A DNA stretch of 64,000 nucleotides. Source: a phage. This document shows, piece by piece, positions 1 through 64,000 of the stretch (positions are counted from its first letter, which is position 1; each line of letters starts with the position of its first letter). The notes beneath the pieces are model-generated. The model was given only the letters and a program-made list of their open reading frames with translations, did not search any database and was not told where the DNA came from. Where the stretch lies: the sequence record PZ386970.1. One strand, written 5' to 3'. A program made the position numbers and the translations under genes.

Positions 1-172
1 ATGTTTCGTGGTCATACGCAGGCAGAATACATTCGTCAATGGAAGAAGGACGATATTTCTGTTCTAGAATGTGTTCTTTGGAATTGATAGTAATCATGTA
101 ATTTTCCTCATTATCATTAAACTGGAGGATTTCTCCTCCATAATCGTACTACATTAAACGTAAAGCTTTGAC

Positions 173-859
173 TTAGAAGTCGTGAGTAGAATCAGCTTCC
201 ATTGCAATAACATAACTTACTTGAGAGCTTTCAAACTTAGCTGCAACTTTATCACCAGCTCCCCACAACATTACTTTATAGTTACCTGGCTGGATTTTCA
301 TATTAGCCATATTGATTACGAAGTTAAAGTTGTTAGAACCATCATAATCGGTAAGAGTCAAAGAATACTTAGGACGAGTCAAGCCAGAATCTTCAACTTT
401 ATTGTAACCGTTGATAACAATTTTACCATCTTTATTTGTAATAGCAATTGTATCAATCTGCAGTCCACGTGAAACTCGGAGCAATTGTTGGAGGTCTTCA
501 GCTTTAATTTCAGTAATAACGGAAGCTACTGGGAACTGAATTGGCTTATTCGGGAACACGATAGTGCTCTTGTCAGCGGCAGGCCAATAAACTGTGGAAC
601 GTGTATCTGCAATTTTAATATTACCGTCAGTGTGCATTGAAATTTCAGCATCATCAGACACTAGACTCAAAATGCTTAAGAAGCTATTCAAATCATAAAG
701 TGCTACGTCAAAATCAATTTCATCAGAGATATTTGCTTCTGCATAAGTGGTGCCATTAACTGCACGAGTCATAATAAATTTACCTTGACTCAGAAGAATA
801 CCGGAGTTAATAGAGGCAAAGTTTTTCAGAATAGCGATAGTATCTTTAGACAGTTTCAT
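173..859 (-). CDS. 45: DNA polymerase sliding clamp (gp45)
   Basis: Translation MKLSKDTIAILKNFASINSG...EADSTHDF matches the T4 gp45 clamp along its length as I recall it; start moved to the second Met (MKLSKD) as in T4. Confidence 0.9.
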   Translation of the reverse strand: MKLSKDTIAILKNFASINSGILLSQGKFIMTRAVNGTTYAEANISDEIDFDVALYDLNSFLSILSLVSDDAEISMHTDGNIKIADTRSTVYWPAADKSTIVFPNKPIQFPVASVITEIKAEDLQQLLRVSRGLQIDTIAITNKDGKIVINGYNKVEDSGLTRPKYSLTLTDYDGSNNFNFVINMANMKIQPGNYKVMLWGAGDKVAAKFESSQVSYVIAMEADSTHDF

Positions 860-899
860 TTTATTTCCTTTCAAGACAATTCAAAGTTTAACAAATTTA

Positions 900-1316
900 T
901 TATGCAGCAACCATCTGCTTTTTAATAGCTTCAGGCAGTGATTCAATATATTCTGGAATTTTAGAAGCAACAATTTCGCCAGCTGCAATTAGTTGTTCGT
1001 CGGCATCAACACAGTAAAAATCTTCAAGGCGTTCAGAACCGTCTTTATCAAGAACGATTTTAGCACCTGCTTCGATAGAATCTTTATAGTGCTTACGCAT
1101 CAGATGAATCCACATATCAGATACATCATTATCAATAAAACCATAAATCATAAAACGAGTTTCTTGTGGCAAAGATTGAAGCTTTTTAGCACTTGCGTCA
1201 TCACAATGCAGGACCCATGCTTTACGAACACGATTATGGTTATGCGGGTTAGCGTCAGTACGGATAGAAGTAACTTTCAGATCAGCAGCGGTAAAACCTT
1301 TAGCAGTAGTAAACAT
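900..1316 (-). CDS. rpbA: RNA polymerase-binding protein RpbA-like
   Basis: 138 aa ORF immediately upstream of gene 45 in the T4 rpbA position; assignment by synteny and size only. Confidence 0.45.
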   Translation of the reverse strand: MFTTAKGFTAADLKVTSIRTDANPHNHNRVRKAWVLHCDDASAKKLQSLPQETRFMIYGFIDNDVSDMWIHLMRKHYKDSIEAGAKIVLDKDGSERLEDFYCVDADEQLIAAGEIVASKIPEYIESLPEAIKKQMVAA

Positions 1317-1328
1317 ATTATTTCTCTC

Positions 1329-1529
1329 TTATTCGTAGAAGTCGGTAACTGTCCATGCGGAATTGCGATTAGACATTATTTTATTATACTCATCTTTAAA
1401 AGCAGATTTGAGCATTTGTTCAGTAACAATATGTTCTTCACCTGAAAAAGTATTGGTCAAAACATATTTTTTAATTTCAGGGACAACGAGAAGATGTTGT
1501 CCGGTTGAATACTCCATGTTGTTCTCCAT
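1329..1529 (-). CDS. hypothetical small protein (T4 45.2 position)
   Basis: 66 aa ORF between gp46 and rpbA, same position and size as T4 45.2. Confidence 0.4.
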   Translation of the reverse strand: MENNMEYSTGQHLLVVPEIKKYVLTNTFSGEEHIVTEQMLKSAFKDEYNKIMSNRNSAWTVTDFYE

Positions 1530-1571
1530 TTAATTTGATGTGGTCATTATAACCACATCGTGTTAAAGCGT

Positions 1572-3260
1572 TTATGAAACAGTCATCACAGTAAATCGTC
1601 CAACTTTGCTCATTTGAAGATGTTGTCCATAAGCTTGTGGGTCATGGTCTCTGTGACTAATTATAAACACGTTTGCATCGGTTAGAGAGTTAAGAATTGT
1701 TGAAATAGCTTTAATACCTTCAGAATCAGTCGCTGAATCCATGACTTCGTCCATAATTAATGTATTGATTCTAACACCAGAGACCTTTTCAGCAATATCT
1801 CGCCATGTAAACAACAATGCGATATCGATACGTGCCTTTTCACCTTGACTAAATGAAGCATAACTAAAATCTTCACGGCCACGTGATTTTATAGATTCAT
1901 TGAATTCTTCGTCAATAGAAAACACGTAATCAGCTTCCATGATTTTAAGATAATGGTTAATCTGCTTGTTGAACAGAGGCACATATTTTTTAATGATAGC
2001 ACCTTTAATACCAGAATCTTTTAACATATCTGTGATAATACCACGATGGTATTTTTCAAGAACGATATCTGATTTTGTTTTAATGATTTTATCAAGTTCT
2101 TTTTGAAGCAAAGCTATCTCATCGGCATGGTCGATAAATTCTGCTGAGGCTTGTTCTATTGCAGCTTTAACTTTCTTAGCTTTATCAATAGTGGCAATCA
2201 TTGCTTGTTTCTTGGTACGAATATCAGATGCAAGGTCCTGTTTAGTCTTAACATTAGCTCTATATTCGTCCACTAGGACACTCAGATTATCTCTGTGACA
2301 GGTAAGTTGCTCGAATGAGTGATTACATTCATGAAGCTTATCGGTAATCTTAGAGACAATAGGATCACCCTGGTGCAACTGTGATGCGCAAGTAGGACAT
2401 GTACCGCCATCATGATACATCTTAATAACTTTGTTATATGAGTCAATTTTAGATTTAATCAAGAATGCTTCTTGTCCTATCTTGTTGAATGCCTCAGTAG
2501 GATCTTCATCAAGAACGATATTAAGTAGTCGCTCATTAGCTTCTTCGATTTCTGCTTTTAATGAACGAGCTTCTTTGGCTAGGTCGTCATACATATTCTG
2601 TAGACGCGCTACATTATCACCAGATAATTTCTTTTGACGTTCGATATTATCGTTATAAATCTTAATTTGTTGGATAATACCATCTTTCTTGGCATCAAGA
2701 ACTTGTCCCTGGGAATTAAGTTCTCGAACTTGAGACTTATTGATTTTATCCATTTCAGCGAGTGTGCCAACTTCTAAAAGGTCTTCGACAAGTTTTCTAC
2801 GAGCAGGGGTGCTAAGAGCCATGAAAGGGGTATACCCTGCCGTCCCAAGCACAACGATTTGTTTAAAAGACGCGTATGACATTCCGATGCTACGTTCAAA
2901 TTCTTCTTGGAAGTCACGACTGCTGGCAGATTCATCGAGACGAACACCGTCAACGGAGATTTCGAAAATATTGGGCTTTTGGCCGCGTTTAATGAAGTAT
3001 TTTTTATCATCGAATTCCATCCAAAGCTCAACTAAGAGCTCTTTCTTGTTCGTGCTATTAATGATTTGTCCTTTCTTAACATCACGAAATGGTTTACCGA
3101 AAAGTCCGAAAGTAATGGCTTCTAACATCGTAGATTTACCACCGCCGTTTTTACCGGTGATTAATGTCTTTTGGACTTTATCTAATTGGATATCAATAGG
3201 ATTCCCACCTACCGACATGATGTTTTGATAACGAACACGATTTAATTTAAATGATTTCAT
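1572..3260 (-). CDS. 46: recombination endonuclease ATPase subunit gp46 (Rad50/SbcC-like)
   Basis: 562 aa; Walker A GKNGGGKST near the N-terminus, long central coiled coil, ABC signature SQGEK and Walker B LIMDEVMDS near the C-terminus; adjacent to gp47. Confidence 0.85.
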   Translation of the reverse strand: MKSFKLNRVRYQNIMSVGGNPIDIQLDKVQKTLITGKNGGGKSTMLEAITFGLFGKPFRDVKKGQIINSTNKKELLVELWMEFDDKKYFIKRGQKPNIFEISVDGVRLDESASSRDFQEEFERSIGMSYASFKQIVVLGTAGYTPFMALSTPARRKLVEDLLEVGTLAEMDKINKSQVRELNSQGQVLDAKKDGIIQQIKIYNDNIERQKKLSGDNVARLQNMYDDLAKEARSLKAEIEEANERLLNIVLDEDPTEAFNKIGQEAFLIKSKIDSYNKVIKMYHDGGTCPTCASQLHQGDPIVSKITDKLHECNHSFEQLTCHRDNLSVLVDEYRANVKTKQDLASDIRTKKQAMIATIDKAKKVKAAIEQASAEFIDHADEIALLQKELDKIIKTKSDIVLEKYHRGIITDMLKDSGIKGAIIKKYVPLFNKQINHYLKIMEADYVFSIDEEFNESIKSRGREDFSYASFSQGEKARIDIALLFTWRDIAEKVSGVRINTLIMDEVMDSATDSEGIKAISTILNSLTDANVFIISHRDHDPQAYGQHLQMSKVGRFTVMTVS

Positions 3261-3505
3261 ATGTATTCTCTTCGAATGAAGTCCTCTACATATTTTAACA
3301 TGTCATCCCTATCAGCAAAATATTCATCTAGTTCTGCATACATAACAACACCTGGTGCGTACTCACAGGTAACATACATTGTTCCAAAGAAACGAGGAGT
3401 TGATTCCTCGTAATTCTCAGTCCATTCTACGATACCAAAATAACCGTCGCCAATACTAAATTCATGGCGCTGGTATTCATTAGTCTTCGTAGTCATTATA
3501 AGCAT
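3257..3505 (-). CDS. hypothetical protein (46.1-like position)
   Basis: 82 aa ORF tightly packed between gp46 and gp47; no recognisable motif. Confidence 0.4.
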   Translation of the reverse strand: MLIMTTKTNEYQRHEFSIGDGYFGIVEWTENYEESTPRFFGTMYVTCEYAPGVVMYAELDEYFADRDDMLKYVEDFIRREYI

Positions 3506-3740
3506 CCTCGATGCAGGCTTCAGCCATTTTCAGAAGAGAACCAGGAGTATCACCGTCCATTACATTGAAACTGAATTCCACAGCCCAGTCTGTACAGACA
3601 CGAACTGCTTTAACTTCACCGTCTTCAACTCGTAATGGTTCAATCCAGTATTTCACTGTGTTCTCGAATCCATCATCATCTTTAACGTCTATTTCAACTT
3701 CAAGCCCGAGCCCAGCATTGTTAAATTCATCTAAAGTCAT
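3480..3740 (-). CDS. hypothetical acidic protein (46.2-like position)
   Basis: 86 aa acidic ORF with start overlapping the gp47 stop; no recognisable motif. Confidence 0.4.
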   Translation of the reverse strand: MTLDEFNNAGLGLEVEIDVKDDDGFENTVKYWIEPLRVEDGEVKAVRVCTDWAVEFSFNVMDGDTPGSLLKMAEACIEDAYNDYED

Positions 3741-4756
3741 TGTGTTGCCTCAATATAAAGTTCGTTGGAATATTTGACCAGCGCTTCTCTGTCTTCGTCT
3801 GAGATATCTGGAATCGCATCAATATATTCTTTAATGATATCTTGAAGTGATTTAATCTCGATTTCCTGGTCGTCATCGGATTCAACACTGTTATCAACTT
3901 TAGAAACCATACGAAGAGAGTGAACTACTTTTTCAAGTTCAGATTCAAACTTAGTCAATTCTGAATCAATTTCTGATACTATAACACGTACGGCTAGATT
4001 AGTATAATCAGAATAATTGATTTTGCCTTTAAACGGATAAGTGATTCGTCGATGCCATGTTGTTTCATTAGGAATAAATTCCATACGTTCAACATCAGTG
4101 TCAAATACCCAGAATCCGCGCGGGTCATTCTCATCGCCTGCAGTAAGGGTCCATGGTGTCCCAATATATTTGACGTTAGCAGCTTCAGAGATTGTGTGGA
4201 AGTGGCCAGACCAGACTTGTTTATAGGTCTTTAAGAAATCAGGTTCAAGCCCATGAGACTTCATTCCTTTATAGAAATAAAAGCCATTCAGTTCCCAGTG
4301 TCCAACACAATACGCAGCAGAAGAAGTCTTGATGTGCTCTAAGATTTCACCTGTATTTTCTTCACACATCCATGGAATTAAATCAATCAGACACCCATCG
4401 AAATCAACAGTCGTAGGTTTATCATAAATAACAACATTTTTACGATGAGACAAAAGCTCTTGGGTTGTATTAGGGTATAAAGTTGTCTTATAAAAAAGGT
4501 CGTGGTTACCCAAAATAGTGTGAACGGTTATTCCAGCGTTTTCAGCCATATCAAATAATTCACGAGTAAACTCCATACAACGTTGTGTTGTGTGAGCTCG
4601 TACATCAAATACGTCCCCGTACTGTATCCATGTTGTTATTCCATTTTTAACAGAATAATCCACCATTTGTTTGAATCCGTGTCGTTGGATGTTTTGAATC
4701 CAAACATCATCCTTTTTTACACCTAAGTGCAAATCGCCCACGTTAAGAATTTTCAT
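3737..4756 (-). CDS. 47: recombination endonuclease nuclease subunit gp47 (Mre11/SbcD-like)
   Basis: Calcineurin-like phosphoesterase motifs GDLHLG and GNHD; start moved to MKILNVGD by analogy to T4 gp47. Confidence 0.85.
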   Translation of the reverse strand: MKILNVGDLHLGVKKDDVWIQNIQRHGFKQMVDYSVKNGITTWIQYGDVFDVRAHTTQRCMEFTRELFDMAENAGITVHTILGNHDLFYKTTLYPNTTQELLSHRKNVVIYDKPTTVDFDGCLIDLIPWMCEENTGEILEHIKTSSAAYCVGHWELNGFYFYKGMKSHGLEPDFLKTYKQVWSGHFHTISEAANVKYIGTPWTLTAGDENDPRGFWVFDTDVERMEFIPNETTWHRRITYPFKGKINYSDYTNLAVRVIVSEIDSELTKFESELEKVVHSLRMVSKVDNSVESDDDQEIEIKSLQDIIKEYIDAIPDISDEDREALVKYSNELYIEATQ

Positions 4757-5570
4757 ATTGCACCTTAAATTTACCATAAATTATACTGTGATAACTTAAA
4801 TCAGGAAAACCTTCTGCGACGGCTAAAGGTCTAAACTTCTTAGGACTTATTCTACCACATTTTACCCAAAGAGTATATAGTGCTTCATAATATTCAAATA
4901 ATGGTCCTTTACGAGCTTCAGAAACAGTTTTACGCACTTTGTCCTTTATTGACGGGTCTAAATTTCTAAGGGTTTCACTAATTTTGTTTCGATGGGTTTC
5001 ATTAATAAGATTTCCTTTAACCCAGCCTTCAGGTTCAGTCCCTGGGACAAACATTTTCTTTTCTTTGCCATTATTATACCATTTGCGACCTTTATTGTGA
5101 CTAGAGGCTTTATATTCAGGAGAACGACCTTTTACATTACCTTCTGGTATATAAGGTAGAAAACTTTGTTCTAACGTTTCAGGGTTGTATGAGTGTATAT
5201 GGCCTTTACCATTATGTGAGCCGTACAATGGGTGCTCTTCTTTTGGAAGTGATAATCCGAAAAATCCTTTAGGAGCAGCAATTGCTTTATTCATATACAT
5301 CGGGTTATTGGCAGCATCCACCTTTAGTTGGAGTAAACGTTCAGCTTTTGTCGCTTCTTCTCTTGTGGCGTGTTCACTTACAATACATGAATCAAAAAGA
5401 TGTGGATTCATTTTTAGTTCAGAATTGTAAATTTCCTTATACGCTTTTGATAAAACCGTTCCGTGATATCCAGCTTTATGTTTTGCAATATTTGTGGAAC
5501 CTATATAAAACGGTGGAAGTTTGTCACCATCATAAATCGTAAAATATACTATGTACATGTTATTCTCCAT
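4743..5570 (-). CDS. putative free-standing GIY-YIG homing endonuclease (Seg-like)
   Basis: N-terminal IVYF-x10-YIGS arrangement resembling GIY-YIG, followed by basic repeats resembling NUMOD3-type DNA-binding modules; occupies the slot where T4 has a-gt. Confidence 0.55.
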   Translation of the reverse strand: MENNMYIVYFTIYDGDKLPPFYIGSTNIAKHKAGYHGTVLSKAYKEIYNSELKMNPHLFDSCIVSEHATREEATKAERLLQLKVDAANNPMYMNKAIAAPKGFFGLSLPKEEHPLYGSHNGKGHIHSYNPETLEQSFLPYIPEGNVKGRSPEYKASSHNKGRKWYNNGKEKKMFVPGTEPEGWVKGNLINETHRNKISETLRNLDPSIKDKVRKTVSEARKGPLFEYYEALYTLWVKCGRISPKKFRPLAVAEGFPDLSYHSIIYGKFKVQYENS

Positions 5571-5584
5571 TTTGTATAGAAATT

Positions 5585-5614
5585 ACTATATCATAGTTTA
5601 TACTGTTTGTAAAC
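5585..5614 (-). promoter_or_regulatory. T4-type early promoter (-35 GTTTAC, -10 TATAGT)
   Basis: Minus strand reads GTTTAC-18 nt-TATAGT about 20 nt upstream of the endonuclease ORF start. Confidence 0.45.
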
Positions 5615-5628
5615 CCTAGAAACGAGAA

Positions 5629-5648
5629 AAGGAACTCCGAAGAGTTCC
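5629..5648 (-). terminator. putative rho-independent terminator
   Basis: Minus-strand hairpin GGAACTC-TTCG-GAGTTCC followed by UUUUCUCGUUUC, just upstream of the promoter above. Confidence 0.4.
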
Positions 5649-5860
5649 TATCCACATAGTACACCGTACAGAGGCTCATTTGAACTTTTAAATCGAATGG
5701 GCTTGTATGTAATAGTTCCTTCGGCAGAAGCTTTATCATAAGACTCTTTAAAACGTCTCATTCTTTCTGCTTTGCCTTTACGGATTTTATCGAAATTTTC
5801 AGAAGTCGGGATGTTCGTCATGCATAAGCACCTCTCAGAAAATGCCTAAATCGATTTCTC

Positions 5861-6082
5861 TCATCGTTTCCACCATTTCTTAACTTGAAATGAATCAACC
5901 CACACGAGTTGTTTTGGGTCTGCCTTTACAATAGGCAGACAAATTTCTGTAATAGAACCGTCGTGATATTCCTTTTCAGAAATTTTAACACAAAGAGGAC
6001 CTCCCAATTTAAGGGTGAACCCTGCGTTCAGCTTCAGACGTTTAAACTTTGTTTGAACTAGCGCCATTAATGATGTCCTCAA
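5861..6082 (-). CDS. hypothetical protein
   Basis: 73 aa ORF in the minus-strand early array; no motif. Confidence 0.3.
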   Translation of the reverse strand: MRTSLMALVQTKFKRLKLNAGFTLKLGGPLCVKISEKEYHDGSITEICLPIVKADPKQLVWVDSFQVKKWWKR

Positions 6083-6365
6083 TAGCCTGACGAGTAGTAA
6101 CCCACTGGATTTTAATTAACTTGTCATTATATGGTTGTCGTAGAATATCCCGAGATTTCTTAATAGCATATTCGTAAGCTTCGAAGTTGTTTTGAATTGC
6201 TGCTTCTTGAGCATGAGCATAAAGACGGTTTAGCTCAAAACGATTCTTTTTAAGAATCTTTTCGGATTTTTTACGTGCTTCAGCTTCATTTTTCTTTTGT
6301 ATTTCTTGTAGCATTTTGGCTACTGCATCTTCTGCTTCTTTATTTTCAATAATCTCGGTAGTCAT
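6042..6365 (-). CDS. hypothetical protein
   Basis: 107 aa charged, helical ORF; no motif. Confidence 0.35.
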   Translation of the reverse strand: MTTEIIENKEAEDAVAKMLQEIQKKNEAEARKKSEKILKKNRFELNRLYAHAQEAAIQNNFEAYEYAIKKSRDILRQPYNDKLIKIQWVTTRQAIEDIINGASSNKV

Positions 6366-6366
6366 A

Positions 6367-6582
6367 TTATCTCATTAAATTAAAATAAAAACGTCCGTCC
6401 TCTTCAATACAGAACTCGTACTCAACTGGAGTCCCATTTATCGAAAATGACACGTCATGTGGGTTCAAAGGGTCGATGTCAAAATTAATTTTAAATTCTC
6501 TACCCAACAGTTTTACCAAATAAGGGATTGCTTCGTCAAAAGGTTCTTCTAAGTAGTTAGAGATGTCAATTGTTATCCTCAT
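6367..6582 (-). CDS. hypothetical protein
   Basis: ORF trimmed to the internal Met (MRITIDIS...) to limit overlap with gp55. Confidence 0.35.
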
Positions 6583-7123
6583 ATAAAAAATCCAAACTAG
6601 GCGAATCGCTAACAACTTCCTTCTTTTCAGCCCCAGGAGCTTTATAAGCTGATTCTTCATAATGCGTCATTTTATCGTAGATGTCTTGAATAAACGTTTC
6701 ATCTACCAACGCTACCATATCATCGTCATGACTGTCGTAGACATTATGAACGAAGTAACTATATTTCTTTGCAACTTCCTTACGTTCTTTTTTGATACGT
6801 TGGACAAAAGCATTAAAACAAGCTCGAGTTATGTATGCATGTGGGTTATTGTACTTAGTTTCGTCGAAATTATGAAGTCCCTTAATAGAGGCTTCAATCC
6901 CATCTGCAATCATCTCCTGCTTCCAAGACTGGGTATATCCTGAAAAGTTGAAACGTTTGGACAGGCCTTCGGCGATAAGCATAATTGCTAAACCGATGGT
7001 ATCATTCTGACGAATAATTTTGTTTGGGTCTTTATTATTTAAGAGCTCCTTTTTCCACTCGATTATAGCGGCGAGAAGCTCTTTATTATTCACATAGTTA
7101 TTTTTAGGTTTTTGTTCAGTCAT
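6566..7123 (-). CDS. 55: late-transcription sigma factor gp55
   Basis: 185 aa; sequence (NYVNNKELL...[29 protein letters not shown]...) corresponds to T4 gp55 along its length as I recall it. Confidence 0.9.
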
Positions 7124-7195
7124 AAGTACCTCTTAGCTCAATTCATAGGTCTATTATATCATAATATTTAGAGACCTATCTTAAAGCACGAGATA

Positions 7196-7465
7196 CTATC
7201 GGAGCAAACAATAAGCCTGAAACACTTTTTCCATTAAACGTTTGAACTCATGGATATCGATATAAAGCTCAGTAAGACCGGCATTATAAAGAAAATCTAA
7301 AAAGTTCTCATGTGTTTCGTTATAGTCGCCTTCGTTTAATTGAGATACATGAGTTTCCCAAAAACCAACACCTTTAACGAATGGAAAATACGTGACTTTC
7401 ATGTATTCGTCAACATAAAATTCGCCAAGCTTTTCTTCTGTTATAGAAATTCGAGATAGTTTCAT
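7196..7465 (-). CDS. hypothetical protein (55.x region)
   Basis: 89 aa ORF in tight minus-strand array. Confidence 0.35.
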   Translation of the reverse strand: MKLSRISITEEKLGEFYVDEYMKVTYFPFVKGVGFWETHVSQLNEGDYNETHENFLDFLYNAGLTELYIDIHEFKRLMEKVFQAYCLLR

Positions 7466-7689
7466 TCTATTTCCTTTGCTGCTTCAAGAGCAGCATCCAG
7501 CGAATCAAATTGGTCAACGAAATCAATATTCAACGCATCGTCAACCGTAGCATATAACCACCATTGTTTGAATTCATATTCTAGGATAAATCCAGGCCCT
7601 TCAATCTGAGGAAGACCTAGACTATTTGTACCAACTTCGTAACCAGCTAGACGCAGGTCATTAATCAAAGTTTCTGTTAATACGCTCAT
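7462..7689 (-). CDS. hypothetical protein (55.x region)
   Basis: 75 aa acidic ORF, start overlaps upstream stop. Confidence 0.35.
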   Translation of the reverse strand: MSVLTETLINDLRLAGYEVGTNSLGLPQIEGPGFILEYEFKQWWLYATVDDALNIDFVDQFDSLDAALEAAKEIE

Positions 7690-8066
7690 TTTACCGCCTT
7701 AACAATTTTCAGGTCAGCGAATTTTTTCTTACGTTGATTTTTCATACGACGGATAGTCTTTTCAGAGATTTCATGTTTCTGATAAGCTTTAGATTCAACA
7801 CCAAATGCAGCAACGTCAAATTCAGAAAGAATATATTGTACTAGAATTTCACGAATAGAATTACGTCCAATTTTCTGGTCGTGTTTTTGCATGATTTCAT
7901 AAAGACGGAATTCCCACGCGTCAAGAACTTGAGGAGTAACAATATTGCCGGATTCCAGAAGAGCAACAACTTTATCGAAAGCGAAAGAATTAACTACGTT
8001 TTTGATTTTAGTAGACATATTATTTTCCTCGGTTATTTTATTATCCAACGAGAGAATTATACTCAT
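7686..8066 (-). CDS. hypothetical protein (55.x region)
   Basis: 126 aa ORF; start may be at a downstream Met. Confidence 0.35.
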   Translation of the reverse strand: MSIILSLDNKITEENNMSTKIKNVVNSFAFDKVVALLESGNIVTPQVLDAWEFRLYEIMQKHDQKIGRNSIREILVQYILSEFDVAAFGVESKAYQKHEISEKTIRRMKNQRKKKFADLKIVKAVK

Positions 8067-8084
8067 CTCCCAAGAGTTTGTATA

Positions 8085-8324
8085 TTATTTTTTAAGCATG
8101 AAAAGTAAGTAATTTGTATCACGTGGAGTAATATCAACACCCATATCAAAGATGCCTTTATAGATTGGGTATTTGTTTTCGGTTGTATCGAAGCTGAAAC
8201 TATTTCCATCACAACTAACAGTAATAGCATCTGTTAAAATGTCATACTCAACCCTAACAATTGAATCCCCAATTTTAACGTCGAGGTGTTTTTTGAATTT
8301 GATAAAATCTAATTCTTGGGCCAT
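8085..8324 (-). CDS. hypothetical protein
   Basis: 79 aa ORF; palindromic promoter-like element lies just upstream at about 8340-8385. Confidence 0.35.
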   Translation of the reverse strand: MAQELDFIKFKKHLDVKIGDSIVRVEYDILTDAITVSCDGNSFSFDTTENKYPIYKGIFDMGVDITPRDTNYLLFMLKK

Positions 8325-8387
8325 GATATTTTCCTCATTTTAAGACGATAGGAAGACATGTTATTATCTTCCTATCGTTGTACATTA

Positions 8388-8588
8388 TTAACCGAACTTT
8401 TTAGCGCCTTTCCAGCCTTCGTACATAACTGCACAAGTCAGTAGTACAGCGTGCTGGCATTCTTTGTATTTGTAAATCCAGAACCAGCGTAAGAAGTCTT
8501 CATCCTCAACGCCGTTGAGTTTCATATTGGCAAAGAATTCGGCACGTTCTTCACGAAGTTGCCATGACACAATATTTTCAGGATTCAT
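8388..8588 (-). CDS. hypothetical protein
   Basis: ORF trimmed to MNPENIVSW...; coupled overlap with neighbours. Confidence 0.3.
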   Translation of the reverse strand: MNPENIVSWQLREERAEFFANMKLNGVEDEDFLRWFWIYKYKECQHAVLLTCAVMYEGWKGAKKFG

Positions 8589-8719
8589 TTTGTGTTCCAC
8601 GCCCCATTTTCATCGATGAACTTAATCCAGTCATTTACAGACCATTTAGTTGTATCACCCTTTGGATTAACATTTAAAGTATATAATCCCTGCTTAAAAA
8701 GCATTCGTTTGATATTCAT
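8585..8719 (-). CDS. hypothetical small protein
   Basis: ORF trimmed to the internal Met (MNIKRMLFKQ...) so it packs without long overlap. Confidence 0.25.
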   Translation of the reverse strand: MNIKRMLFKQGLYTLNVNPKGDTTKWSVNDWIKFIDENGAWNTK

Positions 8720-8726
8720 AATTTCC

Positions 8727-9020
8727 TCAACTGTAACGATAACATTCGTTAGCTTTACGTTTGGCTTCAGTATGAGAAGTATTATAATCATACTCTTCTT
8801 TACTGTAAACATCTTTTTTCAACTTACGAACTTCTTTGCGGAGTTGTCGATTCATTTCATTCTTGACTTCAGAATCAACACCTTTCATACGTTTCCATTT
8901 ATCTGAGCGGAAGATGTTTTCAACCATGTTTTTGTGGCTAACACCATCAGGAGCTTTACGCTTACCAAAATAGTCGTAATCGCGAACTTTCAAATCTTTA
9001 CGACGATATGTTTTACCCAT
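8727..9020 (-). CDS. hypothetical basic protein
   Basis: Lys/Arg-rich ORF trimmed to MGKTYRRKDLK... Confidence 0.3.
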   Translation of the reverse strand: MGKTYRRKDLKVRDYDYFGKRKAPDGVSHKNMVENIFRSDKWKRMKGVDSEVKNEMNRQLRKEVRKLKKDVYSKEEYDYNTSHTEAKRKANECYRYS

Positions 9021-9027
9021 AAGTACC

Positions 9028-9276
9028 TCAGAGGTTGATTGATACAATGCGTTTGATAAAATTCACTTCACTTACTGAAAGGTCTTTAAGACCGATTGAT
9101 TCTAAACGCTGAGTAAGCGTCAACATCGGGATATAGTCCCATTGAGTTTTAGACGCTTGATAAGTACGAACGCCATTAGCAATTTCAACATGCAAATTTG
9201 AAATGGTAACGAATACCAGACGCTCATCATTAACTTTAAGGGTTAGAACAACTTTCTTTGAATCTAAACTAATCAT
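9028..9276 (-). CDS. hypothetical protein
   Basis: 82 aa ORF preceded by an early promoter. Confidence 0.4.
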   Translation of the reverse strand: MISLDSKKVVLTLKVNDERLVFVTISNLHVEIANGVRTYQASKTQWDYIPMLTLTQRLESIGLKDLSVSEVNFIKRIVSINL

Positions 9277-9304
9277 TTTATTTTCCTCTATAGTAGTTGG
9301 TTTA

Positions 9305-9333
9305 ATCTTAACATATCTATCGAGGATGTAAAC
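9305..9333 (-). promoter_or_regulatory. T4-type early promoter
   Basis: Minus strand: GTTTAC-17 nt-TAAGAT, about 30 nt upstream of the ORF starting at 9276. Confidence 0.45.
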
Positions 9334-9422
9334 TGTTTTATGAAAATATTTTTATTTGAGAGGGGCACAAGGAGATAGTGAAGTGAAGATTCCAATGGAT
9401 TATATTAGAAATAGGATAAAGA

Positions 9423-9441
9423 AGACCAGGCGGCACCTGGT
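9423..9441 (-). terminator. putative terminator hairpin
   Basis: GACCAGG-CGGCA-CCTGGTC palindrome overlapping the nrdH stop, followed on the minus strand by a U-rich tract. Confidence 0.35.
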
Positions 9442-9770
9442 CAATCTTCTATGATATCAGAGTCGTATCCTAATGAAATCAAAGACTTTTTAAACTCTGC
9501 AATATTCTTTTGTTTCTTATCATTTAAAAATATGACAGGATAACGAATATTAAGTGAAGTGAATCCTGCACGTTTAGCAAGAGATACGATTAAAGGACGG
9601 TCATATTCAATCTTACCATTATTAGTGAGGACTTTATAAAATGTATAAGGAGCATTGAGCTCCTTTAAAAGTTTTGTAACAGTATAACATCCTGGACAAC
9701 GTCCTACTTCTTCAGGGATGCCGTAGATTTCAATCTTATTCTTTAAGTTCGAGTTTTGTTCCACGAGAAA
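9440..9770 (-). CDS. nrdH: glutaredoxin-like redoxin (NrdH-like), start uncertain
   Basis: About 100 aa thioredoxin-fold protein with CPGC active-site motif directly upstream of nrdG; no in-frame ATG near the expected start, so a GTG start overlapping the upstream gene is likely. Confidence 0.45.
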
Positions 9771-10047
9771 TAATTCCTTGATAAGCCCAATAAGGAGGAT
9801 TAACAGAATCCTCACCCGAGTTTTCTTCAGGAAAATAAACCTGGATAACAAATCCAGATGCATCAAAGGTAAAATAAACCGTAGGCAGTTCACCTAACAA
9901 TTCGGCACGAGCGTTGATTTCTTCGAGGTCTTGTTCACGTCCAGCCCAAAAACTAGGATTTAGACTACATTCGTAAAAATAATAGTCATTACCGAACATA
10001 TCAAACCCCTTCCAACTCTCTACCACGTACCGCTCAAAACTAATCAT
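9736..10047 (-). CDS. hypothetical protein
   Basis: 103 aa ORF; no motif. Confidence 0.4.
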   Translation of the reverse strand: MISFERYVVESWKGFDMFGNDYYFYECSLNPSFWAGREQDLEEINARAELLGELPTVYFTFDASGFVIQVYFPEENSGEDSVNPPYWAYQGIISRGTKLELKE

Positions 10048-10049
10048 AA

Positions 10050-10265
10050 TTAAGCCTTTTTATCAAGAACAGAATTCAGTTTGTTAGTAATTTTGTCCAG
10101 ACGCTCATTGAACTCACTAGAAGATAAGCCCTTTTCCGGAGAAATTAAACTAATCACGAAAAATACACCAGTAAAAGGAATAAGAAAAATAGCTCCAACT
10201 GCCATAAACAGAAAGAATGTTACAGTTGTAAGAAAATCAGCTAAACCTTTACGAAATTTATACAT
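10050..10265 (-). CDS. hypothetical small membrane protein
   Basis: 71 aa with one long hydrophobic segment (FFLFMAVGAIFLIPFTGVFFVISLI). Confidence 0.4.
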   Translation of the reverse strand: MYKFRKGLADFLTTVTFFLFMAVGAIFLIPFTGVFFVISLISPEKGLSSSEFNERLDKITNKLNSVLDKKA

Positions 10266-10376
10266 ATTTACCCTTAATTAATTAACCAAGCGTTGATAAG
10301 CAAACCATATTGCGAATAAAATTCTGGACCAAAATGAAAAATCATATCATTTATAGTATCCATAATGTAGTTCAAT

Positions 10377-10847
10377 TTAATCATGTTTCCACACCCCATC
10401 GGTATTTGACCAAAGTCGCTGATTATCTGATCCTCGCCACAGCTTTTTGGTCGGAAGATTTTTCTCATACTTCCCATCAATAATAACATCAACATATTTA
10501 AGCATTTCTAGCTGTTTAATATCTTCAAACTTATATCCTGTCCACAACCAAATGCTTTTATTAGGATAAAGATTTTTTACTGTTTGAACAATGCAATGAA
10601 TAACATCTCGGTTATCAGGATAGAGAGGGTCACCTCCGGTTATAGTCAATCCTTCTATATAATCATTATTCAAACATTCAATTAATTGTTCTAGTGTTTC
10701 ACCAGTGAATGGAATACCATTTCTAGCATTCCATGTTGATTTATTATAACACCCTTCGCATTTATGCAAACACCCTGTAACGAAAAGAACGACCCTACAA
10801 CCAGGGCCATTCACAAAATCGCAAGGATAAAACCTATCATAATTCAT
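10377..10847 (-). CDS. nrdG: anaerobic ribonucleotide reductase activating protein NrdG
   Basis: 156 aa radical-SAM activase with CLHKCEGC (Cx3Cx2C) cluster motif; directly downstream of nrdD. Confidence 0.9.
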   Translation of the reverse strand: MNYDRFYPCDFVNGPGCRVVLFVTGCLHKCEGCYNKSTWNARNGIPFTGETLEQLIECLNNDYIEGLTITGGDPLYPDNRDVIHCIVQTVKNLYPNKSIWLWTGYKFEDIKQLEMLKYVDVIIDGKYEKNLPTKKLWRGSDNQRLWSNTDGVWKHD

Positions 10848-12120
10848 TGGTGTTTAACCCTATGCATGATTTCTTTATTTTTACCGAGATTAAATCCGCG
10901 TTCGTTCGGATTTCCCAAATAGCCGCATGTTCTTCTTATGGTGTTCATCTTTTTAGGATCAGTTTCTCCACAAACTGAACAAACAAATCCGTTTTCAGTA
11001 GGAGTCATTTCATGAGTACTTCCGCATGTAAAACATTTATCCACTGGCATATTAACACCAAAATAATCTAAATGTTGTGCAGCATAATCCCAGACAGCCT
11101 CAAGACCCTTTAAATTGTTTTTCATATCTGGAAGTTCAACATAAGAAATGTGACCACCTGTCGCAATGAAATGATATGGCGCTTCACGAGAAATCTTTTC
11201 AAATGGAGTAATATTTTCTTCTACTGAAACATGGAAACTGTTAGTGTACCAGCCTTTATCGGTAACATCTTTTACACTTCCATATTTTTCTGTGTCTAGT
11301 TTACAGAAACGATAACAAAGGTTTTCAGCAGGAGTAGAATACAAACTAAAAGCAAATCCAGTTCTTTCAGTCCACTGTTTAAGATGAGCATTCATTTTAG
11401 TTAAAATTTCTTGCCCAATATCACGACCAACAAGAATATTCAATTCATGAATACCAATGTATCCTAAAGACACTGAACTTCTACCATTTTTAAATAACTC
11501 AATTATGTCATCATCAGGTTTAAGACGAACCCCGAATGCACCTTCTTGGTAAAGAATAGGAGCAACAGTCGCTTTAACTCCTTTTAAGGAACTAATTCTA
11601 CACATCAAAGCTTCAAAACATAAATCCATTCGTTCATTGAATAATTCAACAAATTTCTGTTCATTGAACTGTGTTCCAATATAAGAATCTAATGCGATAC
11701 GAGGAAGATTCAGTGTTACAACACCGAGATTATTACGTCCATCAAGAATTTCATTACCAGTCGAATCTTTCCATACACTCAAGAAACTACGGCAGCCCAT
11801 TGGAGAAACAGGAACAGATGAACCGGTAATAGCTTTATTATTCTTAACAGAAATAATGTCAGGATACATTCTTTTGCTTGCACATTCTAACGCAAGTTGT
11901 TTAATATCATAGTTCGGATCATCTTTATAAAGATTAACACCCTCTTCAACAAACATAACAAGTTTAGGAAAAATAGGAGTTATCCCATCACGACCAAGAC
12001 CTTTAATACGATTTTTCAGAATTGCTTTCTGAATCATTCGTTCAGTCCAGTCAGTTCCCGTACCAAATGTAATTGTTACAAAAGGCGTTTGTCCATTAGA
12101 GCTGAAAAGTGTATTTACTT
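10844..12120 (-). CDS. nrdD: anaerobic ribonucleotide reductase NrdD, exon 2 (5' boundary approximate)
   Basis: Glycyl radical motif RTCGYLG and C-terminal zinc ribbon CFTCGS...CSVCGE; reading frame continues from exon 1 across a roughly 1 kb intron; splice acceptor not mapped. Confidence 0.8.
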
Positions 12121-13164
12121 CATCATTATATTCAGCATGAGTCGCAAATTCATGCCCGTTTATATGAAACAACAAAATTTGGATAGTCCATAGATATGCA
12201 ACGTTCTTTTATAGTGCTAGGATGAAAATTTAGCGCTTTAGCTGCTTCTATATAAGACGTATACTTAATACCGTCAACAACCACATATTCAGGAACTTTA
12301 TGAATAGTAGTCTTAATACTCAAAACAAGAGGATGAGTTTCGACTTCACTTTCAGTGCAATTTAAATATTCCGCTGCTTTTTTAAAACTTCTAAAAGTTT
12401 TATTTTTAAGCTTTATCGATACTTGTTTTTTACTTTTTCGACTATTGATATTATTTTGCACATGTTCCTTAGATCTTCCATTTTTAGCATAATATTCAGC
12501 TACAGAAGATTTTATATTGTTTTTATGAGATTTGGATAACACTTTACCCTTATGAGCATCTCTTAATTTTTGAATATGTTCTTCAGTATCCGGATGTTTA
12601 TAAAACTTTTTACCGCCTATGGATTTATTTAAACATTTTTTGCTATAAAAATATTTACGTATGACCTCTTCTTCATGTTTTAATGCATCTTTATAACTAT
12701 CAAATGTTTTTAAAATTATCCATTTAGTAGGTGTATCAGTTTTTAAGCGTTCATTTATATACTTAGATGACGTTGTGTAAGTTTTCCAGTTTGTGGGCTT
12801 GTTTTTAATTGTTCTAAATTTTTTATAACCGATATAAATGTCGCCATTAGAAAACTTAACTAAGTATGTAAATGCGTCTTTATCTTTTATTTTAGTACAA
12901 CGTCTTTTTATCCATTTCATTGTTTCACCTCGTATTCATAAGATAATCTTATTTATACAAGATGACTGCTGCATGTCGCCATGCAGATTAGACTATATCT
13001 TCATCTTTCGATGCCGGCCGTTTCGAATAGCATTAGCTTCTATTCTACACCGTTACATTCATCACGGTTAGTCGTTAGGCATTTAGTTCAAAAGAACATT
13101 TAGCACGGGATTGTCTTACTAGAGAGGTTCCCCGTTTAGACCGGTTTTACATGAGCCTGAATTA
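12121..13164 (-). other. group I intron in nrdD (boundaries approximate)
   Basis: Exon 1 frame hits a stop at 13162-13164; GC-rich structured non-coding sequence at 12925-13160; embedded endonuclease ORF; same arrangement as the T4 nrdD intron. Confidence 0.6.
12150..12920 (-). mobile_element. intron-encoded GIY-YIG homing endonuclease
   Basis: 256 aa ORF inside the nrdD intron; TYL-x7-IYIGY arrangement near the N-terminus and basic repeats (KGKVLSKSHKNNIKSS, KNGRSKEH) resembling NUMOD3 modules. Confidence 0.65.
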
Positions 13165-13707
13165 AATTAACTCATACGCCTGAAATGCATCGTATACATC
13201 TTTTTCTGTTTTAGATTGAGCATAATTCAACGCATCAGCGATTTGCCATTTTTCTGCATCCTCAATATGTTTTGCATAGGTGCGTTTAACATAAGGAGAA
13301 AGTACTTTATCTACATTTGCAAAAGTCGTTCCGCCGTATTGATGGGAAGCAACCTGTGCAGTAATTTGTGCCATAATTGCAGTAGCAACGCCAATTGATT
13401 TAGGAGTTTCAATCTGTGCATTACCTAGCTTAAATCCATTTTCAAGCATTCCTTTTAAATCTACTAAACAGCAATTAGTAAAAGGAAGAGCAGGGGAATA
13501 ATCAATATCGTGCACGTGAATAATTCCGCTTTCATGCGCTTTCATAATAAAAGACGGGACCATATTTTTGGCAATGTGTTTAGACACAATACCAGCCATA
13601 AGGTCCCGTTGAGTTGGAAAAACACGAGAATCTTTATTAGCATTCTCGTTCAAAAGATCTTTATTAGTTTTATGAATTAATCCTTCAATTTCTTTTTCAA
13701 TTTTCAT
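13165..13707 (-). CDS. nrdD: anaerobic ribonucleotide reductase NrdD, exon 1
   Basis: 181 aa N-terminal portion of class III RNR; terminates at the intron boundary. Confidence 0.8.
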
Positions 13708-14177
13708 TTTAAACTCTTTCTAAGCTGCTTTTTGAATGAAGCTATTAATTGTGGTTTAGTATCAGATTCATTATATTCAAATCCTCTTTGAAGCATCTCA
13801 GCCATCATTTCCTCTTTACCTAAACGAGAAAATTCCTTTGATTTATCTCCAACAAAATTAGGATGGATATTATTATCAGAATAATCTTGTTTCAAATAAG
13901 CAAGAAGAGCTTCAAGCCATTCTAGGTAGTCGACATCACGGCCTTTAAGACCAGAACGGTTGAACTTATGCTTCATTTGACCTTCTGCTGCGTTGCACAG
14001 ATTACAGAGTAATCCACGAACTCTACCGGCTTTTGGCCCGTTTAATTCGTGGTCGTGGTCAAGATGGTTACCTTGAACATCAGGGTCTAATTCACGGTGG
14101 CAAATAGGACACTTACCGTTCTGTGCATCATAAAATTTTTGTTTTTCTTCTTTATATTTTGCGCCTGATAATAACAT
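13704..14177 (-). CDS. 49: endonuclease VII (Holliday junction resolvase, gp49)
   Basis: 157 aa; NGKCPICHREL...HLDHDHELNGPKAG...LLCNLCNAAEG matches T4 endonuclease VII as I recall it, including zinc ligands. Confidence 0.9.
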   Translation of the reverse strand: MLLSGAKYKEEKQKFYDAQNGKCPICHRELDPDVQGNHLDHDHELNGPKAGRVRGLLCNLCNAAEGQMKHKFNRSGLKGRDVDYLEWLEALLAYLKQDYSDNNIHPNFVGDKSKEFSRLGKEEMMAEMLQRGFEYNESDTKPQLIASFKKQLRKSLK

Positions 14178-14212
14178 GATAAACCCTTACCTTAAATAGA
14201 TAAGGGTATTTA

Positions 14213-14638
14213 TTAACTTAAACGTCTTTCTAAATATTCAATGTATTCTGCGGCTGCTTGCATCAGGTTACCTTCATATCCGTCATTATTTTCTTGTCCG
14301 GCTAATTTAGCTAATGCATAAGAAATTCGTTCACCTTCGAATTCACCAAGTTTACTACCTAGCACATCCGCAATATCAGCCGAATCAATTTCTTCGAGTT
14401 CATCTATTGAATGGGATTCCCAGAAGCACCAAAGAGAAGTATCACGGTCATAGATGCAAAGTTTCTCACCTGTGTTCAACATCACTTCGTTAATGCCATG
14501 GTCGCCATAACCATCCTCGGTAGTAGTACCAATTACCTTGATGATTGTTCCTTTCTTTAATTCAGGAAACTTGGCTTGTAGTTCTTCATCTTCTTTAACA
14601 ATCTTGAACCATTTACCGCGAGTTTCAGAAATATTCAT
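14213..14638 (-). CDS. hypothetical protein (pin-like position)
   Basis: ORF trimmed to internal Met MNISETRGKW...; position upstream of 49 corresponds to T4 pin, not verified by sequence. Confidence 0.35.
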   Translation of the reverse strand: MNISETRGKWFKIVKEDEELQAKFPELKKGTIIKVIGTTTEDGYGDHGINEVMLNTGEKLCIYDRDTSLWCFWESHSIDELEEIDSADIADVLGSKLGEFEGERISYALAKLAGQENNDGYEGNLMQAAAEYIEYLERRLS

Positions 14639-14639
14639 A

Positions 14640-14837
14640 TCAATATTCTCTATAAAAGTTACGATGAGAACGTTTAGCTTTGCGAAGCTGACGTTTAGTA
14701 GGACGAACTGTAAATGGTTGTCCAGAGAAAAAATTCGGATCGGTTTTAATAAGCAAATACCAATCATGCTTGCCATTTTTTAATAAACGGTACAATAATT
14801 TAACTTGCATAATAATCTCTTCCCATTTCCATATCAA
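14640..14837 (-). CDS. hypothetical basic protein
   Basis: 65 aa ORF; no motif. Confidence 0.3.
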   Translation of the reverse strand: MIWKWEEIIMQVKLLYRLLKNGKHDWYLLIKTDPNFFSGQPFTVRPTKRQLRKAKRSHRNFYREY

Positions 14838-14938
14838 TTAATTCATTTATTGAAGGTTCATCATAACACGTTTCTTCGTCGTTGTAAACTGTTTCGACGT
14901 CTGGCTCGACTGTCTCCCATCGAGCGGTATACCATGGT

Positions 14939-15274
14939 TTAACCCCGGAGTTTATTGAGCTCTTCATAATCAACCCAGGATTCTAGCCCAGATGGCAAAG
15001 CTGATTCAACGTTCCACAGAAGCTCTTCGATGGCTTGTAGGCGATTATATTCTTCAACAGTAATAGTAACCATTGTTTCAGGCTTTTTAACCATCATGTC
15101 ATTCATCAGAATGTACAGGTCTTCACAAACAGCCGGGTCGTCCCATGTCCATATTTCAGCATCTCGAACCAATGAAGTCGGAATCGAATTTAAAACTTCA
15201 AGCTTAGTAGGAGCGTCAGGGCCGAGAAGAGTTGCTACAAATTTATATGCTTTGGCGAAATCAATATCGTTCAT
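14939..15274 (-). CDS. hypothetical acidic protein
   Basis: 111 aa ORF; no motif. Confidence 0.4.
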   Translation of the reverse strand: MNDIDFAKAYKFVATLLGPDAPTKLEVLNSIPTSLVRDAEIWTWDDPAVCEDLYILMNDMMVKKPETMVTITVEEYNRLQAIEELLWNVESALPSGLESWVDYEELNKLRG

Positions 15275-15534
15275 TTAAAATATTCTCGCAGTTGGTCAAA
15301 TCCACCAATGTGACTTCCGTCAGGAGCAAACACTTGAGGCATAGTCAATCCAACTTGTGATTCACGTCCAAGCTTAACCAGAAGCTCAGCAATTTTCTCA
15401 TCGTCGAACACACCTTTTTCTGGCATAACATTAATGAATTCGAATGGCTGTTTCTTAACAGTCAGCAATCGTTTCGCATTATCACAATAAATGCATTTAT
15501 GAATAGTAGAGTCATACCCGTACACTTTAAACAT
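15271..15534 (-). CDS. nrdC: thioredoxin/glutaredoxin NrdC
   Basis: MFKVYGYDSTIHKCIYCDNAKRLL... with CxxC active site; matches T4 NrdC as recalled; start moved to MFKVYG. Confidence 0.85.
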   Translation of the reverse strand: MFKVYGYDSTIHKCIYCDNAKRLLTVKKQPFEFINVMPEKGVFDDEKIAELLVKLGRESQVGLTMPQVFAPDGSHIGGFDQLREYFK

Positions 15535-15940
15535 TATTTTTCCTTTCATCGATTAAATATGCAATGCCAAATACAATACATGTAATAAAACCTGTGATAC
15601 AGATAGAAACCAACAACACTGTACCAAAGAACCAAATCAAGTTATCTTTAGTAGTTTGTTTGATATCCATCTCACGAATTTCTATAGCTATCGTATCACC
15701 TTTATTCAGAAGCGTATAAAACGATGGTGATACATGCCTGTCAAAAACTCGACCTTGTTCATCTTTATAAACTGCAATAAATTCCAATTTAGAATATTTT
15801 CCTGTAGATTGGCCTGAGATTAATTCCACTACCTCCACAGGAATTACTTTAGTTTCCATGTAAGTATTCTGGCTGTTCCAAATGAATGGAATGATGGCAA
15901 AAACTAAAGCTGCGATAAAACAACGAAGGCTATATCTCAT
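15527..15940 (-). CDS. hypothetical membrane protein
   Basis: 137 aa with N- and C-terminal hydrophobic helices. Confidence 0.4.
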   Translation of the reverse strand: MRYSLRCFIAALVFAIIPFIWNSQNTYMETKVIPVEVVELISGQSTGKYSKLEFIAVYKDEQGRVFDRHVSPSFYTLLNKGDTIAIEIREMDIKQTTKDNLIWFFGTVLLVSICITGFITCIVFGIAYLIDERKNNV

Positions 15941-16245
15941 TATAATGTTCTCTCAAATTTGTGGAAGCATTTACGGCATTTCAATTTCAAGTTATCAGTG
16001 GTCCAGTTAACCAGTTGGACTTGGATAGTTCCACATTCCGGGCATGGGTGTTTTGCTGCCGATTTGGCAGCATTTTCACGTCGTTCAACCATTTTCATTA
16101 TTTCGTTCCATGCCGGAGGAACGAACTCTTCTTCACCGTGGATTTTATCTCGCTGAACAAATTCAATCTTTGAACTATCGTCAATAAACTTAACCAAGCC
16201 ATGATTAGTGCTCATATCAATATCCTCTAAAAGACGTAGTTTCAT
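15940..16245 (-). CDS. hypothetical zinc-ribbon protein
   Basis: 101 aa with CPEC...CRKC (Cx2C-x20-Cx2C) near the C-terminus. Confidence 0.45.
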   Translation of the reverse strand: MKLRLLEDIDMSTNHGLVKFIDDSSKIEFVQRDKIHGEEEFVPPAWNEIMKMVERRENAAKSAAKHPCPECGTIQVQLVNWTTDNLKLKCRKCFHKFERTL

Positions 16246-17192
16246 TATAACACCTCAATGGCATTTCGTAAACCGTCCGCTTTCGCATTCAGAGCTTTTA
16301 ACGATTTAGTCTGTTCTTTAATCTGGGCTTCGACTTCTTTCAGACGAGATTTGAGGTACTCACGTTCTTCGCTCAAGTTGTCAACTTTTTCTACTTTAGG
16401 TTCTTTAATAGTCTTAAGTTTATACTCGTTAGGGTTCTTCAGCTTAATTCGGGTGCGAGAACTGAATAACATTGAACCGTTATCTTCGGATTCGTCGAAC
16501 GTTTCAACAACATCCATAGTCTCTAACAATGTAATAAGTTTATAAGACAACGAACGAATAGTTTTGTTGTGCTTATTAATTTCTTCGGCTTTCATGGTAC
16601 CGAGATTACGTGAGTAATAATAAGGAACCTGGATATTAATTGATAATGATGCGTTACCATTACCGGTTGGTTTGAATACTGCAGTAACCCAATCTTTAAC
16701 ATGAACTTTATTTGTACGACCATCACCACCTGTGAATAATTTACGAGAATGTTTAAAAAGCATATTCACTTGGTTATTGAATTCACAAGCAAATTTATCA
16801 GCAAATTTAGTTTCAGGAATGGTAGAGAACCAATCGGCTAAATGGGTCTTTTTAACATCGTTAATAATAGTAAATTCAACTAAATCTGATTTAGATTCCA
16901 CTGATTTGAAGCATGGCTTCATAAAGTTTTTAATATTATCGCGAGCTACAGTAGAAGATAATAAACGAGAACGTTTGAACCATTGAAGCAGTGTCCCTAA
17001 TGAATGAGAATACGCATTCTGAGTATCTTTACAGATATGATTTTCTTGGTCTGTGTATGTACCAAAATCTCGAAGAATACCACTTACTACATCTCGGTGT
17101 GGAACATCAAATCCTAGTGTACCAGTGGCGCGCTGAGCATGAACGTTAGCGATAAGACCGGCAAAGTATTCAATGTAATGTGAACGTGTCAT
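16245..17192 (-). CDS. hypothetical protein with C-terminal coiled coil
   Basis: 315 aa; C-terminal 60 aa are heptad-like and charged (LKSRLKEVEAQIKEQTKSLKAL); no catalytic motif recognised. Confidence 0.5.
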   Translation of the reverse strand: MTRSHYIEYFAGLIANVHAQRATGTLGFDVPHRDVVSGILRDFGTYTDQENHICKDTQNAYSHSLGTLLQWFKRSRLLSSTVARDNIKNFMKPCFKSVESKSDLVEFTIINDVKKTHLADWFSTIPETKFADKFACEFNNQVNMLFKHSRKLFTGGDGRTNKVHVKDWVTAVFKPTGNGNASLSINIQVPYYYSRNLGTMKAEEINKHNKTIRSLSYKLITLLETMDVVETFDESEDNGSMLFSSRTRIKLKNPNEYKLKTIKEPKVEKVDNLSEEREYLKSRLKEVEAQIKEQTKSLKALNAKADGLRNAIEVL

Positions 17193-17220
17193 AATATTTT
17201 CCTCTCGTTAAGATAGATTT

Positions 17221-17249
17221 ATTATACTCCAACCATCCTTGGTTGTACA
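17221..17249 (-). promoter_or_regulatory. T4-type early promoter (-35 TGTACA, -10 TATAAT)
   Basis: Minus strand TGTACA-17 nt-TATAAT, 30 nt upstream of the ORF starting at 17192. Confidence 0.45.
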
Positions 17250-18245
17250 TCATTCCTTAAGAAGTTTTACTACTTGAATAAGATTAGCTCGTTCTGTTTT
17301 ATTTTTACCGTTCAATCCGGCCAGTCGCGAGATTTCATCGTCAATCTGTTGAATAGTTACATTAAGTTCGTTAATCAAAGCTTCAAAGTATTTGATTTGC
17401 TCAGCATGTTTTGATTCAAATTTCTGAACCGGAATAACGTCTTGGTTCAGTTCATCAATAAGGTCTTTAAGAGCATCTTCTTGGTTGATATCGTATTCAA
17501 CTTCTTTTATTTCTTCAACGAGCTCGTCTTTATATCTAACGTCTTTTAGTCCTGAAGCTGGTCCTGAAATCTCTTCTTTAAGAGTACAAACATATCCAAT
17601 ACGGTATCCAATGCCGTCTCGCTTGATATCAACTTCGTCGATAAATCCACAATGTTTAAGCCCGGAGCCAATTAGGTCAAAATATCCTTGACGTCGTCCT
17701 TCAAACGTTACACGAACTACTAAGACAGTTTTACCTGCAACCTTTTGAAGCTCACATTTATAAAAGTCAGTTGAACCTGAATAACGTGGATGAGTTTTAA
17801 AGTTCATCTGACGATCTAGACCCATTTGTAAACGTGCTGATACGGCCAGAAAACGTGTTTGGTTCTCGTTAAGATGAGCAACAATCCATTTCAAAGGCAT
17901 TTTACCCTGTTCACGGCCGAACAAATCAGTACGTCCTAAATTACGCAGGATATTGTTAGAGTTAATCATCGACAGAACGTTAAGTTTATTCAGCGCGCTG
18001 AAGATTCCATCAGCCATTGATTTTCCATAACCTTTACACGCTTTAATAAGTGCTCGCGGCAGATTAGTATAGATTTCAGACGGCATATGAAAATCAAATT
18101 TACTAGTCAGTAATTGATGAACTTGGATAGCAATTTGTTCATAATTAAGTGCTCTGCGATCATTATGGTCTTTAAACCACACTTTAATCTGTGAAGCACA
18201 TAAACCGTTAATTTCATGTTTTACCGCATCAGATGTAATGCTCAT
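17250..18245 (-). CDS. hypothetical protein with C-terminal coiled coil
   Basis: 331 aa; C-terminal about 90 aa acidic coiled-coil-like; same architecture as the neighbouring 315 aa protein. Confidence 0.5.
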   Translation of the reverse strand: MSITSDAVKHEINGLCASQIKVWFKDHNDRRALNYEQIAIQVHQLLTSKFDFHMPSEIYTNLPRALIKACKGYGKSMADGIFSALNKLNVLSMINSNNILRNLGRTDLFGREQGKMPLKWIVAHLNENQTRFLAVSARLQMGLDRQMNFKTHPRYSGSTDFYKCELQKVAGKTVLVVRVTFEGRRQGYFDLIGSGLKHCGFIDEVDIKRDGIGYRIGYVCTLKEEISGPASGLKDVRYKDELVEEIKEVEYDINQEDALKDLIDELNQDVIPVQKFESKHAEQIKYFEALINELNVTIQQIDDEISRLAGLNGKNKTERANLIQVVKLLKE

Positions 18246-18307
18246 AACTATTTCCTCAGATTGAATTGGAACTCAAAACCATTATAACCCGTCCTTGGGT
18301 AAAGCGT

Positions 18308-18835
18308 TTATGCGTGAACCGACTTTAAACGTTCTTCAAATTTCCGAAGAGTACTAATACGTTCTGCTTTCTGTTTTGTGTAGTTTGCAATACGTTCTGA
18401 AGTGAGAGCGTATCGTTCGTTTACTGATTCTTTCATGAAGTCAGGGATTTCACGAGAAGCTTTAATTTCATCAAACTTATCGAGTACTGCCTGGTCTTCA
18501 GCAATTAAATTTTCGTACATCTCGATATCTTTCTTGATGAAGTCGATATCTTCCTGGGTTACTTTGGATAAACGAGATGCTTTATCCTTTTTGTACTGCT
18601 CGTTAGTTTCACGAGACCAGAATAATGTACGTTTTTTATTAGTGTTTTTGTAGACTTCCACAATTCCAACTGAATCGATGATAACAATCCAATTCCAGCG
18701 AGATTTGAAAATCTGACCTCCATCCACGGTAATCTCGTTACCATAAGCAACGTCATTAAAGAACTTGCTCTGTGCTTCAGATTTAAATTTACCGTCGTTA
18801 TAATTTACCAGGTTGAAAATATCTTTAGCGTTCAT
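18308..18835 (-). CDS. hypothetical protein
   Basis: 175 aa ORF preceded by an early promoter. Confidence 0.5.
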   Translation of the reverse strand: MNAKDIFNLVNYNDGKFKSEAQSKFFNDVAYGNEITVDGGQIFKSRWNWIVIIDSVGIVEVYKNTNKKRTLFWSRETNEQYKKDKASRLSKVTQEDIDFIKKDIEMYENLIAEDQAVLDKFDEIKASREIPDFMKESVNERYALTSERIANYTKQKAERISTLRKFEERLKSVHA

Positions 18836-18862
18836 GTTTTACCTCCAGTAGTTGATAGGTCT

Positions 18863-18891
18863 ATAATAACATAACCATAGACCTTGTAAAC
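18863..18891 (-). promoter_or_regulatory. T4-type early promoter inside palindromic element
   Basis: Minus strand GTTTAC-17 nt-TGT-TATTAT; the -10 sits inside the inverted repeat TAGGTCTAT / ATAGACCT. Confidence 0.5.
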
Positions 18892-18893
18892 AA

Positions 18894-19181
18894 CTAAAAG
18901 AAACTTTTTTCGGTATTTTTTCCACTGAACCAAACCGACTTCGGGTTTTTTTGTAATTTTTCAGATTTAAGTTTCTCTTCCTGTTCTTTCTTATATACAC
19001 CCTTGTCGTACTGGAGCATCTCTATGGCACTCTTTTGCAAACGATCTAAGGTAATTAAGGCTTTAGTTTTTCCTTTCAAGGAAGAGTCCTGGCGAACCTC
19101 CTCGCTATATTGCATTGTAGAACTAACCATACGATGAGCATAGAGTTCGACTGCGGCTTTAATTTTTTGCATAAAATCCAT
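18894..19181 (-). CDS. hypothetical protein
   Basis: 95 aa ORF; overlaps another candidate ORF; weak. Confidence 0.3.
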   Translation of the reverse strand: MDFMQKIKAAVELYAHRMVSSTMQYSEEVRQDSSLKGKTKALITLDRLQKSAIEMLQYDKGVYKKEQEEKLKSEKLQKNPKSVWFSGKNTEKSFF

Positions 19182-19319
19182 AACATATCCTCTTTGATTT
19201 GTACATCATTATTTTTAAATATTTCTATGCCCTCAGTAGGTTCCTGGTGTCCTTCTTTGAGGTAAGCTATATGATTATTCATCTTTATGGCTTTTGTTAC
19301 CTCAGAACTTCCTATAAGC

Positions 19320-20321
19320 TTATTTCAGTAAAGTTACTTCAGAGATTTCCTCCCAACCATCTTTATCAGTTGAAATAAAATCTGCTACATAAAGAGCCGT
19401 ACGTAATGATACATTGCGAAGACGAGATACGTTAGCCTTCATCCAGGACAATGCTTTATACGTTTCTGCATCCGTCAGACCACGTTTCTGCATCATGTCA
19501 GTAGATAATATTACATCTTCAACTCGAACCATAATCTCTTCATTAGAGTGTACTCCAAGGTCGAGATACACTGAACGAGATACTAAAGCTTGAAGGTGCG
19601 GAGCAAGTTTCGAACCACGTTCTAACTCTTTATCGATATCAACGTTTGTAATGAAAACGATAGTACCTTCAAACTCAAATTCTTTATCAATACCCTTATC
19701 ATCGAGATAAGATGACGCAGTACTCCAACAAACTTTGCGTTTATCGCCAGTATCCAATGCTGCTTTAAGAAGGTTCAGGATGTCCATATCCGAGAATACG
19801 TCAACGTCGTCGATTAAGAGAACGCTGTCTGCATCACGGTTGAGCCAAAGTTGTTCGTAAAGGCCAATACCAGAGATTTTGCCATTAATGCTTTTGTATT
19901 TGATGAAACCGTTATCATTAGCATTATTAAGTGCTTTATCCAGAGAATACGTCTTACCAATACCAGCTGCACCTGAAATAATGAGTGAACGAATTTTGCC
20001 ATCGATAATGCCATTCGTCATCATGTTCATTACTTTAAAGCGTTTGTTGATACGAGTTTTCATATCTTCAGTGCTTTCAACAACTGCAACTGGTGATGTC
20101 TCAACTCCTTCCATTACGATGTCTGATTTGAAGACCCATACTCCACGTTCAGAACCATCAATCATAACGAAAATTTTACCATCACCTAAGTGGGAACATT
20201 CAGGATTAAGCTTTGCCGGGAACCATGTCTTTGTGGCAACATAAGAACCAGAGATTTCGTTATTACGATAGATACCTTTTTTGATTTGAACGTTGAACAT
20301 TTTATTCTCCAATTTACTCAT
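19320..20321 (-). CDS. P-loop ATPase (AAA-like)
   Basis: 333 aa; Walker A ISGAAGIGKT and Walker B VLLIDDVD about 50 aa downstream. Confidence 0.6.
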   Translation of the reverse strand: MSKLENKMFNVQIKKGIYRNNEISGSYVATKTWFPAKLNPECSHLGDGKIFVMIDGSERGVWVFKSDIVMEGVETSPVAVVESTEDMKTRINKRFKVMNMMTNGIIDGKIRSLIISGAAGIGKTYSLDKALNNANDNGFIKYKSINGKISGIGLYEQLWLNRDADSVLLIDDVDVFSDMDILNLLKAALDTGDKRKVCWSTASSYLDDKGIDKEFEFEGTIVFITNVDIDKELERGSKLAPHLQALVSRSVYLDLGVHSNEEIMVRVEDVILSTDMMQKRGLTDAETYKALSWMKANVSRLRNVSLRTALYVADFISTDKDGWEEISEVTLLK

Positions 20322-20338
20322 TTCGTTTCGATAGGTCT

Positions 20339-20367
20339 ATAATAACATGTTTAAAGCAAAAGTAAAC
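20339..20367 (-). promoter_or_regulatory. T4-type early promoter
   Basis: Minus strand GTTTAC-17 nt-TGT-TATTAT followed by AGACCTATC, upstream of the ATPase gene. Confidence 0.5.
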
Positions 20368-20369
20368 AA

Positions 20370-20588
20370 TTATTTGCGACGAGATTTTTTGGTAAGAGGT
20401 TGAAAGAACACTGCTTTACCTGCCGGGGTTAAGGTGACTCGTAATGCGTTACCGATTCCTAAGGATGCTTTAACTAGTCCTTTAGCTTTCAGTTCACCGA
20501 ATGCTTGACGTTGGTCTGCATCACGAGTGTTAACCATAAGACCTTTATCACCAGCTTCACGAATCATTTCTAACATTTTGGTTTTCAT
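20370..20588 (-). CDS. hypothetical small protein
   Basis: ORF trimmed to MKTKMLEMIREAG...; basic C-terminus. Confidence 0.4.
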   Translation of the reverse strand: MKTKMLEMIREAGDKGLMVNTRDADQRQAFGELKAKGLVKASLGIGNALRVTLTPAGKAVFFQPLTKKSRRK

Positions 20589-20616
20589 TTTGTTCTCCTC
20601 TTGTTTTGATAGGTCT

Positions 20617-20645
20617 ATAATAACATATCCTAAAAGCATGTACAC
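20617..20645 (-). promoter_or_regulatory. T4-type early promoter
   Basis: Minus strand GTGTAC-17 nt-TGT-TATTAT followed by AGACCTATC. Confidence 0.45.
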
Positions 20646-20664
20646 TACTTTTTAAAAATATTTT

Positions 20665-20692
20665 GACCCCCTAAAGGGACCCGAAGGTCCCC
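20665..20692 (-). terminator. UUCG-tetraloop hairpin element (terminator or stability element)
   Basis: Minus strand GGGGACC-UUCG-GGUCCC followed by UUUAGGGGGUC, directly after the stop of the gene at 20697-20963. Confidence 0.4.
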
Positions 20693-20696
20693 ACAT

Positions 20697-20963
20697 TTAC
20701 TTATCGCACTTAGCAACATAATTAGGCATATCACAGAATACGGAGCGAGTAACTACTCGGCCCTTTGACCATGCTTCAGTTGCTTGTCCTGCCGTGCTAT
20801 TAATATAGCTTGATTTAATGTTCTCAATACCCTGAGAATGTGATGCATTTACCGAACCGTTGGAAGGTGCAGAAGACTGGTTACCACCAGCTCCTGTACC
20901 TGTGGTAGCACCAACAGAGAATGCCATCATTACTGCGAATAAACCAATTACTAATTTTTTCAT
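20697..20963 (-). CDS. small secreted protein (signal peptide)
   Basis: 88 aa; N-terminal MKKLVIGLFAVMMAFSVGA signal-like segment, Gly/Ser/Thr-rich linker, C-terminal Cys pair. Confidence 0.5.
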   Translation of the reverse strand: MKKLVIGLFAVMMAFSVGATTGTGAGGNQSSAPSNGSVNASHSQGIENIKSSYINSTAGQATEAWSKGRVVTRSVFCDMPNYVAKCDK

Positions 20964-20994
20964 ATTTACCTCAAGTTAAGAGTTATTTATCTAC

Positions 20995-21984
20995 TTATTT
21001 ATAGTAAGAATTATGATTTTCGAGATAGACTTGCTCAAGGAAATCATCCCAGAAACTCATATCTACTTTTTGTTGCATACCGTTCTTAGCGGCCTGTTCT
21101 GATGCTTGTTCTACCTGGTCAACGATATCTTCTAGGAATTCTTGTACAGTTTTAAACGTATGTTTACCAAGCTTAACATCGAGAATAAATGGAGCATCTT
21201 GAAGTGGGTAAACCAGGTCGCCGGTTTTATAAATTTCCAATAGTTGAAGTCCACCACGACATGCATGACTCAATGCTTTCCAGTCAATACCTTCGTTAGC
21301 TTCTGCCTTACGAGCACGTTCACCGTAGTTCTCTTCCAGTTTAACCAGGATGGCATTGAACTCTTTATTGGTTAACGTGTCTTGGAATTTACGGTCTAAC
21401 AGACTATAGAACGTTTGCTTACCTGTTTTCTCGTTTTCGGTTTCAACCCATGAAGCAAATTCACCTACAGGCAGAACATTCTTCATATGTGATAAACGAA
21501 TTACTGCACCATTATCAAAGTATTGTCCCCATTCATTAGAACGTTTAAGGGCTTGACGAAGAACAGCCAGTCGAGAACCCTTGACACCGTATTTAGAAGC
21601 TTGCTTACGGACATACCCTAAATAAGATTTCATGTTAGTGGTATAGAAACGAGACCTGTTATCTTGAATATACTTCCATACATCAGGCAAATCAGATTTA
21701 ACTACTAGACTTTGTGGAGTGTGAAGCATATCTAATGCGACGGTTTCACCATCCGCAGCTAGTTTAAAGAAATATTTGAGACTATATAACTCATGGTCCA
21801 CGTCGTCTTTTGTGTTCTTAGAAGATGTGTTATTCGTGTTCTTGCTCATATGTTCTTTAACGTTACCGGTCAAGATATCACGAGCATGAGGGACATAAAT
21901 TTCTTTAAAATCGACGTCAGATTCAGGAGTAGACGTTCCATAAAGGTGGCTACCAAAGTAGCCTTTCATAATTGTTTTCATCAT
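20995..21984 (-). CDS. nucleotidyltransferase-fold protein (Pol-beta superfamily)
   Basis: 329 aa; N-terminal GSHLYGTSTPESDVDF fits the hG[GS]-x9-13-DhD motif, with a third acidic residue in the downstream strand ETVALDMLH. Confidence 0.55.
   Translation of the reverse strand: MMKTIMKGYFGSHLYGTSTPESDVDFKEIYVPHARDILTGNVKEHMSKNTNNTSSKNTKDDVDHELYSLKYFFKLAADGETVALDMLHTPQSLVVKSDLPDVWKYIQDNRSRFYTTNMKSYLGYVRKQASKYGVKGSRLAVLRQALKRSNEWGQYFDNGAVIRLSHMKNVLPVGEFASWVETENEKTGKQTFYSLLDRKFQDTLTNKEFNAILVKLEENYGERARKAEANEGIDWKALSHACRGGLQLLEIYKTGDLVYPLQDAPFILDVKLGKHTFKTVQEFLEDIVDQVEQASEQAAKNGMQQKVDMSFWDDFLEQVYLENHNSYYK
20997..21004 (-). promoter_or_regulatory. candidate T4 late promoter (TATAAATA)
   Basis: Exact TATAAATA on the minus strand about 34 nt upstream of the secreted-protein gene start; an 8-mer can occur by chance in AT-rich DNA. 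Confidence 0.3.
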
Positions 21985-22454
21985 TTAGCCTTATATTCAA
22001 GAGTAGGACAGACTTTTTCTTTACGAGCTTTAAGGTATTCACCTATTAATGATTTCTTACGTTCAATAGGCTCAAGTCCATTTTTAATTCGTTCTTGGTT
22101 TTGCGCAATGAGCTCAATTTCTTTATAATATTTTCTGTCGTTATATTTGTCTAACAACCAAGACGGACCAATTACCAACCCGGTAGCAATAAAAGCCATG
22201 ACTGCTACAATTAAAATGCCTACACCAATTGAGGCTGGAACTAATGTCCATAGACTGCTAAAAACAAAGAATTTAGTTAAAATTTCCTGGCCAATGATTG
22301 TGACTGCTGCTAAAATCGCAAATCCAATAATTGAAACAGCCAATACCGGGATTAACGTTTTCCAAAAATAAGCACACAACGTTTTCGGACGATTCCATGT
22401 ACTATTGAACGCGGCATAAATTTTAAAGTGCCAAGAGTTTTCATTGATAATCAT
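21981..22454 (-). CDS. hypothetical membrane protein
   Basis: 157 aa with three predicted transmembrane helices and a charged C-terminal tail. Confidence 0.45.
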   Translation of the reverse strand: MIINENSWHFKIYAAFNSTWNRPKTLCAYFWKTLIPVLAVSIIGFAILAAVTIIGQEILTKFFVFSSLWTLVPASIGVGILIVAVMAFIATGLVIGPSWLLDKYNDRKYYKEIELIAQNQERIKNGLEPIERKKSLIGEYLKARKEKVCPTLEYKAK

Positions 22455-22463
22455 AATAATTCC

Positions 22464-22994
22464 TTATTTCAAAGTCGGGATAATAGAATCGAGATAAGCT
22501 TTAAGAGCAACCGCTTCATCTTTGTCTAATGTAACGATATGCTGACGAAGGTCATCAATTTGGCGAATAACTACGACATCACCGTCTTCATAAGAAGGAT
22601 TAACGCCTAGGACTGTTGTATAGTCAGGGCGGTCCTGATTTGTAATAAAAGCATTACGGCATTTAGCCCATTGAAGTTTGGCCTTTTTGGCTGTTTCAGA
22701 TTCCACGAATTCTTTCACCTTAGTGACGAATGTTTTCCAATTATTAATAGAAAGGCATTCATCTTCTGTTTCGATATTAACCCCACTATAAAGGCCGTGA
22801 TAAAAACGAACTTGAAGGTCTTCATCGATGTTAATTACAGATGCATGGCCGGGCGGATTGAGTTTCAAAATCTTGTCCAGTTCCATAGGAAGAATAGTAA
22901 TAGAATCATCTTCTTGTGTCAGAACATACACATAACCGCGTTTTTCGATACATAAATCGCCAAACAACTCGGTTGTTTCAATTACGGTTTTCAT
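22464..22994 (-). CDS. hypothetical protein
   Basis: About 176 aa ORF; no motif. Confidence 0.4.
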   Translation of the reverse strand: MKTVIETTELFGDLCIEKRGYVYVLTQEDDSITILPMELDKILKLNPPGHASVINIDEDLQVRFYHGLYSGVNIETEDECLSINNWKTFVTKVKEFVESETAKKAKLQWAKCRNAFITNQDRPDYTTVLGVNPSYEDGDVVVIRQIDDLRQHIVTLDKDEAVALKAYLDSIIPTLK

Positions 22995-23310
22995 ATTATT
23001 CACCAATTAAAGTTTCAACAAAATTCACCAAAGCATTCTGGCAAGCGTCAACCTGATTTTCATAAAAGTCTCCGTTATCATTTACCGCATGATAAGCTAC
23101 ATCACTCAAATCTGAATCGGCTTCACGTAAGTCACGGATAAGGTCCATCAATTTATTAGCTTGTTCACGGGTCATTTTACCATACTCGTTTCAATAAGAT
23201 TCACTATGCCGTTTACCATGTTATAAGTAAACATCGGATAATTGTATTGTACTACAACATAAGCGATAAGCAAAAGTTTCATTTTGTTCTCCAATTGTTT
23301 TGATAGGACT

Positions 23311-23340
23311 ACTATAACATAGTCCTACCAAGATGTAAAC
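23311..23340 (-). promoter_or_regulatory. T4-type early promoter inside palindrome GATAGGACTA...TAGTCCTA
   Basis: Minus strand GTTTAC-18 nt-TATAGT. Confidence 0.45.
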
Positions 23341-23549
23341 TACCGATTATGTTTTAAATGTTGATAAAGTTCTTCAACTTGTTTAGGGTCCAAAACAATT
23401 AGGTCATTTTCTTGACGAAGATAAATCCATCCCTTATCCCCAGGTCCATTTTTACAAAACATCACCGTCGTCATATCATCATCTTCAGCGCTTTCAGGTA
23501 AAAGTTCAAGTACACCGTCTTCAGATTTTCCAGTATAATCGTAAAGCAT
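23340..23549 (-). CDS. hypothetical protein (rI.1 region)
   Basis: Trimmed ORF; acidic; no motif. Confidence 0.3.
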   Translation of the reverse strand: MLYDYTGKSEDGVLELLPESAEDDDMTTVMFCKNGPGDKGWIYLRQENDLIVLDPKQVEELYQHLKHNR

Positions 23550-23556
23550 AATATCC

Positions 23557-23736
23557 TCACATAATCTCGTTAACATACATTTGCAATTCGGTGTGGGCAT
23601 CTGCCATCTTTTTCATAGCTCTGTTAATGTCGATGTCTCCATCTTCGCAACCGTGAGCATTTTCCCAATCAGATACAGCATTAGCGTACTCTTCAATCAA
23701 AAACATTAACTTAGAAATTTTTTCTTTACGTGTCAT
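23557..23736 (-). CDS. hypothetical small protein (rI.1 region)
   Basis: Start moved to MTRKEKISKL..., which lies downstream of the promoter at 23764-23792 and has a GAGGAG ribosome-binding site. Confidence 0.35.
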   Translation of the reverse strand: MTRKEKISKLMFLIEEYANAVSDWENAHGCEDGDIDINRAMKKMADAHTELQMYVNEIM

Positions 23737-23763
23737 AATGTTCTCCTCTAGTAAGTAAGGTCT

Positions 23764-23792
23764 ACTATAACACAACCTGAGGAGAAGTAAAC
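23764..23792 (-). promoter_or_regulatory. T4-type early promoter
   Basis: Minus strand GTTTAC-17 nt-TGT-TATAGT. Confidence 0.5.
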
Positions 23793-23803
23793 TGATAGAT
23801 GCC

Positions 23804-23830
23804 AAAAAGCCCCAACCGTAAGGAAGGGGC
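23804..23830 (-). terminator. rho-independent terminator
   Basis: Minus strand AGCCCC-loop-GGGGCU followed by UUUUU, immediately after the rI stop; near-identical to the terminator at 39034-39063. Confidence 0.55.
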
Positions 23831-23837
23831 TAGTAAA

Positions 23838-24140
23838 TTAGATAGATGTAGGCTCTAATTTTATTTTCATGAACTCGGCAAATTGTCTGGCAGTTTTTAT
23901 GCCTTGTTCGTGACATTCAAATGCATCATCACAGGGGCTATTTTTGTAATGCTTTGCCATATACTTATAGAATTTTTCAGAATTCTCGACATTTTGAATT
24001 TCAAACAAAGTATATACGTTTTTAATCCCTGATTCCATAAAGTTATCAAAATATGGGTCGGTGTACGCAGTACCAACGATAGGAGTTGTTGCTGCAAAAA
24101 ACCCCAGCATCGCCATGACAGCTATCGCTCTTAAGGCCAT
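23838..24140 (-). CDS. rI: lysis-inhibition regulator RI-like membrane protein
   Basis: 100 aa with N-terminal signal-anchor MALRAIAVMAMLGFFAA and periplasmic domain with conserved Cys pair; position upstream of tk as in T4. Confidence 0.55.
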   Translation of the reverse strand: MALRAIAVMAMLGFFAATTPIVGTAYTDPYFDNFMESGIKNVYTLFEIQNVENSEKFYKYMAKHYKNSPCDDAFECHEQGIKTARQFAEFMKIKLEPTSI

Positions 24141-24152
24141 ATAGGCCTCCTG

Positions 24153-24365
24153 TTAATTTTGGCCAGTATTTATTTTTCGCCTTTGGACGGCCTTAACATC
24201 TGTGAGGTATTTTTCCAGCTTGCGCTTGCGTGTATAATCAGCTTTAGAACCAGTTTGACGGATATCCTCGTTTAAATGAGAAATAGAATGTCCTAATTCT
24301 CTTCGGATTTCATCCAATTGGGTTACAGTAAGATTACGAAGTTGTCTTTCGTTTAATTGCTGCAT
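24153..24365 (-). CDS. hypothetical protein (rI.-1 position)
   Basis: 70 aa basic, helical ORF. Confidence 0.4.
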
Positions 24366-24392
24366 ATATACCTCTTGGTTAGATATTAGTAT

Positions 24393-24974
24393 TTATAACA
24401 ACCCTGTCAAATCATTCCAATGCTTCCGGCATAATGACACATATCTATCAGTATCACCAATTTCAATTTGACTGCCATCTGTAATTGGAAGTCCGTCTTC
24501 CGTGACTCTAGCTACCATTGTGGCCTTTTTACCACAATGACAGACACCTTTAAGTTCAACAAGCTTATCGGCAATAGCCATTAATGCTTGAGAACCTTCA
24601 AATAGATTACCTTTAAAATCTGTTCGTAGTCCATATGCCATTACTGGCACATTGTATACGTCAACAATACGACTAAGTTGATACACCTTTTCAGTAGTTA
24701 AGAACTGAGCTTCGTCAACAAATACACAGTGAATATCCTTTTGTGCTGCAGCCCATTTATAGAATTCAAAGATATCCATGTCTTTTGTAATTATATTGGC
24801 ATCCTGACGAATACCAATACGAGAGACTATTTCACCTTTTGAATCACGAGTATCAATAGCCGGTTTAAGAACTAATACACCCATGCCACGTTCTTTATAG
24901 TTATGTGCAGCCGTAAGTAATGAAGCAGACTTACCAGCGTTCATAGCGGCATATGTAAAAATTAAACTAGCCAT
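24393..24974 (-). CDS. tk: thymidine kinase
   Basis: 193 aa; P-loop AAMNAGKSASLL, conserved VDEAQF, and zinc motif CHCG...CRKHW. Confidence 0.9.
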   Translation of the reverse strand: MASLIFTYAAMNAGKSASLLTAAHNYKERGMGVLVLKPAIDTRDSKGEIVSRIGIRQDANIITKDMDIFEFYKWAAAQKDIHCVFVDEAQFLTTEKVYQLSRIVDVYNVPVMAYGLRTDFKGNLFEGSQALMAIADKLVELKGVCHCGKKATMVARVTEDGLPITDGSQIEIGDTDRYVSLCRKHWNDLTGLL

Positions 24975-24983
24975 AAGAGTCCC

Positions 24984-25166
24984 TTATAGTGAATTCACAT
25001 AGTCAATGAGTTCTTGTTCTTTCCTGTCAAATGATTCCAACAATGCTTGATATTCTTCATCTGTTAAAGGAGCATATTCATCGTACGCATTGGTGGCTGC
25101 TTGCTCATCCAATAGGTCATGGATAAGTTCGAACAGTTTAGCTTTCTCTTCTTTAGTCAATTTCAT
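24984..25166 (-). CDS. hypothetical acidic protein
   Basis: 60 aa ORF; no motif. Confidence 0.35.
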   Translation of the reverse strand: MKLTKEEKAKLFELIHDLLDEQAATNAYDEYAPLTDEEYQALLESFDRKEQELIDYVNSL

Positions 25167-25657
25167 TTAGGTTCCCAATCAACAATCACAATTTCTAGTT
25201 TAGTGGAATACGTATCTAAAATCTCTTCGATGACATCCCAGTTTCCACCACCAATACCTGCACCAATTCTTGGCATATAAATTACAGGCTTTGTTATCTT
25301 ATTCTTTCCGAATTTATTTAATTCTATTATACAATTCATTAAAGCAGAGTACTCAAAATTAGGTCCCGGCTCAAACTGTGTATAAAGATTAAAGCAATAA
25401 GCTTTATGGGTCTTAAAATATTTTTCATAAACTGAATAAGTCCCGAGTTTAGACTCGTCTCCGAATTCGGTTTGAAGTTTATCGGCTTCTAAAATTTTTG
25501 GATAAGCCTTTGCTAATTGACCTGCTACACCGGCGCCCATTGTATGAAAACAATTACACCCATGAGCAATATTATTACCTTTAGAAAACAGGGCGACAAT
25601 ATCGCCCTTGATATAGTTTTTAATCACTTGCTGCAAGTCCTCTAGTATAAGAGTCAA
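25163..25657 (-). CDS. macro-domain protein (ADP-ribose binding/hydrolase fold)
   Basis: 164 aa; NIAHGCNCFHTMGAGVAGQLAKA and C-terminal IGAGIGGGNWDV glycine-rich loops typical of macro domains. Confidence 0.6.
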   Translation of the reverse strand: MTLILEDLQQVIKNYIKGDIVALFSKGNNIAHGCNCFHTMGAGVAGQLAKAYPKILEADKLQTEFGDESKLGTYSVYEKYFKTHKAYCFNLYTQFEPGPNFEYSALMNCIIELNKFGKNKITKPVIYMPRIGAGIGGGNWDVIEEILDTYSTKLEIVIVDWEPK

Positions 25658-25958
25658 CTAGACGGTCCACCATAGAATTGCATGCTGCCTTATCTTTAGG
25701 TTCCGCCACCGAGCATTCTAATATTTGCCATTTTTTATAGTATCTTTTAATTAAGGTAGACGCCTTGAACCTACTAGACGCCCCATCTTTTTCTCCGTCT
25801 TTATACGCATATAACAATTTTTGTGAAAAATCTACTTTACACTCTTGACTTTTACCACAATAATCAGACGCCGTTCTGTTTGTATACTCCGTCACATCAG
25901 TATATGTAGTATTAGCAAGAGCGTTAAATGAAACCAAGCCAACTATTAAAGCCAACAT
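25620..25958 (-). CDS. secreted/periplasmic protein with signal peptide
   Basis: N-terminal MLALIVGLVSFNALA signal peptide, four Cys in mature part; position could correspond to T4 vs, not verified. Confidence 0.4.
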   Translation of the reverse strand: MLALIVGLVSFNALANTTYTDVTEYTNRTASDYCGKSQECKVDFSQKLLYAYKDGEKDGASSRFKASTLIKRYYKKWQILECSVAEPKDKAACNSMVDRLVDSYTRGLAASD

Positions 25959-25963
25959 TTTGG

Positions 25964-26506
25964 TCATTCTTTTATTTCCAGTAGTTTATTTGATTTAAGG
26001 TAATTAGCCTTTTCTAGGACTTCAGAAGCATATTTACTTCCAGCACTTGTCTTCCATCCCGCATTATATGAGGATATGGCTTTTCTTATATCCCCGTTAT
26101 GTATATTTAACCAATAAGAAAATTCGATATAAGCCCATCTTGCTGAATTAGACCGCTTAGATAGCATTTTCTTAATTTGGGCATCAGTCATATTATAACC
26201 AAGCTGGTTAATTCTTGCCCTCATTGTTGGTAGATAGTTTTGGAACATTCCATACGCATGGTGACCTTTCTTATCTTTAAGATTAATACCGGCAGATGAT
26301 TCTTGCCATAATATTGCGGCCATTATGTATCCAAGTCCTTTCTTATGCATATTTTCATGCGTTTTAAATTTTCCGTCCTTAGAAAACTGTTCCCCAAACT
26401 GATAAGCATAATTCAAGTTATCGAGTTGGACATTACTAAAAGTATGCTCGGAGCTATGTGCTGATAATGAAAGAGCAAATAGACCAGCGAGTAGTGCTTT
26501 TCTCAT
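25964..26506 (-). CDS. lytic transglycosylase (SLT domain) with signal peptide
   Basis: Signal peptide MRKALLAGLFALSLSAHS; SLT-like motifs AILWQESS (catalytic Glu), YGMFQ, SYNAGW. Confidence 0.6.
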   Translation of the reverse strand: MRKALLAGLFALSLSAHSSEHTFSNVQLDNLNYAYQFGEQFSKDGKFKTHENMHKKGLGYIMAAILWQESSAGINLKDKKGHHAYGMFQNYLPTMRARINQLGYNMTDAQIKKMLSKRSNSARWAYIEFSYWLNIHNGDIRKAISSYNAGWKTSAGSKYASEVLEKANYLKSNKLLEIKE

Positions 26507-26514
26507 GTTTACCT

Positions 26515-26973
26515 CTAGATTTTAATCACTGCTTTAGAAGCTTTTCCTGGTAGTCGTTTACTGTTAATAATAGCCATTCTGCATTGAAGAGTCTTCATTT
26601 TGAATGCTGGATTTTCGCGACAAACTGTAAGGCCTAACCAAAGATTTCCATCAGTTATTTCTAAACGGCCTGGGCGATATTCGACACCTTCAACAAAATC
26701 TTCATCAACATCCGGACGTGCCGGCATTGATAAAAATTCTGCAACTTCTTTAACATGATTTTTTACTTTATGAAATAATTCAAAAACGTAGTTCTCATCT
26801 ATTTCTCTCTGGATGGCACGATCTAAGAGATGTTGAGAATACTTGATATGAAAGCCTGGTAGTCCAAGAGACTTTGCAGCATCTTTTATACCGGCATTTA
26901 TTTTGCGGAACTCCGTTTCAAAGATTCGACGGAGTTTATTACGGCGGATAAAAACTTCCGAATTGATAGTCAT
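26515..26973 (-). CDS. regB: endoribonuclease RegB
   Basis: 152 aa; size, position after the vs genes and overall similarity to T4 RegB as recalled. Confidence 0.7.
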   Translation of the reverse strand: MTINSEVFIRRNKLRRIFETEFRKINAGIKDAAKSLGLPGFHIKYSQHLLDRAIQREIDENYVFELFHKVKNHVKEVAEFLSMPARPDVDEDFVEGVEYRPGRLEITDGNLWLGLTVCRENPAFKMKTLQCRMAIINSKRLPGKASKAVIKI

Positions 26974-27001
26974 TTTGATTTCTCCTCTAGTTGACAGGTC
27001 T

Positions 27002-27030
27002 ATAGTAACACAACTAGAGGAGAAGTAAAC
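27002..27030 (-). promoter_or_regulatory. T4-type early promoter
   Basis: Minus strand GTTTAC-17 nt-TGT-TACTAT, 30 nt upstream of the regB start with a GAGGAG ribosome-binding site between. Confidence 0.5.
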
Positions 27031-27034
27031 TACT

Positions 27035-27244
27035 TTATTCTTGGAATGGTGTGAGTTTTCCAGCTATCGAACAAATTTCTACCATCGCAGGATAAAACTC
27101 TTTCACTTGTTCAAGGCGCTGGACAGCGTACCGCATTTCGCCTTCTTCAAGACAAGCCGCTTGGTCATCGAGCAAATATTTGTGGTAACCTGTACAGGCT
27201 TCACTAATGATACGTTGGAATTCTTGCAAACTTTCAATTTTCAC
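27035..27244 (-). CDS. hypothetical protein (vs.3 position)
   Basis: 69 aa ORF. Confidence 0.35.
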   Translation of the reverse strand: MKIESLQEFQRIISEACTGYHKYLLDDQAACLEEGEMRYAVQRLEQVKEFYPAMVEICSIAGKLTPFQE

Positions 27245-27510
27245 TAGTATTTTTCCTCAGGTCGAAATACTGCACGACATGCCCACATGCTGGCTTCTTT
27301 TAGATGTTGCTTAGCATACTTAAGAGCCTGCACTGCATCCATATCTTCTTTGGTTTGTTGCTCTGTTTCATTTTCTTTCAAGATATATGCTTCTTCAATC
27401 AGAGCATCAAACAACAATCCAAGACGGACTTCGGCATCTTTAATAGCGTTCACTTTACCGATTTTATCATCGGTATGCGGCTTGTAGCCTTTGATGTCTT
27501 CAATCGACAT
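27244..27510 (-). CDS. hypothetical protein at the T4 vs.4 position (candidate Acb2-like)
   Basis: About 89 aa helical protein starting MSIEDIKGYK...; called only by counting positions between regB and the IP cluster. Confidence 0.35.
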   Translation of the reverse strand: MSIEDIKGYKPHTDDKIGKVNAIKDAEVRLGLLFDALIEEAYILKENETEQQTKEDMDAVQALKYAKQHLKEASMWACRAVFRPEEKY

Positions 27511-27724
27511 AAGGAATTTCCTCATCGGTGGCAAGGTCATATTCGACCAATTGGATAGGCTCGTTAATACCATATCCACGTACAGTGATATCAGTTGTCG
27601 GATAGTTTCCAGTAATATCACCCGTTCTAAATGATTCAATGAATGATTGCTCGCCTGAGCAACTAAACCAGGCGGCAAAACATTTTAAAACATCTTCAGA
27701 CCCTTCTATAATCAATTTAGCCAT
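27500..27724 (-). CDS. hypothetical acidic protein (vs.5 position)
   Basis: 74 aa ORF. Confidence 0.35.
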   Translation of the reverse strand: MAKLIIEGSEDVLKCFAAWFSCSGEQSFIESFRTGDITGNYPTTDITVRGYGINEPIQLVEYDLATDEEIPYVD

Positions 27725-28086
27725 TATAGACTCTCAGTAAAGGTACGAGCGATAACGTCGCGCTGCTGTTCCGGAGTCAGAGAGTTAAAGCGAACTGCAT
27801 AACCGGATACACGGATGGTCAGCTGCGGATATTTTTCTGGATGCTTAACTGCATCTTCCAGAGTTTCACGACGCAGAACGTTAACGTTCAGGTGTTGTCC
27901 ACCTTCAATTTTAACTTTAGGTTGATGTTCAATTTCAATTTCACGGGCATTCAAACCGTAGAAAATTTCTGGGTCTACAATAGCGTCTTCTTTAAAAGTC
28001 TTAGAGACAATAATCCGGGCTTGAGTACCGTCTTCAAAATAAATAGTGCCTTTATGTGCACCTTCAAGAATTTGATATGCTTTCAT
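27724..28086 (-). CDS. autonomous glycyl radical cofactor GrcA/YfiD-like protein
   Basis: 120 aa; C-terminal [25 protein letters not shown] is the glycyl-radical signature of PFL/GrcA. Confidence 0.65.
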
Positions 28087-28092
28087 ATAACC

Positions 28093-28401
28093 TCAATTAG
28101 AAAATAAATTTATCCAAGTTTTTTCTTTAATCAAAAATGGGTCGGAATTAAACGCCATTAAACTTTGAGTGATTAATCCCTTAAATGGTCCATCAATAAA
28201 TTCCATTTTGAAATGCGGAATACTAGTCATCAACCGTGCATTAGGAGCAGTACAAAGAACCTGCTGCCCTGCGAACGGACCTTTAGTCAAACGATATCGT
28301 TTAGGTTTAAAATGGTAAATCTCGTAATTTTCTACAAGAGCCCTTTTATTGCATACTGGGCTGTTATAACAATATTCAAAAACTTCAATAGTGGTCATCA
28401 T
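28093..28401 (-). CDS. hypothetical protein (vs.7 position)
   Basis: 102 aa ORF. Confidence 0.4.
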   Translation of the reverse strand: MMTTIEVFEYCYNSPVCNKRALVENYEIYHFKPKRYRLTKGPFAGQQVLCTAPNARLMTSIPHFKMEFIDGPFKGLITQSLMAFNSDPFLIKEKTWINLFSN

Positions 28402-28937
28402 TGCATTCCAATCACAAAAAATTGAGGACGAGCATTACCGCCGATGCAATATTTGCTTTTGCAACAGTGTTGGACTGTTTTAATATGTACATTGTAAATC
28501 TTATCCATATCAGGAGCTTTAATAGGCTCGTCAATTATATACAGAATACGAGAAAGCGTTAATCCACGGAATTTAGAACCTTCATTGCCAATAAAACTAC
28601 GAACAGAATCAGTAAATAAACGGAATCGAATATCGTCGCTAGAATAACGAGAAAATTCTTTTTTAATGTTGCCAGCAGAAATTTTAGAATAAGCTGAAGT
28701 ATTAGAAAGAACAATAACTGTTCCACCGTCGTACAGCCAATTAACAGCAAAATTAGTTACTGCGGTCGATTTACCTGATTGTCTGCCGCCGTCTAAACGA
28801 AGTGTACAGTACTGCTTGAGTACGTCTTCAAATGGTGGGGCATAACCATTCTTACAAATTTCTTCTACTCTAGCATCAGAATGGTGTGTAAAAGCATTCA
28901 TCAGGGATAGATAAGGACCAGTTAAAAATGTTCTCAT
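28398..28937 (-). CDS. P-loop NTPase
   Basis: 179 aa; Walker A GGRQSGKST and Walker B-like ILYIIDEP. Confidence 0.5.
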   Translation of the reverse strand: MRTFLTGPYLSLMNAFTHHSDARVEEICKNGYAPPFEDVLKQYCTLRLDGGRQSGKSTAVTNFAVNWLYDGGTVIVLSNTSAYSKISAGNIKKEFSRYSSDDIRFRLFTDSVRSFIGNEGSKFRGLTLSRILYIIDEPIKAPDMDKIYNVHIKTVQHCCKSKYCIGGNARPQFFVIGMQ

Positions 28938-29115
28938 TTAGTTTCTCTTAAGGTTGGGGCCATTCCATGGCGCATGAATTGTCCATTTCTGTATTTACCC
29001 ATTACCGCACTTGGGCTCGACCTTATTACAGGTTGGTGGGAATCCCTCATAGAATCATGAGGTCCAGGTTGTTCCCATTTTATTTAAATGTAAATAGGCC
29101 TAAGTATCGGCCTTA

Positions 29116-29694
29116 TTAATTACCACGGGCTGCATTAGCAACGGCGTAAGCGTACTGAACATTAGCGTCTTTAAATGTACCTTTAGAGGTATCTATTTCC
29201 GCCTTAAAGCCGCCTTTAGCCATTACATCGGCAAATTCTTTACGGAAAGCCATTGCGTCAAGACCTTTCCATGATGATTTATGCTTGGCAAATTCAAGAC
29301 CAGCGTAGTTGACAGCCTTAGCTAATTTATTATCAATAACCCATTTACCTGCTTTAGGCACAAACTTCGGACCTTTTTGTTTAGAGAACAGTTTTAAATT
29401 CCAACGACGAAGGTCACTGTCGGCTTTAACAAAAGCTGCATCTAAGTTACTAGCAACAACATCTTCAATATGAGCAAATTTAAGTCCGTCAACTTCAATA
29501 TTTAGATCGTTACGCCAGCGTAGTCCTTCCCAAGCGAAGGCTTTAAAATCAGAAGCTTTTGTGGCTAGATATCGTTCAAGTGGAGCAGTTTTAGGGTCAA
29601 AGCCGTTTCCGCCACGATAATTCCACTCGTCCTTATTAATGCCTTGGACTTTTCCTGCAAAGGCCTCGGCGATAAATTCTTTATACGTTTTCAT
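29116..29694 (-). CDS. internal protein (IPIII-like) with capsid-targeting N-terminus
   Basis: 192 aa starting MKTYKEFIAE, the T4 internal-protein capsid-targeting/protease-cleavage sequence. Confidence 0.6.
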   Translation of the reverse strand: MKTYKEFIAEAFAGKVQGINKDEWNYRGGNGFDPKTAPLERYLATKASDFKAFAWEGLRWRNDLNIEVDGLKFAHIEDVVASNLDAAFVKADSDLRRWNLKLFSKQKGPKFVPKAGKWVIDNKLAKAVNYAGLEFAKHKSSWKGLDAMAFRKEFADVMAKGGFKAEIDTSKGTFKDANVQYAYAVANAARGN

Positions 29695-29720
29695 TTTTGT
29701 TCCTATTGATTTAATTTATG

Positions 29721-30035
29721 TTATTCTTTAGGGAAGTTTTTAGAGTATGCATCATAAAGTTTATTACCAATACGGCGGAAGACTTTAGCTGCAAAACGGT
29801 TTTCAGGGTTTTTAATCATGATTTGCATCATGTAAGTTCCTGCATCCGAAAGAGCTTCTTCATAGTACCCATTAATTTCTTTAAGAGTCCTACGTTTACC
29901 GCCAGGACCGTCAACAGTAATTTTCCATTTACCTGTAGAAGTGCGGCTCGGTGGCTCAACTTGTTCAATCCAAATATAACCACCTTCAACGCGTTGGTTG
30001 GCGGATTCTGCAATAAATTCTTTATACGTTTTCAT
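29721..30035 (-). CDS. internal protein-like (capsid-targeting N-terminus)
   Basis: 104 aa starting MKTYKEFIAE. Confidence 0.55.
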   Translation of the reverse strand: MKTYKEFIAESANQRVEGGYIWIEQVEPPSRTSTGKWKITVDGPGGKRRTLKEINGYYEEALSDAGTYMMQIMIKNPENRFAAKVFRRIGNKLYDAYSKNFPKE

Positions 30036-30065
30036 TTTTGTTTCCTTGTTTGTTTTGATAGAGTA

Positions 30066-30095
30066 ATTATACCATATTAATACTTAAGCGTAAAC
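30066..30095 (-). promoter_or_regulatory. T4-type early promoter
   Basis: Minus strand GTTTAC-18 nt-TATAAT. Confidence 0.45.
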
Positions 30096-30098
30096 AAT

Positions 30099-30359
30099 TT
30101 AAGCTTTACCGCCAGAAATAATTCCGAAGTTGTTAAAATCGTATCCAATATCGTCAACATCTACTTTAGGACTTACTACAACATAAGCAATTTCACTACG
30201 TTTTGCATAGGTGTTGATTTCTTTACCATCGCCACCCAAGAAAGAATACCCATTACGTTTTAATGAGCCAAAGTCTTCCGCATCACCAATGAAAGCTTTA
30301 ACTTTAAATTTATGACCTTTGGCATCTGCTTCAGTGATAAATTCTTGATACATTTTCAT
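30099..30359 (-). CDS. internal protein-like (IPII-like, capsid-targeting N-terminus)
   Basis: 86 aa starting MKMYQEFITE. Confidence 0.55.
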   Translation of the reverse strand: MKMYQEFITEADAKGHKFKVKAFIGDAEDFGSLKRNGYSFLGGDGKEINTYAKRSEIAYVVVSPKVDVDDIGYDFNNFGIISGGKA

Positions 30360-30365
30360 TTTTCC

Positions 30366-30779
30366 TTAGTAAATTGATTTACCATAGTATTTGTACCAAG
30401 TCGGACGTTGAGCAATTTTTTCATCTAAGCGTGCTTGACTTATCGCAATGGACGCTTCGGACGGGACATAATTATTACGAAATTCGGCAGGGATGTCGGA
30501 AATATCCTGGACAGTCGTGTCCTTGATTTTGAAACCACGTTTCAAGCATTCGGCGATTAGCTCGATTTGTCGTAAACGTAAAAATTCGAGTTTGTCGTAA
30601 AAGAATGTTACGTGACCTGTGCCTAAGATAAATGTTGGAGAGATTTTAAAATCCTTTACACGTTTACCGTTTTGAACATGTTTACGGACTGCACCAAATA
30701 CGCGTGGTAATTCACGATACTCGGCCATAAGATGTTGGTCGGTCAGTTCAGAAACAAGTGTTAAATTGATACGAGTCAT
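30366..30779 (-). CDS. denV: endonuclease V (pyrimidine-dimer DNA glycosylase, DenV)
   Basis: [34 protein letters not shown]... matches T4 endonuclease V along its length as recalled; start moved to MTRINL. Confidence 0.85.
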
Positions 30780-30806
30780 AATTTCCTCCAAGTAGTTGAT
30801 GAATGT

Positions 30807-30836
30807 ATAGTATCAAAACCCTTGGAGGAAGTAAAC
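30807..30836 (-). promoter_or_regulatory. T4-type early promoter
   Basis: Minus strand GTTTAC-18 nt-TACTAT upstream of denV. Confidence 0.45.
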
Positions 30837-30837
30837 A

Positions 30838-31119
30838 CTATTTTTCTGAAGCGCCTGAAATATATTTTTCAAGACGTTGTTTCATCAGCGAGCCGTTCTT
30901 AGCGATTTCTTCCGGTTTATCGCACATACGCAACAGTGCTTCAAGCTTAACGATATCACTGGTGCGCTCAAATTTGCGAGTATCTATCTTACTAGCAAGT
31001 TCAGAAATACGTGCTAATAGACTTTCGGCTTCGACCAAAGCTGCACCTAGCTTAGTTGCAAATGTGTCAGTAGCTTCGTTAAGAATAGATTCTGATAAAA
31101 ATTCACTATATGTTTTCAT
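30838..31119 (-). CDS. internal protein-like (capsid-targeting N-terminus)
   Basis: Start moved to [10 protein letters not shown]; helical 93 aa protein. Confidence 0.5.
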
Positions 31120-31604
31120 ATATACGCTTTCCAAGTTCCTGTTTTAAATGTTGAGATTACGCGTTTCGCGCGATTGGGTGTCTGACGATACCATTTAGAT
31201 TGGGCTAGATTTACTGCCGCCTCGTCCCAACGTTTCTGTTGAAGCATACGAAGAGAATTAGTAAAACCGGCGACGCCTGCTACACCCATTTGGAAGACCA
31301 TATTGACCAGTGCACATCGACGAACCGCATCTAAAGAATCATACACCGGTTTAAGTTTAGCATTACCCAAGATTCCGCGAACGGCTTTATCAACGTCTTC
31401 ATTAAATAGCTTTTCAGCCTCATCAAGGGTAATTGTACCATTGCATTTACGACCGATCATTCTGTCAAGTTCAGCTTTAGCTACGGCTAAAGACGGGTTC
31501 TTTGTTACTAAATGGCCTATGCCAATCGTCCAAAAGCCTTCAGTGTCTTTGTATAAAGTCAGTCTAAGACCTTCGTCATTACGAAGCATTTCAAATATAT
31601 TCAT
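31116..31604 (-). CDS. e: endolysin (T4 lysozyme, gene e)
   Basis: [32 protein letters not shown]... matches T4 lysozyme as recalled, including the catalytic Glu and Asp. Confidence 0.9.
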
Positions 31605-31638
31605 AATACCTCCCACGTTTATAGGAGGTATTTATTAC

Positions 31639-32097
31639 TTATAGGAGGGTAGTGAGCACCTTATATAATGATTTGCCCATTACATATTCCCATTGAGAAG
31701 GTTTAATTAAAGCGAATGCATCAAATTCAGGAATCTGTCGTCCGTCTGGGAATGTATGATAGGAATTACAAACACTGTTTCTGAATTGCTCGTGCTCTAC
31801 AGGGATGGTATATAGGAACAGATGAATATTCTTATTGTCTGAGTAATGATGTTCACCTAGGTCTTTCAGGAAGGCAGGGTCATATTGTGTAAACCCAGTT
31901 TCTTCTTCGCATTCGCGAATGGCGGCTTCAATAGGAGATTCGCCAGGTTCGACACGGCCTTTAGGAATATCCCACCGATGAGCTAAAGAACCTTTAGGAC
32001 GAGAACCAGTTACACGCCCCATGAATAATTCTTTATCTTCGGTAAGGAAAATAATACCGGCTGATAGTTCTTTTACTTTATTTTTCTTACTCATCAT
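31639..32097 (-). CDS. nudE: Nudix hydrolase NudE
   Basis: Nudix box GRVEPGESPIEAAIRECEEETGF; located next to e as in T4. Confidence 0.8.
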   Translation of the reverse strand: MMSKKNKVKELSAGIIFLTEDKELFMGRVTGSRPKGSLAHRWDIPKGRVEPGESPIEAAIRECEEETGFTQYDPAFLKDLGEHHYSDNKNIHLFLYTIPVEHEQFRNSVCNSYHTFPDGRQIPEFDAFALIKPSQWEYVMGKSLYKVLTTLL

Positions 32098-32338
32098 CTC
32101 GGTCCCATGATTTGGCCATTAATTCAGACATAAATTCTTCAATGCGCGTTTCTTTAGATGGACTTTCACTATTAGAGACCGCAAGTTTGTAATCTGCAAT
32201 AGGACAGAACATATCAAGGTCCATATTAAGGTCGTCTTTGATTTTTTCTTCTGACACATCTTTATCGTATGTGTACAGATAACTATCACATGATTCTGAT
32301 TTAATGTAAATTGCTATACTCATCTCAAATTCCTGCAT
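32087..32338 (-). CDS. hypothetical acidic protein
   Basis: 83 aa ORF. Confidence 0.35.
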   Translation of the reverse strand: MQEFEMSIAIYIKSESCDSYLYTYDKDVSEEKIKDDLNMDLDMFCPIADYKLAVSNSESPSKETRIEEFMSELMAKSWDRDDE

Positions 32339-32667
32339 TCAGTAATAAAACGTTCAACTTCGTTATTCTTGGCTTTTATCTTGTCTTTATGTTCTTGTAA
32401 ACTACTTTTAATAAGATTAATAATGATGGCGGCGGTACCGCCGCCAATGATGCCACCAACAACACTTATGATACTAGATGCTAATAAGATAGCAATAATA
32501 TCAACAAAACCGAAAGAACTCACCTTAGTACTAAAAAACCATACCGACGGTACAAATATAATCCATCCTGTTATCCATTGGCACTTATTGAAAAACTTTT
32601 CAAGCTCAGCTTGAGTTGTTCGTATTACTTCATCGATAGGTTGATATCCATTAATGTATCTATTCAT
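32320..32667 (-). CDS. membrane protein, FIKECR-tail family member
   Basis: 115 aa; two hydrophobic helices; C-terminus NNEVERFITECRNLR. Confidence 0.45.
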   Translation of the reverse strand: MNRYINGYQPIDEVIRTTQAELEKFFNKCQWITGWIIFVPSVWFFSTKVSSFGFVDIIAILLASSIISVVGGIIGGGTAAIIINLIKSSLQEHKDKIKAKNNEVERFITECRNLR

Positions 32668-32668
32668 A

Positions 32669-32974
32669 TTATTTTCCTCGACATTCTTTAATGAAATTTT
32701 CTAGATTGGTAGATTCAATAGCTTTTTTACGAGCTTCTGCATGTTCTTCTTCAGACAATTTACATTTATAATTAACCCAGACATTATGGTCAAAACTAGT
32801 CGTGGCATATAATAACAATGCTCCAACGAATAACAAAAACGGCGATAAGAATACAAAACCAGGAACACCATCCATATCGTAAGCCTTTTGTAATACTGCA
32901 ACAGAAAGGGCTGCGTAAAAAGGTGATGCAAATATTGTTAAAAGACCAATTCGGTTGGTTTCGCCTAATTTCAT
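32669..32974 (-). CDS. membrane protein, FIKECR-tail family member
   Basis: 101 aa; two hydrophobic helices; C-terminus NLENFIKECRGK. Confidence 0.45.
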   Translation of the reverse strand: MKLGETNRIGLLTIFASPFYAALSVAVLQKAYDMDGVPGFVFLSPFLLFVGALLLYATTSFDHNVWVNYKCKLSEEEHAEARKKAIESTNLENFIKECRGK

Positions 32975-33001
32975 AATATTCTCCTCATGTTTAATAGGAC
33001 T

Positions 33002-33031
33002 ACTATAACATAGTCCTATAATTGTGTAAAC
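33002..33031 (-). promoter_or_regulatory. T4-type early promoter inside palindrome
   Basis: Minus strand GTTTAC-18 nt-TATAGT; palindrome GGACTACTATAACATAGTCC. Confidence 0.45.
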
Positions 33032-33043
33032 AGTTTTGTGAAG

Positions 33044-34000
33044 TTATTTGAAAGGTTTTACCATATGGAAATTTTGTTTGAAACGTTTGACGTAATCATT
33101 TTTGCCGAGCTTATGATACATAGCCACTACTTCATAATAGTTCTCGTATGCGTACTCACGGAACCAACCGGAGGTGATGCTTGTACAGACTTTTTCTAAT
33201 GCCATCATGAAACTGGCTTCAGGGTTAATTTTAAAGTCATTAGGAATCTGAGAACGTTCAAGAGCTAGTACACATGCTTCTTCGTATACACCGGCCAATT
33301 TGACCATTTCTGGTAATGATTCGAACTTCTCGCGTGAGGTCATGACTTCAGAACCATCTTTCATGTAAAATGTATAAGCCGGACGGTCTGTTAGTGCAAT
33401 GGCTTCATGAATAGTATCATGGTCATATGTGTAGATGTCATCTTTAAAGAATGCGCTTTTAGAAGTGTCAAGAACTGGGTGAGCATAGTTCAAGGTTTCT
33501 TTCTGGCGTTTCAGCATAATTTCAGTAAGTTCATCATTCAGTGTAACACCTTTACCGCGAAGATACTGAATATGGTTCATAGTCTTTAAAAAGAATGGAT
33601 TATTTTTCTTGAAACGATGAGACATCTTAATTGCAAGACATATCTCAGGAGTTGCCCAGTAAAACCCGTTCAAACGGTCTTTAGTCAAATTTTTCTTGGC
33701 GTATTTTAAAAGGTCATAAGAAGACGTGAAATCTTCAGGAGTGAGTTCACCGACTAATTCACGGACATTAGTGATTGCCGGAACGATGTATGCTTCAAAA
33801 TGAGTTTCGCGTCCATTATGGAAGCATTTGAAAACTTGGACATCAGGGTTATCTTGGTGAACATATACGCCCATCATTTGATTTTTGAATGCATTCCAAG
33901 AACCTTGGTCCGCAATAAAGTCCCAGTCACTATTTTTGATAGCGCTAGAATCAATAAGACCGTGATAGTGAAGTGCACGAGAACCAATAACTAACATCAT
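33044..34000 (-). CDS. hypothetical protein
   Basis: 318 aa soluble ORF; no confident motif. Confidence 0.45.
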   Translation of the reverse strand: MMLVIGSRALHYHGLIDSSAIKNSDWDFIADQGSWNAFKNQMMGVYVHQDNPDVQVFKCFHNGRETHFEAYIVPAITNVRELVGELTPEDFTSSYDLLKYAKKNLTKDRLNGFYWATPEICLAIKMSHRFKKNNPFFLKTMNHIQYLRGKGVTLNDELTEIMLKRQKETLNYAHPVLDTSKSAFFKDDIYTYDHDTIHEAIALTDRPAYTFYMKDGSEVMTSREKFESLPEMVKLAGVYEEACVLALERSQIPNDFKINPEASFMMALEKVCTSITSGWFREYAYENYYEVVAMYHKLGKNDYVKRFKQNFHMVKPFK

Positions 34001-34025
34001 AATAATTTCCTCGAATTTAGATTAC

Positions 34026-34277
34026 TTAAATTTCACGACATGCGATATTATATTCATCCCAGAGGTCATCGTGTGAAGCCTCTACCAATGGAACGATTGT
34101 ACCGTTTATGTCTTCATTATAAGGGCAAATTGTACAGTGCGCATCTTCGAATCGGATGCCTTTGTGTTCAGATTTTTTATAACGCATATCGAATATCTTT
34201 GCAAACTTTTCACGAGTAATGGTTTTACCAACCACTTTGGTTCCGATACTTTCGTAATAAATCATTGTGGACTCCAT
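34026..34277 (-). CDS. hypothetical protein
   Basis: 83 aa ORF. Confidence 0.4.
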   Translation of the reverse strand: MESTMIYYESIGTKVVGKTITREKFAKIFDMRYKKSEHKGIRFEDAHCTICPYNEDINGTIVPLVEASHDDLWDEYNIACREI

Positions 34278-34293
34278 TTAATTTGATAGGACT

Positions 34294-34323
34294 ACTATAA
34301 CATAGCCCTATCTTGTTGTAAAC
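34294..34323 (-). promoter_or_regulatory. T4-type early promoter inside palindrome
   Basis: Minus strand GTTTAC-18 nt-TATAGT. Confidence 0.45.
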
Positions 34324-34327
34324 TGTT

Positions 34328-34525
34328 TTAGCAAGAATAACTAGATGATACCCAGCCTTGAACAGTAATACTATTGTGGGATAATGAGATCGCGTCCTGG
34401 AGATTCAGACCTGCGTTATCTTCAATCCATAATGTAACTTCTTCGCGTTCTTCTGTTGCAATTTGGAACAGGTTTTCCAGAGCAGCTACTGCCGTACGTA
34501 CAGCACAATCTAATTCACGAGACAT
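34328..34525 (-). CDS. small protein, GWVxSSxxC-tail family member
   Basis: 65 aa; C-terminus QGWVSSSYSC. Confidence 0.45.
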   Translation of the reverse strand: MSRELDCAVRTAVAALENLFQIATEEREEVTLWIEDNAGLNLQDAISLSHNSITVQGWVSSSYSC

Positions 34526-34534
34526 AATATTTCC

Positions 34535-34807
34535 TTAGCAAGTGTGAGAAGATGCAACCCAACCGCCATCTTCAAGGCTCAAGTTGTAGTCGTATTGGTG
34601 AACGTCGGCCCATTCAGGATTACCATGTTTAGTATGATGTTCAAGGTCGGCTTTAAGATAACCTGGTGAATGATAGGTTCCGCCCATACCATATGCCGGA
34701 TACAAATTAAACGTGGTGTTTTGTTTATCAGCAATTTCTTTGGCTGCCTCAATAGCTGCATAGATTTTTGCTACAGCTTCAGCCAGTTCAGTTTGTTCTT
34801 TAGACAT
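34535..34807 (-). CDS. small protein, GWVxSSxxC-tail family member
   Basis: 90 aa; C-terminus GGWVASSHTC. Confidence 0.45.
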   Translation of the reverse strand: MSKEQTELAEAVAKIYAAIEAAKEIADKQNTTFNLYPAYGMGGTYHSPGYLKADLEHHTKHGNPEWADVHQYDYNLSLEDGGWVASSHTC

Positions 34808-34816
34808 AATGATTCC

Positions 34817-35122
34817 TTAGCACAATGCAGAAGACGAAACCCAAGCACCTTCAGTAATAACGTAACCATTACCTTCACGCTTAACATCGCCACCATTATT
34901 TTCAATTTCATCTTTCATCCACTGGGATACGATTTCACCCTTAGGATAATAAGTACGACCGCTACCATAATCACCTACAGAAAATGATACGGCATATTGG
35001 TCTGCGATCTTTGTTGCTTCTTCTTCGATACGTTCAGCTTGATTCAGAAGTTTATAAATTGCATCTGAAGCAGATTTGGCATCATTAAACTCTGGTACTT
35101 TAATTTCAATAATCTTACTCAT
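34817..35122 (-). CDS. small protein, GWVxSSxxC-tail family member
   Basis: 101 aa; C-terminus GAWVSSSALC. Confidence 0.45.
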   Translation of the reverse strand: MSKIIEIKVPEFNDAKSASDAIYKLLNQAERIEEEATKIADQYAVSFSVGDYGSGRTYYPKGEIVSQWMKDEIENNGGDVKREGNGYVITEGAWVSSSALC

Positions 35123-35478
35123 TTTCTACATTCCTTAATAAAGTTTTCGATTGTTTCATTTTCACGTTTAGCTAGGAGTTCATTATAACTAATCATTTGA
35201 GAAGCGTAAACCTTTTTATTTTTCTTGTTATGGTTTATAAAATCGTAGTAAAAATAGACTACAGTACAAAATGATGCGATGGATGCAAAGGCTTGGGTAT
35301 ACCGTAAGTCCTGCCATTGGTCTGTGAATCCACTGGTATTCCCTATAAATCCTAACACAACTCCGTCAATAAGAAATCCAACTAATCCAAAGGCAAATCC
35401 CATGCCAATACTCATAATAAAAATTAGAATGTTCTCACCAAGAGAAGGCCATACGGTTAAGAGTTGAGGCTTTTGCAT
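35119..35478 (-). CDS. membrane protein, FIKECR-tail family member
   Basis: 119 aa; hydrophobic helices; C-terminus ETIENFIKECRK. Confidence 0.45.
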   Translation of the reverse strand: MQKPQLLTVWPSLGENILIFIMSIGMGFAFGLVGFLIDGVVLGFIGNTSGFTDQWQDLRYTQAFASIASFCTVVYFYYDFINHNKKNKKVYASQMISYNELLAKRENETIENFIKECRK

Positions 35479-35882
35479 CTTATTTCCTTAACGAATTCCA
35501 TAGCTTCTTCATATTCATATTTTTTAACAGCCTCGTCATATTGAGCTCTTGCTTTTGCACATTGAATTTTCCATTCGCGTACTCGAGCTCTGTGATGACG
35601 GCCTTGGTACCAATATCCTGCCCAATTAATAGGCATTAATAAAAACGGTACAATAAGTGGTGCGACGAACATTAATGAAAACGCTGCATCAGACGATATA
35701 ACTTTATTGGAATCTAAAACAGCTCCTATAATCATAAAGATTAAAAATGCTAAAGCTAAAATAGGACCAAACAACACTTCATTAGGAATTAATTTACGTT
35801 TGTATTCGTACGCCCAAGGCTTAATTGGCATGTATAGGGTTGGCTTTGACATATTCTCTACATTCCATAATAAATTGCTCAA
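35457..35882 (-). CDS. membrane protein, FIKECR-tail-related (start uncertain)
   Basis: Two transmembrane helices; C-terminal tail EEAMEFVKEIRCK; true start probably an internal Met (MPIKPW...). Confidence 0.4.
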   Translation of the reverse strand: MSNLLWNVENMSKPTLYMPIKPWAYEYKRKLIPNEVLFGPILALAFLIFMIIGAVLDSNKVISSDAAFSLMFVAPLIVPFLLMPINWAGYWYQGRHHRARVREWKIQCAKARAQYDEAVKKYEYEEAMEFVKEIRCKSLNS

Positions 35883-36423
35883 GGATTAAATTGTTAGTGA
35901 AATTAGGACTAACAACCATGGTTTCATAAAGCGCATCAATAGCACTTAAAGCATCAACTCTTTTAAGCAAAGGCTTGCCTTCATACATAGTTTCAGAATC
36001 AACGATTAAAGTGAAGTAGTATTTTTTATTATCGACTAGAACTTCTGTATCGATATAAAACATATTAGACCTCAGAAGTTTATCTCTAAAGCCTACATAA
36101 TCATCTGAACGTTCACTGATATATTCCCATTCGGTGTTTAAACAACAAACAGACCATGTAGGAGCAACGAAATCAGTGAATCTAATATCATGGTCTGCAA
36201 CTAGTTTAGCAATAGCTCCGATATCATGAATCATAATACCTGGGGCTAATAAAGATTTTCTACTATGGCTAGCCGTTTTCTCAGTAGTCTCATAAGAAGA
36301 CGACCAGTACCATTTACGTCCAGTTGCAACATATCGTAATGAATCAACTAAAGACGTAGGTGGATTTACCTTATCTCGGAACTCTTCGAACATTGAGTCA
36401 ATATCATTATTTTGGTTTCGCAT
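35821..36423 (-). CDS. soluble protein with FIMECR tail
   Basis: About 200 aa starting MRNQNNDIDS...; C-terminus LEQFIMECREYVKANPIHAN. Confidence 0.45.
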   Translation of the reverse strand: MRNQNNDIDSMFEEFRDKVNPPTSLVDSLRYVATGRKWYWSSSYETTEKTASHSRKSLLAPGIMIHDIGAIAKLVADHDIRFTDFVAPTWSVCCLNTEWEYISERSDDYVGFRDKLLRSNMFYIDTEVLVDNKKYYFTLIVDSETMYEGKPLLKRVDALSAIDALYETMVVSPNFTNNLILEQFIMECREYVKANPIHAN

Positions 36424-36440
36424 GTTAACTCCTTTATTAT

Positions 36441-36464
36441 CCAAAAGGAGGACCGGAGTCCTCC
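36441..36464 (-). terminator. rho-independent terminator
   Basis: Minus strand GGAGGAC-UCCG-GUCCUCC followed by UUUUGG, immediately after the stop at 36473. Confidence 0.55.
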
Positions 36465-36472
36465 GTATTATT

Positions 36473-37066
36473 TTATTTCAAAGAGTTAATATATTCTTGT
36501 ACATCAGCAGAAGTGGTTTCGACACCGGCTGGAGTGCCATTGAACGTTTCAACACGAGTCAGAGTGTCTTCGATATCAACCTTAGTCAGTGCAGCGATTT
36601 CAATTACATCATCAGCCGTAGAGATACCAAGGGCATTGGCTGCTCGAGTTTCACGAATGTATTCGAGTTTGATTGCCAGGTTCTGACGAGCATCGTCAAG
36701 TTCAACCACCTTACGAGCAATTTCAATTCGCATAGCGGCATACCCGTCAGCTTTTGTATTAAGTTGTTCGGCAGTTCGACGATACAGAAGACCAAGCTTA
36801 GCATGCATGGTAACATCTTGTCCTTCAGCCAGGAGCTTACGAATTTCACGTTCCTTAGAAGCGGCTTGCTTGTTCTTTTCATTAACAAGTTCGCGAATAC
36901 GTTTTTCTTCATTAATAGATTTAACAGAAGCCGTTTTTAGTTCTTTGATTTGGGTAATCAACTTATCTGCAGCTGCGTTATACTGTTCTTCGACAGTCAG
37001 ATTTTTAGCCATAGCAGTACCCAGTTTAGTGCGGATAAATTCAACAAGTTTCTTCAGTGTGTTCAT
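36473..37066 (-). CDS. coiled-coil protein (possibly PspA/IM30-like)
   Basis: About 197 aa, predominantly helical with charged heptad-like segments; PspA resemblance is by composition and length only. Confidence 0.45.
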
Positions 37067-37136
37067 ATTATTACCTTTCAATTGGTGGTTTATTATCCAT
37101 GAGAGCATTATACTCTGCTCTCAGGAGTTTGTACAC

Positions 37137-37385
37137 TTATTTGTACGAATTAATAATCTCTTCCATTTTATCCAGAACATGGATATCGATTATACGAGGA
37201 AGTGCCGAAAGATTAGAACCGTCGAAAGATTTAAGGTCTTCCAAAATAATATTTTCAATGGCTTTTAAAGCTTCCGCAGATTCTGATGCAGAATTAAATT
37301 CAGGAATTTCTCCAAAAAGACGTAAGAATGAACCAAAGTATTCTGCGGCGATTTCTTTAGCTTGTTCGATATCAGACTTAAACAT
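37137..37385 (-). CDS. hypothetical acidic protein
   Basis: Start moved to MFKSDIEQ..., downstream of the promoter at 37414-37442. Confidence 0.4.
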   Translation of the reverse strand: MFKSDIEQAKEIAAEYFGSFLRLFGEIPEFNSASESAEALKAIENIILEDLKSFDGSNLSALPRIIDIHVLDKMEEIINSYK

Positions 37386-37413
37386 TTTGTTTTCCTCATT
37401 TGTTGGTGGAGTA

Positions 37414-37442
37414 ATCATATCACCATCCTTGGCGTTTGTACA
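37414..37442 (-). promoter_or_regulatory. T4-type early promoter
   Basis: Minus strand TGTACA-17 nt-TATGAT. Confidence 0.4.
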
Positions 37443-37670
37443 TTATTTTTTAATCAAATTGACATAAAACTTGGCGTCTTCCGGGTGCATGCCTTCGCAG
37501 TATTCTTCAACCATGAACTTCTTAACAGCTTCATAAGGACCACTCAGATTAAGCTCAGTTGTCCAGAACTTGGAATCTTGGACTGAATCGATACGAACTT
37601 CAGGGTGACGATTGCGAATAACTTCTTCGGTGTATTCATAATCAACGACATCAATACTAACTGTAGCCAT
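37443..37670 (-). CDS. hypothetical protein
   Basis: 75 aa ORF. Confidence 0.4.
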   Translation of the reverse strand: MATVSIDVVDYEYTEEVIRNRHPEVRIDSVQDSKFWTTELNLSGPYEAVKKFMVEEYCEGMHPEDAKFYVNLIKK

Positions 37671-37698
37671 TTTGTTTTCCTCTTGATTTGATGTGATT

Positions 37699-37728
37699 AC
37701 TATAACATAAACTTACTTAGATGTAAAT
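37699..37728 (-). promoter_or_regulatory. T4-type early promoter
   Basis: Minus strand ATTTAC-18 nt-TATAGT. Confidence 0.4.
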
Positions 37729-37911
37729 TATTTCAACGTCACCTTTAGCTGCTTTATAACCTTCGGCCCAAGATACAACAGAGTTTTTATCTGAGGATTC
37801 AAATTCAGGCATTGGGCTCTCGCCAATATTCACACAGTATGTTTCTTCGTTTTCATCGAACCAAATAATTAAAGTAGTCATTTTGTTTACTCCTCTGTAG
37901 TTGATAAGTCT

Positions 37912-37941
37912 ATAGTATCATCATCCTTTTGGCTTGTACAT
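37912..37941 (-). promoter_or_regulatory. T4-type early promoter
   Basis: Minus strand TGTACA-17 nt-TACTAT followed by AGACTTATC; serves a sub-60-aa ORF at about 37715-37882 that is absent from the ORF track. Confidence 0.45.
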
Positions 37942-37948
37942 CATTATT

Positions 37949-38254
37949 TTAATTTTTCCAACTTAACAACTTGTAGTATCCTTCATTCGTACGAGGTTTA
38001 TCCCAAGAAATACTAATATATGATTCGCTATCAATAGAAGTCGCCGGGTTTTTCTCTACCGTAAGACCTTCACTTTCCAGCCATTCAATAGTATTTGCGC
38101 ATAAATCAGAAGAACACCTCATCGGAAACCGGCAAGATTTTTCACCTTTAGCTGCAGTGTTATACATCTTTTCTAAAATACGCTTTTGCACGTTTTTAAA
38201 AATAGTTTCAGCAGATTCTTCAGATTTTTTATTCAGTTCAGTATAAAGACTCAT
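37949..38254 (-). CDS. hypothetical protein
   Basis: 101 aa ORF. Confidence 0.4.
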   Translation of the reverse strand: MSLYTELNKKSEESAETIFKNVQKRILEKMYNTAAKGEKSCRFPMRCSSDLCANTIEWLESEGLTVEKNPATSIDSESYISISWDKPRTNEGYYKLLSWKN

Positions 38255-38282
38255 AACATTTTCCTCTGTAGTCGATAAGTCT

Positions 38283-38311
38283 ATAGTATCACATCTAGGG
38301 AAGAAGTAAAC
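38283..38311 (-). promoter_or_regulatory. T4-type early promoter
   Basis: Minus strand GTTTAC-17 nt-TGA-TACTAT followed by AGACTTATC. Confidence 0.5.
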
Positions 38312-38331
38312 AACTTTTTTAGTAAGTTATA

Positions 38332-38360
38332 GACCCCCTAATGGGGACCGAAGTCCCCAT
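38332..38360 (-). terminator. UUCG-tetraloop hairpin element
   Basis: Minus strand AAUGGGGAC-UUCG-GUCCCCAUU followed by AGGGGGUC, directly after the stop at 38364; same architecture as the element at 20665-20692. Confidence 0.4.
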
Positions 38361-38363
38361 TCT

Positions 38364-38990
38364 TTACTTACGAGTTTTTGCATACTGAGCAGCGTCAGCA
38401 GCCAAACGACCTGCTTGTCGAAGTTTTTCTTTAATCTCATCATGAAGTGGTTGAGTATACTTCAAACCTTCGATAGTCAAATAAAGACGATAAAGGTCTG
38501 GGGTATCAAGGTTGTTGATATGTTGACCATTACGAAGAATATTGAATTCACGAACGAGTGAAGATGTATCAGATTCAATATCACGAACAAGCGAAGATAG
38601 TTGTTTATATTTTTTTTCCAGGCTAGAAGTATCAAACTTAAGAGCAGGAGCTTTAGGAGTTGCTTTTACTTCCGGCTTAGGCTCAGGTTTTGCTACTGCT
38701 TTAGGGGTCGCAGGTTTAGGAATGGTAGGAGCAGGTTTTACTTTAGGCGAACCAGACTTAGCAGAAACACCACCACTAACAATATCTTTGAATGCTTTAG
38801 AAGCTCTATAATATTCTTTTTGGCTTGAAGTGTCGATACCGTACATGGCTTGAACGTTTTTGAAAAACTCTGTACTAGTTTTTGTACCAGAAATAGCATC
38901 GTAAGCAGCTTGCCATTTCTCTTTTGTCATACGTACACCGGCTTCGGTGATTACTTCCGTTTCGGCTAAAAATTCATTAAAAGTATACAT
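38364..38990 (-). CDS. internal protein-like with proline/lysine-rich repeat region
   Basis: 208 aa starting MYTFNEFLAE (capsid-targeting-like), with central KP/AP-rich low-complexity tract. Confidence 0.5.
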   Translation of the reverse strand: MYTFNEFLAETEVITEAGVRMTKEKWQAAYDAISGTKTSTEFFKNVQAMYGIDTSSQKEYYRASKAFKDIVSGGVSAKSGSPKVKPAPTIPKPATPKAVAKPEPKPEVKATPKAPALKFDTSSLEKKYKQLSSLVRDIESDTSSLVREFNILRNGQHINNLDTPDLYRLYLTIEGLKYTQPLHDEIKEKLRQAGRLAADAAQYAKTRK

Positions 38991-39033
38991 TGATGGTCCT
39001 TAGAAGGTAGGTTTATTGTTTACTATATTTATA

Positions 39034-39063
39034 CAAAAAAGCCCCAACCTTTCGGAAGGGGCT
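39034..39063 (-). terminator. rho-independent terminator
   Basis: Minus strand AGCCCC-UUCCGAAAGGUU-GGGGCU followed by UUUUUU; closes the tRNA region. Confidence 0.55.
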
Positions 39064-39111
39064 ATGCCTTGCGGCAACCTTGTCGGGGTTCCACCTGCTA
39101 AGGCAAGTGTT

Positions 39112-39206
39112 TGTACGAAACGCCGGGATTTGAACCCGGTTATTAAGTAGTTGACGCTACTCAATATTTTTAAAAGGCCATATCTCGACCATATCCGAAC
39201 GTTCCG
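39112..39206 (-). ncRNA. tRNA-like RNA (unresolved; possible class II tRNA or small stable RNA)
   Basis: Canonical T-arm CCGGG-UUCAAAU-CCCGG on the minus strand and a possible 7-bp acceptor pairing about 92 nt apart; I could not fold a canonical D-arm or anticodon arm by eye. Confidence 0.3.
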
Positions 39207-39374
39207 TCAAAAACGCTACTCGGCTTACGGCAAAGATATTTCCTCGAATCGATAATTCTGTGCGCCGTTTCTGCTGTGATGTAAGGGGATATTAACAAAT
39301 CATAAAGATTTATTAAGACCAGTCCTTACTCAGGGAACATCAGTCCGACGACTTGCCGGTAGCGACCCGGCTTC

Positions 39375-39722
39375 TTATTTTGGCATATCATCAATTTGTT
39401 CTCGACGCCTACGCCATAGATTAATCGCTTCATTGACACATTCTGCGTTTGGTATATGACGGCAATAATATAATGATTCGCGTTTCTGGAACCGATGTTG
39501 CAACGGGATTTCGTTTAAAAGGTCTTTACGGTCAAAGTATTCAAAACTAGTTAACCCGGAACGGTTTTTAAGAAACTTCCAATGTCCGAATTCATTTTGA
39601 AAATAAACATAATCAGCATGCTGATACAGCGAATTAATTAACCTATCGGAAATAACTGTTTCACGTTCGTTAAAATAAAACGTTAAATCATGAACTACCA
39701 GATAAACATTGCCTTTCATATT
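39375..39722 (-). CDS. hypothetical protein within tRNA region
   Basis: Start moved to MKGNVYLVVHDL..., preceded by a GAGGA ribosome-binding site; the longer ORF-track start would overlap the tRNA-Arg gene. Confidence 0.4.
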   Translation of the reverse strand, partial: NMKGNVYLVVHDLTFYFNERETVISDRLINSLYQHADYVYFQNEFGHWKFLKNRSGLTSFEYFDRKDLLNEIPLQHRFQKRESLYYCRHIPNAECVNEAINLWRRRREQIDDMPK

Positions 39723-39737
39723 TTCCTCACTTGAAGT

Positions 39738-39814
<77 letters not shown>

Positions 39815-39817
39815 GAT

Positions 39818-39892
39818 TGGTGACCCTGGCTGGTTTCGATCCAGCTACCTATCAGTTATGAGCTGACAGCTCTCCCATTGAGCTACAGGGCC
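39818..39892 (-). tRNA. tRNA with CAU anticodon (Met or Ile2-type)
   Basis: Hand-folded cloverleaf on the minus strand: acceptor GGCCCUG/CAGGGUC, D-stem GCUC/GAGC, anticodon loop CUCAUAA, T-arm GCUGG-AUCGAAA-CCAGC, encoded CCA; 3 nt from the tRNA-Arg 5' end. Confidence 0.7.
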
Positions 39893-39971
39893 TTAATAAC
39901 TTTCTATTATGAAAGGCACTTTAGAGCACCTTTGGTAATAGAGGGTATGAATTAATAATAACACATAATTC

Positions 39972-40496
39972 TTAAAGCAAATCAATCATTTTAACAGTTG
40001 GCAAAACAATTTCTTCTTCAATATAAGCAAATTCAACACGTTCAACTACACGCAAGAAATCGTAATCATAGTATTCAGAAGCATAGCCAAGAATATCAAT
40101 AAGTCCTTGAGATATCTCATCGCCTTTAACAAAGAACAGGTCGAATACGCGGGCTTCGTCTTCTTCAGATTTATCACCAAGGTCTACTTCGATGCCAAAG
40201 ACCTTTTTAATAAATTCCGGTTGGAGTTGGTCTGAGAACAGTCCTTCAACCAAGTATTCATAGATTAAAAGCGAGCAATCACTGAATGGCGTATTGCCAC
40301 AGTAACGTTCAGCTTTAGTGCTGGAATGACGGCTCTTAAATTTCTTCAAGAGGTATTTGAACTGTTGGAGCTCATGCTCTTCCACTTCAAACAATGTTTT
40401 GGTTTTATAGTTGTCGCCGTCATTTTCATAGGTAGTGACATCAATTACGTAACCCTTAGGAATTGTACTGCCTAAACAAATATTCATTTTACTCAC
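39972..40496 (-). CDS. hypothetical acidic protein
   Basis: 174 aa ORF. Confidence 0.45.
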   Translation of the reverse strand: MSKMNICLGSTIPKGYVIDVTTYENDGDNYKTKTLFEVEEHELQQFKYLLKKFKSRHSSTKAERYCGNTPFSDCSLLIYEYLVEGLFSDQLQPEFIKKVFGIEVDLGDKSEEDEARVFDLFFVKGDEISQGLIDILGYASEYYDYDFLRVVERVEFAYIEEEIVLPTVKMIDLL

Positions 40497-40783
40497 CGTA
40501 CCATATTAATGTAATTATATTCAATGCAACGTAATTTCAAAGGGTTCTTGAAAATATCATATTCAAGAGGGCCTTTTTCTGTTTCGATAAAGAAATCAAA
40601 GTTCACACTATTAAATTTGCGGTCTTCCCAAAGTAATTTAACCTGTGAAGATGAACGGTCGATATAAACTTTTTCAACTTCAAAGTTGGTCAAAATACCA
40701 TAGTCATCAACTAGTGCTTTAGCTGCACGTTGGTCGCTTTCATATCCATTCTCAACGGATTTTACCTTAGCATAAAGAATCAT
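40493..40783 (-). CDS. hypothetical protein
   Basis: 96 aa ORF. Confidence 0.4.
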   Translation of the reverse strand: MILYAKVKSVENGYESDQRAAKALVDDYGILTNFEVEKVYIDRSSSQVKLLWEDRKFNSVNFDFFIETEKGPLEYDIFKNPLKLRCIEYNYINMVR

Positions 40784-41160
40784 GAATGTTCCACCACTTC
40801 AAAGGTATGAGCATCAACAATATGATACCAGTCAAAATTTTCTTCTGCGTTTTTATAAATTTCGCGAAGAGCCTCAACAGTTTTACCTTTAGCGTAAAGG
40901 TCGTCGATACCACCATAAGGATAACAGTCATAACCAGCAAACAGAAGGAAATTAATAGTTTCTGTAGGGGCTGGATGCAGAACGCCGTTATCATCTACTA
41001 CTTCAAAGAATGTGTAAGAAGGAGTACAAGTTTTAATCCAAGCCCATGCTTGAGCCGCTGAATCAAATGGTCTGCGTATCAAACGACAATCAGGGTCTTT
41101 AGAAGGATTTGCTTCAAAATCCGCATATACATGATATTTCATTTTACTCATCTTTTGCAA
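40780..41160 (-). CDS. hypothetical protein
   Basis: 126 aa ORF. Confidence 0.4.
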   Translation of the reverse strand: MQKMSKMKYHVYADFEANPSKDPDCRLIRRPFDSAAQAWAWIKTCTPSYTFFEVVDDNGVLHPAPTETINFLLFAGYDCYPYGGIDDLYAKGKTVEALREIYKNAEENFDWYHIVDAHTFEVVEHS

Positions 41161-41329
41161 TTTTATCCATAACGATAGCGATTAAGCCGATTAGAAATGC
41201 TACTACCAATGAGATAGAATTTTCTGTTGTTGTCAGTAGTCCACAAATGAATCCTACAAACATCGAAAAACTAAAAGCCATTGAAGCAATTACTACAGCA
41301 ACATTACGAATCAGTTCAGCACGTTTCAT
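41144..41329 (-). CDS. hypothetical small membrane protein
   Basis: 61 aa, two hydrophobic helices. Confidence 0.4.
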   Translation of the reverse strand: MKRAELIRNVAVVIASMAFSFSMFVGFICGLLTTTENSISLVVAFLIGLIAIVMDKIAKDE

Positions 41330-41357
41330 TTTATTCTCCTCAGTAGTTGATAGGGTA

Positions 41358-41387
41358 ATAGTATCACTACCCTATCTAAAAGTAAAC
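41358..41387 (-). promoter_or_regulatory. T4-type early promoter inside palindrome GATAGGGTA...TACCCTATC
   Basis: Minus strand GTTTAC-18 nt-TACTAT. Confidence 0.45.
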
Positions 41388-41398
41388 GGTTTTATAAA

Positions 41399-41707
41399 CT
41401 ATTTTATTCCGCGTGATGCAATCGTATTCTGCCGTTTAACGCCAGTTTGTTTAAAGTTATGATTGTCGAGTTGATCGGTACGAGCAACTCCGAATGATGA
41501 TTTAATCTTAGCTTTAGATCCTTTAGTTATAGAAATAAACATCTCGGGAGCCCCTTTCTTAAAGTCCGAAGCAATTACTTCAACACCGTTCTTAGCAAGT
41601 GACCTCAGAATTGCTTCCGCATACTCATCATCAAGACCCGCTTGAGTATGAATAACGAATGTCTTTGGTGCAGCTGCTTCACAGATAAATTCTTTAAATG
41701 TTTTCAT
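41399..41707 (-). CDS. internal protein I-like (capsid-targeting N-terminus)
   Basis: 102 aa starting MKTFKEFICEA; located directly upstream of 57B, the ipI position in T4. Confidence 0.55.
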   Translation of the reverse strand: MKTFKEFICEAAAPKTFVIHTQAGLDDEYAEAILRSLAKNGVEVIASDFKKGAPEMFISITKGSKAKIKSSFGVARTDQLDNHNFKQTGVKRQNTIASRGIK

Positions 41708-41737
41708 TTTATTTTCCTAATTAATTTTGATAGGACT

Positions 41738-41767
41738 ACTATAACATAGTCCTATCAGCATGTAAAC
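41738..41767 (-). promoter_or_regulatory. T4-type early promoter inside palindrome GATAGGACTA...TAGTCCTATC
   Basis: Minus strand GTTTAC-18 nt-TATAGT, upstream of the ipI-like gene. Confidence 0.5.
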
Positions 41768-41779
41768 TGTTTTGTGAAA

Positions 41780-42465
<686 letters not shown>

Positions 42466-42469
42466 TTTA

Positions 42470-43204
42470 TTACCTTAAGATTGTTTCAATTTTAGAATAA
42501 AGCTCTTCTAAAGAGCCGTCGTTTGTAATAACTAAATCGCCTTCTTCAATAGGCAACCCAGCTTCTGTAATATGTTTATCAACGGATTCCGTACCAGAGC
42601 GAACCACATGAATAACTGTAGCACCCATCGCTCTAGCGGTTTCCATTTCATGGACTTGACGTGTATCGGTTACAACATAGTAATCGAAATCACTTCCAAT
42701 ATAATCCATATAGTTTAATGCAAAAAGTTTAACCCAATACATACGGTCAAATAAATTAACGACAACATCCGTACCGAGGGCTTGCATAAGACGGCGGATT
42801 GACCATGTGTCGTTGATATTATTTATAGCTTCACGCAGGGCTTCATATGGTTTAATATCTAGATACGAATATCCACCTTCTAACGATGATAATACTTTAA
42901 CATTATTAATTAGTAAATATTGACTTTGTAAATAAATTAGTGCTTCTTCCATTAATTCAATAACATCCAACTTATTGATATTTAATGGCGTTTCACGGTC
43001 GTATCCAACACCTTCAAAGTATTCATATTTCAACTCGGTGAATACATCAGGGTTTTCAACATGTTTACGTCCCCAGGCTATTGCTAGAGCGTCTTTAATC
43101 GGATATGCTAATTGATATTTTACAGATTTAAAGTTTGAATTGATGTAATCAGCAGTAGTGTCTTTACCACTACGTTTGATGCCACTTAAAAAGATTAGCT
43201 CCAT
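42470..43204 (-). CDS. 1: deoxynucleoside monophosphate kinase (gp1)
   Basis: 244 aa; P-loop FLSGIKRSGKDT and conserved RMYWVKLFAL...TDTRQ...HEME...ATVIHVVR, matching T4 gp1 as recalled. Confidence 0.85.
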   Translation of the reverse strand: MELIFLSGIKRSGKDTTADYINSNFKSVKYQLAYPIKDALAIAWGRKHVENPDVFTELKYEYFEGVGYDRETPLNINKLDVIELMEEALIYLQSQYLLINNVKVLSSLEGGYSYLDIKPYEALREAINNINDTWSIRRLMQALGTDVVVNLFDRMYWVKLFALNYMDYIGSDFDYYVVTDTRQVHEMETARAMGATVIHVVRSGTESVDKHITEAGLPIEEGDLVITNDGSLEELYSKIETILR

Positions 43205-43257
43205 AGGTTTTCCTCATATAATTTATGAGTGATTATAACATACGGAGCTAGAAGCGA

Positions 43258-43842
43258 TTAACGCAAGGAAGGGTGTCTAGAAATGGATTTAGATTCGACC
43301 GCTTGACGTGGTTGTTGAGATACAATGACTTCACCATCTTTTTCTATCGTCATATACGCGTAGTGAATAGTTGCTACGCACGTAACGGCAGGGTCAGAAT
43401 CTTCAGTGTAACTAAATTCAATTTCGCTCAGATCGGAAATCCATGGTTTATAGAAATTTGCCGTCAAAACTACTTCGGTCTTATTGTTGTTTAAAATGTG
43501 CAAAGTAACAAACTCAGGACCATCGGCATGGGCTGTATTATGACCTGTTATATAGTTATTAGTGCTGAGCATCCATTTATACATGTTCATCCAGGACGTC
43601 ATGTCTTCATCAACTATAAATCGTACAATAAAAGGATCATATTCAAATGTAGTGCCTGCGCGCATTGCACGCCCTAGCCCCATTGTGCCTGTCACGGTTT
43701 CAACAACAGGAATTCTCACACCTGGCAGTGGAGCCGTTTGGGCATTGAGCACAAAACCTGAAGTTCTTGTACTATCTGGGATATCCACAACAAAGTTTGT
43801 TATATTTGTTTGGTTAAAAATCTGTCTCGTTGGACGAGTCAT
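43258..43842 (-). CDS. 3: tail completion/sheath stabiliser protein gp3
   Basis: Position between genes 1 and 2 and size; start may be at the third codon. Confidence 0.65.
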   Translation of the reverse strand: MTRPTRQIFNQTNITNFVVDIPDSTRTSGFVLNAQTAPLPGVRIPVVETVTGTMGLGRAMRAGTTFEYDPFIVRFIVDEDMTSWMNMYKWMLSTNNYITGHNTAHADGPEFVTLHILNNNKTEVVLTANFYKPWISDLSEIEFSYTEDSDPAVTCVATIHYAYMTIEKDGEVIVSQQPRQAVESKSISRHPSLR

Positions 43843-43944
43843 AAGCACCTCAAAAACGCTTTAATAAAAATGCAGTATAATGGTTTTAGGTCTCTTCCAT
43901 TAATCCGGTTCAACAGAATATCAGAAGAACGGAAGAGAATAGAA

Positions 43945-44766
43945 TTAAGATTTCCAAACAGTATTCGCAGAGAAACGTTTTCCTTTTGACATAAACTGCT
44001 GAGTAGGTAACATGATTATGTTAGCCCAGTCTTTAGGAGCTATTTCTGTTATTGTTCCTTTAATGTGGCCTGGCAGGTATGCTTTAATCATTTTGTCAGC
44101 ACCTTGAAATCCTTTCACCTTGCTCCAGTCTATCTTCAACTTTGTGTTATTAGTAATAGTAGTTGTGCTAGCATATTGCTTCAGCAATTCTTCAAGAAAC
44201 TGTTGACGTGCTTTAGGCGGGATATAGTGCAAGTTTAACCCATACATCAAATTATGTTTACCTAATCCTAAATAAATAATCAAAGGATATCGGTCCCAAT
44301 ACGGCAGAGTATCTTTATGTTTAGCATCATACACGTAAGTATAAATTTTGCCCGGCGTAGGCTTGACTACTTTATGACCTTTTACACTTTTCTTAATTGT
44401 TTCAGCAAACCACTTAGATGATTTGTTGTTTACTGCTGCGCCTTCATTTCTAATCTTTTCTCGTATTGAACTGCGAAACGAGTTTATCATCAGAAGTTGA
44501 CGTTCTTGCTTATTGAGTTTATTTTTAGGTTTAGATTCAAGCGTTTCAATTTTCTGTTCAGTTTTAATAGCCGATGCATATTTAGACATTGCAGATGTAA
44601 ACGTCGAGTATTTTATTCCTTTTGATTCTGCAAATGCTTTTGCAGTGATTCCTTTCTCTTTAGCTTTCTTGTACTCTAATCCTACCTTAATCCATTTTCT
44701 TTCGTTAATAGACCTTGCGATCTTAACGACTTGTACCCCTTCAGATATAACTTGGAATATGCTCAT
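43945..44766 (-). CDS. 2: DNA end protector protein gp2
   Basis: 273 aa basic protein in the T4 gene 2 position (T4 gp2 is 274 aa). Confidence 0.7.
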
Positions 44767-44768
44767 AA

Positions 44769-45218
44769 TTACCCCTTGTATCCGAGTTTTCTAAGTCCGT
44801 CTTCGGTTAGAACTCGAAATTTTATATTTCTCTTTTCAGCAACAGCTGAGGCAGCTTTCCATTTGTCACAGTTCACAGACCAGGTATATATTTCATTCAT
44901 ATAACGTTTCTTTGCTGCGGTCGTAAGATTTGTGGGCTTAATAGGTGGCTGAGTTTCTTTCTTTGGTTTTATTTCTACAAAAAACTCTTGACCTGATGCA
45001 TCTTTCATCCATATGTCCATATAGTATCGACGTTTCTTACCTTCAGCATTACAAAAATATGGAATTACTGCTGTTTCACTACCCCATGCAATAATTTCTG
45101 GATTTTTATCCAACCATTCGAAAAAGAATTTTTCCCAGTTTGAACGATACGTTATTTTGGTATGGTCTCCACGGTATTTTTTTAAATTTTTTGGGACCCA
45201 TTTACCAGAGTAGGCCAT
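44769..45218 (-). CDS. 4: head completion protein gp4
   Basis: Start moved to MAYSGKWVP... with strong AAGGAGG ribosome-binding site; 150 aa as in T4 gp4. Confidence 0.7.
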
Positions 45219-45229
45219 GTTGTCCTCCT

Positions 45230-45237
45230 TATAAATA
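45230..45237 (+). promoter_or_regulatory. T4 late promoter (TATAAATA)
   Basis: Exact TATAAATA about 40 nt upstream of gene 53 in the divergent 4/53 intergenic region. Confidence 0.55.
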
Positions 45238-45279
45238 GTATTATTATTTATACCAATTTCATATTGGAAGGAGACTATT

Positions 45280-45855
45280 TTGTTATTTACATTCTTCGAC
45301 CCAATAGGATATAGTGCTAAAACAGTTGATAAGAATGCACCTACTATTCCTATGACAGACATATTTCGTAACTATAAAGAGTACTTTAAGCGTGTTGCTG
45401 CCAATTATAGATTACGTTCTTATTATATTAAAGGCTCTCCACGTCCTGAAGAACTAGCGAATATCATTTATGGCAACCCACAATTATACTGGGTTCTTTT
45501 GATGTGCAACGATAACTACGACCCGTATTATGGTTGGATTACATCTCAGGAAGCAGCGTATCAAGCTTCTATTCAGAAATATGCAAATGCTGGCGGAGAT
45601 CAAATTCTTTACCATATTAACGAGAACCGTGAGAAATTTTACAATTTGGTTTCATATCCAGACGAGCCTTTAGTGTGGTATGATAAAGGTGATGAAGCTC
45701 GTAAGTATCCGCAATATAAAGGACCTTTAGCTGCAGTAGATACTTATGAAGCGGCAGTATTAGATAATGAAAAACTTCGTAAAATAAAAATTGTTGCAAA
45801 AGAAGATATAAACTCGTTTATCACAGATTTGATTCGTGAGATGGAGATTGCATAA
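45280..45855 (+). CDS. 53: baseplate wedge protein gp53
   Basis: 191 aa; first gene of the plus-strand late operon, preceding gp5 as in T4. Confidence 0.85.
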   Translation: MLFTFFDPIGYSAKTVDKNAPTIPMTDIFRNYKEYFKRVAANYRLRSYYIKGSPRPEELANIIYGNPQLYWVLLMCNDNYDPYYGWITSQEAAYQASIQKYANAGGDQILYHINENREKFYNLVSYPDEPLVWYDKGDEARKYPQYKGPLAAVDTYEAAVLDNEKLRKIKIVAKEDINSFITDLIREMEIA

Positions 45856-47588
45856 TGGAAATGATTAGCAGTAGCCTTAATTGGTTCGTGGGTGTTGTCG
45901 AGGACAGAATGGACCCATTAAAACAAGGGCGAGTTCGAGTTCGAGTCGTTGGTCTTCATCCGGCACAGAGAGCACAAGGTGATGTACAAGGTATTCCTAC
46001 AGAAAAACTTCCATGGATGACTGTTATTCAACCTATTACGTCTGCATCAATGTCAGGTATTGGTGGTTCTGTTACAGGTCCTGTTGAAGGAACTCGAGTA
46101 TATGGTCATTTCTTAGACAAATGGAAAACAAACGGGATTGTACTTGGTACATACGGCGGAATCGTACGTGAAAAGCCTAATAGACTTGAAGGTTTTTCAG
46201 ACCCGACAGGCCAGTATCCACGACGTTTAGGTAATGATACGAACGTATTAAACCAAGGTGGTGAAGCTGGTTATTATTCGAACTCTAACGTAATTCAAGA
46301 TAACAACTTAGATTATGGTATAAACCCAGACGATACAGATTTAGCAAATATTCCAGAAGATGACGACCCTAATTTTACAATAACAGAAATGTTACGTCGT
46401 GACGAAGGTCTTCGTGATAAAGTGTATTGGGACCATCTCGGGTATCCTACAGTAGGTATTGGACACCTTATCGTAATGGAAAAGACCCGAGATATGTCTC
46501 GAATTAATAAATTGTTATCTGATCAAGTAGGGCGTGAAGTAACAGGAAATCCGGGAACTATTACATTAGAAGAAGCAACAGCGTTATTCGAGAAAGACCT
46601 TGCTAAGATGCAGAAAGACATTCGTTCTAATTCTAAAGTAGGTCCTGTTTATGCTAAAATGAACAGATCTCGTCAAATGGCATTAGAAAACATGTGTTTC
46701 CAAATGGGTGTTGGTGGTGTAGCAAAATTCAATACTATGCTTAAAGCAATGGCCGAAGGCGATTGGAAAACTGCATACAAATCTGGACGCGATTCATTAT
46801 GGTTCCAACAGACTAAAGGACGTGCTTCACGCGTAACAACAATTATTTTAACTGGTAACATGGAATCATACGGTGTTCCTGTTAAAACACCACCTTCACC
46901 AGGAGTTGGTGCCGATTTAGTTACTAGAAATACTGATTCAGAAGACCCGGCCGGTCCTCCTGTTCCATTAGATTCACGTATCCTTTTTAAAGAACCGGAA
47001 TCAAGTTATCGCGGTGAGTATCCATACGTTCATGCTATGGAAACAGAAAGTGGTCATATCCAAGAATTTGATGACACTCCAGGTAATGAACGTTATCGCT
47101 TAGTTCATCCAACAGGGTCATATGAGGAAGTTTCTCCATCTGGGCGTCGTACTCGTAAAACTGTAGAAGACCTTTTTGACATCACTAATGGTGATGGGAA
47201 CTTCTTGATTTCTGGTGATAAACTTGTTAACGTTGGTGCTAATGAAATATATTATAACATGGCAGACCGCCTCCATCAAATAGACGGCAATGACACAATC
47301 TTTATTCGTGGTAACCAAACTAAAACTGTTGAAGGCGATGGAACTCTTTACGTTAAGGGCAATATCAAAATAGTTGTTGACGGAAATGCAGATATTCTTG
47401 TTAAAGGTGATGCTAAAACTCAGGTCGAAGGGAATCATGATTACACCGTCAACGGAAACGTTAAATGGACTGTTAATGGTAATGTTGATATGACTGTTGC
47501 CGGGGATTGGGCAGAAACGATGTCTACAATGAGCTCAGTAGCTTCAGGACAATACACTGTTGACGGATCTCGTATTGATATTGGGTAA
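45855..47588 (+). CDS. 5: baseplate central spike / tail lysozyme gp5
   Basis: 577 aa; internal lysozyme domain (RRDEGLRDKVYWDHLGYPTVGIGHL) and C-terminal repetitive VxGxxK beta-helix. Confidence 0.9.
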   Translation: MEMISSSLNWFVGVVEDRMDPLKQGRVRVRVVGLHPAQRAQGDVQGIPTEKLPWMTVIQPITSASMSGIGGSVTGPVEGTRVYGHFLDKWKTNGIVLGTYGGIVREKPNRLEGFSDPTGQYPRRLGNDTNVLNQGGEAGYYSNSNVIQDNNLDYGINPDDTDLANIPEDDDPNFTITEMLRRDEGLRDKVYWDHLGYPTVGIGHLIVMEKTRDMSRINKLLSDQVGREVTGNPGTITLEEATALFEKDLAKMQKDIRSNSKVGPVYAKMNRSRQMALENMCFQMGVGGVAKFNTMLKAMAEGDWKTAYKSGRDSLWFQQTKGRASRVTTIILTGNMESYGVPVKTPPSPGVGADLVTRNTDSEDPAGPPVPLDSRILFKEPESSYRGEYPYVHAMETESGHIQEFDDTPGNERYRLVHPTGSYEEVSPSGRRTRKTVEDLFDITNGDGNFLISGDKLVNVGANEIYYNMADRLHQIDGNDTIFIRGNQTKTVEGDGTLYVKGNIKIVVDGNADILVKGDAKTQVEGNHDYTVNGNVKWTVNGNVDMTVAGDWAETMSTMSSVASGQYTVDGSRIDIG

Positions 47589-47591
47589 TAT

Positions 47592-48107
47592 ATGGCACAA
47601 ATACTTCCTTTAAATACCGACTTAGGAGAAGACATGGAAGGGGCGTCTATTGACGTCCTTTTTACTCCACAGTTAGAAACAACCGAAACTTTAGTGTCAA
47701 TAAATATAACAGATTATGAACCGACACAAGGCATTACGGTAGATGGTAATCATTTATATGGAACATATGAAAGTGTGTTTAGCTTTTCTTCGGATGCATT
47801 GAAATACCGATTAAATGATGATTTTGAAACCGCATCTTCATGGGATGATTTACCGAAAGATGAATCCACACAGTTATATTTGTGGAGAGCTCCTCAGAAT
47901 CTTCGTAAAGTGTTTAGTTATACGGTTGAAATGATTTATAACTACCAAGAAGAAAGTTCATCAGGCGGCACAAGAAGTGACTCTGGTACAGAACCTCCAC
48001 CGGCTCCAGTACAAAAAACTCTTACTAAGGTTTATACAAAAACTATAGTAGGAAATTGGAGCAAATGGGCACAACAATTACGAAACTATGTTTATATGAG
48101 GCCATAA
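47592..48107 (+). CDS. gp5.1-like protein
   Basis: 171 aa ORF between gp5 and the spike-tip gene. Confidence 0.5.
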
Positions 48108-48109
48108 AA

Positions 48110-48403
48110 ATGTCTGGCTTAAGTTACGACCAGTGCGTTACAACAGGTCATGAAGCATGGCCTCCTACGGTAATTAACGCTTCTCAATCTAAAGTATTCA
48201 CCGGTGGTATTCCTGTTCTTGTAGCAGGAGACCAAATAACACCTCATACAGAAATTAAAAAACCATACGAGACTCATGGAGGTGTTACTGAACCTCGTAC
48301 ATCTAAAGTATACGTCACCGGTAAAAAGGCCGTTCAAATGGCTGACCCAATTTCATGCGGGGATACTGTTTCTCAGGCCTCGTCAAAAGTCTTTATAAAA
48401 TAG
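48110..48403 (+). CDS. 5.4: PAAR-repeat spike tip protein gp5.4
   Basis: About 97 aa from [10 protein letters not shown]...; size and position match T4 gp5.4. Confidence 0.65.
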
Positions 48404-48411
48404 GAATTAAA

Positions 48412-50385
48412 ATGGCAAACACTCCTGTAAATTATCAATTAACCCGAACAGCGAATGCTATTCCCGAGATTTTTATCGGGGGCACATTTGCCGAAATCAA
48501 ACAGAACATTATCGAATGGCTCCATGGACAGAATGAATTTCTTGACTATGATTTTGAAGGTTCACGCTTAAACGTATTGTGCGACCTTTTAGCATATAAC
48601 ACTCTTTACATCCAACAGTTTAGTAATAGCGCAGTGTATGAAAGTTTTATGCGCACTGCAAACTTGCGTAGCTCTGTTGTACAAGCGGCTCAAGATAACG
48701 GATATCTGCCTTCATCTAAATCAGCAGCACAAACAGAAATTATGCTCACATGTACGGATGCGTTAAATAGAAACTATATCACCATTCCACGTGGCACTCG
48801 TTTCTTAGCATATGCTAAAGATACTTCTGTTAACCCATATAACTTTGTTTCTACTGAAGATGTCATTGTAGTTAAAGACAAAAATAACCAATATTTTCCA
48901 CGTCTTCGATTAGCTCAAGGACGTATTGTTCGCACTGAATTAACCTTTGATAAATTAAAACCTATCATTATTCGTGATAAGAATATTGACCGTAATTTAG
49001 TTAAGTTGTATGTTGACGGAGCAGAATGGATTAACTGGACTCGTAAGTCGATGGTTCACGCTGGTTCTACGTCAACAATCTATTATATGCGTGAAACAGT
49101 TGATGGGAACACCGAATTTTATTTTGGTGAAGGCGAAATCTCTATTAACACATCAGAAGGTGCGTTAACATCCAACTATATTGGTGGCCTTAAACCTGTT
49201 CAGGGTTCTAAAATCGTAATTGAGTATATTTCTACTAATGGCGCAGATGCTAACGGTGCTGTAGGATTTTCTTATGCTGATACATTAGCTAATATCACGG
49301 TAATCGATATTAATGAGAACCCTAGCAATAACCCAGACTTTGTCGGGGCCGATGGCGGCGGCGACCCTGAAGATATTGAACGTATTCGAGAATTAGGCAC
49401 AATTAAACGCGAAACTCAACAACGTTGTGTAACCGCTTCCGACTATGACACATTCGTCTCTGAGCGGTTTGGTTCTATTATTCAAGCAGTTCAAACATTC
49501 ACAGATTCGTCTAAACCTGGGTATGCATACATTGCTGCTAAGCCTAAATCTGGATTGTATTTGACTTCTGTCCAACGTGATGATATCAAAAACTATTTGA
49601 ATGATTATAACTTAGGGACTATTACACCTGTTGTTATTTCGCCTGATTATTTGTTTATCAAAATGAATATCAAAGTTACGTACGCGTTGAATAAACTCCA
49701 AGAATCAGAACAATATCTTGAAGGGCAAATTATTAATAAAATTGACCGATATTATATTGAAGATGTAGAAATTTTTAACTCATCGTTTGCAAAATCTAAA
49801 ATGCTAACTTATGTCGATGATGCAGATATTTCTATTATTGGTTCTTCAGCTACTATTCAAATGGTTCGCGAAGTACAGAACTTTTATAAAACGCCTGAGG
49901 CCGGTATTAAATACAATAATCAGATTAAAGATAGATCGATGGAATCTAATATATTCTCGTTTGATTCGCACAGACCTAATCCAGAAAATGCAAACGAAAC
50001 TATTAAATACGGCGTTCGCATAGTATCTTCCGACCGTAATGACCGTGGCATAGGTCAAGTTATTATTGGTCCATTTGCAGACGGTGATGTTGTTGAAAAC
50101 GAAAATATACAACCTTATACAGGTAATGATTTTAATAAACTTACTGTTACTGACGGACGAAACAAATACTATTCAATTGGTGAAGTGAATTATCCTGCCG
50201 ATTCGATTTATTGGAACATTGCTAAAATTGACCTCACTTCAGACCGTTTTGAAGTTCAAACAATTGAACTTTATTCCGACCCTGCAGATGATATTATTTT
50301 TACAAAGGATGGTTCTTTAATCGTATTCGAAAATGACTTACGTCCTCAGTACTTAACTATAGATTTGGAGCCTATTTCACAATGA
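48412..50385 (+). CDS. 6: baseplate wedge protein gp6
   Basis: About 657 aa from MANTPVNYQL...; order and size match T4 gp6. Confidence 0.85.
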   Translation: MANTPVNYQLTRTANAIPEIFIGGTFAEIKQNIIEWLHGQNEFLDYDFEGSRLNVLCDLLAYNTLYIQQFSNSAVYESFMRTANLRSSVVQAAQDNGYLPSSKSAAQTEIMLTCTDALNRNYITIPRGTRFLAYAKDTSVNPYNFVSTEDVIVVKDKNNQYFPRLRLAQGRIVRTELTFDKLKPIIIRDKNIDRNLVKLYVDGAEWINWTRKSMVHAGSTSTIYYMRETVDGNTEFYFGEGEISINTSEGALTSNYIGGLKPVQGSKIVIEYISTNGADANGAVGFSYADTLANITVIDINENPSNNPDFVGADGGGDPEDIERIRELGTIKRETQQRCVTASDYDTFVSERFGSIIQAVQTFTDSSKPGYAYIAAKPKSGLYLTSVQRDDIKNYLNDYNLGTITPVVISPDYLFIKMNIKVTYALNKLQESEQYLEGQIINKIDRYYIEDVEIFNSSFAKSKMLTYVDDADISIIGSSATIQMVREVQNFYKTPEAGIKYNNQIKDRSMESNIFSFDSHRPNPENANETIKYGVRIVSSDRNDRGIGQVIIGPFADGDVVENENIQPYTGNDFNKLTVTDGRNKYYSIGEVNYPADSIYWNIAKIDLTSDRFEVQTIELYSDPADDIIFTKDGSLIVFENDLRPQYLTIDLEPISQ

Positions 50386-53300
50386 CAGTAAAAGCGCCAG
50401 CAGTCACAAGTCTCAGAATATCCAAGTTGTCCGCTAACCAAGTTCAAATACGCTGGGATGACGTTGGTGCTAATTTCTACTATTTCGTAGAAATCGCTGA
50501 GACTAAAACGGCAGACGGGGAAACAATTCCTCCTGCCAGCTACAGATGGATAAATTTAGGATATACTCCTAATAACAACTGGTTCGAAAGTAGCTTAGAC
50601 CCATTAACTTCTTATATTATTCGTGTATCAACTGCCGCTGAAGGCTTCGAGAGATCCGATTGGGTATATACCGAAATATTTGAATCATTTCAGACTAACG
50701 CGTATACATTTCAACATATGATTGAAATGCAATTGGCTAACACTTTTATTAGAGAAAAATTTACAAATAACAACATGGCTTATGTCGATTTTAATAACGA
50801 CACTATAATGGCAGCTCTAATGAATGAATCGTTCCAATTTAGCCCTGCTTATGCAGATATTTCATCTATTAAAAATTTCATTATTGGTGAAAATGAGTAT
50901 CATGAAATTCAAGGTTCGATTCAACAGGTGTGTCATGATATAAACCGTGTTTATTTGATGGAATCTGAAGGAATTCTTTATTTGTTTGAAAGGTACCAGC
51001 CTGTGGTTAAAGTCTCTAATGATAAGGGACAAACCTGGAAATCGGTTAAATTGTTTAATGACCGTGTAGGGTACCCTGTATCAAGAACAGTGTATTACCA
51101 GACAGATTACACCACGTATGTTCTTGGGTATGATAAATTATTTTACGGTCGTAAATCAACAGACGTTCGTTGGTCTGCTGATGATGTAAGATTTAGTTCT
51201 CAAGATATAACATTTGCTAAAATTGGCGACCAATTAAATTTAGGATTTGATGTAGAAATATTTGGTAACTACGCATCATTACCTGCTAACGTATCACGTA
51301 TTGCAGAAGCTATAGTTTGCAATGACGATTATGTATATGTTGCTGCTCGAGATAAAGTTCGTTTTATTAAAACTAGTAATGCCCCTATTGATTCAGACCC
51401 GTTATCTCCGACATATTCCGAACGTTTGTTTGAACAAGAAACATTTAACATCACAGGTAACCCTAAGGCAGTTTGCTATAAAATGGATTCTGTCGGTGGT
51501 AAAATATTTGCACTGATTATTGGTGAAGTTGTTAATCTTAATGACGACCCGAGGACCACTCCTATTGTTGATTCTGCTGATAAGGGTGTTTACGTTCTAG
51601 ACCATGATGCTGGCACATTTAAACGTGTGTTTGGTAATACTGAAGAAGAACGCCGTCGTATTGAACCTGGGTACACCAGTATGTCTACTGACGGTGTTGA
51701 GTTATCTATTTCATCCAGTAATTTTAAATTTCTAGAATCAGATATTGTTGATGACCCAAAAACACAAGTCAAGTACGGTTTAATCGGTGCTGTCAAATAC
51801 GAGTATCCTCGCGAATGGTTGGCTGATAAACATTATCATATGATGGCATTTATTTCAACTGAAGACTCTCAATGGGAATCGTTCACTCCCCAACCAATGG
51901 AATACTATGCTGAGCCATTCTTTAGTTATTCTAGAAAGTCTGGTACTCGTTGTTGGATTAATAACTCGGACAAGGCCGTTGTAATTTATTCTGATTTACT
52001 TTACACTAAGGTTATTGAGAATCATCCACTTAGTTCTTCAGATCGTGAAGTTCATGAATATTGGAAGGACGGTGACTGTACAATAGTGATGCCTAACGTA
52101 GATTTCACCGGATTTAAAAAATATGCATCTGGCATGATTTTCTATAAAGCATCAGGTGAGATTATTTCTTATTATGATTTTAGTTATCGTGTTAGAGATA
52201 ATGTTTCTATAATTTGGAAGCCTACTAATATATTCTTAACAGCATCATTACAAAACCAAGAAAAAGATACCACATGGACTCCTGTAGAAGAGAACGGTAT
52301 TGCAGACCCAGATTTACGTCCATTGCTCACTACAATGATGCCAGAGTCTTATCTTTTAGATAATACAAACTTCGAAGCGTTCTGCGAGGCTTATATTCAG
52401 TATCTTTCTGACGGTTATGGGACCCATTATAACAACCTTTTGAATCTTATTAAAAATCAATATCCGCGCGAAGAACATGCGTGGGAATACTTATGGTCTG
52501 AGATTTATAAACGAAACATTTACTTAAACGCCGAAAAACGCGATTTAGTGTCTCGTTTCTTTGAATCAAGAAGTTATGACTTCTATTCAACTAAAGGAAC
52601 TGAAGCGTCATATAAATTCTTGTTTAAAGTGCTTTATAACGAAGATGTTGAAATTGAAATTGAATCTAGTTCCGGGACCGAATATGATATCATCATTGAA
52701 TCTGATTCGTTGACAGAAGATTTGGTCGGACAAACCATATACACCGCGACAGGACGTTGTAATGTGACGTATATCGAGAGAAGTTACTCTAAAGGTAAAT
52801 TACAATGGACCGTAACAATTCACAACCTCTTAGGTCGTTTAATCCAAGGACAGGAAGTTAAAGCTGAAAGACTCCCTGGTTTTGAAGGTGAAATTGTTCG
52901 CGGTATTAAAGGTAAAGAGCTTTCTCAGAACAACATCGATTACATAAATCGTGGTAGAGCATACTACGTAATGAAGATTAAATCTAAACTTCCATCATCT
53001 CGTTGGAAATCAGACGTATTACGTTTTGTTCATCCGGTTGGATTTGGATTTATCGCAATTACCCTTCTCACAATGTTTATTAACACCGGATTAACACTTA
53101 AACATGTTGAAACCATTATTAATAAATACAAAAACTATAAGTGGGATTCTGGATTACCGACTAAATATGCAGACCGAGTGGCTAAATTAGACCCACAAGG
53201 AAATGTTGAGTTTGACCCTATTACAGGTAAAGCGATATATGAAATAGGCCCTATGGCTGGTCAAGATTATCCATTGCCTGAAGATTATAACGCTGAAAAC

Positions 53301-53480
53301 AATAACTCCATATTTCAAGGTCAACTTCCATCGGAACGACGTAAACTGATGAGCCCATTATTTGATGCATCCGGAACAACATTCTCTAGGTTTAGAGATT
53401 TGGTTGAACAGCGGTTAATCGATAATGTAGGAAATCCAAGAGACCCCGTGAATCCACCACAGGTTAAATTAGATGAATGA
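50382..53480 (+). CDS. 7: baseplate wedge protein gp7
   Basis: 1032 aa, same length as T4 gp7, in conserved order. Confidence 0.85.
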   Translation: MTVKAPAVTSLRISKLSANQVQIRWDDVGANFYYFVEIAETKTADGETIPPASYRWINLGYTPNNNWFESSLDPLTSYIIRVSTAAEGFERSDWVYTEIFESFQTNAYTFQHMIEMQLANTFIREKFTNNNMAYVDFNNDTIMAALMNESFQFSPAYADISSIKNFIIGENEYHEIQGSIQQVCHDINRVYLMESEGILYLFERYQPVVKVSNDKGQTWKSVKLFNDRVGYPVSRTVYYQTDYTTYVLGYDKLFYGRKSTDVRWSADDVRFSSQDITFAKIGDQLNLGFDVEIFGNYASLPANVSRIAEAIVCNDDYVYVAARDKVRFIKTSNAPIDSDPLSPTYSERLFEQETFNITGNPKAVCYKMDSVGGKIFALIIGEVVNLNDDPRTTPIVDSADKGVYVLDHDAGTFKRVFGNTEEERRRIEPGYTSMSTDGVELSISSSNFKFLESDIVDDPKTQVKYGLIGAVKYEYPREWLADKHYHMMAFISTEDSQWESFTPQPMEYYAEPFFSYSRKSGTRCWINNSDKAVVIYSDLLYTKVIENHPLSSSDREVHEYWKDGDCTIVMPNVDFTGFKKYASGMIFYKASGEIISYYDFSYRVRDNVSIIWKPTNIFLTASLQNQEKDTTWTPVEENGIADPDLRPLLTTMMPESYLLDNTNFEAFCEAYIQYLSDGYGTHYNNLLNLIKNQYPREEHAWEYLWSEIYKRNIYLNAEKRDLVSRFFESRSYDFYSTKGTEASYKFLFKVLYNEDVEIEIESSSGTEYDIIIESDSLTEDLVGQTIYTATGRCNVTYIERSYSKGKLQWTVTIHNLLGRLIQGQEVKAERLPGFEGEIVRGIKGKELSQNNIDYINRGRAYYVMKIKSKLPSSRWKSDVLRFVHPVGFGFIAITLLTMFINTGLTLKHVETIINKYKNYKWDSGLPTKYADRVAKLDPQGNVEFDPITGKAIYEIGPMAGQDYPLPEDYNAENNNSIFQGQLPSERRKLMSPLFDASGTTFSRFRDLVEQRLIDNVGNPRDPVNPPQVKLDE

Positions 53481-54477
53481 TTCAAGTGTTATCTATCGTG
53501 CAATAGTTACATCAAAATTTAGAACAGAGAAAATGCTGAATTTTTATAATTCAGTTGGTGATGGAGATGATAAGAACTCCATTTATATTACGTTTGGACG
53601 TTCAGAGCCTTGGGCGTCAAATGAAAATGAGGTGGGCTTCGCCCCACCTTATCCTACAGATTCTGTTCTTGGTGTTACTGATATGTGGACCCATATGATG
53701 GGCACCGTTAAAGTTTTACCTTCAATGTTAGATTCTGTTATTCCTAGGCGTGATTGGGGAGATGTGCGATATCCAGACCCTTACACGTTTAGAATTAACG
53801 ATATAGTCGCATGTAATACTGCTCCGTACAACGCGACAGAAGTTGGAGCCGGTTGGTTAATTTACCGTTGTTTAGACGTCCCTGACGTAGGGCTCTGTTC
53901 AATAGAATCTTTAGATAATAAAGATGAATGTCTTAAATTAGGTGGTAAATGGACCCCGTCTGTTCGTTCTATGTCTCCTCCTGAAGGCAGAGGCGATGCT
54001 AATGGGGTTATCGAAACCGGTGATGGATATATTTGGGAATACCTTTATGAGATTCCTGCCGATGTGTCAATTAACCGTTGCACTAATGAATATCTTGTAG
54101 TTCCATGGCCGGAAGAAATTAAAGAAGATCCCACGCGTTGGGGATACGAAAATAACTTAACTTGGCAACAAGATGACTACGGCTTGATTTACCGTGTTAA
54201 AGCCAATACGATGCGGTTTAAAGCATATTTTGATTCTGTTTATTTCCCTGAGGCAGCTTTGCCTGGTAACAAGGGTTTTAGACAGATATCAATTATCACA
54301 AACCCGTTAGAAGCTAAGAAAAATCCAAATGACCCTAATGTTAAAGCAGAAAAGGATTATTACGACCCTAGAGACCTGCAACGTCATTCAGGTGAAATGA
54401 TTTATATGGAAAACCGACCACCTGTTATTATGGCAATGGACCAAACAGAAGAAATTAACATTTTGTTTATGTTTTAA
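53473..54477 (+). CDS. 8: baseplate wedge protein gp8
   Basis: 334 aa, same length as T4 gp8. Confidence 0.85.
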   Translation: MNDSSVIYRAIVTSKFRTEKMLNFYNSVGDGDDKNSIYITFGRSEPWASNENEVGFAPPYPTDSVLGVTDMWTHMMGTVKVLPSMLDSVIPRRDWGDVRYPDPYTFRINDIVACNTAPYNATEVGAGWLIYRCLDVPDVGLCSIESLDNKDECLKLGGKWTPSVRSMSPPEGRGDANGVIETGDGYIWEYLYEIPADVSINRCTNEYLVVPWPEEIKEDPTRWGYENNLTWQQDDYGLIYRVKANTMRFKAYFDSVYFPEAALPGNKGFRQISIITNPLEAKKNPNDPNVKAEKDYYDPRDLQRHSGEMIYMENRPPVIMAMDQTEEINILFMF

Positions 54478-54480
54478 TTA

Positions 54481-54505
54481 GGGAGCCTTCGGGCTCCCAT
54501 TTTTG
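54481..54505 (+). terminator. rho-independent terminator
   Basis: GGGAGCC-UUCG-GGCUCCC followed by AUUUUUG directly after the gp8 stop. Confidence 0.6.
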
Positions 54506-54509
54506 TATC

Positions 54510-54517
54510 TATAAATA
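54510..54517 (+). promoter_or_regulatory. T4 late promoter (TATAAATA)
   Basis: Exact TATAAATA 33 nt upstream of the gp9 start, just after the terminator. Confidence 0.55.
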
Positions 54518-54549
54518 GAATATAATATCGGACAACAAAAGGCAGAATT

Positions 54550-55422
54550 ATGGCATTTTTTAAGCAAACTCCTAAACAATTAATCGATACCGGCGAAATT
54601 GGTAATGCCTCAACAGGTGATATCTTATTCGACGGTGGTAATAAAATAAATGACGATATCAACGCTATTTACAATGCATTTGGCGATCAACGTAAAATGG
54701 CTGTAGCAGATGGAACCGGGCCTACAGGTCAAACTATTCATGCCACAGGTTATTATCAAAAAGGAAAGGCAGCCGATTATCAAACTCCTATTAAACCAGG
54801 CACCATGCATGATATTGATGCTTCTGATGGCGGTGTGATTGTTATTATTGACCGTCCTGAATTAGGTGACTCTGTAGAATTCATAAACTCTAATGGGTCT
54901 ATTTCTGTTAACAATCCTTTAAGTATCCAAGTAACCGATGGTTCGATTAAAGGTGTTCTTAATAATCTTGTTATTTCCACCCCTTATACCCATGTTGTTC
55001 TTCGTTGTGTTGAAATTAATGGGCCAACTTCAGTATGGAATTATTCTACTGATAGCATGTTTGGACAAAAAGAATCTCCCGTCGATGGGACTTGGAGTCT
55101 TACAGGAAACACAGTTTCTATTCCTCTGTTTTATCGCACAGATTATAACATGGCTAAATTGCTTGTTACATGTCAATCCGCCGACGGTAGAAAAATAAAA
55201 ACATGCGAAATAAATATTCTAATAGATACAATTAACTCAGAAGTTCTTTCTACCGAATTTGCAGTAATGCGAGTTGGTAATGTAGATGAAACCGACGAGA
55301 TTGCTAATATTAGCTTTAGTATTATTAACAACTTTGCTACTATGACGATTACATCCGATATTATTGGATTACGTTCAGCAGTTAAAATTATCTCAACTCA
55401 GAAAATTGGGGTCGCTCAATAA
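54550..55422 (+). CDS. 9: baseplate wedge protein gp9 (long tail fibre socket)
   Basis: 290 aa; order and size as T4 gp9. Confidence 0.85.
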   Translation: MAFFKQTPKQLIDTGEIGNASTGDILFDGGNKINDDINAIYNAFGDQRKMAVADGTGPTGQTIHATGYYQKGKAADYQTPIKPGTMHDIDASDGGVIVIIDRPELGDSVEFINSNGSISVNNPLSIQVTDGSIKGVLNNLVISTPYTHVVLRCVEINGPTSVWNYSTDSMFGQKESPVDGTWSLTGNTVSIPLFYRTDYNMAKLLVTCQSADGRKIKTCEINILIDTINSEVLSTEFAVMRVGNVDETDEIANISFSIINNFATMTITSDIIGLRSAVKIISTQKIGVAQ

Positions 55423-57227
55423 TGAAACAAAATATTAAAATTGGTAACGTCGTTGATGACGGACAAGGCGATTACCTTCGTCGAGGTGGTGAAAAAATAA
55501 ATGAGAACTTTGACGAAATCTATTATGAATTAGGTGATGGTGAAGTTCCTTATGCAGCTGGTGCATGGAAGACTTATGACGCGGCTGATGGTCTTAATCT
55601 TAAGGCGGCTTGGGGTAAATCTTATGCAATTAATACTACTTCTGGGCGAGTTTCGGTAAATCTTCCTAAAGGGACAATTGCAGACTATAATAAAGTTATT
55701 CGTGCTCGTGACGTATTTGCAACTTGGAACATCAACCCTGTTACTTTAATTCCGGCAAACGGAGACACGATTAAAGGTTCTTCATCTCCAGTAGAAATTA
55801 ACGTTCAGTTCTCTGATTTAGAATTAGTTTATTGTGCTCCTGGTCGTTGGGAATACATCAAGAACAAACAAATTGATAAAATAGTTAGCTCTGACATTAG
55901 TAACGTTGCTCGTAGAGAATATCTGGTTGAAACCCAAGGTCAGACCGATTTCACGGATGTTTTTAACGGGACCTCTTATAACGTTAACAACATTCGCGTA
56001 AAACACCGTGGCAACGAATTGTATTATGGTGATGTATTCAGTGATAATAGTGATTTTGGTTCTCCAGGCGCTAATCCTGGTGAGCTGGTTGCACTTGATG
56101 GATTTAATATTAGATTACGCCAACCATGTAATGTTGGGGACACTGTACAAATTGAGACATTTCTAGATGGTGTTTCTCAGTGGCGTAGTTCATATACTCG
56201 TCGCCAAGTTCGCATTTTAGATAGTAAATTAACTGCTAAAAAGTCTATTGATGGAAGTATTTACGTCACTGATTTGAGTACGTTCCGGTCTATTCCATTT
56301 ACAGCATTTGGTATTAATCCTACAGAACCACCTAACCCGAATTCATTAGAAGTTCGCTTCAATGGTATTCTCCAAGAATTAGCTGGTACTGTTGGAACTC
56401 CTATTTTCCGTTGTGAAGGTGTGGATGCTGATTCTGAAGAGTCATGCGCTAATCTCGGCGGGACATGGACTCAATCGTATACAGATTATGCGATCGAATA
56501 TACTGATAATATCCCTAGCGCAATTCTGTTTGATCGTCAATTTGAAGACCAAGACATTATTACCATCACATGGTTTAATAACGATTTAGGAACTCTTCTT
56601 GAAATGGAAGAAATCCTTGATGTCGCTGATGAGAAATATGTTTCTCAAGGGTCTAACATTGAAATTACTGGTGACGTTGCATTAACTGATTTCGATAAAA
56701 TTGGATGGCCTAATGTAGAACCTGTTCCTAAGTATGAACGTGAATTCTCAACTATCTCAGCAATATTTGATACAATTTATCCTGTCGGGACTATTTACGA
56801 AAATGCTGTTAACCCTAATAATCCGGCCACTTATTTAGGTTTTGGTTCGTGGAAAATTTGGGGACAAGGCAAAGTATTAGCCGGTTGGAATGATGACGCA
56901 TCGGATCCTAATTTTGCATTAAATAATAATGACCTTGACATCAATGGTAACCCTACTCATACCGCAGGTGGTACCGTTGGTGTAACAACTATCACATTAG
57001 AAAATGCTGATTTACCAGCTACACAAACCGATGAAAAGGTTCTTATTTCTGATGATAATGGTACAGTAATTATAGGCGGTTGTCAATATGACCCAGATGC
57101 AGAAGGTCCTATTTACACTAAATATCGTGAAGACCATGCAAAGACTAATGGATCTCATGTTCCAGCACGTTCTATAACTAATATTCAGCCATCTATAACT
57201 GTATACCGTTGGGTAAGGATTGCATAA
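55422..57227 (+). CDS. 10: baseplate wedge protein gp10
   Basis: 601 aa; order and size as T4 gp10. Confidence 0.85.
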
Positions 57228-57886
57228 TGACTGTACTTAATACAAAGGCGGGAGTTATTTCCCGTCATGCTGATTTTTTGAATTACAGAAAAAATCCAGC
57301 TCAAATCGATGTTTTAAACAACCAAGCTGTAGGTTCCGTGACTATTTCTCAGTTAGCTCGCGGTTTTTATGATGCTAACGTAGAATCTGCAATAAATGAT
57401 GTCCATAATATGGCACGAGCCGATATTGGTACTGTTGTCACAAACACTTCAGGCATATCGCCTGAAGGTACAGCACAAGTTGATTATTGGACTTTTTCTG
57501 GTGATGTTCTCGACGATACTTTGGACACTGGAACGCCAGTCGTTATTAACATATTTGGACTTGCTGTTAAAGCAACAATCGGTATGACTGATAACGAATT
57601 AACGGCACAAGTTCGTATAGCTTTACAAGAGGCCATTGCTAATCAAATCGCTATTTCTTCTTATAAAGACCATCCAACTGAAGGTAATAAACTTCAGGTG
57701 ACATATTTAGATAACCAACGTCATGTGTTGCCAACATATGCTTCGTTTGGTGTAACAATTTCGCAAGAAATTTTGTCTGAAGCAAAATCCGGATACGGAA
57801 CATGGAATTTATTGGGTGCCCAAACGGTTACTCTTGATAACCATGATACTCCTACCGTTTTCTACCACTTTGTGAGAGCCTCATGA
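57227..57886 (+). CDS. 11: baseplate wedge protein gp11
   Basis: Start set at the ATG overlapping the gp10 stop (TAATGA), giving 219 aa as in T4 gp11. Confidence 0.8.
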
Positions 57887-59466
57887 GTAATAACAATACA
57901 TACCAACACGTTTCAAACGAATCCATTTACGTTGAATTCGACCCTACTGGGTCGAATTTTCCAGATACGGTCACTAATGTCCAAGCCGCATTAGCTGCTA
58001 TTTCTCCTTCAGGTGTTAATGGTGTACCGGAAGCAACAACTACTACACCAGGAATTATTCAAATAGCTACTCCACAAGAAGTTATTGATGGATTAGATAA
58101 TAGTAAAGCTGTTACTCCGGCCACACTGAATGCTCGTCTACAATATCCTAATGCAACCGAAACTCAATATGGCTTAACTCGTTATGCTACTGAAGATGAA
58201 GCAGTAACCGGAGCTATTGACGACGCATCAATTACTCCGCTTAAATTGAATCAAAAAATAGACAATGTATTTCAGACAAAAGTGTCAACAGAAGCAACAA
58301 ATGGTGTAATTAAAATTTCAACTTCTGCTGCGGCATTAGCTGGTTCTGACGATACAACGGCAATGACTCCGTTAAAAACGCAACAATTAGCAATTAAACT
58401 TATTTCACAAATTGCTCCAAATAATAGTGACGCCACCGAATCTATTACCGGTGTTGTTCGTTTGGCTACAGTTGCTCAAGCACAACAAGGCACCCTGCGT
58501 GAAGGCTATGCAATTTCACCTTATACCTTTATGAATTCAGTAGCATCAGAAACTAATAAAGGTGTCGTTAAACTAGGGACACAGACTGAAGTAAATAGTA
58601 ACAACTCTTCAGTTGTAGTGACCGGCGCAACATTAAACGGGCGCGGCGCTACAACTTCTTTACGTGGAGTTGTTCGTTTAACTACACAAGCTGGTAGCCA
58701 ATCAGGTGGTGATGGTTCTTCAGCCCTTGCTTGGAATGCTGATGTTATCCACCAACGAGGCGGACAAACTATTAATGGCACGCTTCGCATTAATAATACG
58801 TTGACTGTTGGTTCTGGTGGTGCTAATATAACTGGTAATGTCAATATGACTGGTGGTTATATTCAAGGCAATCGTATTGTGACTCAAAACGAATTAGACC
58901 GAATTCTTCCAGTTGGCGCTATTACAATGTGGGCTGCAAATAGTTTACCGAGTTCTGATTGGCGCTTCTGCCATGGTGGGACCGTTTCTGCTTCAGAATG
59001 TCCGGTATATGCTTCCAGAATTGGGACACGATATGGTGGTAGCTCTTCTAACCCGGGCTTGCCTGATATGCGTGGATTATTTGTTCGCGGCTCAGGTCGT
59101 GGTAACCATTTAACTAACCCTAATGTTAATGGTAATGACCAATTCGGTAAGCCTCGTCTGGCGGTAGGTTGTACTGGTGGATATGTTGGTGAAGTGCAAA
59201 AACAACAGATGTCGTATCATAAGCATGCTGGTGGTTTTGGCGAACATGATGATTCCGGTGCATTTGGTAATACTCGTCGTTCGAACTTTGTTGGTACTCG
59301 TAAAGGACTTGACTGGGATAACCGTTCATATTTTACTAATGATGGATATGAAATTGATCCAGCGTCTCAGCGTAACTCTAAATATACCATGAATCGTCCA
59401 GAATTAATTGGAAATGAAACTCGTCCATGGAATATTTCTTTAAACTATATCATTAAGGTAAAATAA
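57883..59466 (+). CDS. 12: short tail fibre protein gp12
   Basis: 527 aa, same length as T4 gp12; repeat-rich central region. Confidence 0.85.
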
Positions 59467-60914
59467 TGGCTGATATAACTCTGGTAGATTTACCATATGT
59501 TGACGGCCCGCCAGATGCGGGTCAGAGTCGTATTGAATGGATTAAAAACGATGAAGAAATAACAGGTGCTGACACAAAATACGGTTCTGAAGGTGTAATG
59601 AACCGTCCTATTGTTGAAGTTCAACGTAACGTAGAAGCGTTAGATGTTAATATTAAAACTATAACATCTTCTTTGAATACGGCCAATAAAGATATTAAAG
59701 TTATTCAAGGTATTTTAGATGTTTCTGGGGATGTTGATGCTCTTGCACAGATAGGCCAGAACACCCAAGATATTGATGTCATTAAAGTCACAGTTCAAAC
59801 CCATGCTAGTGAATTGAATGATTTGAATGAACATATTGATGCGAATACTGATGATATTGGTGTTTATAATCAGGAAACAGATTCAGTTTATAGAACGGTT
59901 CGTAACGACCTGCTTTGGATTAAAAATGAATTAGGACAATATACTGGTCAAGATATTAATGGGGTTCCTACTCCAGGAAATGATAGCACTGGTATGAAAC
60001 GCCGTATTATGACTAATAGCTCCGTAATTGTTGACCACGGTGTTCGATTAACCGATTTAGAAACTAAATTTGCCGATTCCGATGTTGGCTCTTTAACTAT
60101 TGAAGTCGAACACTTGCGCGAAGAAATGGGACCTCGTACTTCTTTCACTACTCCAGTGTTTAGTCGTCTTTCCGGTATTGATTTAACTTTGTCGCGTCAA
60201 AATGCTGACTTGGATGGCATTAAACAGTCTATTGGGTATCCTAATACGACTTCTATTATTACTACCACTAATGCAAATAGTTCAGCAATAAATGACATTA
60301 ATCTTGAGCTCAATCAATCAGGCGGTATTAAACCTCGTTTGACTACGGTAGAAACTACCATTGGCGCTGATGATTTGCCTACTACAATCCAAGGTCGTAT
60401 TAAACTCAATACTGATGCTATCGGAGCATTGAACACCGTTGTCGGCTCTGATTCTTCGTCAGGATTGCGTTTTAATGTGTCATGGTTAAATAACGTAGTT
60501 GGTGTTGACGCTTCAGGTGGGAAACCGGAACCAGCCGGCTCTTTGCTTTATCGTACTCGAGAGCTTGAAGGAACTATCAGTGGGATGAGTAATGACATTC
60601 AGAACATTCAAACTGATGTTGGGACTAATACCACAGGAATTAAGGGTTCTGTAAACACATTAAATACTCTTATAAATGGCACCAACCCAAATGGTTCAAC
60701 TGTTGAAGAACGGGGTATATTGCCTACAGTTAAAAGTCATGATACGACAATTAATAGTTTAACTTCTAGAATTGCTACTCTTGAAACTGATTTGGCCGCT
60801 GCAGAAGCTGAAATCCAAACTCTTAAGGAAGCTGGATATATTGAAGATGCTCCTTCAGACGGTAAATTCTATGTTCGCAAAGATGGTGCATGGGTTGAAC
60901 TTCCTACAGCTTAA
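59466..60914 (+). CDS. wac: fibritin (whisker antigen control, wac)
   Basis: 482 aa coiled-coil protein ending in foldon GYIEDAPSDGKFYVRKDGAWVELPTA. Confidence 0.9.
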   Translation: MADITLVDLPYVDGPPDAGQSRIEWIKNDEEITGADTKYGSEGVMNRPIVEVQRNVEALDVNIKTITSSLNTANKDIKVIQGILDVSGDVDALAQIGQNTQDIDVIKVTVQTHASELNDLNEHIDANTDDIGVYNQETDSVYRTVRNDLLWIKNELGQYTGQDINGVPTPGNDSTGMKRRIMTNSSVIVDHGVRLTDLETKFADSDVGSLTIEVEHLREEMGPRTSFTTPVFSRLSGIDLTLSRQNADLDGIKQSIGYPNTTSIITTTNANSSAINDINLELNQSGGIKPRLTTVETTIGADDLPTTIQGRIKLNTDAIGALNTVVGSDSSSGLRFNVSWLNNVVGVDASGGKPEPAGSLLYRTRELEGTISGMSNDIQNIQTDVGTNTTGIKGSVNTLNTLINGTNPNGSTVEERGILPTVKSHDTTINSLTSRIATLETDLAAAEAEIQTLKEAGYIEDAPSDGKFYVRKDGAWVELPTA

Positions 60915-60916
60915 TG

Positions 60917-60935
60917 AAAAGGGCCTTCGGGCCCT
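60917..60935 (+). terminator. UUCG hairpin between wac and gene 13
   Basis: GGGCC-UUCG-GGCCC followed by UAAAGGAUUU; weak U-tract, so may be a stability element or attenuator. Confidence 0.35.
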
Positions 60936-60946
60936 AAAGGATTTAT

Positions 60947-61873
60947 ATGTCAGGTTATAATGCACAAAACCCTAAAGAATTAAAGGATGTAATATTACGT
61001 CGTTTAGGCGCTCCTATTGTAAATGTTGAATTAACTACAGACCAAATTTATGATTGTATTTCACGAGCGTTAGAACTTTATGGCGAATACCATTTTGACG
61101 GGTTGAATAAAGGTTTCCATGTATTTTTTGTTGATGACGAAGAAAAATACCGTCACGGCGTATTTGATATGCGTGGTTCTAATGTATTTGCTGTAACAAG
61201 AATTATAAGAACAAACGTTGGCTCTATTACTTCAATGGATGGTAATGCAACTTATCCATGGTTCACTGATTTCCTTTTAGGAATGGCCGGCGTTTCAGGT
61301 GGTATGGGTAGTAATTGTGGTAAATTCTACGGCCCGAACGCTTTTGGCGCTGATCTCGGGTACTATTCTCAATTAGTATCTTATATGGGTATGCTTCAAG
61401 ATATGATTGCTCCTCTTCCAGATTTTTGGTTTAACTCTGCAAACGAGCAATTAAAAGTAATGGGTAACTTTAGACAGAAAGATGTTATTATCGTTGAATC
61501 GTACGTTCGCTCTTATATCGAGACCCATAAGATGGTAGGAAATACAGTAGGGTACGGTCAGGTCGGTCCTCGTGATTCATGGTCTATTTCTGAACGTTAT
61601 GATAATCCAGACCATAATTTGGTCGGACGACGAGTCGGTGAAGATCCTGCAACTAAACAAGGCGCATATAACAACCGCTGGGTTAAAGATTATGCGACTG
61701 CATTAGCTAAAGAGCTTAATGGGCAAATTCTTGCTAAACATCAAGGTATGATGTTACCTGGTGGTGTCACTGTTGATGGTGTTCGATTAATTGAAGAAGC
61801 TCGTTTAGAGAAAGAAGCTTTACGAGAAGAGTTATATTTACTGGACCCTCCTGCAGGTATTTTGGTAGGTTAA
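60947..61873 (+). CDS. 13: neck protein gp13
   Basis: 308 aa; order and size as T4 gp13. Confidence 0.85.
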
Positions 61874-61874
61874 T

Positions 61875-62639
61875 ATGGCTACTTATGATAAAAATCTTTT
61901 CGCCAAACTAGAAAATCGTGGTGGGTATTCTCAGACAAATGAGACTGAAATCCTCAATCAATTTGTCAATTTTAATAATTATGAGAATAGTCAGACATTA
62001 GCCGATGTTCTAGTGGCAGAAAGCATACAGATGCGCGGTATTGAGTGTTTTTATGTTCCACGTGAATATGTTGCCGTGGACCTTATCTTTGGTGAGGACC
62101 TTAAAAATAAATTTACTAAAGCATGGAAATTTGCAGCATATCTGAACTCATTTGAAGGTTATGAAGGAGCGAAATCGTTCTTCAGCAACTTCGGAATGCA
62201 AGTTCAAGACGAAGTTACATTATCTATTAACCCAGGTCTTTTCAAACACCAGGTCAACAATCAGGAGCCCAAGGAAGGTGATTTAATATACTTCCCAATG
62301 GACAACAGTTTGTTTGAGATTAACTGGGTTGAACCATATGACCCATTCTATCAAGTAGGTAAAAATGCGATTCGTAAAATTACTGCAGGCAAGTTTATTT
62401 ACTCTGGCGAAGAAATCAATCCGGTGCTTCAGAAAAATGAAGGTATCAATATACCTGAATTTAGTGACTTGGAACTTAACCCTGTTAGAAATCTTGACGG
62501 TATCCATGACATTAATATCGATGAATATTCTGAAGTTGAGCAAATCAATTCAGAGGCAAGTGAATACGTTGAGCCGTATGTAGTAGTTAACAACCGTGGT
62601 AGACAAAATTCACCATTTGACGATGGGTTTATGAATTAA
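61875..62639 (+). CDS. 14: neck protein gp14
   Basis: 254 aa; order and size as T4 gp14. Confidence 0.85.
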
Positions 62640-62662
62640 TAAATAGATAAGATAAAGCAAAC

Positions 62663-62680
62663 ACCGGTCGAAAGGCCGGT
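62663..62680 (+). promoter_or_regulatory. GNRA-tetraloop hairpin in the 14/15 intergenic region
   Basis: ACCGGUC-GAAA-GGCCGGU (7 bp with one G-U) immediately upstream of the gene 15 ribosome-binding site. Confidence 0.35.
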
Positions 62681-62688
62681 TAGGAGAA

Positions 62689-63513
62689 ATGATGTTTGGC
62701 TATTTTTACAACTCGTCGTTCAGGCGATATATCACAATGATGGGCGATTTGTTTTCAAATATCCAAGTTAACCGTCAATTGTCTACAGGCAATAAATTAA
62801 TTAGGGTTCCTATTACGTATGCATCTAAAGAGCACTTTATGATGAAACTTAATAAATGGACCTCTATAAACTCACAAGAAGATGTGGCTAAAGTCGAAAC
62901 TATTCTACCACGTATAAATCTCCAAATGGTAGATTTCGTTTATAACCCAACGTTTAAAACGAATATATTGAATAACTCTCTTTTGAGTAAATCGACTAAG
63001 GATATTGTAGACCAATACAACCCATCACCAATTAAAATGATTTTTGAACTGAGCATCTTTACTCGTTATGAAGATGATATGTTCCAAATCGTTGAGCAAA
63101 TTATTCCATATTTTCAGCCGCATTTTAATACGACTATGATTGAGCAATATGGGCAGGATATTCCATTTGAAAGGGATATTAAAGTCGTATGGATGGCAGC
63201 AGCAATGGATGAACAAATAGACGGTGATAATTTATCTCGTCGACGTTTAGAGTGGTCATTAACATTTGAAGTAAATGGATGGATGTATCCTCCGGTAGGC
63301 GCAGCTGAAGGCCTTATTAAAACGACTTATCTTGATTTTCATGCTAATGAACGAGACCTTCAAACAGCCGCCAGTGTTTTTGAATCAGTTGATACAGAAA
63401 TTAAACCGAGAGACGTTGAAGCACAAGATTGGAATGGTGAAGTTGAACAAACTTATACTCATGATATTCCAATCCCGACTCCACCAACCCCTCCTGGTCC
63501 TAGAAAACAATAA
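62689..63513 (+). CDS. 15: tail sheath stabiliser / tail terminator gp15
   Basis: 274 aa; order and size as T4 gp15. Confidence 0.85.
   Translation: MMFGYFYNSSFRRYITMMGDLFSNIQVNRQLSTGNKLIRVPITYASKEHFMMKLNKWTSINSQEDVAKVETILPRINLQMVDFVYNPTFKTNILNNSLLSKSTKDIVDQYNPSPIKMIFELSIFTRYEDDMFQIVEQIIPYFQPHFNTTMIEQYGQDIPFERDIKVVWMAAAMDEQIDGDNLSRRRLEWSLTFEVNGWMYPPVGAAEGLIKTTYLDFHANERDLQTAASVFESVDTEIKPRDVEAQDWNGEVEQTYTHDIPIPTPPTPPGPRKQ

Positions 63514-64000
<487 letters not shown>

Follow-up and report, generated by a model that had tools for sequence, protein, structure and literature searches.

We analysed a stretch of phage DNA of 64,000 nt (record PZ386970.1; hereafter the window), which belongs to a Mosigvirus (RB69 group) and shows 97.5% identity to phage Bas46 over the locus. 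A six-frame scan of the 64 kb window with the core motif [YFW]xEF[ILVM]xE, taken from the N-terminal capsid-targeting tag of the T4 internal proteins (IPs), gave six matches, all at residue 4 of minus-strand ORFs, each with a Met three residues upstream and the preceding stop 6–20 codons back. A relaxed motif gave no extra matches in the window. By chance, the core motif was expected at a mean of 0.1 matches per shuffle, and the motif with its upstream Met at a mean of 0.005 (200 shuffles in each case), and shuffling the residues of the long ORF translations left 0.115 core-motif matches. Plausible ribosome-binding sites were found upstream of all six ORFs. The original observation of six tag-bearing ORFs was confirmed in position and N-terminus, as was the placing of denV and e among the tag genes of the denV–e cluster (Table 1).

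Table 1. Tag-bearing genes, transcription elements and context genes of the window (a slash within a protein sequence marks a putative cleavage site)
Feature	Position	Strand	Remarks
Terminator-like hairpin	29096..29113	minus	just past IPIII stop codon; terminator scan
IPIII orthologue	29116..29694	minus	192 aa, tag MKTYKEFIAE/A
Ip10-family internal protein	29721..30035	minus	104 aa, MKTYKEFIAE/S
Early-type promoter, Ip10–IPIII unit	30066..30095	minus	GTTTAC-N18-TATAAT, 10/12, upstream TG (consensus scan)
RB69p125-type internal head protein	30099..30359	minus	86 aa, MKMYQEFITE/A
denV (endonuclease V), context gene	30366..30779	minus	annotated in relatives
denV early-type promoter	30807-30836	minus	own promoter of denV
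Ip5-like internal head protein	30838..31119	minus	93 aa; after tag: /SILNE/A
e (endolysin), context gene	31116..31604	minus	annotated in relatives
PHROG 2280 tag-bearing protein	38364..38990	minus	208 aa, MYTFNEFLAE/TEVITE/A
T4-type late promoter TATAAATA	39026..39033	minus	43 nt upstream of 38364-38990
Terminator-like hairpin	39035-39061		~50 nt downstream of rnaC homologue; late promoter TATAAATA directly after
rnaC homologue	39114-39252		context of 38364-38990
Ip7	41399..41707	minus	102 aa, MKTFKEFICE/A; classical ipI locus, just downstream of 57B
Perfect 11-bp stem, PeSL-like	41728-41738 / 41747-41757		100% complementary; overlaps Ip7 promoter
Early-type promoter for Ip7	41738-41767	minus	GTTTAC-N18-TATAGT, 10/12 (promoter scan)
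57B (Acb1-like), context gene	41780..42235	minus	marker of T4 ipI locus; synteny: T4, Mizar, LF82-1, T2

The tag had been read as the capsid-targeting and gp21 cleavage sequence, and this reading is in keeping with the residue mapping of the IPIII tag in T4, where targeting is directed by residues 4 and 7 and processing by residues 8 and 10 (PMC9026906). All six proteins have an aromatic residue (Y/F) at 4, Phe at 7, I/L at 8 and E at 10, and A, S or T comes next. In gene order, the motifs at the putative gp21 cleavage site are IAE/A, IAE/S, ITE/A, LSE/S, LAE/T and ICE/A, all conforming to the gp21 motif, which ends in a small residue after Glu10. The products of 30838 (LNE/A) and 38364 (ITE/A) carry a second putative cleavage site, recalling the 19-residue propeptide of T4 IPI. 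The mature forms are predicted to be basic in four cases (pI 9.6–9.9) and near-neutral in the other two (pI 6.3 and 6.8). Genes for gp21 (protease), gp22 (scaffold), gp67 and gp68 fall outside the window, and all four are present in the closest relative, Bas46.

At the denV–e locus, the 29116–29694 product showed 91% full-length identity to T4 IPIII and matched PHROG 5341 ('internal virion protein', E 3e-117); judged by its sequence, it is a plain IPIII orthologue. Its neighbour at 29721–30035 shares 72% identity with the protein named 'Ip10' in Shigella phage SP18; one UniRef name is 'IpII internal head protein', and the family match is PHROG 3966, which also contains RB69 ORF123c. The 30099–30359 product shows 95% identity to RB69p125, an 'internal head protein', and matches PHROG 2667 and PHROG 35655. 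The Ip5-like protein shows 48% identity both to T2 Ip5 and to Bas37_0261, and matches PHROG 3499 ('internal head protein', E 1e-46). No promoter for IPIII itself was found in the 26-nt gap after Ip10, and the two genes are therefore probably co-transcribed from the early-type promoter at −60 from the Ip10 ATG, a spacing shared with T4 ipI, T2 ip5/ip7 and Bas37 0260/0261. Likewise, the 30099 gene starts only 6 nt past the denV stop, which suggests that it is probably co-transcribed with denV. Neither the Ip10 nor the denV promoter is overlapped by a strong stem. The ATG of the Ip5-like gene overlaps the e stop codon (ATGA).

At the ipI locus, 41399–41707 encodes a protein with 91% identity to the annotated T2 ip7 product; it is named 'Ip7 protein' in several database records and matches PHROG 2667 (E 6e-40). 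Its AF2 model (pLDDT 64) consists of a small beta-alpha-beta-beta-alpha core, and its basic tail is conserved and predicted to be disordered. A structure search with this model returned only generic ACT/ferredoxin-like matches (E >= 0.04), and no match to T4 IPI* was obtained. The Ip7 cassette corresponds to the PeSL-like arrangement, an early sigma-70-type promoter with a stem-loop beside a variable ORF; a similar promoter/stem element lies downstream of Ip7 at 41349–41387, and near-identical promoter elements are located at 33002, 34294 and 41738.

The bodies behind the tags had been described as unrelated to one another, and BLAST among the six indeed detected no mutual similarity. The 30099 and 41399 proteins both match PHROG 2667 and might be paralogues, but their profile–profile alignment (hhalign, 79% probability) covers mostly the tag. 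Families that already bear an internal-protein name account for five of the six (IPIII, Ip10, Ip7, Ip5-like and RB69p125), in line with the original assignment. Pfam, NCBIfam and PDB sequence searches with all six proteins gave nothing above threshold; a TonB match was rejected because the Pro/Lys-rich linker alone accounts for it. The predicted folds yielded no clue to function. T4-type IPI and IPII homologues are absent in this phage, as is Ip4, and the identification of any window protein with Bas37_0260, T4 IPI, T4 IPII or T2 Ip4 was rejected for lack of similarity.

Genome comparison showed synteny with the ipII/ipIII and ipI loci of T4. Two hyperplastic IP loci of T-even phages were described by Repoila et al. 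1994, as cited in later papers, and five of the six genes lie within them (vs.8–denV–e or 57B–trna.4), the exception being 38364–38990. All five of these classical-locus genes are already named internal proteins in related database records. The sixth, adjoining rnaC at a third locus outside both, is the only one not yet annotated as an IP, and this is the new point of the analysis: in every database record sampled, it is named 'hypothetical', and the family it matches, PHROG 2280 (E 5e-58), is of 'unknown function'. An Rfam scan around this rnaC-side locus found two tRNAs and nothing else. According to its AF2 model, the protein has a helical domain at either end, the C-terminal one conserved, with a Pro/Ala/Lys-rich linker between them. 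Mizar, LF82-1 and Bas37_0244 have the same late promoter, placed at −43 or −46.

PHROG 2280 was seen in Mosigvirus, Dhakavirus, Winklervirus and some Tequatrovirus, with Bas37 carrying it twice, and also in relatives infecting Enterobacter, Klebsiella and Yersinia. The gene is absent from T4 and T2 within the syntenic region compared, which may explain why the family was overlooked. Nearly all members, down to <50% identity, keep the pattern M-x-x-[FY]-x-[EDQ]-[FI]-[ILV]-x-E followed by a second [ILV]-x-E-[AS] site, and canonical tags occur elsewhere in the family (MKTYNEFLNE in Dhakavirus, MKTYAEFLTE in Bas37_0243). In two members, the N-module and linker are joined to a different C-domain. 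The 38364–38990 product might instead not be an injected IP at all: it could be made late for some other purpose, for example as an accessory of the virion or of assembly, and have an N-terminus that is merely tag-like. This alternative, which applies to this gene only, is in our estimate rather unlikely: it accords with the position outside the two classical loci, the late promoter in place of the early promoter usual for IP cassettes, a length twice the usual IP size with a strongly conserved C-domain, the lack of an IP label in all records sampled and a tag, MYTFNEFLAE, more divergent than those of the other five. However, the retention of both the tag pattern and the second site across genera argues against it, late timing fits a prohead component, and the C-domain swap resembles a delivery module with exchangeable cargo. 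The strong conservation of the C-domain is unlike that of a fast-evolving inhibitor. Taken together, the family is a probable unannotated internal protein, and the chances seem about even that PHROG 2280 represents an unrecognized third class of capsid-targeted, injected T-even proteins, characterized by a late promoter, an rnaC-side position and a delivery module with exchangeable cargo.

The cluster had also been described as expanded, with six tag genes against three in T4. The count for T4 was borne out within the syntenic 14 kb, but the expansion was not: RB69 carries four IP-type ORFs at its denV–e locus, two of them with a canonical tag, as well as IPI (PMC6024577), T4-type ipI is present in Mizar and LF82-1, and Bas37 has four tag-bearing genes, though none of its IP genes lies between denV and e. 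On these grounds an unusual expansion was rejected, and six IP genes are probably ordinary for Mosigvirus and not peculiar to this genome.

One exchange joint was mapped by comparison with RB69. Homology (97.8%) runs from 31700, breaks off 26 nt into the IPIII tag (29669) and resumes at 29036; between these points RB69 has the unrelated ORF123c body in place of IPIII. The hairpin behind the IPIII stop codon falls within this non-homologous interval (29037–29668). Blocks of 27–42 nt, comprising Shine–Dalgarno sequence and tag, cross-match between cassettes at 83–94%. Tag DNA being a demonstrated homology boundary, some of the six might be decaying or non-functional cassettes in which the tag is kept as a recombination joint and marks ancestry instead of packaging. 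Decay of this kind does occur in relatives: the tag of RB69p127 is corrupted (MKTYMNFYQN), RB69 ORF124c is an Ip10 with an altered C-terminus, and the p000v orthologue of 30099 lacks the first ATG. For the six genes of the window we regard it as very improbable, since all of them keep every residue known to matter and a plausible ribosome-binding site, and their orthologues are 92–100% identical in many phages, an identity that at the sequence level indicates purifying selection.

These observations make it likely, in our view, that the six genes are T-even IP genes whose products are targeted to the capsid, cut by gp21 and injected, that they act most likely against nucleases, and that the set turns over by cassette exchange. 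What the sequence itself shows are the tag with its cleavage motif, the family identities, loci and promoters, and one exchange joint; packaging, cleavage and injection of the six products are inferred from work on T4, and their anti-restriction role, for which the case is strongest for IPIII, by analogy. In the literature, we found no usable virion proteomics or N-terminal data for IPs of Mosigvirus or JS98-type phages. As in T4, the ten-residue sequence would attach each product to the core scaffold of the prohead during assembly, and the prohead protease gp21 would cleave after Glu10, with a second cut at [ILV]-x-E, at residue 15 or 16, possible in three cases. Cleavage would release the mature IP within the head, from which it would exit together with the DNA when a cell is infected. 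Once mature, these proteins would most likely serve as pre-made inhibitors of host nucleases attacking modified phage DNA, each specific for an enzyme variant, and the IPIII orthologue would probably block a GmrS/GmrSD-type enzyme, like T4 Ip3. Cassette exchange would draw its homology from the 5′ Shine–Dalgarno and tag DNA and from the intergenic early promoter/stem-loop elements. Counting against this overall reading are the near-neutral pI of two mature forms, the fact that IPIII alone has a homologue with a demonstrated target, the uninformative folds and, for 38364–38990, its place outside the classical loci together with its conserved C-domain.

Packaged proteins could also be mainly structural or DNA-associated head contents, engaged in charge neutralization, as co-factors of the gp22 core or in DNA exit, with no part in anti-defence. 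The basic pI of four of the six mature forms, the disordered basic tail of Ip7 and the generic long helical bundle formed by the 38364–38990 C-domain are compatible with such a role, and T4 heads contain ~360 copies of each IP, with more polyheads formed by IPIII-defective T4 (PMC9026906). We consider it improbable: all three T4 IPs, as well as a fourth IP that inhibits McrBC, have specific anti-restriction targets, IP genes are gained and lost among close relatives with viability kept, and bodies without mutual similarity are more readily explained by a variety of targets than by a single common physical function. In T4, however, IPIII also affects head morphogenesis (PMC9026906), so a structural part for it is conceivable.

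The set of capsid-tag genes is a real but long-described feature. That it forms a diversifying set of injected effectors, as was originally suggested, is the published consensus (PMC12373910, PMC2839356, PMC4122927, 10.1101/2025.11.20.689424), to which the genomic observation adds nothing except the flagging of PHROG 2280. Its significance lies in IPs being counter-defence factors present as the DNA enters the cell; according to work from 2025, each characterized IP disarms a specific modification-dependent nuclease (PMC12373910, 10.1101/2025.11.20.689424). The five orphan tag-bearing proteins thus provide a list of candidates to be matched to GmrSD, McrBC and other defences, and the same candidates may be useful for host-range engineering of therapeutic T-even phages.

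Compared with known systems, the genes most resemble the IPs of T4, with which they share the tag, the two loci, small size, dispensability and early-type promoters at about −60 to −83; IPIII of this phage, however, lies on the opposite side of denV from its T4 position. In T4, Ip1, Ip2 and Ip3 are directed against different variants of the GmrSD type IV restriction enzyme, one each (PMC12373910). Unlike T4, the phage supplying the present candidates belongs to a group whose type member, RB69, has arabinosyl-hmC and not glucosyl-hmC in its DNA (PMC6024577); the modification is known for RB69, and the relevant host nucleases may therefore differ. The Ip4–Ip10 series (Repoila et al. 1994; T2 MH751506, SP18) has counterparts here in Ip7, the Ip5-like protein and Ip10, with the Ip5 relative beside e in this phage and Ip5 at the ipI locus in T2 and Bas37.

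More than 30 IP variants and their PeSL-like flanking elements have been described (Arbiol et al. 2010, PMC2839356; Comeau et al. 2014, PMC4122927). The early promoter overlapped by a stem-loop beside the Ip7 cassette resembles these boundaries, whereas the sole exchange joint mapped in this study lies in tag-coding DNA and not in a promoter element. P22 gp7/16/20 and the E proteins of phiKZ/SPN3US likewise travel in the head and enter the cell with the DNA, those of SPN3US being also matured by a prohead protease (PMC5694885); their targeting signals and families are taken to be unrelated to those of the IPs. Among the IPs with a demonstrated target (Ip1, Ip2, Ip3 and Bas37_0260), only one of the six proteins, the IPIII orthologue, has a homologue, and the five other bodies showed no similarity to any of these four. 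Bas37_0260 (PHROG 8111) is thus unlike all six in its body, but it is likewise a small tag-bearing protein, encoded at the ipI locus behind the same early promoter, and its identification as a McrBC inhibitor (HIDEN-SEQ preprint 10.1101/2025.11.20.689424) indicates that the targets of IPs reach beyond GmrSD.

The ten-residue tag of T4-type internal proteins (IP), which carries the capsid-targeting sequence and the gp21 cleavage site, occurs at the N-terminus of six ORFs, and all six ORFs of the original prediction were present as described. In a six-frame scan of the 64 kb, the core [YFW]xEF[ILVM]xE gave exactly six matches, each an ORF start, because in every case a Met lies three residues upstream and the preceding stop is 6–20 codons away; a looser pattern gave no extra matches in the window. 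Shuffled sequence yielded a mean of 0.1 core matches (0.005 when Met was required), indicating that the tag signal is real. The six genes also share 19–27 of their first 30 nt in DNA sequence, and their ribosome-binding regions are similar.

Ten residues of T4 IPIII suffice for loading a protein into the prohead, targeting depending on residues 4 and 7 and gp21 cleavage on residues 8 and 10; the IPI propeptide is longer, at 19 residues (PMC9026906). Y/F4, F7, I/L8 and E10 occur in all six window proteins, with Ala, Ser or Thr as the next residue. The Ip5-like protein and the 38364–38990 product, like IPI, have a further [ILV]-x-E-Ala site, at residues 15 and 16 respectively. The six tagged proteins are thus presumably packaged, cleaved and injected; packaging and processing are very probable for the five classical IPs, and somewhat favoured for the product of the sixth gene, 38364–38990.

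Tagged genes and small stable RNA homologues in the window
Feature	Coordinates	Strand	Description
IPIII orthologue	29116–29694	minus	192 aa; 91% identity to T4 IPIII, full length
Ip10 family	29721–30035	minus	104 aa; 72% identity to SP18 'Ip10'; PHROG common to RB69 ORF123c
RB69p125-type 'internal head protein'	30099–30359	minus	86 aa; 95% identity to RB69p125
Ip5-like	30838–31119	minus	93 aa; 48% identity to Ip5 of T2 and Bas37; PHROG 3499
PHROG 2280, 'unknown function'	38364–38990	minus	208 aa
rnaC homologue	39114–39252	minus	98.6% identity to T4 small stable RNA
rnaD homologue	39260–39378	minus	85.8% identity to T4 small stable RNA
Ip7	41399–41707	minus	102 aa; 91% identity to annotated T2 ip7

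In the 2.8 kb around the IP cluster, identity is 97.5% to Escherichia phage ChristianSchoenbein (Bas46) and 96.9% to p000v, both of which are T-even phages of the RB69 group (Mosigvirus). The T4 segment order regB/vs–denV–e–nudE ... tRNAs–57B–57A–gene 1 is kept, all on the minus strand. The protease and core proteins gp67, gp68, gp21 and gp22 are encoded by the closest relative, their genes lying beyond the window limits. In line with the prediction of unrelated bodies, BLAST detected no similarity among the six, and none between them and T4 IPI or IPII. Searches within the window for T4 IPI, T4 IPII, T2 Ip4, RB69 ORF123c and Bas37_0260 found none of them. The 86-aa protein (30099) and Ip7, which are possibly related, match one PHROG, with a profile–profile probability of 79% that comes mainly from the tag. 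Residues 74–102 of Ip7, with the tail FGVARTDQ.DNH.FKQTGVKRQNTIASRGIK, are near-invariant across phages of Escherichia, Klebsiella, Enterobacter and Citrobacter; this C-terminal tail is predicted to be disordered despite its conservation (pLDDT about 40), and may fold only upon partner binding.

An early-type promoter, GTTTAC-N17/18-TAnnnT, was detected approximately 60 nt upstream of each of Ip10, denV and Ip7, an arrangement in common with T4 ipI, ipII and ipIII, T2 ip5 and ip7, and Bas37_0260 and 0261. The IPIII, 30099 and Ip5-like genes appear to ride on their neighbours' transcripts: IPIII lies 26 nt behind Ip10 with a terminator-like hairpin after it, 30099 begins 6 nt past denV, and the ATG of the Ip5-like gene overlaps the stop codon of e. 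The Ip7 cassette has promoter/stem-loop elements on both flanks; such elements were seen by Repoila et al. at both IP loci, as relayed by Arbiol et al. (PMC2839356). The early-type promoters at 33002–33031, 34294–34323 and 41738–41767 (minus strand) are near-identical, GTTTACA...ATAGG[AG]CTATGTTATAGT, and such recurring promoter elements could act as sites of recombination between small-gene cassettes that lie far apart.

Two further RNA elements were noted nearby. An inverted repeat (30774–30792/30821–30839; 19 nt, 79% complementary) pairs the ribosome-binding site and start codon of denV with the ‒35 region of the gene's own early promoter; the denV start would be sequestered in read-through from e and the Ip5-like gene, and free in transcripts begun at the denV promoter. 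For e, the GGAGG ribosome-binding site is sequestered in a perfect 9-bp stem (31605–31613/31624–31632), the loop of which contains a TATAAA-type sequence; the structure resembles the T4 hairpin that blocks lysozyme translation from early transcripts.

Several comparisons show that IP cassettes have been gained, lost and moved. Homology with RB69 (97.8%) extends from 31700 to 29669, where it breaks off 26 nt into the IPIII tag; it resumes at 29036, and the 5' joint of the exchange is therefore the tag DNA itself. The stretch in between is occupied in RB69 by ORF123c, which carries the tag on an unrelated body and belongs to the Ip10 PHROG. Blocks of 27–42 nt comprising Shine–Dalgarno sequence and tag cross-match between cassettes at 83–94%. 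Mizar (L004 4864–5151) and LF82-1 (L005 4164–4451) carry a T4-type ipI between 57B and Ip7, with the propeptide MKTYKEFISP...STLTE/A; the window has only 72 nt there (41707–41780), and the phage thus lacks the GmrSD(CT596)-type inhibitor. The denV–e interval of Bas37 is devoid of IP genes; Ip5 occupies the ipI locus in this phage and in T2, and its window relative adjoins e. IPIII lies on the other side of denV compared with T4. Decayed IP genes were found in RB69 (L006 1741–2022, 2825–3097 and 3166–3495) and p000v (L001 2700–2954). The tag of RB69p127 is corrupted (MKTYMNFYQN), the Ip10 encoded by RB69 ORF124c is altered at its C-terminus, residue 10 of RB69 ORF123c is Ala instead of Glu, and the first ATG has been lost from the p000v gene for the 86-aa protein.

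The gene 38364–38990 lies at a third locus, next to rnaC. The short ORFs called at 39000–39298 are spurious, as this region represents the rnaC and rnaD homologues, for which Rfam holds no family. The rnaC homologue is followed, approximately 50 nt downstream, by a terminator-like hairpin (39035–39061), and immediately after this by a late promoter of canonical sequence, TATAAATA, at ‒43 of 38364–38990, an arrangement unlike that of the classical IP genes. The same late promoter is carried by Mizar, LF82-1 and Bas37, in the last upstream of 0244.

The PHROG 2280 family is small, with 13 representative clusters in a set of 1.84 billion proteins. All 139 phage records that matched call the product 'hypothetical', as do all the sampled cluster members that carry a name. 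Its N-termini retain the tag pattern even below 50% identity (for example MKTYNEFLNES, MLNFNEFITES, MLKFKDILTES and MITFNEFLNES), and a second [ILV]-x-E-[AS] site follows in most members. In Bas37 (MZ501089), bas37_0243 and bas37_0244 (L007 10029–10592 and 10718–11191), both annotated hypothetical, belong to PHROG 2280, carry the N-terminal tag and occupy the same position just downstream of the tRNA block; hhalign supported their membership over full length with 90–94% probability. The AF2 model of the 38364–38990 product comprises a small helical domain (23–72), a disordered Pro/Ala/Lys linker (74–113) and a confident three-helix C-domain (residues 122–206). Two relatives, P0040 and P0043, have the tag, N-terminal helical domain and linker of the family but unrelated C-terminal halves, which suggests that domains have been swapped behind a shared N-terminal module. 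No PHROG 2280 member was found in the syntenic region of T4 or T2. Two IP loci are described in PMC12373910 and PMC2839356, and PHROG 2280 as a tagged protein is the sole item beyond existing annotations, with prior mention in Repoila 1994 or Comeau 2007 possible.

The original reading of these genes as a diversifying set of injected effectors is supported, and is already the accepted account, given the published IP work. Silas et al. 2025 (PMC12373910) credit Repoila et al. 1994 with using the signal sequence to identify at least ten Ips; more than 30 variants were cited by Arbiol et al. 2010 (PMC2839356), and IP differences between T4 and PST are candidate host-range determinants (Comeau et al. 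2014, PMC4122927). GmrSD still cuts RB69 DNA with arabinosyl-hmC (PMC6024577). The IPIII orthologue is likely to block a GmrS/GmrSD-type enzyme, and for the five other tagged proteins an action on host defences has a little better than an even chance. In the known systems, each of T4 Ip1, Ip2 and Ip3 inhibits a single GmrSD variant, and there is no cross-protection among them (PMC12373910), and Bas37_0260, a tagged protein at the ipI locus, inhibits McrBC (preprint 10.1101/2025.11.20.689424).

Follow-up and report, generated by a model that had tools for sequence, protein, structure and literature searches.

A protein-level C-terminal tail on small early proteins of T-even phages, with the e.6 product as candidate docking partner

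Five small early proteins of a Mosigvirus-like T-even phage end in a common tail, and the resemblance among the five endings is real and far above chance. Judged by the codons that encode it, the selection on this tail acts at the protein level. Because a tail under such selection is found on unrelated bodies, both two-TM hairpins and soluble domains, it would most likely be a common docking peptide. We infer both the binding and the identity of the partner, for which the product of the neighboring gene e.6 is our candidate, and we put this reading at roughly even chances.

Results

The window, the whole 64,000-nucleotide stretch of record PZ386970.1 that was analyzed, belongs to a Mosigvirus-like T-even phage. 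The five ORFs that a sequence-only reading had singled out by their endings are all present on the minus strand and end as it had quoted, and they are real early genes. By sequence and synteny, genes A, C, D, and E are the orthologues of T4 e.2, e.3, e.4, and e.5 and have the same tails, while gene B is a Mosigvirus-only extra. Gene E (35821..36423, minus strand; Pfam Phage_T4_Y06P; 48% identity to T4 e.5, E 2e-66, BLASTP) encodes a soluble protein of 200 aa, whose tail core FIMECR (35857-35874, minus strand) is followed by 11 residues, EYVKANPIHAN. Its start is most likely the ATG at 36423 (MRNQNND, with AAGGAG before it), rather than the TTG at 36444. Gene D (35457..35852, minus strand; Pfam Phage_T4_Y06O; 55% identity to T4 e.4, E 3e-56, BLASTP) encodes 131 aa with two TM segments and most likely starts at ATG 35852 (MSKPTLYMP, compare MSKPSLYLP in T4 e.4), rather than at TTG 35882; the start codon of gene C lies within the codons of its tail variant, FVKEIR (35478-35495, minus strand; AGATGC). 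Gene C (35119..35478, minus strand; phrog_2330; 35% identity to T4 e.3, E 2e-23, BLASTP) encodes 119 aa with two to three hydrophobic segments, carries its tail core FIKECR (35125-35142, minus strand) one residue before the C-terminus, and has a stop codon that overlaps the next start (ATGA).

Gene B (32669..32974, minus strand; phrog_9798), which encodes 101 aa with two TM segments and the tail core FIKECR (32678-32695, minus strand), has no T4 orthologue and, among the loci read, was found in Mosigvirus records only. Gene A (32320..32667, minus strand; homologue of intact e.2; Pfam Phage_T4_Y06M, phrog_2203) encodes 115 aa with two TM segments and the tail core FITECR (32332-32349, minus strand); its match to phrog_2203 has E 2e-33, and it can be aligned with homologues of e.2 that are intact. 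This e.2 copy is N-terminally truncated to 115 aa because an 830-nt deletion (junction 32660/32661) took a 228-aa gene together with the first 48 codons of A, so that, compared with T4, the N-terminal domain is missing.

The gene order e.6-e.5-e.4-e.3 ... e.2-nudE-e on one strand is the same in T4, mogra, and the window, and in the window ~2.1 kb of additional genes separate e.3 from B/e.2. The e.6 orthologue (36473..37066, minus strand; 197 aa) lies directly upstream of E. A terminator-like GC hairpin with a T-run (36447..36464, minus strand) parts e.6 from e.5 in the window, an observation that counts against docking on e.6. An early-type promoter-like site (33002..33030, minus strand), consisting of TTTACA, a 17-nt spacer, and TATAGT with TG, lies just upstream of gene B and is overlapped by a hairpin (TAGGACTA...TAGTCCTA).

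When the window was translated in six frames and its ORFs of 30 aa or longer were searched with the pattern F[IV].[ED]CR, four matches were found, every one C-terminal in a named ORF and within its last 20 residues; gene D ends in a looser variant, FVKEIRCK. With composition controlled, the mean expectation was 0.018 matches and the maximum 1 (2000 residue shuffles of 187 ORFs of at least 50 aa), so the shared residues are significant. Across the window plus the rest of one 96%-identical genome, a tail HMM placed the five ORFs alone at 16-20 bits; the runner-up, at 9.4 bits, was an unannotated stop-to-stop ORF of 45 codons. The expectation that the tail belongs to no known domain family was borne out in that Pfam, NCBIfam, PHROGs, and PADLOC gave no model match for it as a shared domain. 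Nor is it tied to a characterized T4 protein: T4 e.2-e.5 (UniProt Y06M-Y06P; PHROGs 2203, 2330, 2604, 2607) are listed as of unknown function, and their families, held separate, are annotated as hypothetical or predicted membrane proteins only. The T4 tails read EFVIDCRKIK in e.3, KFVKESRCKSQS in e.4, and KFVKECREYVKA in e.5, and intact Tequatrovirus e.2 ends in NNFITECRKLK.

The tail is the best-conserved segment inside each orthologous family; in the e.2 alignment, 5 of the 12 invariant columns are the tail F, I, E, C, and R. Without exception, the tails overlap the region in which translation of the following gene initiates, and their K-E is often encoded by AAGGAA, suitably spaced from the next ATG, in a part of the genome that is known to be plastic and where gene B is preceded by an early promoter-like site and a hairpin. 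The conserved element might thus be one of RNA or DNA at gene junctions, either a ribosome-binding or translational-coupling signal or a cassette-shuffling recombination junction, rather than a protein feature. The codons make this barely credible. Across paralogues and genera, synonymous sites vary freely: Arg is encoded by four codons from both codon families (CGA, AGA, AGG, and CGT), Cys by TGT or TGC, Phe by TTT or TTC, and Ile by two codons. Anywhere from 5 to 16 nt separate the motif from the following start codon, and the downstream Shine-Dalgarno sequence sits, gene by gene, on K-E, C-R-N, R-G-K, or E-E, and beyond the motif in JS10. Paralogous tails of the same genome differ at ~5 of 24 nt, so gene conversion has not acted on them recently. 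The codon analysis largely refutes a junction element and supports the tail as a genuine protein-level motif.

Profile-profile comparison detected similarity between e.3 and e.4 (41 columns, E 7e-6) and between e.3 and e.2 (19 columns, E 1e-5), while e.4 against e.2 was not significant; the similarity was confined to the C-terminal 19-41 residues. The proteins also fall into separate families in Pfam (Phage_T4_Y06M, Y06O, and Y06P) and PHROGs (phrog 2203, 9798, 2330, 2604, and 2607). Therefore, what they have in common is a C-terminal module on bodies that cannot be related to one another, and the proposal of a paralogous family of five holds for this module but not for the bodies.

Five carriers also proved too small a set. 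The tail occurs on 3-6 proteins per genome across nine genera of Tevenvirinae plus two metagenomic lineages; most carriers have two TM helices, and several are small soluble proteins. The consensus is hydrophobic-x-x-[FW]-[IV]-K-x-C-[RK] followed by 0-13 residues (median 3). Among 36 tails from nine genera, position -3 is hydrophobic in 32, and the core positions read Phe 32/Trp 4, Ile 26/Val 9/Leu 1, Lys 23, Glu 19, Cys 28, and Arg 33/Lys 3. Some differences are lineage-wide and concerted across non-homologous carriers: the acidic residue is missing from all four Kanagawavirus tails, and all five tails of locus L023 read F-A/T-K/R-x-[LMV]-K or Y-L-K-T-L-R, although recent tandem duplication alone could explain the L023 changes.

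Tail genes follow e.6 in 10 of the 11 Tevenvirinae lineages examined, with the carrier genes clustered downstream of e.6 in all but VR7, and an e.5-like protein with F-I-x-x-C also follows e.6 in Aeromonas and Pseudotevenvirus phages. The VR7 locus has the tail proteins e.2, e.3, and e.4 with both e.6 and e.5 absent, which counts against docking on e.6.

Hydropathy gave about two TM segments in each of A to D and no such segment in E, in agreement with the topology first proposed. A K/R-rich segment after the last TM segment predicts that the tail is cytoplasmic; AF2 modeled residues 179-194 of E, which hold its tail, as helical; and the helical hydrophobic moment of the 11-residue segment around the motif was 0.34-0.79 in 27 of 28 tails measured. 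The tail is thus predicted to be cytoplasmic, helical, and amphipathic.

The e.6 product is a strongly conserved protein with a predicted N-terminal amphipathic helix and long helical hairpin. Its model (pLDDT 76) had Vipp1 entries as its eight best Foldseek PDB matches (E from 3e-4, probability 1.00), with PspA itself at rank 27, and its profile is co-linear with Vipp1 residues 6-142. The predicted fold resembles those of the membrane-remodeling Vipp1/PspA/ESCRT-III proteins, and these model-based matches suggest membership in that family.

Discussion

The sequence-only reading had offered a shared partner or a sorting or processing signal as the role of the tail, and a partner or signal remains the most reasonable interpretation. 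In the mechanism that we propose, the tail would form the last two turns of a cytoplasmic amphipathic helix and recruit every carrier to a single partner on the cytoplasmic side of the inner membrane. For that role, the product of e.6, the gene that heads the cluster, is the most economical candidate. The two-TM carriers might then serve as membrane adaptors of the PspB/PspC or LiaI type, while the soluble carriers (e.5 and proteins of 93-113 aa) would be co-recruited cargo. By analogy, the arrangement recalls PspB/PspC-PspA and LiaI-LiaH in having small proteins of the inner membrane whose C-terminal helix is predicted to lie in the cytoplasm, and an adjoining gene with a PspA/Vipp1-like predicted fold; however, several tail carriers are soluble, and none of the five proteins had a Pfam or NCBIfam match to PspB, PspC, or LiaI.

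Alternatively, the tails may bind each other, with their helices bundling co-translated e.2-e.5 into a hetero-oligomeric membrane complex that recruits soluble e.5 and needs no separate partner. Overlapping or abutting genes with coupled translation, as seen here, usually encode subunits of a complex; the hydrophobic face L/I-F-I/V-C is spaced i, i+3, i+4, i+7, no genome has fewer than three carriers, and the lineage-wide concerted changes fit mutual co-evolution equally well. We nevertheless consider this unlikely, since a helix end of 8-10 residues is short for a stable bundle and the carrier sets differ by genus (JS10 lacks e.4, VR7 lacks e.5, and extras occur elsewhere), such free variation arguing against an obligate stoichiometric complex. 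It is quite improbable that the tail simply targets the membrane, lying in the cytoplasmic leaflet as a MinD/FtsA-like amphipathic helix that pins down soluble carriers and the ends of two-TM carriers. It shares with those anchors a short amphipathic helix at the C-terminus, an F/W-I/L pair, basic residues (at +2, +5, and +6 in the tail), and a comparable hydrophobic moment, and both the soluble carriers and the Trp variants NWIKGCRK and TWIRSCRK would fit such a role. However, the tail keeps residue identity beyond mere hydrophobicity (Cys 28/36, Arg 33/36, Phe 32/36), the tails of E. coli phages have two acidic residues and a net charge, summed over their final 15 residues, that runs from 0 (in several) to +3, and carriers already held by two TM segments need no further anchor.

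We regard as highly improbable that the tail is a protease or processing tag, serving either as a C-terminal degron read by a host protease or as an I/V-x-E site of the T4 prohead protease and timing the removal or maturation of early proteins. An extreme C-terminal position is typical of degrons, although the tail is not known to resemble LAA-type ClpX tags. The T4 prohead protease cleaves by an I/L-x-E rule, which F-I-K-E in the E. coli-phage tails resembles, as it does the E-F-I-x-E of internal-protein leaders, two genes for which lie in the window (29721-30035 and 30099-30359). The capsid-targeting sequence (MKTYQEFIAE) is likewise a short terminal peptide on unrelated, fast-evolving proteins of the same plastic region, with an F-I-x-E core. 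It is, however, located at the N-terminus, where the prohead protease cuts it off, and it sends soluble proteins into the prohead, a destination implausible for two-TM proteins, whereas the tail is C-terminal, mostly on membrane proteins, and conserved in its Cys-Arg. Against the tail HMM, the internal-protein leaders reached 3-4 bits, a noise-level score, and the Glu is missing in Kanagawavirus and most Klebsiella-phage tails. We therefore rejected the tail as a capsid-targeting sequence, and because the acidic residue of the I-x-E site is lost in several genera, the processing signal that had been suggested is not favored.

Counting against the docking reading, knockdown of T4 e.2-e.6 left fitness unchanged under laboratory conditions (PMC11879866, supplementary file 15), so any function of these genes is conditional. 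More speculatively, and with low expectation, T-even phages might possess an unrecognized membrane module, in which an e.6 core of the PspA/Vipp1/ESCRT-III superfamily, with a variable set of small two-TM and soluble proteins plugging in through F-I-K-x-C-R, would protect or remodel the host inner membrane early in infection, in the face of threats such as envelope stress, superinfection, or membrane-acting defense systems.

No large lytic phage has been studied more thoroughly than T4, and still its genes e.2-e.6 are entered as of unknown function. A strongly selected tail joins four or five of these orphans, together with the counterparts in nine related phage genera, as parts of a single functional unit, and it offers a testable handle in the form of an 8-10-residue peptide, F/C/R point mutants, and a named candidate partner. 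Should that partner be the Vipp1/PspA-like e.6 protein, the phage would encode its own version of a bacterial membrane-stress system, and the tail would be, after the capsid-targeting sequence, a second T4 terminal address peptide on diverse, fast-evolving accessory proteins.

The five genes and their T4 counterparts

The five open reading frames that the sequence-only reading had grouped by a shared C-terminal tail lie at 32320-32667 (A), 32669-32974 (B), 35119-35478 (C), 35457-35852 (D) and 35821-36423 (E), all on the minus strand, as is every gene between 30 and 39 kb of the window. The window sequence bore out all five, with C-termini identical to those first quoted, and comparison with T4 revised the starts of D (ATG at 35852, MSKPTLYMP) and E (ATG at 36423). 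Over the 5.2 kb around A-E, Mosigvirus genomes such as PhAPEC2, mogra and ESCO47 match the window at 95-96% identity, and the genes follow the T4 order: denV, internal proteins, e (lysozyme), nudE and the e.2-e.8 region. C, D and E are syntenic orthologues of T4 e.3 (E 2e-23), e.4 (E 3e-56) and e.5 (E 2e-66), respectively, and A corresponds to the C-terminal two-thirds of e.2; B, encountered only in Mosigvirus records, has no T4 orthologue. The T4 proteins end in the same tails as their window orthologues. Precomputed Pfam labels assign e.5, e.4 and e.2 to Phage_T4_Y06P, Y06O and Y06M, three distinct families of unknown function.

In the window, an 830-nt deletion relative to mogra at 32660/32661 removed a 228-aa gene and e.2 codons 1-48, joining the first codons of the 228-aa gene in frame to e.2 codon 49. 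The lost gene is conserved and also adjoins e.6 in an Aeromonas phage. In other Tequatroviruses e.2 is intact, encoding 162 aa that end in NNFITECRKLK, whereas e.2 of reference T4 (NC_000866 positions 67469-67960; 4470-4961 of locus L001) has lost one nucleotide from an A-run (-1) and gained one 77 nt further on (+1), changes that shorten it to 102 aa. Because this frameshift pair breaks e.2, its tail (…NNFITECRKLK) is left only in an unannotated remnant ORF overlapping the nudE start.

The tail is conserved as a protein motif

Across all six-frame ORFs of the window, F[IV].[ED]CR occurred four times, always at the C-terminal end of one of the five products; D ends in the looser FVKEIRCK. Composition does not explain the tail, as residue-shuffled ORF sets contained a mean of 0.018 occurrences and a maximum of one in 2000 shuffles, compared with the four observed. 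A tail HMM scored the five ORFs at 16-20 bits and everything else in the window and the rest of a near-identical genome at 9.4 bits or less.

Since the coding sequence of each tail overlaps the next gene's ribosome-binding region, the origin of the motif in protein or nucleic acid needed a test. Codons of the conserved residues differed across paralogues and genera (Arg CGA, AGA, AGG or CGT; Cys TGT or TGC; Phe TTT or TTC; Ile ATT or ATC), and 5 to 16 nt separated the motif from the following ATG. The Shine-Dalgarno sequence falls on K-E in some genes and on C-R-N, R-G-K or E-E in others, and lies outside the motif in JS10, one of the T4-type phages compared. The variation in codon usage, spacing and Shine-Dalgarno position speaks for selection on the amino acids, with translational coupling merely exploiting codon choice within the motif. 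On the codon analysis, an RNA or ribosome-binding-site origin was rejected as largely refuted. Conservation within each orthologous family is highest in the tail.

Two database proteins, P0004 (Escherichia phage OLB35) and P0006, appear to be deletion chimeras in which one tail protein supplies the N-terminal portion and another the tail, for example an e.3 N-terminus with an e.4 tail. Their sequences suggest that tail-bearing genes do recombine with one another.

Similarity is confined to the C-terminal module

The sequence-only reading had described the five proteins as a paralogous family. Pairwise BLASTP between carriers of the tail aligned only 9-15 tail residues, and profile-profile comparison extended this to 41 columns for e.3 versus e.4 (E 7e-6) and 19 columns for e.3 versus e.2 (E 1e-5), with no similarity found between e.4 and e.2. 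Because the similarity is confined to this region, the description holds only for a C-terminal module of 19-41 columns, and the membrane parts could not be related to one another. Pfam, NCBIfam, PHROGs and PADLOC yielded no shared or informative domain in the five proteins.

An exhaustive HMM search of 1.84 billion representatives with the tail profile (E ≤ 1e-3) returned nine matches, all to the same five phage families and all at the extreme C-terminus, although this profile was too specific to E. coli phages for the diverged tails that reading individual loci revealed. A word-indexed search of 5.8 billion proteins with the tail profile gave nothing but fragments of the same families, and an IMG/VR scan with e.5 gave only six loci.

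Predicted topology and helical character

On the question of which side of the membrane the tail occupies, hydropathy and the positive-inside rule predict a cytoplasmic location, with a K/R-rich segment after the last transmembrane helix and a linker of about 14 to 40 residues from that helix to the tail. Residues -3, 0, +1 and +4 form a hydrophobic stripe (i, i+3, i+4, i+7), and the hydrophobic moment of the 11-residue segment around the motif was 0.34-0.79 in 27 of the 28 tails measured. AF2 placed the E tail in a helix, within a whole model that was poor (pLDDT 58). A resemblance of this E model to small alarmone synthetases was discarded as not meaningful (Foldseek E 0.012, TM about 0.2), and a profile search of PDB sequences with E found no match.

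Spread of the tail and its consensus

We assessed the spread of the tail by reading the e.6-to-nudE cluster in other phages. It was present on 3-6 proteins per genome in Tequatrovirus, Mosigvirus, Dhakavirus, Gaprivervirus, Kanagawavirus, Jiaodavirus, Winklervirus, Tegunavirus, a Klebsiella phage lineage and two metagenomic lineages. The carriers include proteins with two transmembrane segments, soluble e.5-type proteins and small soluble ones of 93-113 aa. Among 36 tails, position -3 was hydrophobic in 32, followed in the core by F (32) or W (4), I (26), V (9) or L (1), K (23), E (19), C (28) and R (33) or K (3); the remaining eight tails had I, V, M or S in place of Cys, and a median of three residues separated the core from the C-terminus.

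The acidic residue was invariant only in E. coli-phage genera, and all four Kanagawavirus tails had Q, N, G or M there. A mixed state in Klebsiella phages weakened an early impression that this residue varies in step with host genus. In the most divergent lineage, all five tandem carriers ended in F-A/T-K/R-x-[LMV]-K or Y-L-K-T-L-R. The e.6 gene is still followed by one for an e.5-like protein with F-[IV]-x-x-C in an Aeromonas phage and a Pseudotevenvirus.

The neighbouring e.6 protein

The e.6 orthologue (36473-37066, minus strand) lies directly upstream of e.5, with a terminator-like hairpin between e.6 and E. Its conservation is far above that of the tail proteins (88% identity between Mosigvirus and T4), and it is present in 1125 phage records. 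The AF2 model (pLDDT 76) combines an amphipathic helix at the N-terminus with a long hairpin, in which pLDDT exceeds 90. In a Foldseek search of the PDB with this model, Vipp1 took ranks 1-8 (E from 3e-4, probability 1.00), with CdvB2, an ESCRT-III protein, at rank 12 and PspA at rank 27 (E 0.32). An e.6 profile aligned co-linearly with Vipp1 residues 6-142 at E about 1. Pfam scans that included 30 homologues did not match PspA_IM30, phmmer against the PDB was negative, and hhalign against an approximate E. coli PspA sequence was not significant. We regard e.6 as probably, though not demonstrably, PspA/Vipp1-like. In the records seen it is nowhere annotated as such, and is a "host specificity protein" in some.

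Other features of the cluster

Just upstream of B, the minus strand carries an early-promoter-like site (33000-33040; TTTACA, 17-nt spacer, TATAGT) overlapped by a hairpin (TAGGACTA…TAGTCCTA). We take this arrangement to resemble promoter-early stem-loops, which have been put forward as mediators of cassette shuffling in T4-type phages. A perfect GC-rich palindrome (TGGCGGCGGTACCGCCGCCA; 32427-32446, minus strand) lies in the part of A coding for the second transmembrane helix (GGIIGGGTAA stretch); it was terminator-like by scan and is a repeat_region in the mogra annotation.

Three small acidic soluble proteins (34328-34525, 34535-34807 and 34817-35122, minus strand; phrog_899, phrog_4882) belong to a second family defined by its C-terminus, G(A/G)WV(S/A)SSxxC. 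Its Ser-rich, Cys-terminal ends include VWISSSEMC, GWVSSSMEC and IWQPSSC, and, apart from Tequatrovirus and Jiaodavirus, every related genus read has 2-5 copies clustered with the tail genes. A 318-aa protein with DUF7277 and DUF7275 (33044-34000, minus strand; Pfam E 1e-27 and 6e-78) is conserved within this cluster throughout the Tevenvirinae genera examined, apart from these two. Four proteins with leaders like the capsid-targeting sequence of internal proteins (29721-30035, 30099-30359, 30838-31134 and 38364-38990, minus strand) make up this phage's polymorphic set of internal head proteins.

Interpretation of the shared tail

The tail peptide is always found in one gene cluster and changes in concert within lineages. 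The best explanation for these two properties, and for its conservation at the amino-acid level on unrelated bodies, both membrane-bound and soluble, is a common docking peptide, which would act on the cytoplasmic side of the inner membrane. The most economical candidate partner would be e.6, for which co-location and a suggestive fold speak, by analogy with PspB/PspC-PspA and LiaI-LiaH.

Among the rival explanations, we consider mutual bundling of the tails the most probable, ahead of a membrane anchor like those of MinD and FtsA; a protease or processing tag is less probable than either, and an RNA-level artefact, largely refuted, comes last. Identity with the capsid-targeting sequence was considered and rejected, as was CaaX-like lipidation, the Cys lying 1-13 residues from the end without the aliphatic pattern. 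We know of no bacterial enzyme for such lipidation.

The genes themselves are T4 ORFs already known, and the literature on e.2-e.6, Y06M-P and FIKECR yielded gene tables only. A genome-wide knockdown screen (PMC11879866, supplementary files 8 and 15) scored T4 e.2-e.6, of unknown function, as "Not Fit", a label that we take to mean that knocking them down had no detectable effect on fitness. Neither the libraries nor the literature searched contained the shared tail, its distribution or its connection with a Vipp1/PspA-like neighbour. The tail would represent a terminal address or docking peptide common to diverse phage accessory proteins, for which the T4 capsid-targeting sequence is the nearest precedent.

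Follow-up and report, generated by a model that had tools for sequence, protein, structure and literature searches.

Large virulent phages carry hundreds of small genes without assigned function, and few of these genes can be grouped by a shared functional element. The locus described here raises the question of what a single short motif does at the C termini of three consecutive small proteins whose bodies differ. It lies in a 64,000-nucleotide stretch of phage DNA (record PZ386970.1, here called the window) from an RB69-like Mosigvirus, and the array region is 95-96% identical in nucleotide sequence to RB69-type Mosigvirus phages. A sequence-only reading of the window had suggested that the motif might be a modification or recognition tag, or a peptide-like signal.

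PHROG families 899 and 4882, to which the three proteins belong and for which there is no Pfam entry, have no described function, and neither do DUF7275 and DUF7277, the domains of an enzyme encoded just downstream. Our literature search on the RB69 ORF names, PHROG 899/4882 and DUF7275/DUF7277 found nothing relevant; a paper on RB69 arabinosylation concerns other genes. The new result of this work is the genomic pairing of the tail proteins with that enzyme. The features of the locus, in window positions, are as follows.

33044..34000, minus strand: 318-aa enzyme with DUF7277 and DUF7275 (RB69ORF134c)
34026..34277, minus strand: 83-aa ORF between array and enzyme (RB69ORF135c, phrog_3723)
34285..34312, minus strand: stable RNA hairpin directly 3' of the 65-aa gene (dG -16 kcal/mol, z -4.4)
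34328..34525, minus strand: 65-aa tail protein, type B (...QGWVSSSYSC); phrog_4882, E 7.7e-37; RB69 counterpart RB69ORF136c
34331..34354, minus strand: codons for W-V-S-S-S-Y-S-C in the 65-aa gene (from the sequence)
34535..34807, minus strand: 90-aa tail protein, type A2 (AYGMGGTYH ... GGWVASSHTC); phrog_899, E 8e-19; RB69 counterpart RB69ORF137c
34538..34561, minus strand: codons for W-V-A-S-S-H-T-C in the 90-aa gene (from the sequence)
34817..35122, minus strand: 101-aa tail protein, type A1 (GDYGSGRTYYP ... GAWVSSSALC); phrog_899, E 1.3e-22; RB69 counterpart RB69ORF139c+138c
34820..34843, minus strand: codons for W-V-S-S-S-A-L-C in the 101-aa gene (from the sequence; stop codon 34817-34819)
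35182..35210, minus strand: promoter-like site TTTACG-17-TATAAT, a consensus match only, inside the e.3 homologue upstream of the array

The array and its surroundings

The three array genes sit between homologues of e.2 and e.3. Since e.2 and e.3 abut in T4, the roughly 3.5 kb that hold the array genes are an accessory insertion. The RB69 reference record splits ORF138c+139c, and the corresponding 101-aa gene is intact in the window and in most relatives. Genes for FIKECR-tailed membrane proteins had been described as a cluster with the array directly upstream of it; such genes are indeed adjacent, and in the window they flank the array on both sides.

The 83-aa ORF (phrog_3723) is unrelated to the tail genes, an optional passenger that is missing at most related loci. 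The hairpin overlaps a promoter-like site, TTTACA-17-TATAGT, found by promoter scan (34322-34294), and the equivalent region is annotated as a terminator in the related record SA79RD. Because the 83-aa ORF, the hairpin and the promoter-like site separate the array from the enzyme gene, these genes are not translationally coupled. Two related records carry the label "sulfurtransferase", which is attached to the e.4 homologue and seems spurious.

The tail is a feature of real proteins

The pattern W.[SA]SS..C stands at the C terminus of just these three among the 1672 stop-to-stop segments of the window (at least 20 aa, six frames), 45 of which end in Cys. A looser tail pattern matched 1 of 1698 antisense ORFs from 80 related loci, and from this background about 0.1 matches would be expected among the 234 ORFs of the window. 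Three adjacent matches on the same strand are not due to chance. The tandem minus-strand genes of 65, 90 and 101 aa, as described earlier, therefore share a motif that is unique to them in the window. Their bodies are divergent, as had also been noted: the 90-aa and 101-aa proteins are distant but clear paralogues (29% identity over 76 aa; BLASTP E 3e-7), and the 65-aa protein aligns to the other two over the tail alone (E 1e-3; 14 columns by hhalign).

Conservation of the DNA at the 3' ends had been pointed out as well, and this holds only in part. The last 36 nucleotides of the three genes are identical at 20 to 25 positions, and two of the three genes have TGC-TAA-GGA, in which the stop codon overlaps the Shine-Dalgarno sequence of the next gene. 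However, the tails differ by synonymous variants at 1 to 3 of the 6 codons for identical residues, and dN/dS is 0-0.14 for close orthologues and 0.14-0.48 for distant ones (101-aa gene, 0-0.29; 90-aa gene, 0.14-0.34; 65-aa gene, 0.02-0.48). These synonymous differences, together with dN/dS of 0-0.48, place the constraint on the protein and not on the DNA. Because dN/dS is low and the products match PHROG families 4882 and 899, the three ORFs are, by comparative analysis, real coding genes.

That the tail instead reflects a nucleic-acid feature (ribosome-binding site, terminator or repeat), or that the ORFs are not genes, is extremely improbable: the Shine-Dalgarno overlap in two of three genes and the hairpin 3' of the third are set against the synonymous codons and dN/dS well under 1, on which we rejected a ribosome-binding-site or terminator explanation, and the overlap cannot explain a motif that hundreds of homologues keep in other contexts, with different sequence downstream.

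One tail on many small proteins

Word-indexed and phage tblastn searches found homologues in many Straboviridae, in Aeromonas phages, in a Pseudomonas phage and in contigs of about 370 kb. A profile from eleven type-A sequences, scored against 1.84 billion cluster representatives, matched 748 of them at E<=1e-3 and 152 at E<=1e-10. Every match is 68-175 aa long, and the matching part reaches the last residue of the protein. Trp occurs at position -8 in 136 of the 145 cluster representatives examined; of these 136, all have Ser(-5), 133 have Ser(-4) and 135 have the terminal Cys, figures that describe the family and do not prove selection, as the profile itself favors the motif. The database search proposed in the sequence-only reading is thus productive, and the motif is kept in homologues from related phages.

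W94, S97, S98 and C101 (numbering of the 101-aa protein) are invariant in alignment A2, and the tail consensus of the family is G-[GA]-W-x-[SAP]-S-S-x(0-3)-C-COOH. All three window proteins agree with the family in having Trp at -8, Ser at -5 and -4, Cys as the last residue and a length below about 175 aa. ORFs of related loci carry the same tail on other bodies, namely type B (65 aa), type C and forms of 140-170 aa. Type C has an internal DW[LQ]SS[SA]CYGE in addition to a terminal W.[SP]SSC. When types A, B and C are compared by hhalign, little aligns beyond the W..SS segment. The tail has thus been kept on bodies that have little or no other relationship to one another.

Each of the paralogue types A1, A2, B and C recurs across phage families and evolves under purifying selection, which argues that they probably have distinct, stable roles and are not an arms-race swarm.

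The small tail proteins are acidic (median pI 4.4), and 64 of 181 unique sequences have a single Cys. Their N termini, read directly, show no signal peptides. The confident AF2 model of the 101-aa protein (pLDDT 89.3) has a long N-terminal helix (residues 15-43) packed on a small beta-sheet, of which A-W-V-S forms the last strand, paired with the preceding one; a short turn and a free Cys follow. The tail proteins are therefore predicted to be folded and cytoplasmic, which argues against the peptide-like signal that had been suggested.

Pfam, NCBIfam and PADLOC gave no match for the three small proteins; sub-threshold Pfam matches of the 101-aa protein to Peptidase_S78_2 and E217_Gp32 were disregarded. 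A PDB sequence search with the small proteins and the enzyme returned nothing meaningful.

Tail genes are paired with a DUF7277-DUF7275 gene

At four distant loci, each array is followed by a gene for a 300-320-aa homologue of the protein encoded at 33044-34000. The arrays consist of 1-6 tail genes on the same strand, less than 3 kb upstream of the DUF7277-DUF7275 gene. The window has the same arrangement, with the array ending at 34328 and the enzyme gene starting at 34000. The sequence-only reading had recommended looking for a modifying enzyme nearby, and a protein with a nucleotidyltransferase (NTase) fold is encoded just downstream.

With the enzyme as bait (40-96% identity), 74 of 80 IMG/VR loci have at least one tail ORF on the same strand. 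Across these 80 loci, the tail pattern matches 222 of 2787 sense ORFs compared with 1 of 1698 antisense ORFs, and 217 of these sense matches have their end no more than 3 kb upstream of the point where the enzyme gene starts. With a small protein as bait, the enzyme lies 0.2-2.3 kb downstream in 23 of 24 loci; the remaining locus is the end of a 3.6-kb contig. Among 185,579 species genomes, the enzyme has only five matches, all in phage-like MAG contigs and all with tail ORFs upstream, so the module is essentially restricted to phages.

The same gene order occurs in a jumbo phage from another assembly collection, and the pairing is also present in Aeromonas phage 25, in Pseudomonas phages PsgM04F, KIL4 and SYP, in Phapecoctavirus, in Acinetobacter phage Morttis and in jumbo phage SE_PL. 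The module occupies the e region in RB69-type phages, the nrdD region in Aeromonas phage 25, and yet other positions in Phapecoctavirus-like, Pseudomonas and jumbo phages. The gene linkage is thus tight and reciprocal, and it holds in several phage groups and genomic positions.

When the ORFs of 91 loci were clustered, the tail families alone traveled broadly with the enzyme, and no third conserved component emerged. Fusions of a tail protein to the enzyme were not seen. The FIKECR family, proposed earlier as a companion of the array, co-occurs in 10 of the 74 tail-positive loci; its link is lineage-local synteny and not general. Six of the 80 long-form enzyme loci (see below) have no tail genes nearby.

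In jumbo phages, the module lies among Rnl1, Pnkp and a metallophosphoesterase. This RNA-repair setting fits an activity of the enzyme on RNA ends; RNA-repair neighbors are found in just 10-16 of the 91 loci.

The enzyme and its long form

The 318-aa protein matches DUF7277 (PF23942) with 97.1 bits and DUF7275 (PF23940) with 261.5 bits, the Pfam gathering cut-off being 27, and its AF2 model is confident (pLDDT 88.5). DUF7277 is an N-terminal NTase core like that of MenT and ANT. Invariant residues G6, S7, D25, D27 and E69 fit the pol-beta-type pattern hG[GS]...DxD...E, and the enzyme has an NTase fold in which the catalytic residues are intact. K125, H128 and R129 sit at the place expected for motif III of AbiEii/MenT; one homologue has a sub-threshold AbiEii match over that stretch, and the window enzyme does not reach the Pfam AbiEii model. 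The remaining 170 residues, which make up most of DUF7275, are the best-conserved part of the protein, and we found no convincing structural match for them. NCBIfam and PADLOC had no match for the enzyme.

Enzymes of this family occur more widely than the tail proteins do. One short form of 248-263 aa, found in Streptomyces, Gordonia, Rhodococcus and some Vibrio phages, keeps the catalytic residues and several DUF7275 residues. In the examples examined, tail ORFs are near the long form in 10 of 10 cases and near the short form in 0 of 6, so that the tail proteins are confined to the long-form clade, a correlation that derives in essence from a single evolutionary split. Tail proteins are clearly not needed for the short-form enzyme to work. 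Small proteins encoded downstream of actinophage short-form enzymes ("NSWDSSNWDG") have no homology to the tail family (hhalign probability 0.2%).

Residues invariant in the long form only are R129, R165, E168, Y172, H174, P175, Y212, C272, S274, S277, F280 and R281; C243 is present in most members and is not invariant. On the basis of this distribution, the long-form residues are candidates for a surface that handles the tail.

Proposed role of the tail

We tentatively propose, as a possibility that falls a little short of probable, that the tail is the interface by which the small proteins engage the downstream NTase, and that the two make up a two-part module: 1-6 tail proteins and one enzyme like MenT, AbiEii and ANT with DUF7275 as a conserved extra domain. 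The tail, with a Trp anchor, two Ser hydroxyls and a terminal Cys that offers both thiol and carboxylate, would dock at or near the active site. The thiol and the carboxylate might also bind a metal.

The small proteins might then be cognate regulators or pseudo-substrates, as MenA proteins are partners for MenT, and regulation could be allosteric; alternatively, they might accept a nucleotidyl or phosphoryl group on Ser. We consider these roles because the fold transfers NMP, and in MenT also phosphate, to hydroxyls, of which the tail has two. The enzyme itself would most likely act on RNA or tRNA 3' ends, like its structural relatives, and types A1, A2, B and C might tune or direct its activity. 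Any single chemistry for the tail and enzyme is put forward with far less confidence than the interface itself.

Some observations sit uneasily with parts of this proposal. With respect to docking, AF2 places W-V-S in the last beta-strand, and part of the motif may be structural. The number of residues between SS and Cys is not fixed (0 to 3), and an internal copy of the motif is present in type C, neither of which suits a single rigid docking mode. With respect to an interface of tail and enzyme, the long-form loci that have no tail genes (6 of 80) retain every long-form residue, the short form of the enzyme does without tail proteins altogether, and in the window array and enzyme gene lack translational coupling. 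Finally, the small proteins share no homology with antitoxins of the MenA or AbiEi kind.

A related reading, which we judge unlikely, is a hitherto unknown phage protein-modification system in which the MenT-like NTase, with its dedicated extra domain, recognizes and covalently modifies a portable eight-residue C-terminal tag, or in which the tag recruits the enzyme by way of adaptors. Modification would take the form of Ser nucleotidylylation or phosphorylation, or of elimination followed by Cys cyclization to a lanthionine-like ring. The earlier suggestion of a modification or recognition tag is thus supported in part, by the near-invariant tail in hundreds of homologues and by the tight reciprocal linkage to an NTase. 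The conserved neighbors include no gene for thiol modification, for RiPP maturation or for a protease.

Alternative explanations

The small proteins might have nothing to do with the enzyme and act as independent effectors on host targets. W-x-S-S...C would then simply form the final beta-strand of a small fold and cap it, with the terminal Cys serving oligomerization or a metal or redox site between subunits, and synteny with the NTase would reflect co-inheritance in an accessory or anti-defense island. The AF2 model, in which W94-V95-S96 pair with the preceding strand, agrees with this, and so do the acidity of the tail proteins (median pI 4.4), which many phage anti-host proteins share, long amphipathic N-terminal helices that could mediate oligomerization, the two motif copies and hence two Cys of type C, and the six enzyme loci without tail genes. 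Nevertheless, a structural cap does not lead one to expect the same tail on bodies that have no other detectable homology, and co-inheritance fits poorly with a linkage that survives relocation, different phage groups and enzyme identities of 37-96% while no other gene travels with the pair. The single Cys in 64 of the 181 unique proteins is a further point against it. We regard independent effectors as unlikely, yet as an explanation to be taken seriously.

Targeting adaptors would account for a common tail on variable bodies and for 1-6 paralogues per enzyme: each body would bind a different host protein or RNA and the tail would recruit the NTase, with a logic like that of F-box proteins. 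Distinct paralogue types, each kept across phage families, are also as expected. There is, however, no sign of rapid diversification, dN/dS between close relatives being 0-0.14, and we consider such adaptors quite improbable.

Another reading makes the tails RiPP-like substrates. The NTase would activate a tail Ser by phosphorylation or nucleotidylylation, DUF7275 would carry out elimination, and the terminal Cys would add, giving a C-terminal lanthionine-type ring or, after decarboxylation, an AviCys-like one. Ser-x-x-Cys-COOH is the spacing of the AviCys ring in epidermin-type peptides, and the tail has an invariant Ser-Ser, then 0-3 residues, then the terminal Cys, on tandem small genes that adjoin one enzyme; the long-form-specific H174 and C272, together with the C243 that most members have, might make up a site for thiol activation. 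But C243 is not invariant, the neighborhood has no LanB, LanM, LanC, LanD, radical-SAM or YcaO gene and no conserved protease or exporter, and folded, variable bodies with a conserved "core" are the reverse of usual RiPP logic. We also know of no precedent in this fold for activating Ser for elimination. Overall, the probability of this chemistry is slight.

By analogy, the acidic small proteins might imitate the single-stranded NCCA end of tRNA with their protruding tail and so inhibit host enzymes directed against the acceptor end, such as MenT/AbiEii-type toxins and toxSAS, while the NTase repairs ends; both would answer one threat without contact between them. The tRNA 3' ends on which the fold relatives of the enzyme act, the acidity of the small proteins and the presence of Rnl1 and Pnkp beside the jumbo-phage copies are all compatible with this idea. 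It is purely analogical, however, RNA-repair neighbors occur at few loci (10-16 of 91), and it leaves unexplained why long-form-specific enzyme residues track with tail genes, so we give tRNA mimicry a slim chance.

Implications

At least three PHROG-level families, with hundreds of sequence clusters, have one short C-terminal tag in common, and this tag ties the small families to a single enzyme family (DUF7277/DUF7275), which gives a testable pairing of two unknowns. Should the enzyme work on tRNA 3' ends, as its structural relatives do, the module may be part of how phages counter immunity directed at tRNA. Should the tail turn out to be modified, tag and enzyme would form a new pair that might find use as a tool; if novel modification or recruitment is true, a new enzyme-tag pair would be present in T4-like, Phapecocta-like, Pseudomonas and jumbo phages. 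A modest but real gain is in annotation, where "hypothetical" can become "tail-tagged partner of DUF7275 nucleotidyltransferase" in RB69-type, Karam-, Slopek-, Teguna-, Phapecocta- and jumbo phages.

Comparison with known systems

In HEPN-MNT type VII, GlnD/PII and GlnE/GS, an enzyme with the NTase fold nucleotidylylates a hydroxyl of a specific partner protein. By analogy, this resembles the chemistry that might apply to the tail Ser, whereas these systems modify Tyr. In contrast with HEPN-MNT and GlnD/PII, the partners here have neither a HEPN Rx4-6H motif nor a PII fold; HEPN has no Pfam match, and Rx4-6H is absent from the three window sequences on direct reading. The O-nucleotidylyltransferases ANT(2'') and LnuA act on small-molecule antibiotics, without partner proteins and without DUF7275.

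Lanthipeptide and AviCys arrays are similar in having tandem small genes, a C-terminal motif of Ser and Cys and an adjoining enzyme gene. They differ in that the bodies here are folded and variable, the terminal motif is conserved, and a protease or exporter is absent. No enzymes of the LanB, LanM, LanKC, LanC or LanD type were found by Pfam in ten neighboring proteins or by co-occurrence over 91 loci. The acr-aca loci likewise consist of small acidic genes, variable in number, with one conserved gene after them, but here that gene encodes an enzyme instead of an HTH regulator, and a sequence tag is common to the small genes. Tail proteins do not have the beta-grasp fold and C-terminal Gly-Gly of ubiquitin-like and ThiS-MoaD carriers, which adenylation activates.

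The nearest known kind is a DUF1814 NTase with a small upstream partner, as in MenA-MenT and AbiEi-AbiEii. Nucleotide addition to tRNA 3' ends is the activity of the MenT and AbiEii enzymes. Small upstream partners of diverse kinds control DUF1814 NTases, and one of these partners works by means of a single helix and triggers the transfer of phosphate to a Ser/Thr of the active site (PMC11375011). Unlike MenAT and AbiE, the module described here is found in phages only, has 1-6 partners that share a C-terminal tail and are not homologous to MenA1, MenA3 or AbiEi, and has an enzyme with the extra, highly conserved DUF7275 region. Because partner homology fails, we do not file the module as a member of this kind, but it may work in the way that a DUF1814 NTase works with its partner.

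Insertion between e.2 and e.3

In T4 (locus L129, NC_000866, 3653-4320), the genes e.2 and e.3 overlap by 4 nt. RB69-type phages therefore have an insertion at the e.2/e.3 junction: a block of about 3.5 kb with the nucleotidyltransferase-fold enzyme gene, an 83-aa ORF and the tail genes. The 101-aa tail gene (34817-35122) is divided into ORF138c and ORF139c in the RB69 reference (L001, NC_004928, 5821-6127). Since the window and most relatives have this gene unbroken, the division probably reflects a frameshift or sequencing error in that reference.

Features within and around the array of tail genes are as follows.

32320-32667, minus strand: ORF with C-terminal [ED]xF[IVL]xxCR tail
32669-32974, minus strand: ORF with the same type of tail
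34026-34277, minus strand: 83-aa ORF (phrog_3723) between array and enzyme gene
34285-34312, minus strand: stable hairpin directly 3' of the 65-aa gene (dG -16 kcal/mol, z -4.4)
35119-35478, minus strand: ORF with [ED]xF[IVL]xxCR tail
35821-36423, minus strand: ORF with [ED]xF[IVL]xxCR tail

The four ORFs that share this second tail, mostly predicted membrane proteins, end in ERFITECRNLR, ENFIKECRGK, ENFIKECRK and EQFIMECREYV.... Within the e.3 homologue, the codons of this tail (ATT AAG GAA TGT AGA AAA TGA) double as the Shine-Dalgarno sequence of the 101-aa gene and also contain the ATGA start/stop overlap of the two genes. Outside the window, the tail was found again only in some related T4-like loci. 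The 83-aa ORF, which most related modules lack, has a C-terminus (...EYNIACREI) faintly resembling the FIKECR tail.

The hairpin has no clear U-tract and overlaps a promoter-like site (TTTACA-17-TATAGT, 34294-34322); the equivalent spot is annotated as a terminator in one related record.

Long-form enzymes without an upstream array

At six loci (L027, L044, L045, L047, L076 and L079), no tail ORF lies within 6 kb upstream of the long-form enzyme, the clade otherwise found with tail genes. All long-form-specific residues are kept in the four array-less loci checked (L027, L044, L076 and L079), and also across the covered part of the L047 enzyme ORF, whose recovered stretch starts near residue 69. 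At L076, a tail ORF (…AWCSSSMEC) is located roughly 5 kb downstream of the enzyme on the opposite strand, so displacement of the array is possible.

Neighboring genes in other phages

In jumbo phages, the module of array and enzyme is surrounded by T4-type RNA ligase 1, polynucleotide kinase-phosphatase (Pnkp) and metallophosphoesterase genes (L130/L131, 552-1478 and 6647-7426; L125, 815-1744 and 5646-6389). Among the 91 clustered loci, Pnkp lies within 6 kb in 10, metallophosphoesterase within 6 kb in 16, and a Sir2 homologue is present in nine. Phapecoctavirus-like and Vibrio schizoT4-like phages carry the Sir2-family gene 2.5-3.5 kb downstream of the enzyme (L004, 7536-8210; L115, 11200-12331; L127, 7813-8613; L123, 6585-7325; L124, 5747-6469); the enzyme in the Sir2-bearing Vibrio schizoT4-like examples is the short form.

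In the actinophage loci, one or two small proteins that share '...YNSWDSSNWDG...' come after the short-form enzyme instead of before it (L111, 5633-6320; L113, 5785-6132; L112, 4454-4747). No homology of these proteins to the tail family was detectable (hhalign probability 0.2%). They contain a W-D-S-S string. These proteins could be an analogous partner.

What the first reader, a model, noticed from the sequence alone, without database searches (positions are those of the whole stretch)
38364..38990. Internal-protein-like gene with a Pro/Lys-rich low-complexity core
This ORF combines a capsid-targeting-like N-terminus (MYTFNEFLAE) with a central tract KVKPAPTIPKPATPKAVAKPEPKPEVKATPKAPALK. Such a tract is unusual for T4 internal proteins and resembles flexible linkers or histone-like DNA-binding tails. 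It could be a packaged DNA-binding protein. It is flanked by its own early promoter and a UUCG-hairpin element.
Basis: seen in the sequence. Interest (0 to 1): 0.55.

Follow-up and report, generated by a model that had tools for sequence, protein, structure and literature searches.

The report
Candidate new packaged internal phage protein
This is a real gene of an RB69-like (T4-type) phage that has sequence features of a protein loaded into the phage head and injected with the DNA, and it belongs to a small family that every database still calls "hypothetical".

Summary
The ORF at 38364-38990 (minus strand, 208 aa) is real. Its Pro/Ala/Lys tract is genuine coding sequence: related phages differ there only by in-frame indels.

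The window comes from a Mosigvirus (RB69-like phage). The N-terminus MYTFNEFLAE-TEVITE|A matches the T4 capsid-targeting sequence (MKTYQEFIAE). It has the required residues at positions 4, 7, 8 and 10 and two L/I-x-E prohead-protease sites. Only five ORFs in the window carry this motif, against 0.005 expected by chance. The other four lie at or beside the ipI and ipII/ipIII loci; three fall in PHROGs annotated internal head/virion protein.

The motif is the best-conserved part of a small family (PHROG 2280, unknown function) confined to T4-like enterobacterial phages. The predicted mature protein is 21 kDa, pI 9.7. It has two small helical domains joined by a disordered cationic linker. In some relatives the C-terminal domain is replaced by an unrelated one.

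The gene lies between the rnaC terminator and a UUCG hairpin and has only a T4 late promoter (TATAAATA), kept exactly or 7 of 8 in every relative examined.

Most likely it is a previously unrecognised internal protein, possibly an anti-restriction effector. Packaging, cleavage, DNA binding and target are all untested. It is a new member of a known kind.

The parts
38364..38990 (-). ORF of 208 aa (stop codon included). It is a precursor of a candidate internal head protein and a member of PHROG 2280 (unknown function).
38961..38990 (-). Residues 1-10, MYTFNEFLAE. This is a CTS-like targeting motif ending in the first L-x-E protease site (LAE-10).
38943..38960 (-). Residues 11-16, TEVITE. This is the second protease site, ITE-16|A. 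E16 is invariant and A17 nearly invariant in the 12-sequence alignment. The layout matches the T4 IPI propeptide MKTFKEF...ITE|A.
38772..38942 (-). Residues 17-73: small N-terminal three-helix domain (helices 23-31, 39-50, 57-72; pLDDT about 80-87).
38637..38771 (-). Residues 74-118: Pro/Ala/Lys-rich linker, predicted disordered (pLDDT below 50 for residues 74-112), net charge +8, 64% P+A+K. Length varies among relatives only by in-frame indels, and it is the breakpoint for C-domain swaps.
38367..38636 (-). Residues 119-208: C-terminal three-helix domain (pLDDT about 86-93) with the strongly conserved loop RNGQH(I/M)NNL(D/E)TPDLY.
38997..39001 (-). Shine-Dalgarno AAGGA, 6 nt before the ATG.
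   Evidence: read /
39026..39033 (-). T4-type late promoter octamer TATAAATA, 35 nt before the ATG. It is exact in the homologs from Dhakavirus, Karamvirus and Tegunavirus and in OR088902, and 7 of 8 (C/GATAAATA) in the others.
39035..39063 (-). Intrinsic terminator (hairpin plus U6, -21 kcal/mol) that ends the tRNA/rnaD/rnaC transcription unit. It is shared with T4.
38340..38361 (-). 9-bp hairpin with a UUCG tetraloop, 2 nt after the stop codon. It marks the 3' end of the cassette.
38283..38311 (-). T4 early-type promoter GTTTAC-17 nt-TACTAT. It belongs to the next gene (38254..37949), not to this ORF.
   Evidence: read

Best explanation
The gene encodes a previously unrecognised internal (head-packaged, injected) protein of T4-type phages.

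Shown by sequence:
- It is a stand-alone cassette made of a late promoter, the ORF and a UUCG hairpin, placed between the rnaC terminator and the next early promoter. Expression should therefore be late only, together with the head proteins.
- The precursor begins with a capsid-targeting sequence and two L/I-x-E sites.

Inferred:
- The N-terminal motif docks the precursor on the scaffolding core of the prohead.
- The gp21-type prohead protease cuts after E10 and/or E16. This releases a 21-22 kDa protein of pI 9.6-9.7 that stays in the head with the DNA and leaves with it at infection.
- The protein is two small helical domains on a roughly 45-residue cationic, proline-rich tether. The tether would keep it loosely associated with the packed DNA and let it thread through the portal and tail channel.
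- By analogy with T4 Ip1, Ip2 and Ip3, each of which inhibits one GmrSD type IV restriction enzyme, the conserved C-terminal domain most likely binds and blocks a host defence protein at the moment of DNA entry. The replacement of that domain in some relatives fits such an arms-race role.
For: Motif and processing sites:
- The T4 CTS is MKTYQEFIAE (PMC8442874). Targeting depends on residues 4 and 7, and processing on residues 8 and 10 (PMC9026906). Here these are F4, F7, L8 and E10.
- gp21 cuts after L/I-x-E. LAE-10 and ITE-16 are present. Every member listed, plus the split RB69 gene, keeps at least one such site within the first 17 residues.
- Only 5 of 6257 start codons in the window carry the motif, against 0.005 expected. 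The other four lie at or beside the ipI and ipII/ipIII loci, and three of them fall in PHROGs annotated internal head/virion protein.
- Among distant family pairs, residues 1-10 are the most conserved segment: 54% identity against 22-33% elsewhere.
- Profile comparison with the internal proteins of the same genome aligns only the first 18-25 residues, as expected for this class.

Expression:
- TATAAATA or a 7-of-8 variant lies 25-40 nt upstream of the gene, or of its two-gene operon, in all loci examined.
- A terminator lies upstream and no early-type site does.

Product and distribution:
- The mature form is 21.3 kDa, pI 9.73, net +13. That is like the IPIII-type protein of the window (20.3 kDa, pI 9.6) and the most cationic of the five.
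- The gene is accessory. It is found in 139 phage records, none of the listed ones a Tequatrovirus. It is absent from T4, which has only 285 bp at the locus. In RB69 it is replaced by a split divergent copy.
- P0019 and P0023 are about 95% identical over residues 1-75 and then unrelated. PHROG 2280 matches only the N half of the CIP9 and P0023 proteins.
- Ip1, Ip2 and Ip3 each block one GmrSD variant (PMC12373910).
Against: - There is no experimental evidence. I found no virion proteomics for any homolog, and every database name is 'hypothetical protein'.
- Position 2 is Y, or L in most relatives, instead of K.
- The canonical ip genes of this genome and T4 ipI have early-type promoters directly upstream. 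This gene has only a late one, so its regulation differs from the classical internal proteins.
- TATAAATA is not over-represented in the window (8 found, 8.7 expected). The promoter call therefore rests on position and cross-genus conservation.
- The proposed target is pure analogy.
Confidence: 0.6

Rival explanations
1. It is a packaged internal protein whose job is structural or physicochemical only. As a histone-like polycation it would neutralise and organise the packed DNA or protect it on entry, with no specific host target. This is essentially the first reader's idea.
For: It is the most cationic of the five CTS-bearing proteins in the window (net +13). The linker is always net positive (+3 to +10) and 52-82% P/A/K across the family, although its sequence is not conserved. 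T4 internal proteins are described as highly basic and embedded in the DNA.
Against: The strongest sequence conservation is in the C-terminal helical domain and its RNGQHINNLDTPDLY loop, not in the charge-bearing linker. Some relatives swap the C-domain for an unrelated one, and the gene is dispensable in many T4-like phages. Both facts fit a specific, evolving target better than bulk charge neutralisation. The linker has three [ST]PK[AV] motifs but no S/TPKK, and a charge density of about 0.18 per residue. The three T4 internal proteins long assumed to be DNA counter-ions turned out to be specific GmrSD inhibitors.
Confidence: 0.15
2. It is an accessory component of the prohead scaffolding core, in the manner of gp67 or gp68. 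It would be targeted to the core and cut by the protease, but then expelled or degraded rather than kept and injected.
For: It has a late-only promoter like the head morphogenesis genes and unlike the canonical ip genes. It is all-helical with long helices and has a CTS plus L/I-x-E sites.
Against: Core proteins are cut into many fragments. This protein has only three L/I-x-E sites. Two sit in the first 16 residues, and the third (IKE-188) is not conserved in the family. Core genes belong to the conserved T4 core genome, whereas this gene is patchy and absent from T4.
Confidence: 0.1
3. It is a late cytoplasmic protein that is not packaged. The CTS-like N-terminus would be a relic of recombination with the 5' ends of ip genes and would have no targeting role.
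For: There is no proteomic evidence for packaging. Position 2 departs from the canonical K. The gene lies outside the two classical ip loci.
Against: A functionless relic would not be the most conserved segment of the protein across genera that share only 25-45% identity overall. Nor would it keep an L/I-x-E site in every member. The split RB69 gene at the same locus and a second small ORF in OR088902 also start with the motif.
Confidence: 0.14
4. It is not a real gene: a chance ORF or a frameshifted artefact across a low-complexity stretch.
For: Low-complexity DNA also gives spurious antisense ORFs here (38542-38811 and 38601-38828 on the plus strand).
Against: The full-length ORF is conserved in 139 phage records of several genera, down to about 31% identity. 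All indels are in frame. A Shine-Dalgarno sequence, a promoter and a 3' hairpin are in place. The globular domains are predicted with confidence.
Confidence: 0.01

Closest known systems
[quoted passage not shown] 1994, as cited in PMC12373910)
   Same: All have an N-terminal 10-19-residue propeptide of the type MKT(Y/F)xEF...(L/I)xE|. The layout here, MxTFxEF...ITE|A, is the same as in T4 IPI (MKTFKEFTSTTTPVSTITE|A). The mature product is basic and has the size of IPIII. The gene is non-universal and hypervariable, and similarity between families is limited to the propeptide. It lies in the same genome segment as the ipI locus, on the other side of the tRNA cluster.
   Different: There is no sequence or fold similarity to any known Ip beyond the propeptide. 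It has a two-domain architecture with a 45-residue P/A/K tether and exchangeable C-domains. It has a late-only promoter behind a terminator, whereas ip genes have early-type promoters directly upstream. It sits at a different locus, between rnaC and e.8. Residue 2 is Y or L rather than K. Packaging and target are untested.
T4 Alt (packaged ADP-ribosyltransferase)
   Same: Alt is a head-packaged, injected protein processed by gp21 at an ITE site (ITE-6; PMC5694885). It is larger than the small Ips and has more than one domain.
   Different: There is no homology and no enzyme domain here. Alt is also cut at its C-terminus (LTE-619), whereas this family has no conserved C-terminal site.
Lys/Pro/Ala-rich nucleic-acid-binding tails (histone H1 C-terminal domain, mycobacterial HupB tail, Pseudomonas AlgP) and Pro-rich spacers such as the TonB (EP)n(KP)n rod. 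Comparison from general knowledge.
   Same: The segment is low-complexity, predicted disordered, net positive and rich in K, P and A. It contains a short KPEPKPE element that gains or loses KP/VA dipeptide units between strains.
   Different: Charge density is about 0.18 per residue against roughly 0.4 in H1. It has no S/TPKK motifs, only [ST]PK[AV]. It is an internal linker between two folded domains rather than a terminal tail. No DNA-binding test was possible.
Adenovirus core proteins pVII and pX/mu (from general knowledge)
   Same: These are basic proteins packaged with the genome as precursors and trimmed by the virion maturation protease.
   Different: They come from an unrelated virus and have unrelated sequences. 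They condense DNA stoichiometrically, and nothing shows that this protein does.

Membership tests
T4-type CTS-targeted internal head proteins | An N-terminal capsid-targeting sequence resembling MKTYQEFIAE, with the targeting determinants at residues 4 and 7. | tested here: met
   MYTFNEFLAE has F4 and F7, 6 of 10 residues identical and 3 conservative changes relative to the T4 CTS. The motif occurs 5 times in 6257 start codons against 0.005 expected. It is the most conserved segment of the family.
T4-type CTS-targeted internal head proteins | A prohead-protease (gp21) site L/I-x-E at the end of a 10-19-residue propeptide. | tested here: met
   LAE-10 and ITE-16|A are present. E16 is invariant and A17 nearly invariant in the 12-sequence alignment. 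Every member has at least one such site within the first 17 residues.
T4-type CTS-targeted internal head proteins | A basic mature protein. | tested here: met
   The form starting at A17 is 21.3 kDa, pI 9.73, net +13; cutting at E10 instead gives 22.0 kDa and pI 9.62. All 12 homologs have pI 9.3-9.8.
T4-type CTS-targeted internal head proteins | Non-essential and variably present among T4-like phages. | tested here: met
   The gene is found in 139 phage records, and none of the 60 listed is a Tequatrovirus. It is absent from T4. RB69 carries a split divergent copy. Some relatives have swapped C-domains.
T4-type CTS-targeted internal head proteins | Physical presence of the cleaved protein in DNA-filled heads. 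| not testable with these tools
   No virion proteomics for any homolog was found in the held literature.
T4-type CTS-targeted internal head proteins | Ejection into the host together with the DNA. | not testable with these tools
   This needs an experiment.
GmrSD (type IV restriction) inhibitors Ip1/Ip2/Ip3 | Sequence or fold similarity of the mature part to Ip1, Ip2 or Ip3. | tested here: not met
   hhalign against two of the window's internal proteins (the IPIII-like one and the 93-aa one) aligns only residues 1-18 and 1-27. There are no structural matches in PDB.
GmrSD (type IV restriction) inhibitors Ip1/Ip2/Ip3 | Inhibition of a specific GmrSD variant. | not testable with these tools
   The function is proposed by analogy only (PMC12373910).
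Histone H1-like / SPKK DNA-binding tails | Repeated S/T-P-K/R-K/R motifs and a very high positive charge density. | tested here: not met
   The linker has SPKV, TPKA and TPKA but none with a basic fourth residue. Its net charge is +8 over 45 residues. Pfam gives no hit.
PHROG 2280 (unknown function) | A full-length profile match. | tested here: met
   E = 4.8e-58 over residues 1-203, covering the whole profile.

The most novel reading that the evidence does not exclude
The family is a modular delivery chassis for injected effectors. A conserved unit, made of the capsid-targeting propeptide, the small N-terminal helical domain and the cationic proline-rich tether, carries interchangeable C-terminal 'warhead' domains into the host with the DNA. 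New warheads would be acquired by recombination within the low-complexity linker, much as in polymorphic toxin systems. The locus just after the rnaC terminator would then be a third, late-expressed internal-protein locus of T4-like phages. It would hold alternative alleles, as in RB69 ORF149c/148c and the CIP9 type, and even tandem CTS-bearing ORFs, as in OR088902.
Probability: 0.25. Interest if true: 0.7.

Novelty: new member of a known kind. Interest (0 to 1): 0.45.

Why it matters
Injected internal proteins act against host immunity at the moment the phage DNA enters the cell. In 2025 all three T4 internal proteins were shown to be specific inhibitors of different GmrSD type IV restriction enzymes (PMC12373910).

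Each newly recognised CTS-bearing family is therefore a candidate inhibitor of a defence system that may not yet be known, and a possible determinant of host range in therapeutic T4-like phages. Many of the carriers of this gene are E. coli, Shigella, Enterobacter and Klebsiella phages.

This family is unannotated everywhere. Its tethered two-domain build and swappable C-domain differ from the classical small, compact internal proteins. It also extends the sequence space known to work as a capsid-targeting tag, which is used to load foreign proteins into T4 heads.

Tried and rejected
Searches that gave nothing usable:
- Pfam: one sub-threshold hit only (SIX1_SD, E = 0.098).
- PDB by sequence profile: only eL34 at E about 0.04, driven by composition.
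- Foldseek against PDB: nothing below E = 2.
- Foldseek against BFVD: only family members.
- Rfam around the gene: only the two tRNAs.
- The sigma-70 promoter scan found no site upstream of the ORF, so the early-promoter claim was dropped.
- Literature: no virion proteomics or naming of any homolog. The searches covered fHe-Yen9-01, JS98, Mosigvirus, six protein accessions and RB69 with propeptide. The JS98 genome paper and Repoila et al. 1994 are not held.
- Large protein searches: 18 hits among 5.8 billion cluster representatives and 13 representatives among 1.84 billion. All examined are from T4-like phages and none is named.

Ideas considered and rejected:
- A frameshift artefact or non-coding tract.
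- A MotA-type middle promoter. The GGCTTTT just upstream is only 3 nt from the -10 region (read).
- A statistical argument from the count of TATAAATA in the window. There are 8 against 8.7 expected, so only its position and conservation carry weight.
- A direct homolog in RB69. tblastn found none, but a family profile then recovered the split ORF149c/148c.

Full report
**What is there.** The window is a stretch of a Mosigvirus (RB69-like, T4-type) genome. The 1.5 kb around the finding is 96-97% identical to phages LNA2, ST0, HX01 and JS09. On the minus strand, 38364-38990 is an ORF of 208 aa that starts MYTFNEFLAETEVITEAG and contains the reported Pro/Lys/Ala-rich tract. tblastn finds it in 139 phage records. 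These include Mosigvirus (91-99.5% identity), Dhakavirus such as JS98 (63-67%) and Winklervirus (58%). Kanagawavirus (50%, with some N-terminal-only matches), Tegunavirus (42%), Karamvirus and Marfavirus (31-35%) also carry it. None of the listed records is a Tequatrovirus, and every annotation reads "hypothetical protein". Pfam gives nothing. PHROGs places it full-length in phrog_2280, "unknown function". The family is small: 18 hits among 5.8 billion cluster representatives and 13 representatives at 50% identity among 1.84 billion. No source gives it a name.

**The low-complexity tract is genuine coding sequence.** Among close Mosigvirus relatives the tract differs by indels of 6 and 6 nt (a gained KP, a lost VA). 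JS98 adds further 3-nt ones, and every homolog keeps a single open frame. In a 12-sequence alignment across seven genera the linker is 25-54 residues long, 52-82% P+A+K and always net positive (+3 to +10). Its actual sequence is not conserved. AlphaFold2 (mean pLDDT 72) predicts helices 23-31, 39-50 and 57-72, then a disordered stretch at 74-112 (pLDDT below 50), then helices 122-153, 164-177 and 180-206 with pLDDT around 90. The protein is therefore two small helical domains joined by a cationic, probably extended tether.

**The N-terminus.** The T4 capsid-targeting sequence is MKTYQEFIAE (PMC8442874).
- Mutational work summarised in PMC9026906 places targeting at residues 4 and 7 and processing at residues 8 and 10. 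Propeptides are 10-19 residues long. The prohead protease gp21 cuts after L/I-x-E.
- The ORF has F4, F7, L8 and E10, followed by a second site, ITE-16|A.
- T4 IPI, as annotated in NC_000866, starts MKTFKEFTSTTTPVSTITE|A. That is the same layout.
- A regular expression for the motif hits 5 of 6257 start codons in the window, against a mean of 0.005 in shuffles.
- The other four hits are 41399-41707, 30838-31119, 29721-30035 and 29116-29694. They lie at or beside the ipI and ipII/ipIII loci, and three are in PHROGs annotated internal head/virion protein.
- Within the family, residues 1-10 are the most conserved segment among distant pairs: 54% identity against 33% for the N-domain and 22% for both the linker and the C-domain.
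- Every family member listed, and the split RB69 gene, keeps at least one L/I-x-E site in the first 17 residues.
- Profile comparison with two of the internal proteins of the same genome (the IPIII-like one and the 93-aa one) aligns only the first 18-25 residues. This is what the literature describes for the class, namely diverse proteins "with only a conserved CTS".

**The predicted product.** Cutting at E16 gives 21.3 kDa, pI 9.73, net +13. That is about the size and charge of the IPIII-type protein of the window (20.3 kDa, pI 9.6), and it is the most cationic of the five CTS-bearing proteins. Only one further L/I-x-E exists (IKE-188), and it is not conserved in the family. The protein would therefore be trimmed, not shredded as scaffold proteins are.

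- Window 39031-39380 is 92% identical to T4 70825-71173, which covers rnaD, rnaC and their terminator.
- The homology to T4 stops exactly at TATAAATA (39026-39033), the T4 late-promoter octamer, 35 nt before the ATG.
- A hairpin plus U6 terminator (39035-39063, -21 kcal/mol) lies immediately upstream. A 9-bp UUCG hairpin (38340-38361) follows the stop codon.
- No sigma-70/early-type site lies upstream.
- An early-type GTTTAC-17-TACTAT promoter lies downstream at 38283-38311 and serves the next gene.
- T4 has only 285 bp between rnaC and e.8. The late promoter, ORF and hairpin therefore form a cassette that T4 lacks.
- TATAAATA is not enriched in the window (8 found, 8.7 expected), so its count proves nothing.
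- However, the octamer or a 7-of-8 variant (C/GATAAATA) lies 25-40 nt upstream of the gene in every relative examined. The surrounding intergenic DNA is otherwise unalignable, and the octamer nearly always follows a hairpin and a tRNA or stable-RNA cluster.
- By contrast, the canonical ip genes of this window and T4 ipI have early-type promoters directly upstream.
- This gene therefore looks late-only, like head morphogenesis genes. That is a real difference from the classical internal proteins, though it is compatible with a packaged protein.

**Variation at the locus.**
- RB69 has no close homolog. At the same position, however, its ORF149c (MKTYAEFLTE|A...) and the overlapping ORF148c together match the family profile at E = 4.6e-15. 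This is a divergent allele split by a frameshift or a sequencing error.
- P0019 and P0023 are about 95% identical over residues 1-75, diverge in the linker and have unrelated C-domains.
- PHROG 2280 matches only the N half of P0023 and of the CIP9 protein. Two Kanagawaviruses, Kosakonia phage 305 and Enterobacter phage CIP9, share only the N-terminal half and linker (44% identity over residues 1-117), with no alignable C-terminal domain.
- In OR088902 the homolog is preceded, under one TATAAATA, by a 70-aa ORF that also starts with a CTS-like sequence (MDFKQFVNESLELVLE|A).
- This is the pattern of a hypervariable, arms-race locus.

I therefore propose, as inference, the following sequence of events:
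- late synthesis of the precursor;
- CTS-mediated docking on the scaffolding core;
- gp21 cleavage at E10 and/or E16;
- retention in the head with the DNA, helped by the cationic tether;
- co-injection with the DNA;
- inhibition of a host defence protein by the conserved C-terminal domain.

The linker has no S/TPKK motifs and a modest charge density, and conservation sits in the C-domain rather than in the linker.

**Verdict.** The internal-protein reading is well supported by sequence logic and unsupported by any experiment. The concept of diverse CTS-tagged injected proteins in T-even phages has been known since 1994 and is currently an active field, so this is a new member of a known kind. 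It has an unusual tethered, modular architecture and late-only regulation. It is worth a virion proteomics check and a deletion/host-range test.

Noticed in passing
window 39031-39380 (minus strand): This stretch is 92% identical to T4 rnaD, rnaC (stable 'species 2/1' RNAs) and their terminator. Rfam has no model that hits it, and ARAGORN does not call it although a tRNA-like T-arm (CCGGGTTCAAATCCCGG) is visible. The HX01 RefSeq record annotates a 144-nt 'hypothetical protein' (D299_gp042) across the equivalent stretch, which is probably spurious.
   Followed up: partly
window 38283-38311 (minus strand): This is a T4 early-type promoter, GTTTAC-17 nt-TACTAT, for the next gene (38254..37949; PHROG 18312, unknown function). 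The segment 38258-38317 is 75% similar to the T4 ipI/trna.4 intergenic region.
   Followed up: partly
L011 (RB69, NC_004928) 11429-11991, minus strand: RB69 ORF149c and the overlapping ORF148c are the two halves of a divergent member of the same family. The gene starts MKTYAEFLTE|A and is split by a frameshift or a sequencing error. The joined sequence matches the family profile at E = 4.6e-15.
   Followed up: partly
L016 (OR088902.1) 3792-4579: Two consecutive ORFs with CTS-like N-termini (MDFKQFVNESLELVLE|A, 70 aa, and MNFKEFLKEEALNE|A, 192 aa) lie behind one terminator and one TATAAATA. They look like a two-gene late internal-protein operon. The second has a third type of C-terminal domain.
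   Followed up: partly
P0019 vs P0023; L006 vs L007: There is a sharp recombination breakpoint at the start of the P/A/K linker. The N-terminal 75 residues are about 95% identical and the C-terminal domains are unrelated. Two phages of one genus (Kanagawavirus: 305 and CIP9) share only the N-terminal half and linker.
   Followed up: yes
window 29721-30035 (-), 30838-31119 (-): The 104-aa ORF with a perfect CTS (MKTYKEFIAE|S) falls in PHROG 3966, 'unknown function', so it is an under-annotated internal protein. The 93-aa internal head protein ([15 protein letters not shown]|A) would be neutral after cleavage (pI 6.3), unlike the usual basic internal proteins. Its bipartite propeptide is nearly the same as that of the JS98 homolog of the finding (MKTYNEFLNESVLNE|A).
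   Followed up: partly
window 39367-39711 (minus strand): An ORF homologous to RB69 ORF150c / HX01 gp041 lies between tRNA-Arg and rnaD. In T4 those two RNA genes abut each other, so this is another small insertion in the stable-RNA cluster.
   Followed up: no
window 38364-38990; The exact 208-aa protein is on record from 'Shigella sonnei' assemblies on contigs of about 170 kb (EFW1905320.1, EFW1995160.1). These are whole T4-like phage genomes deposited inside bacterial assemblies.
   Followed up: no
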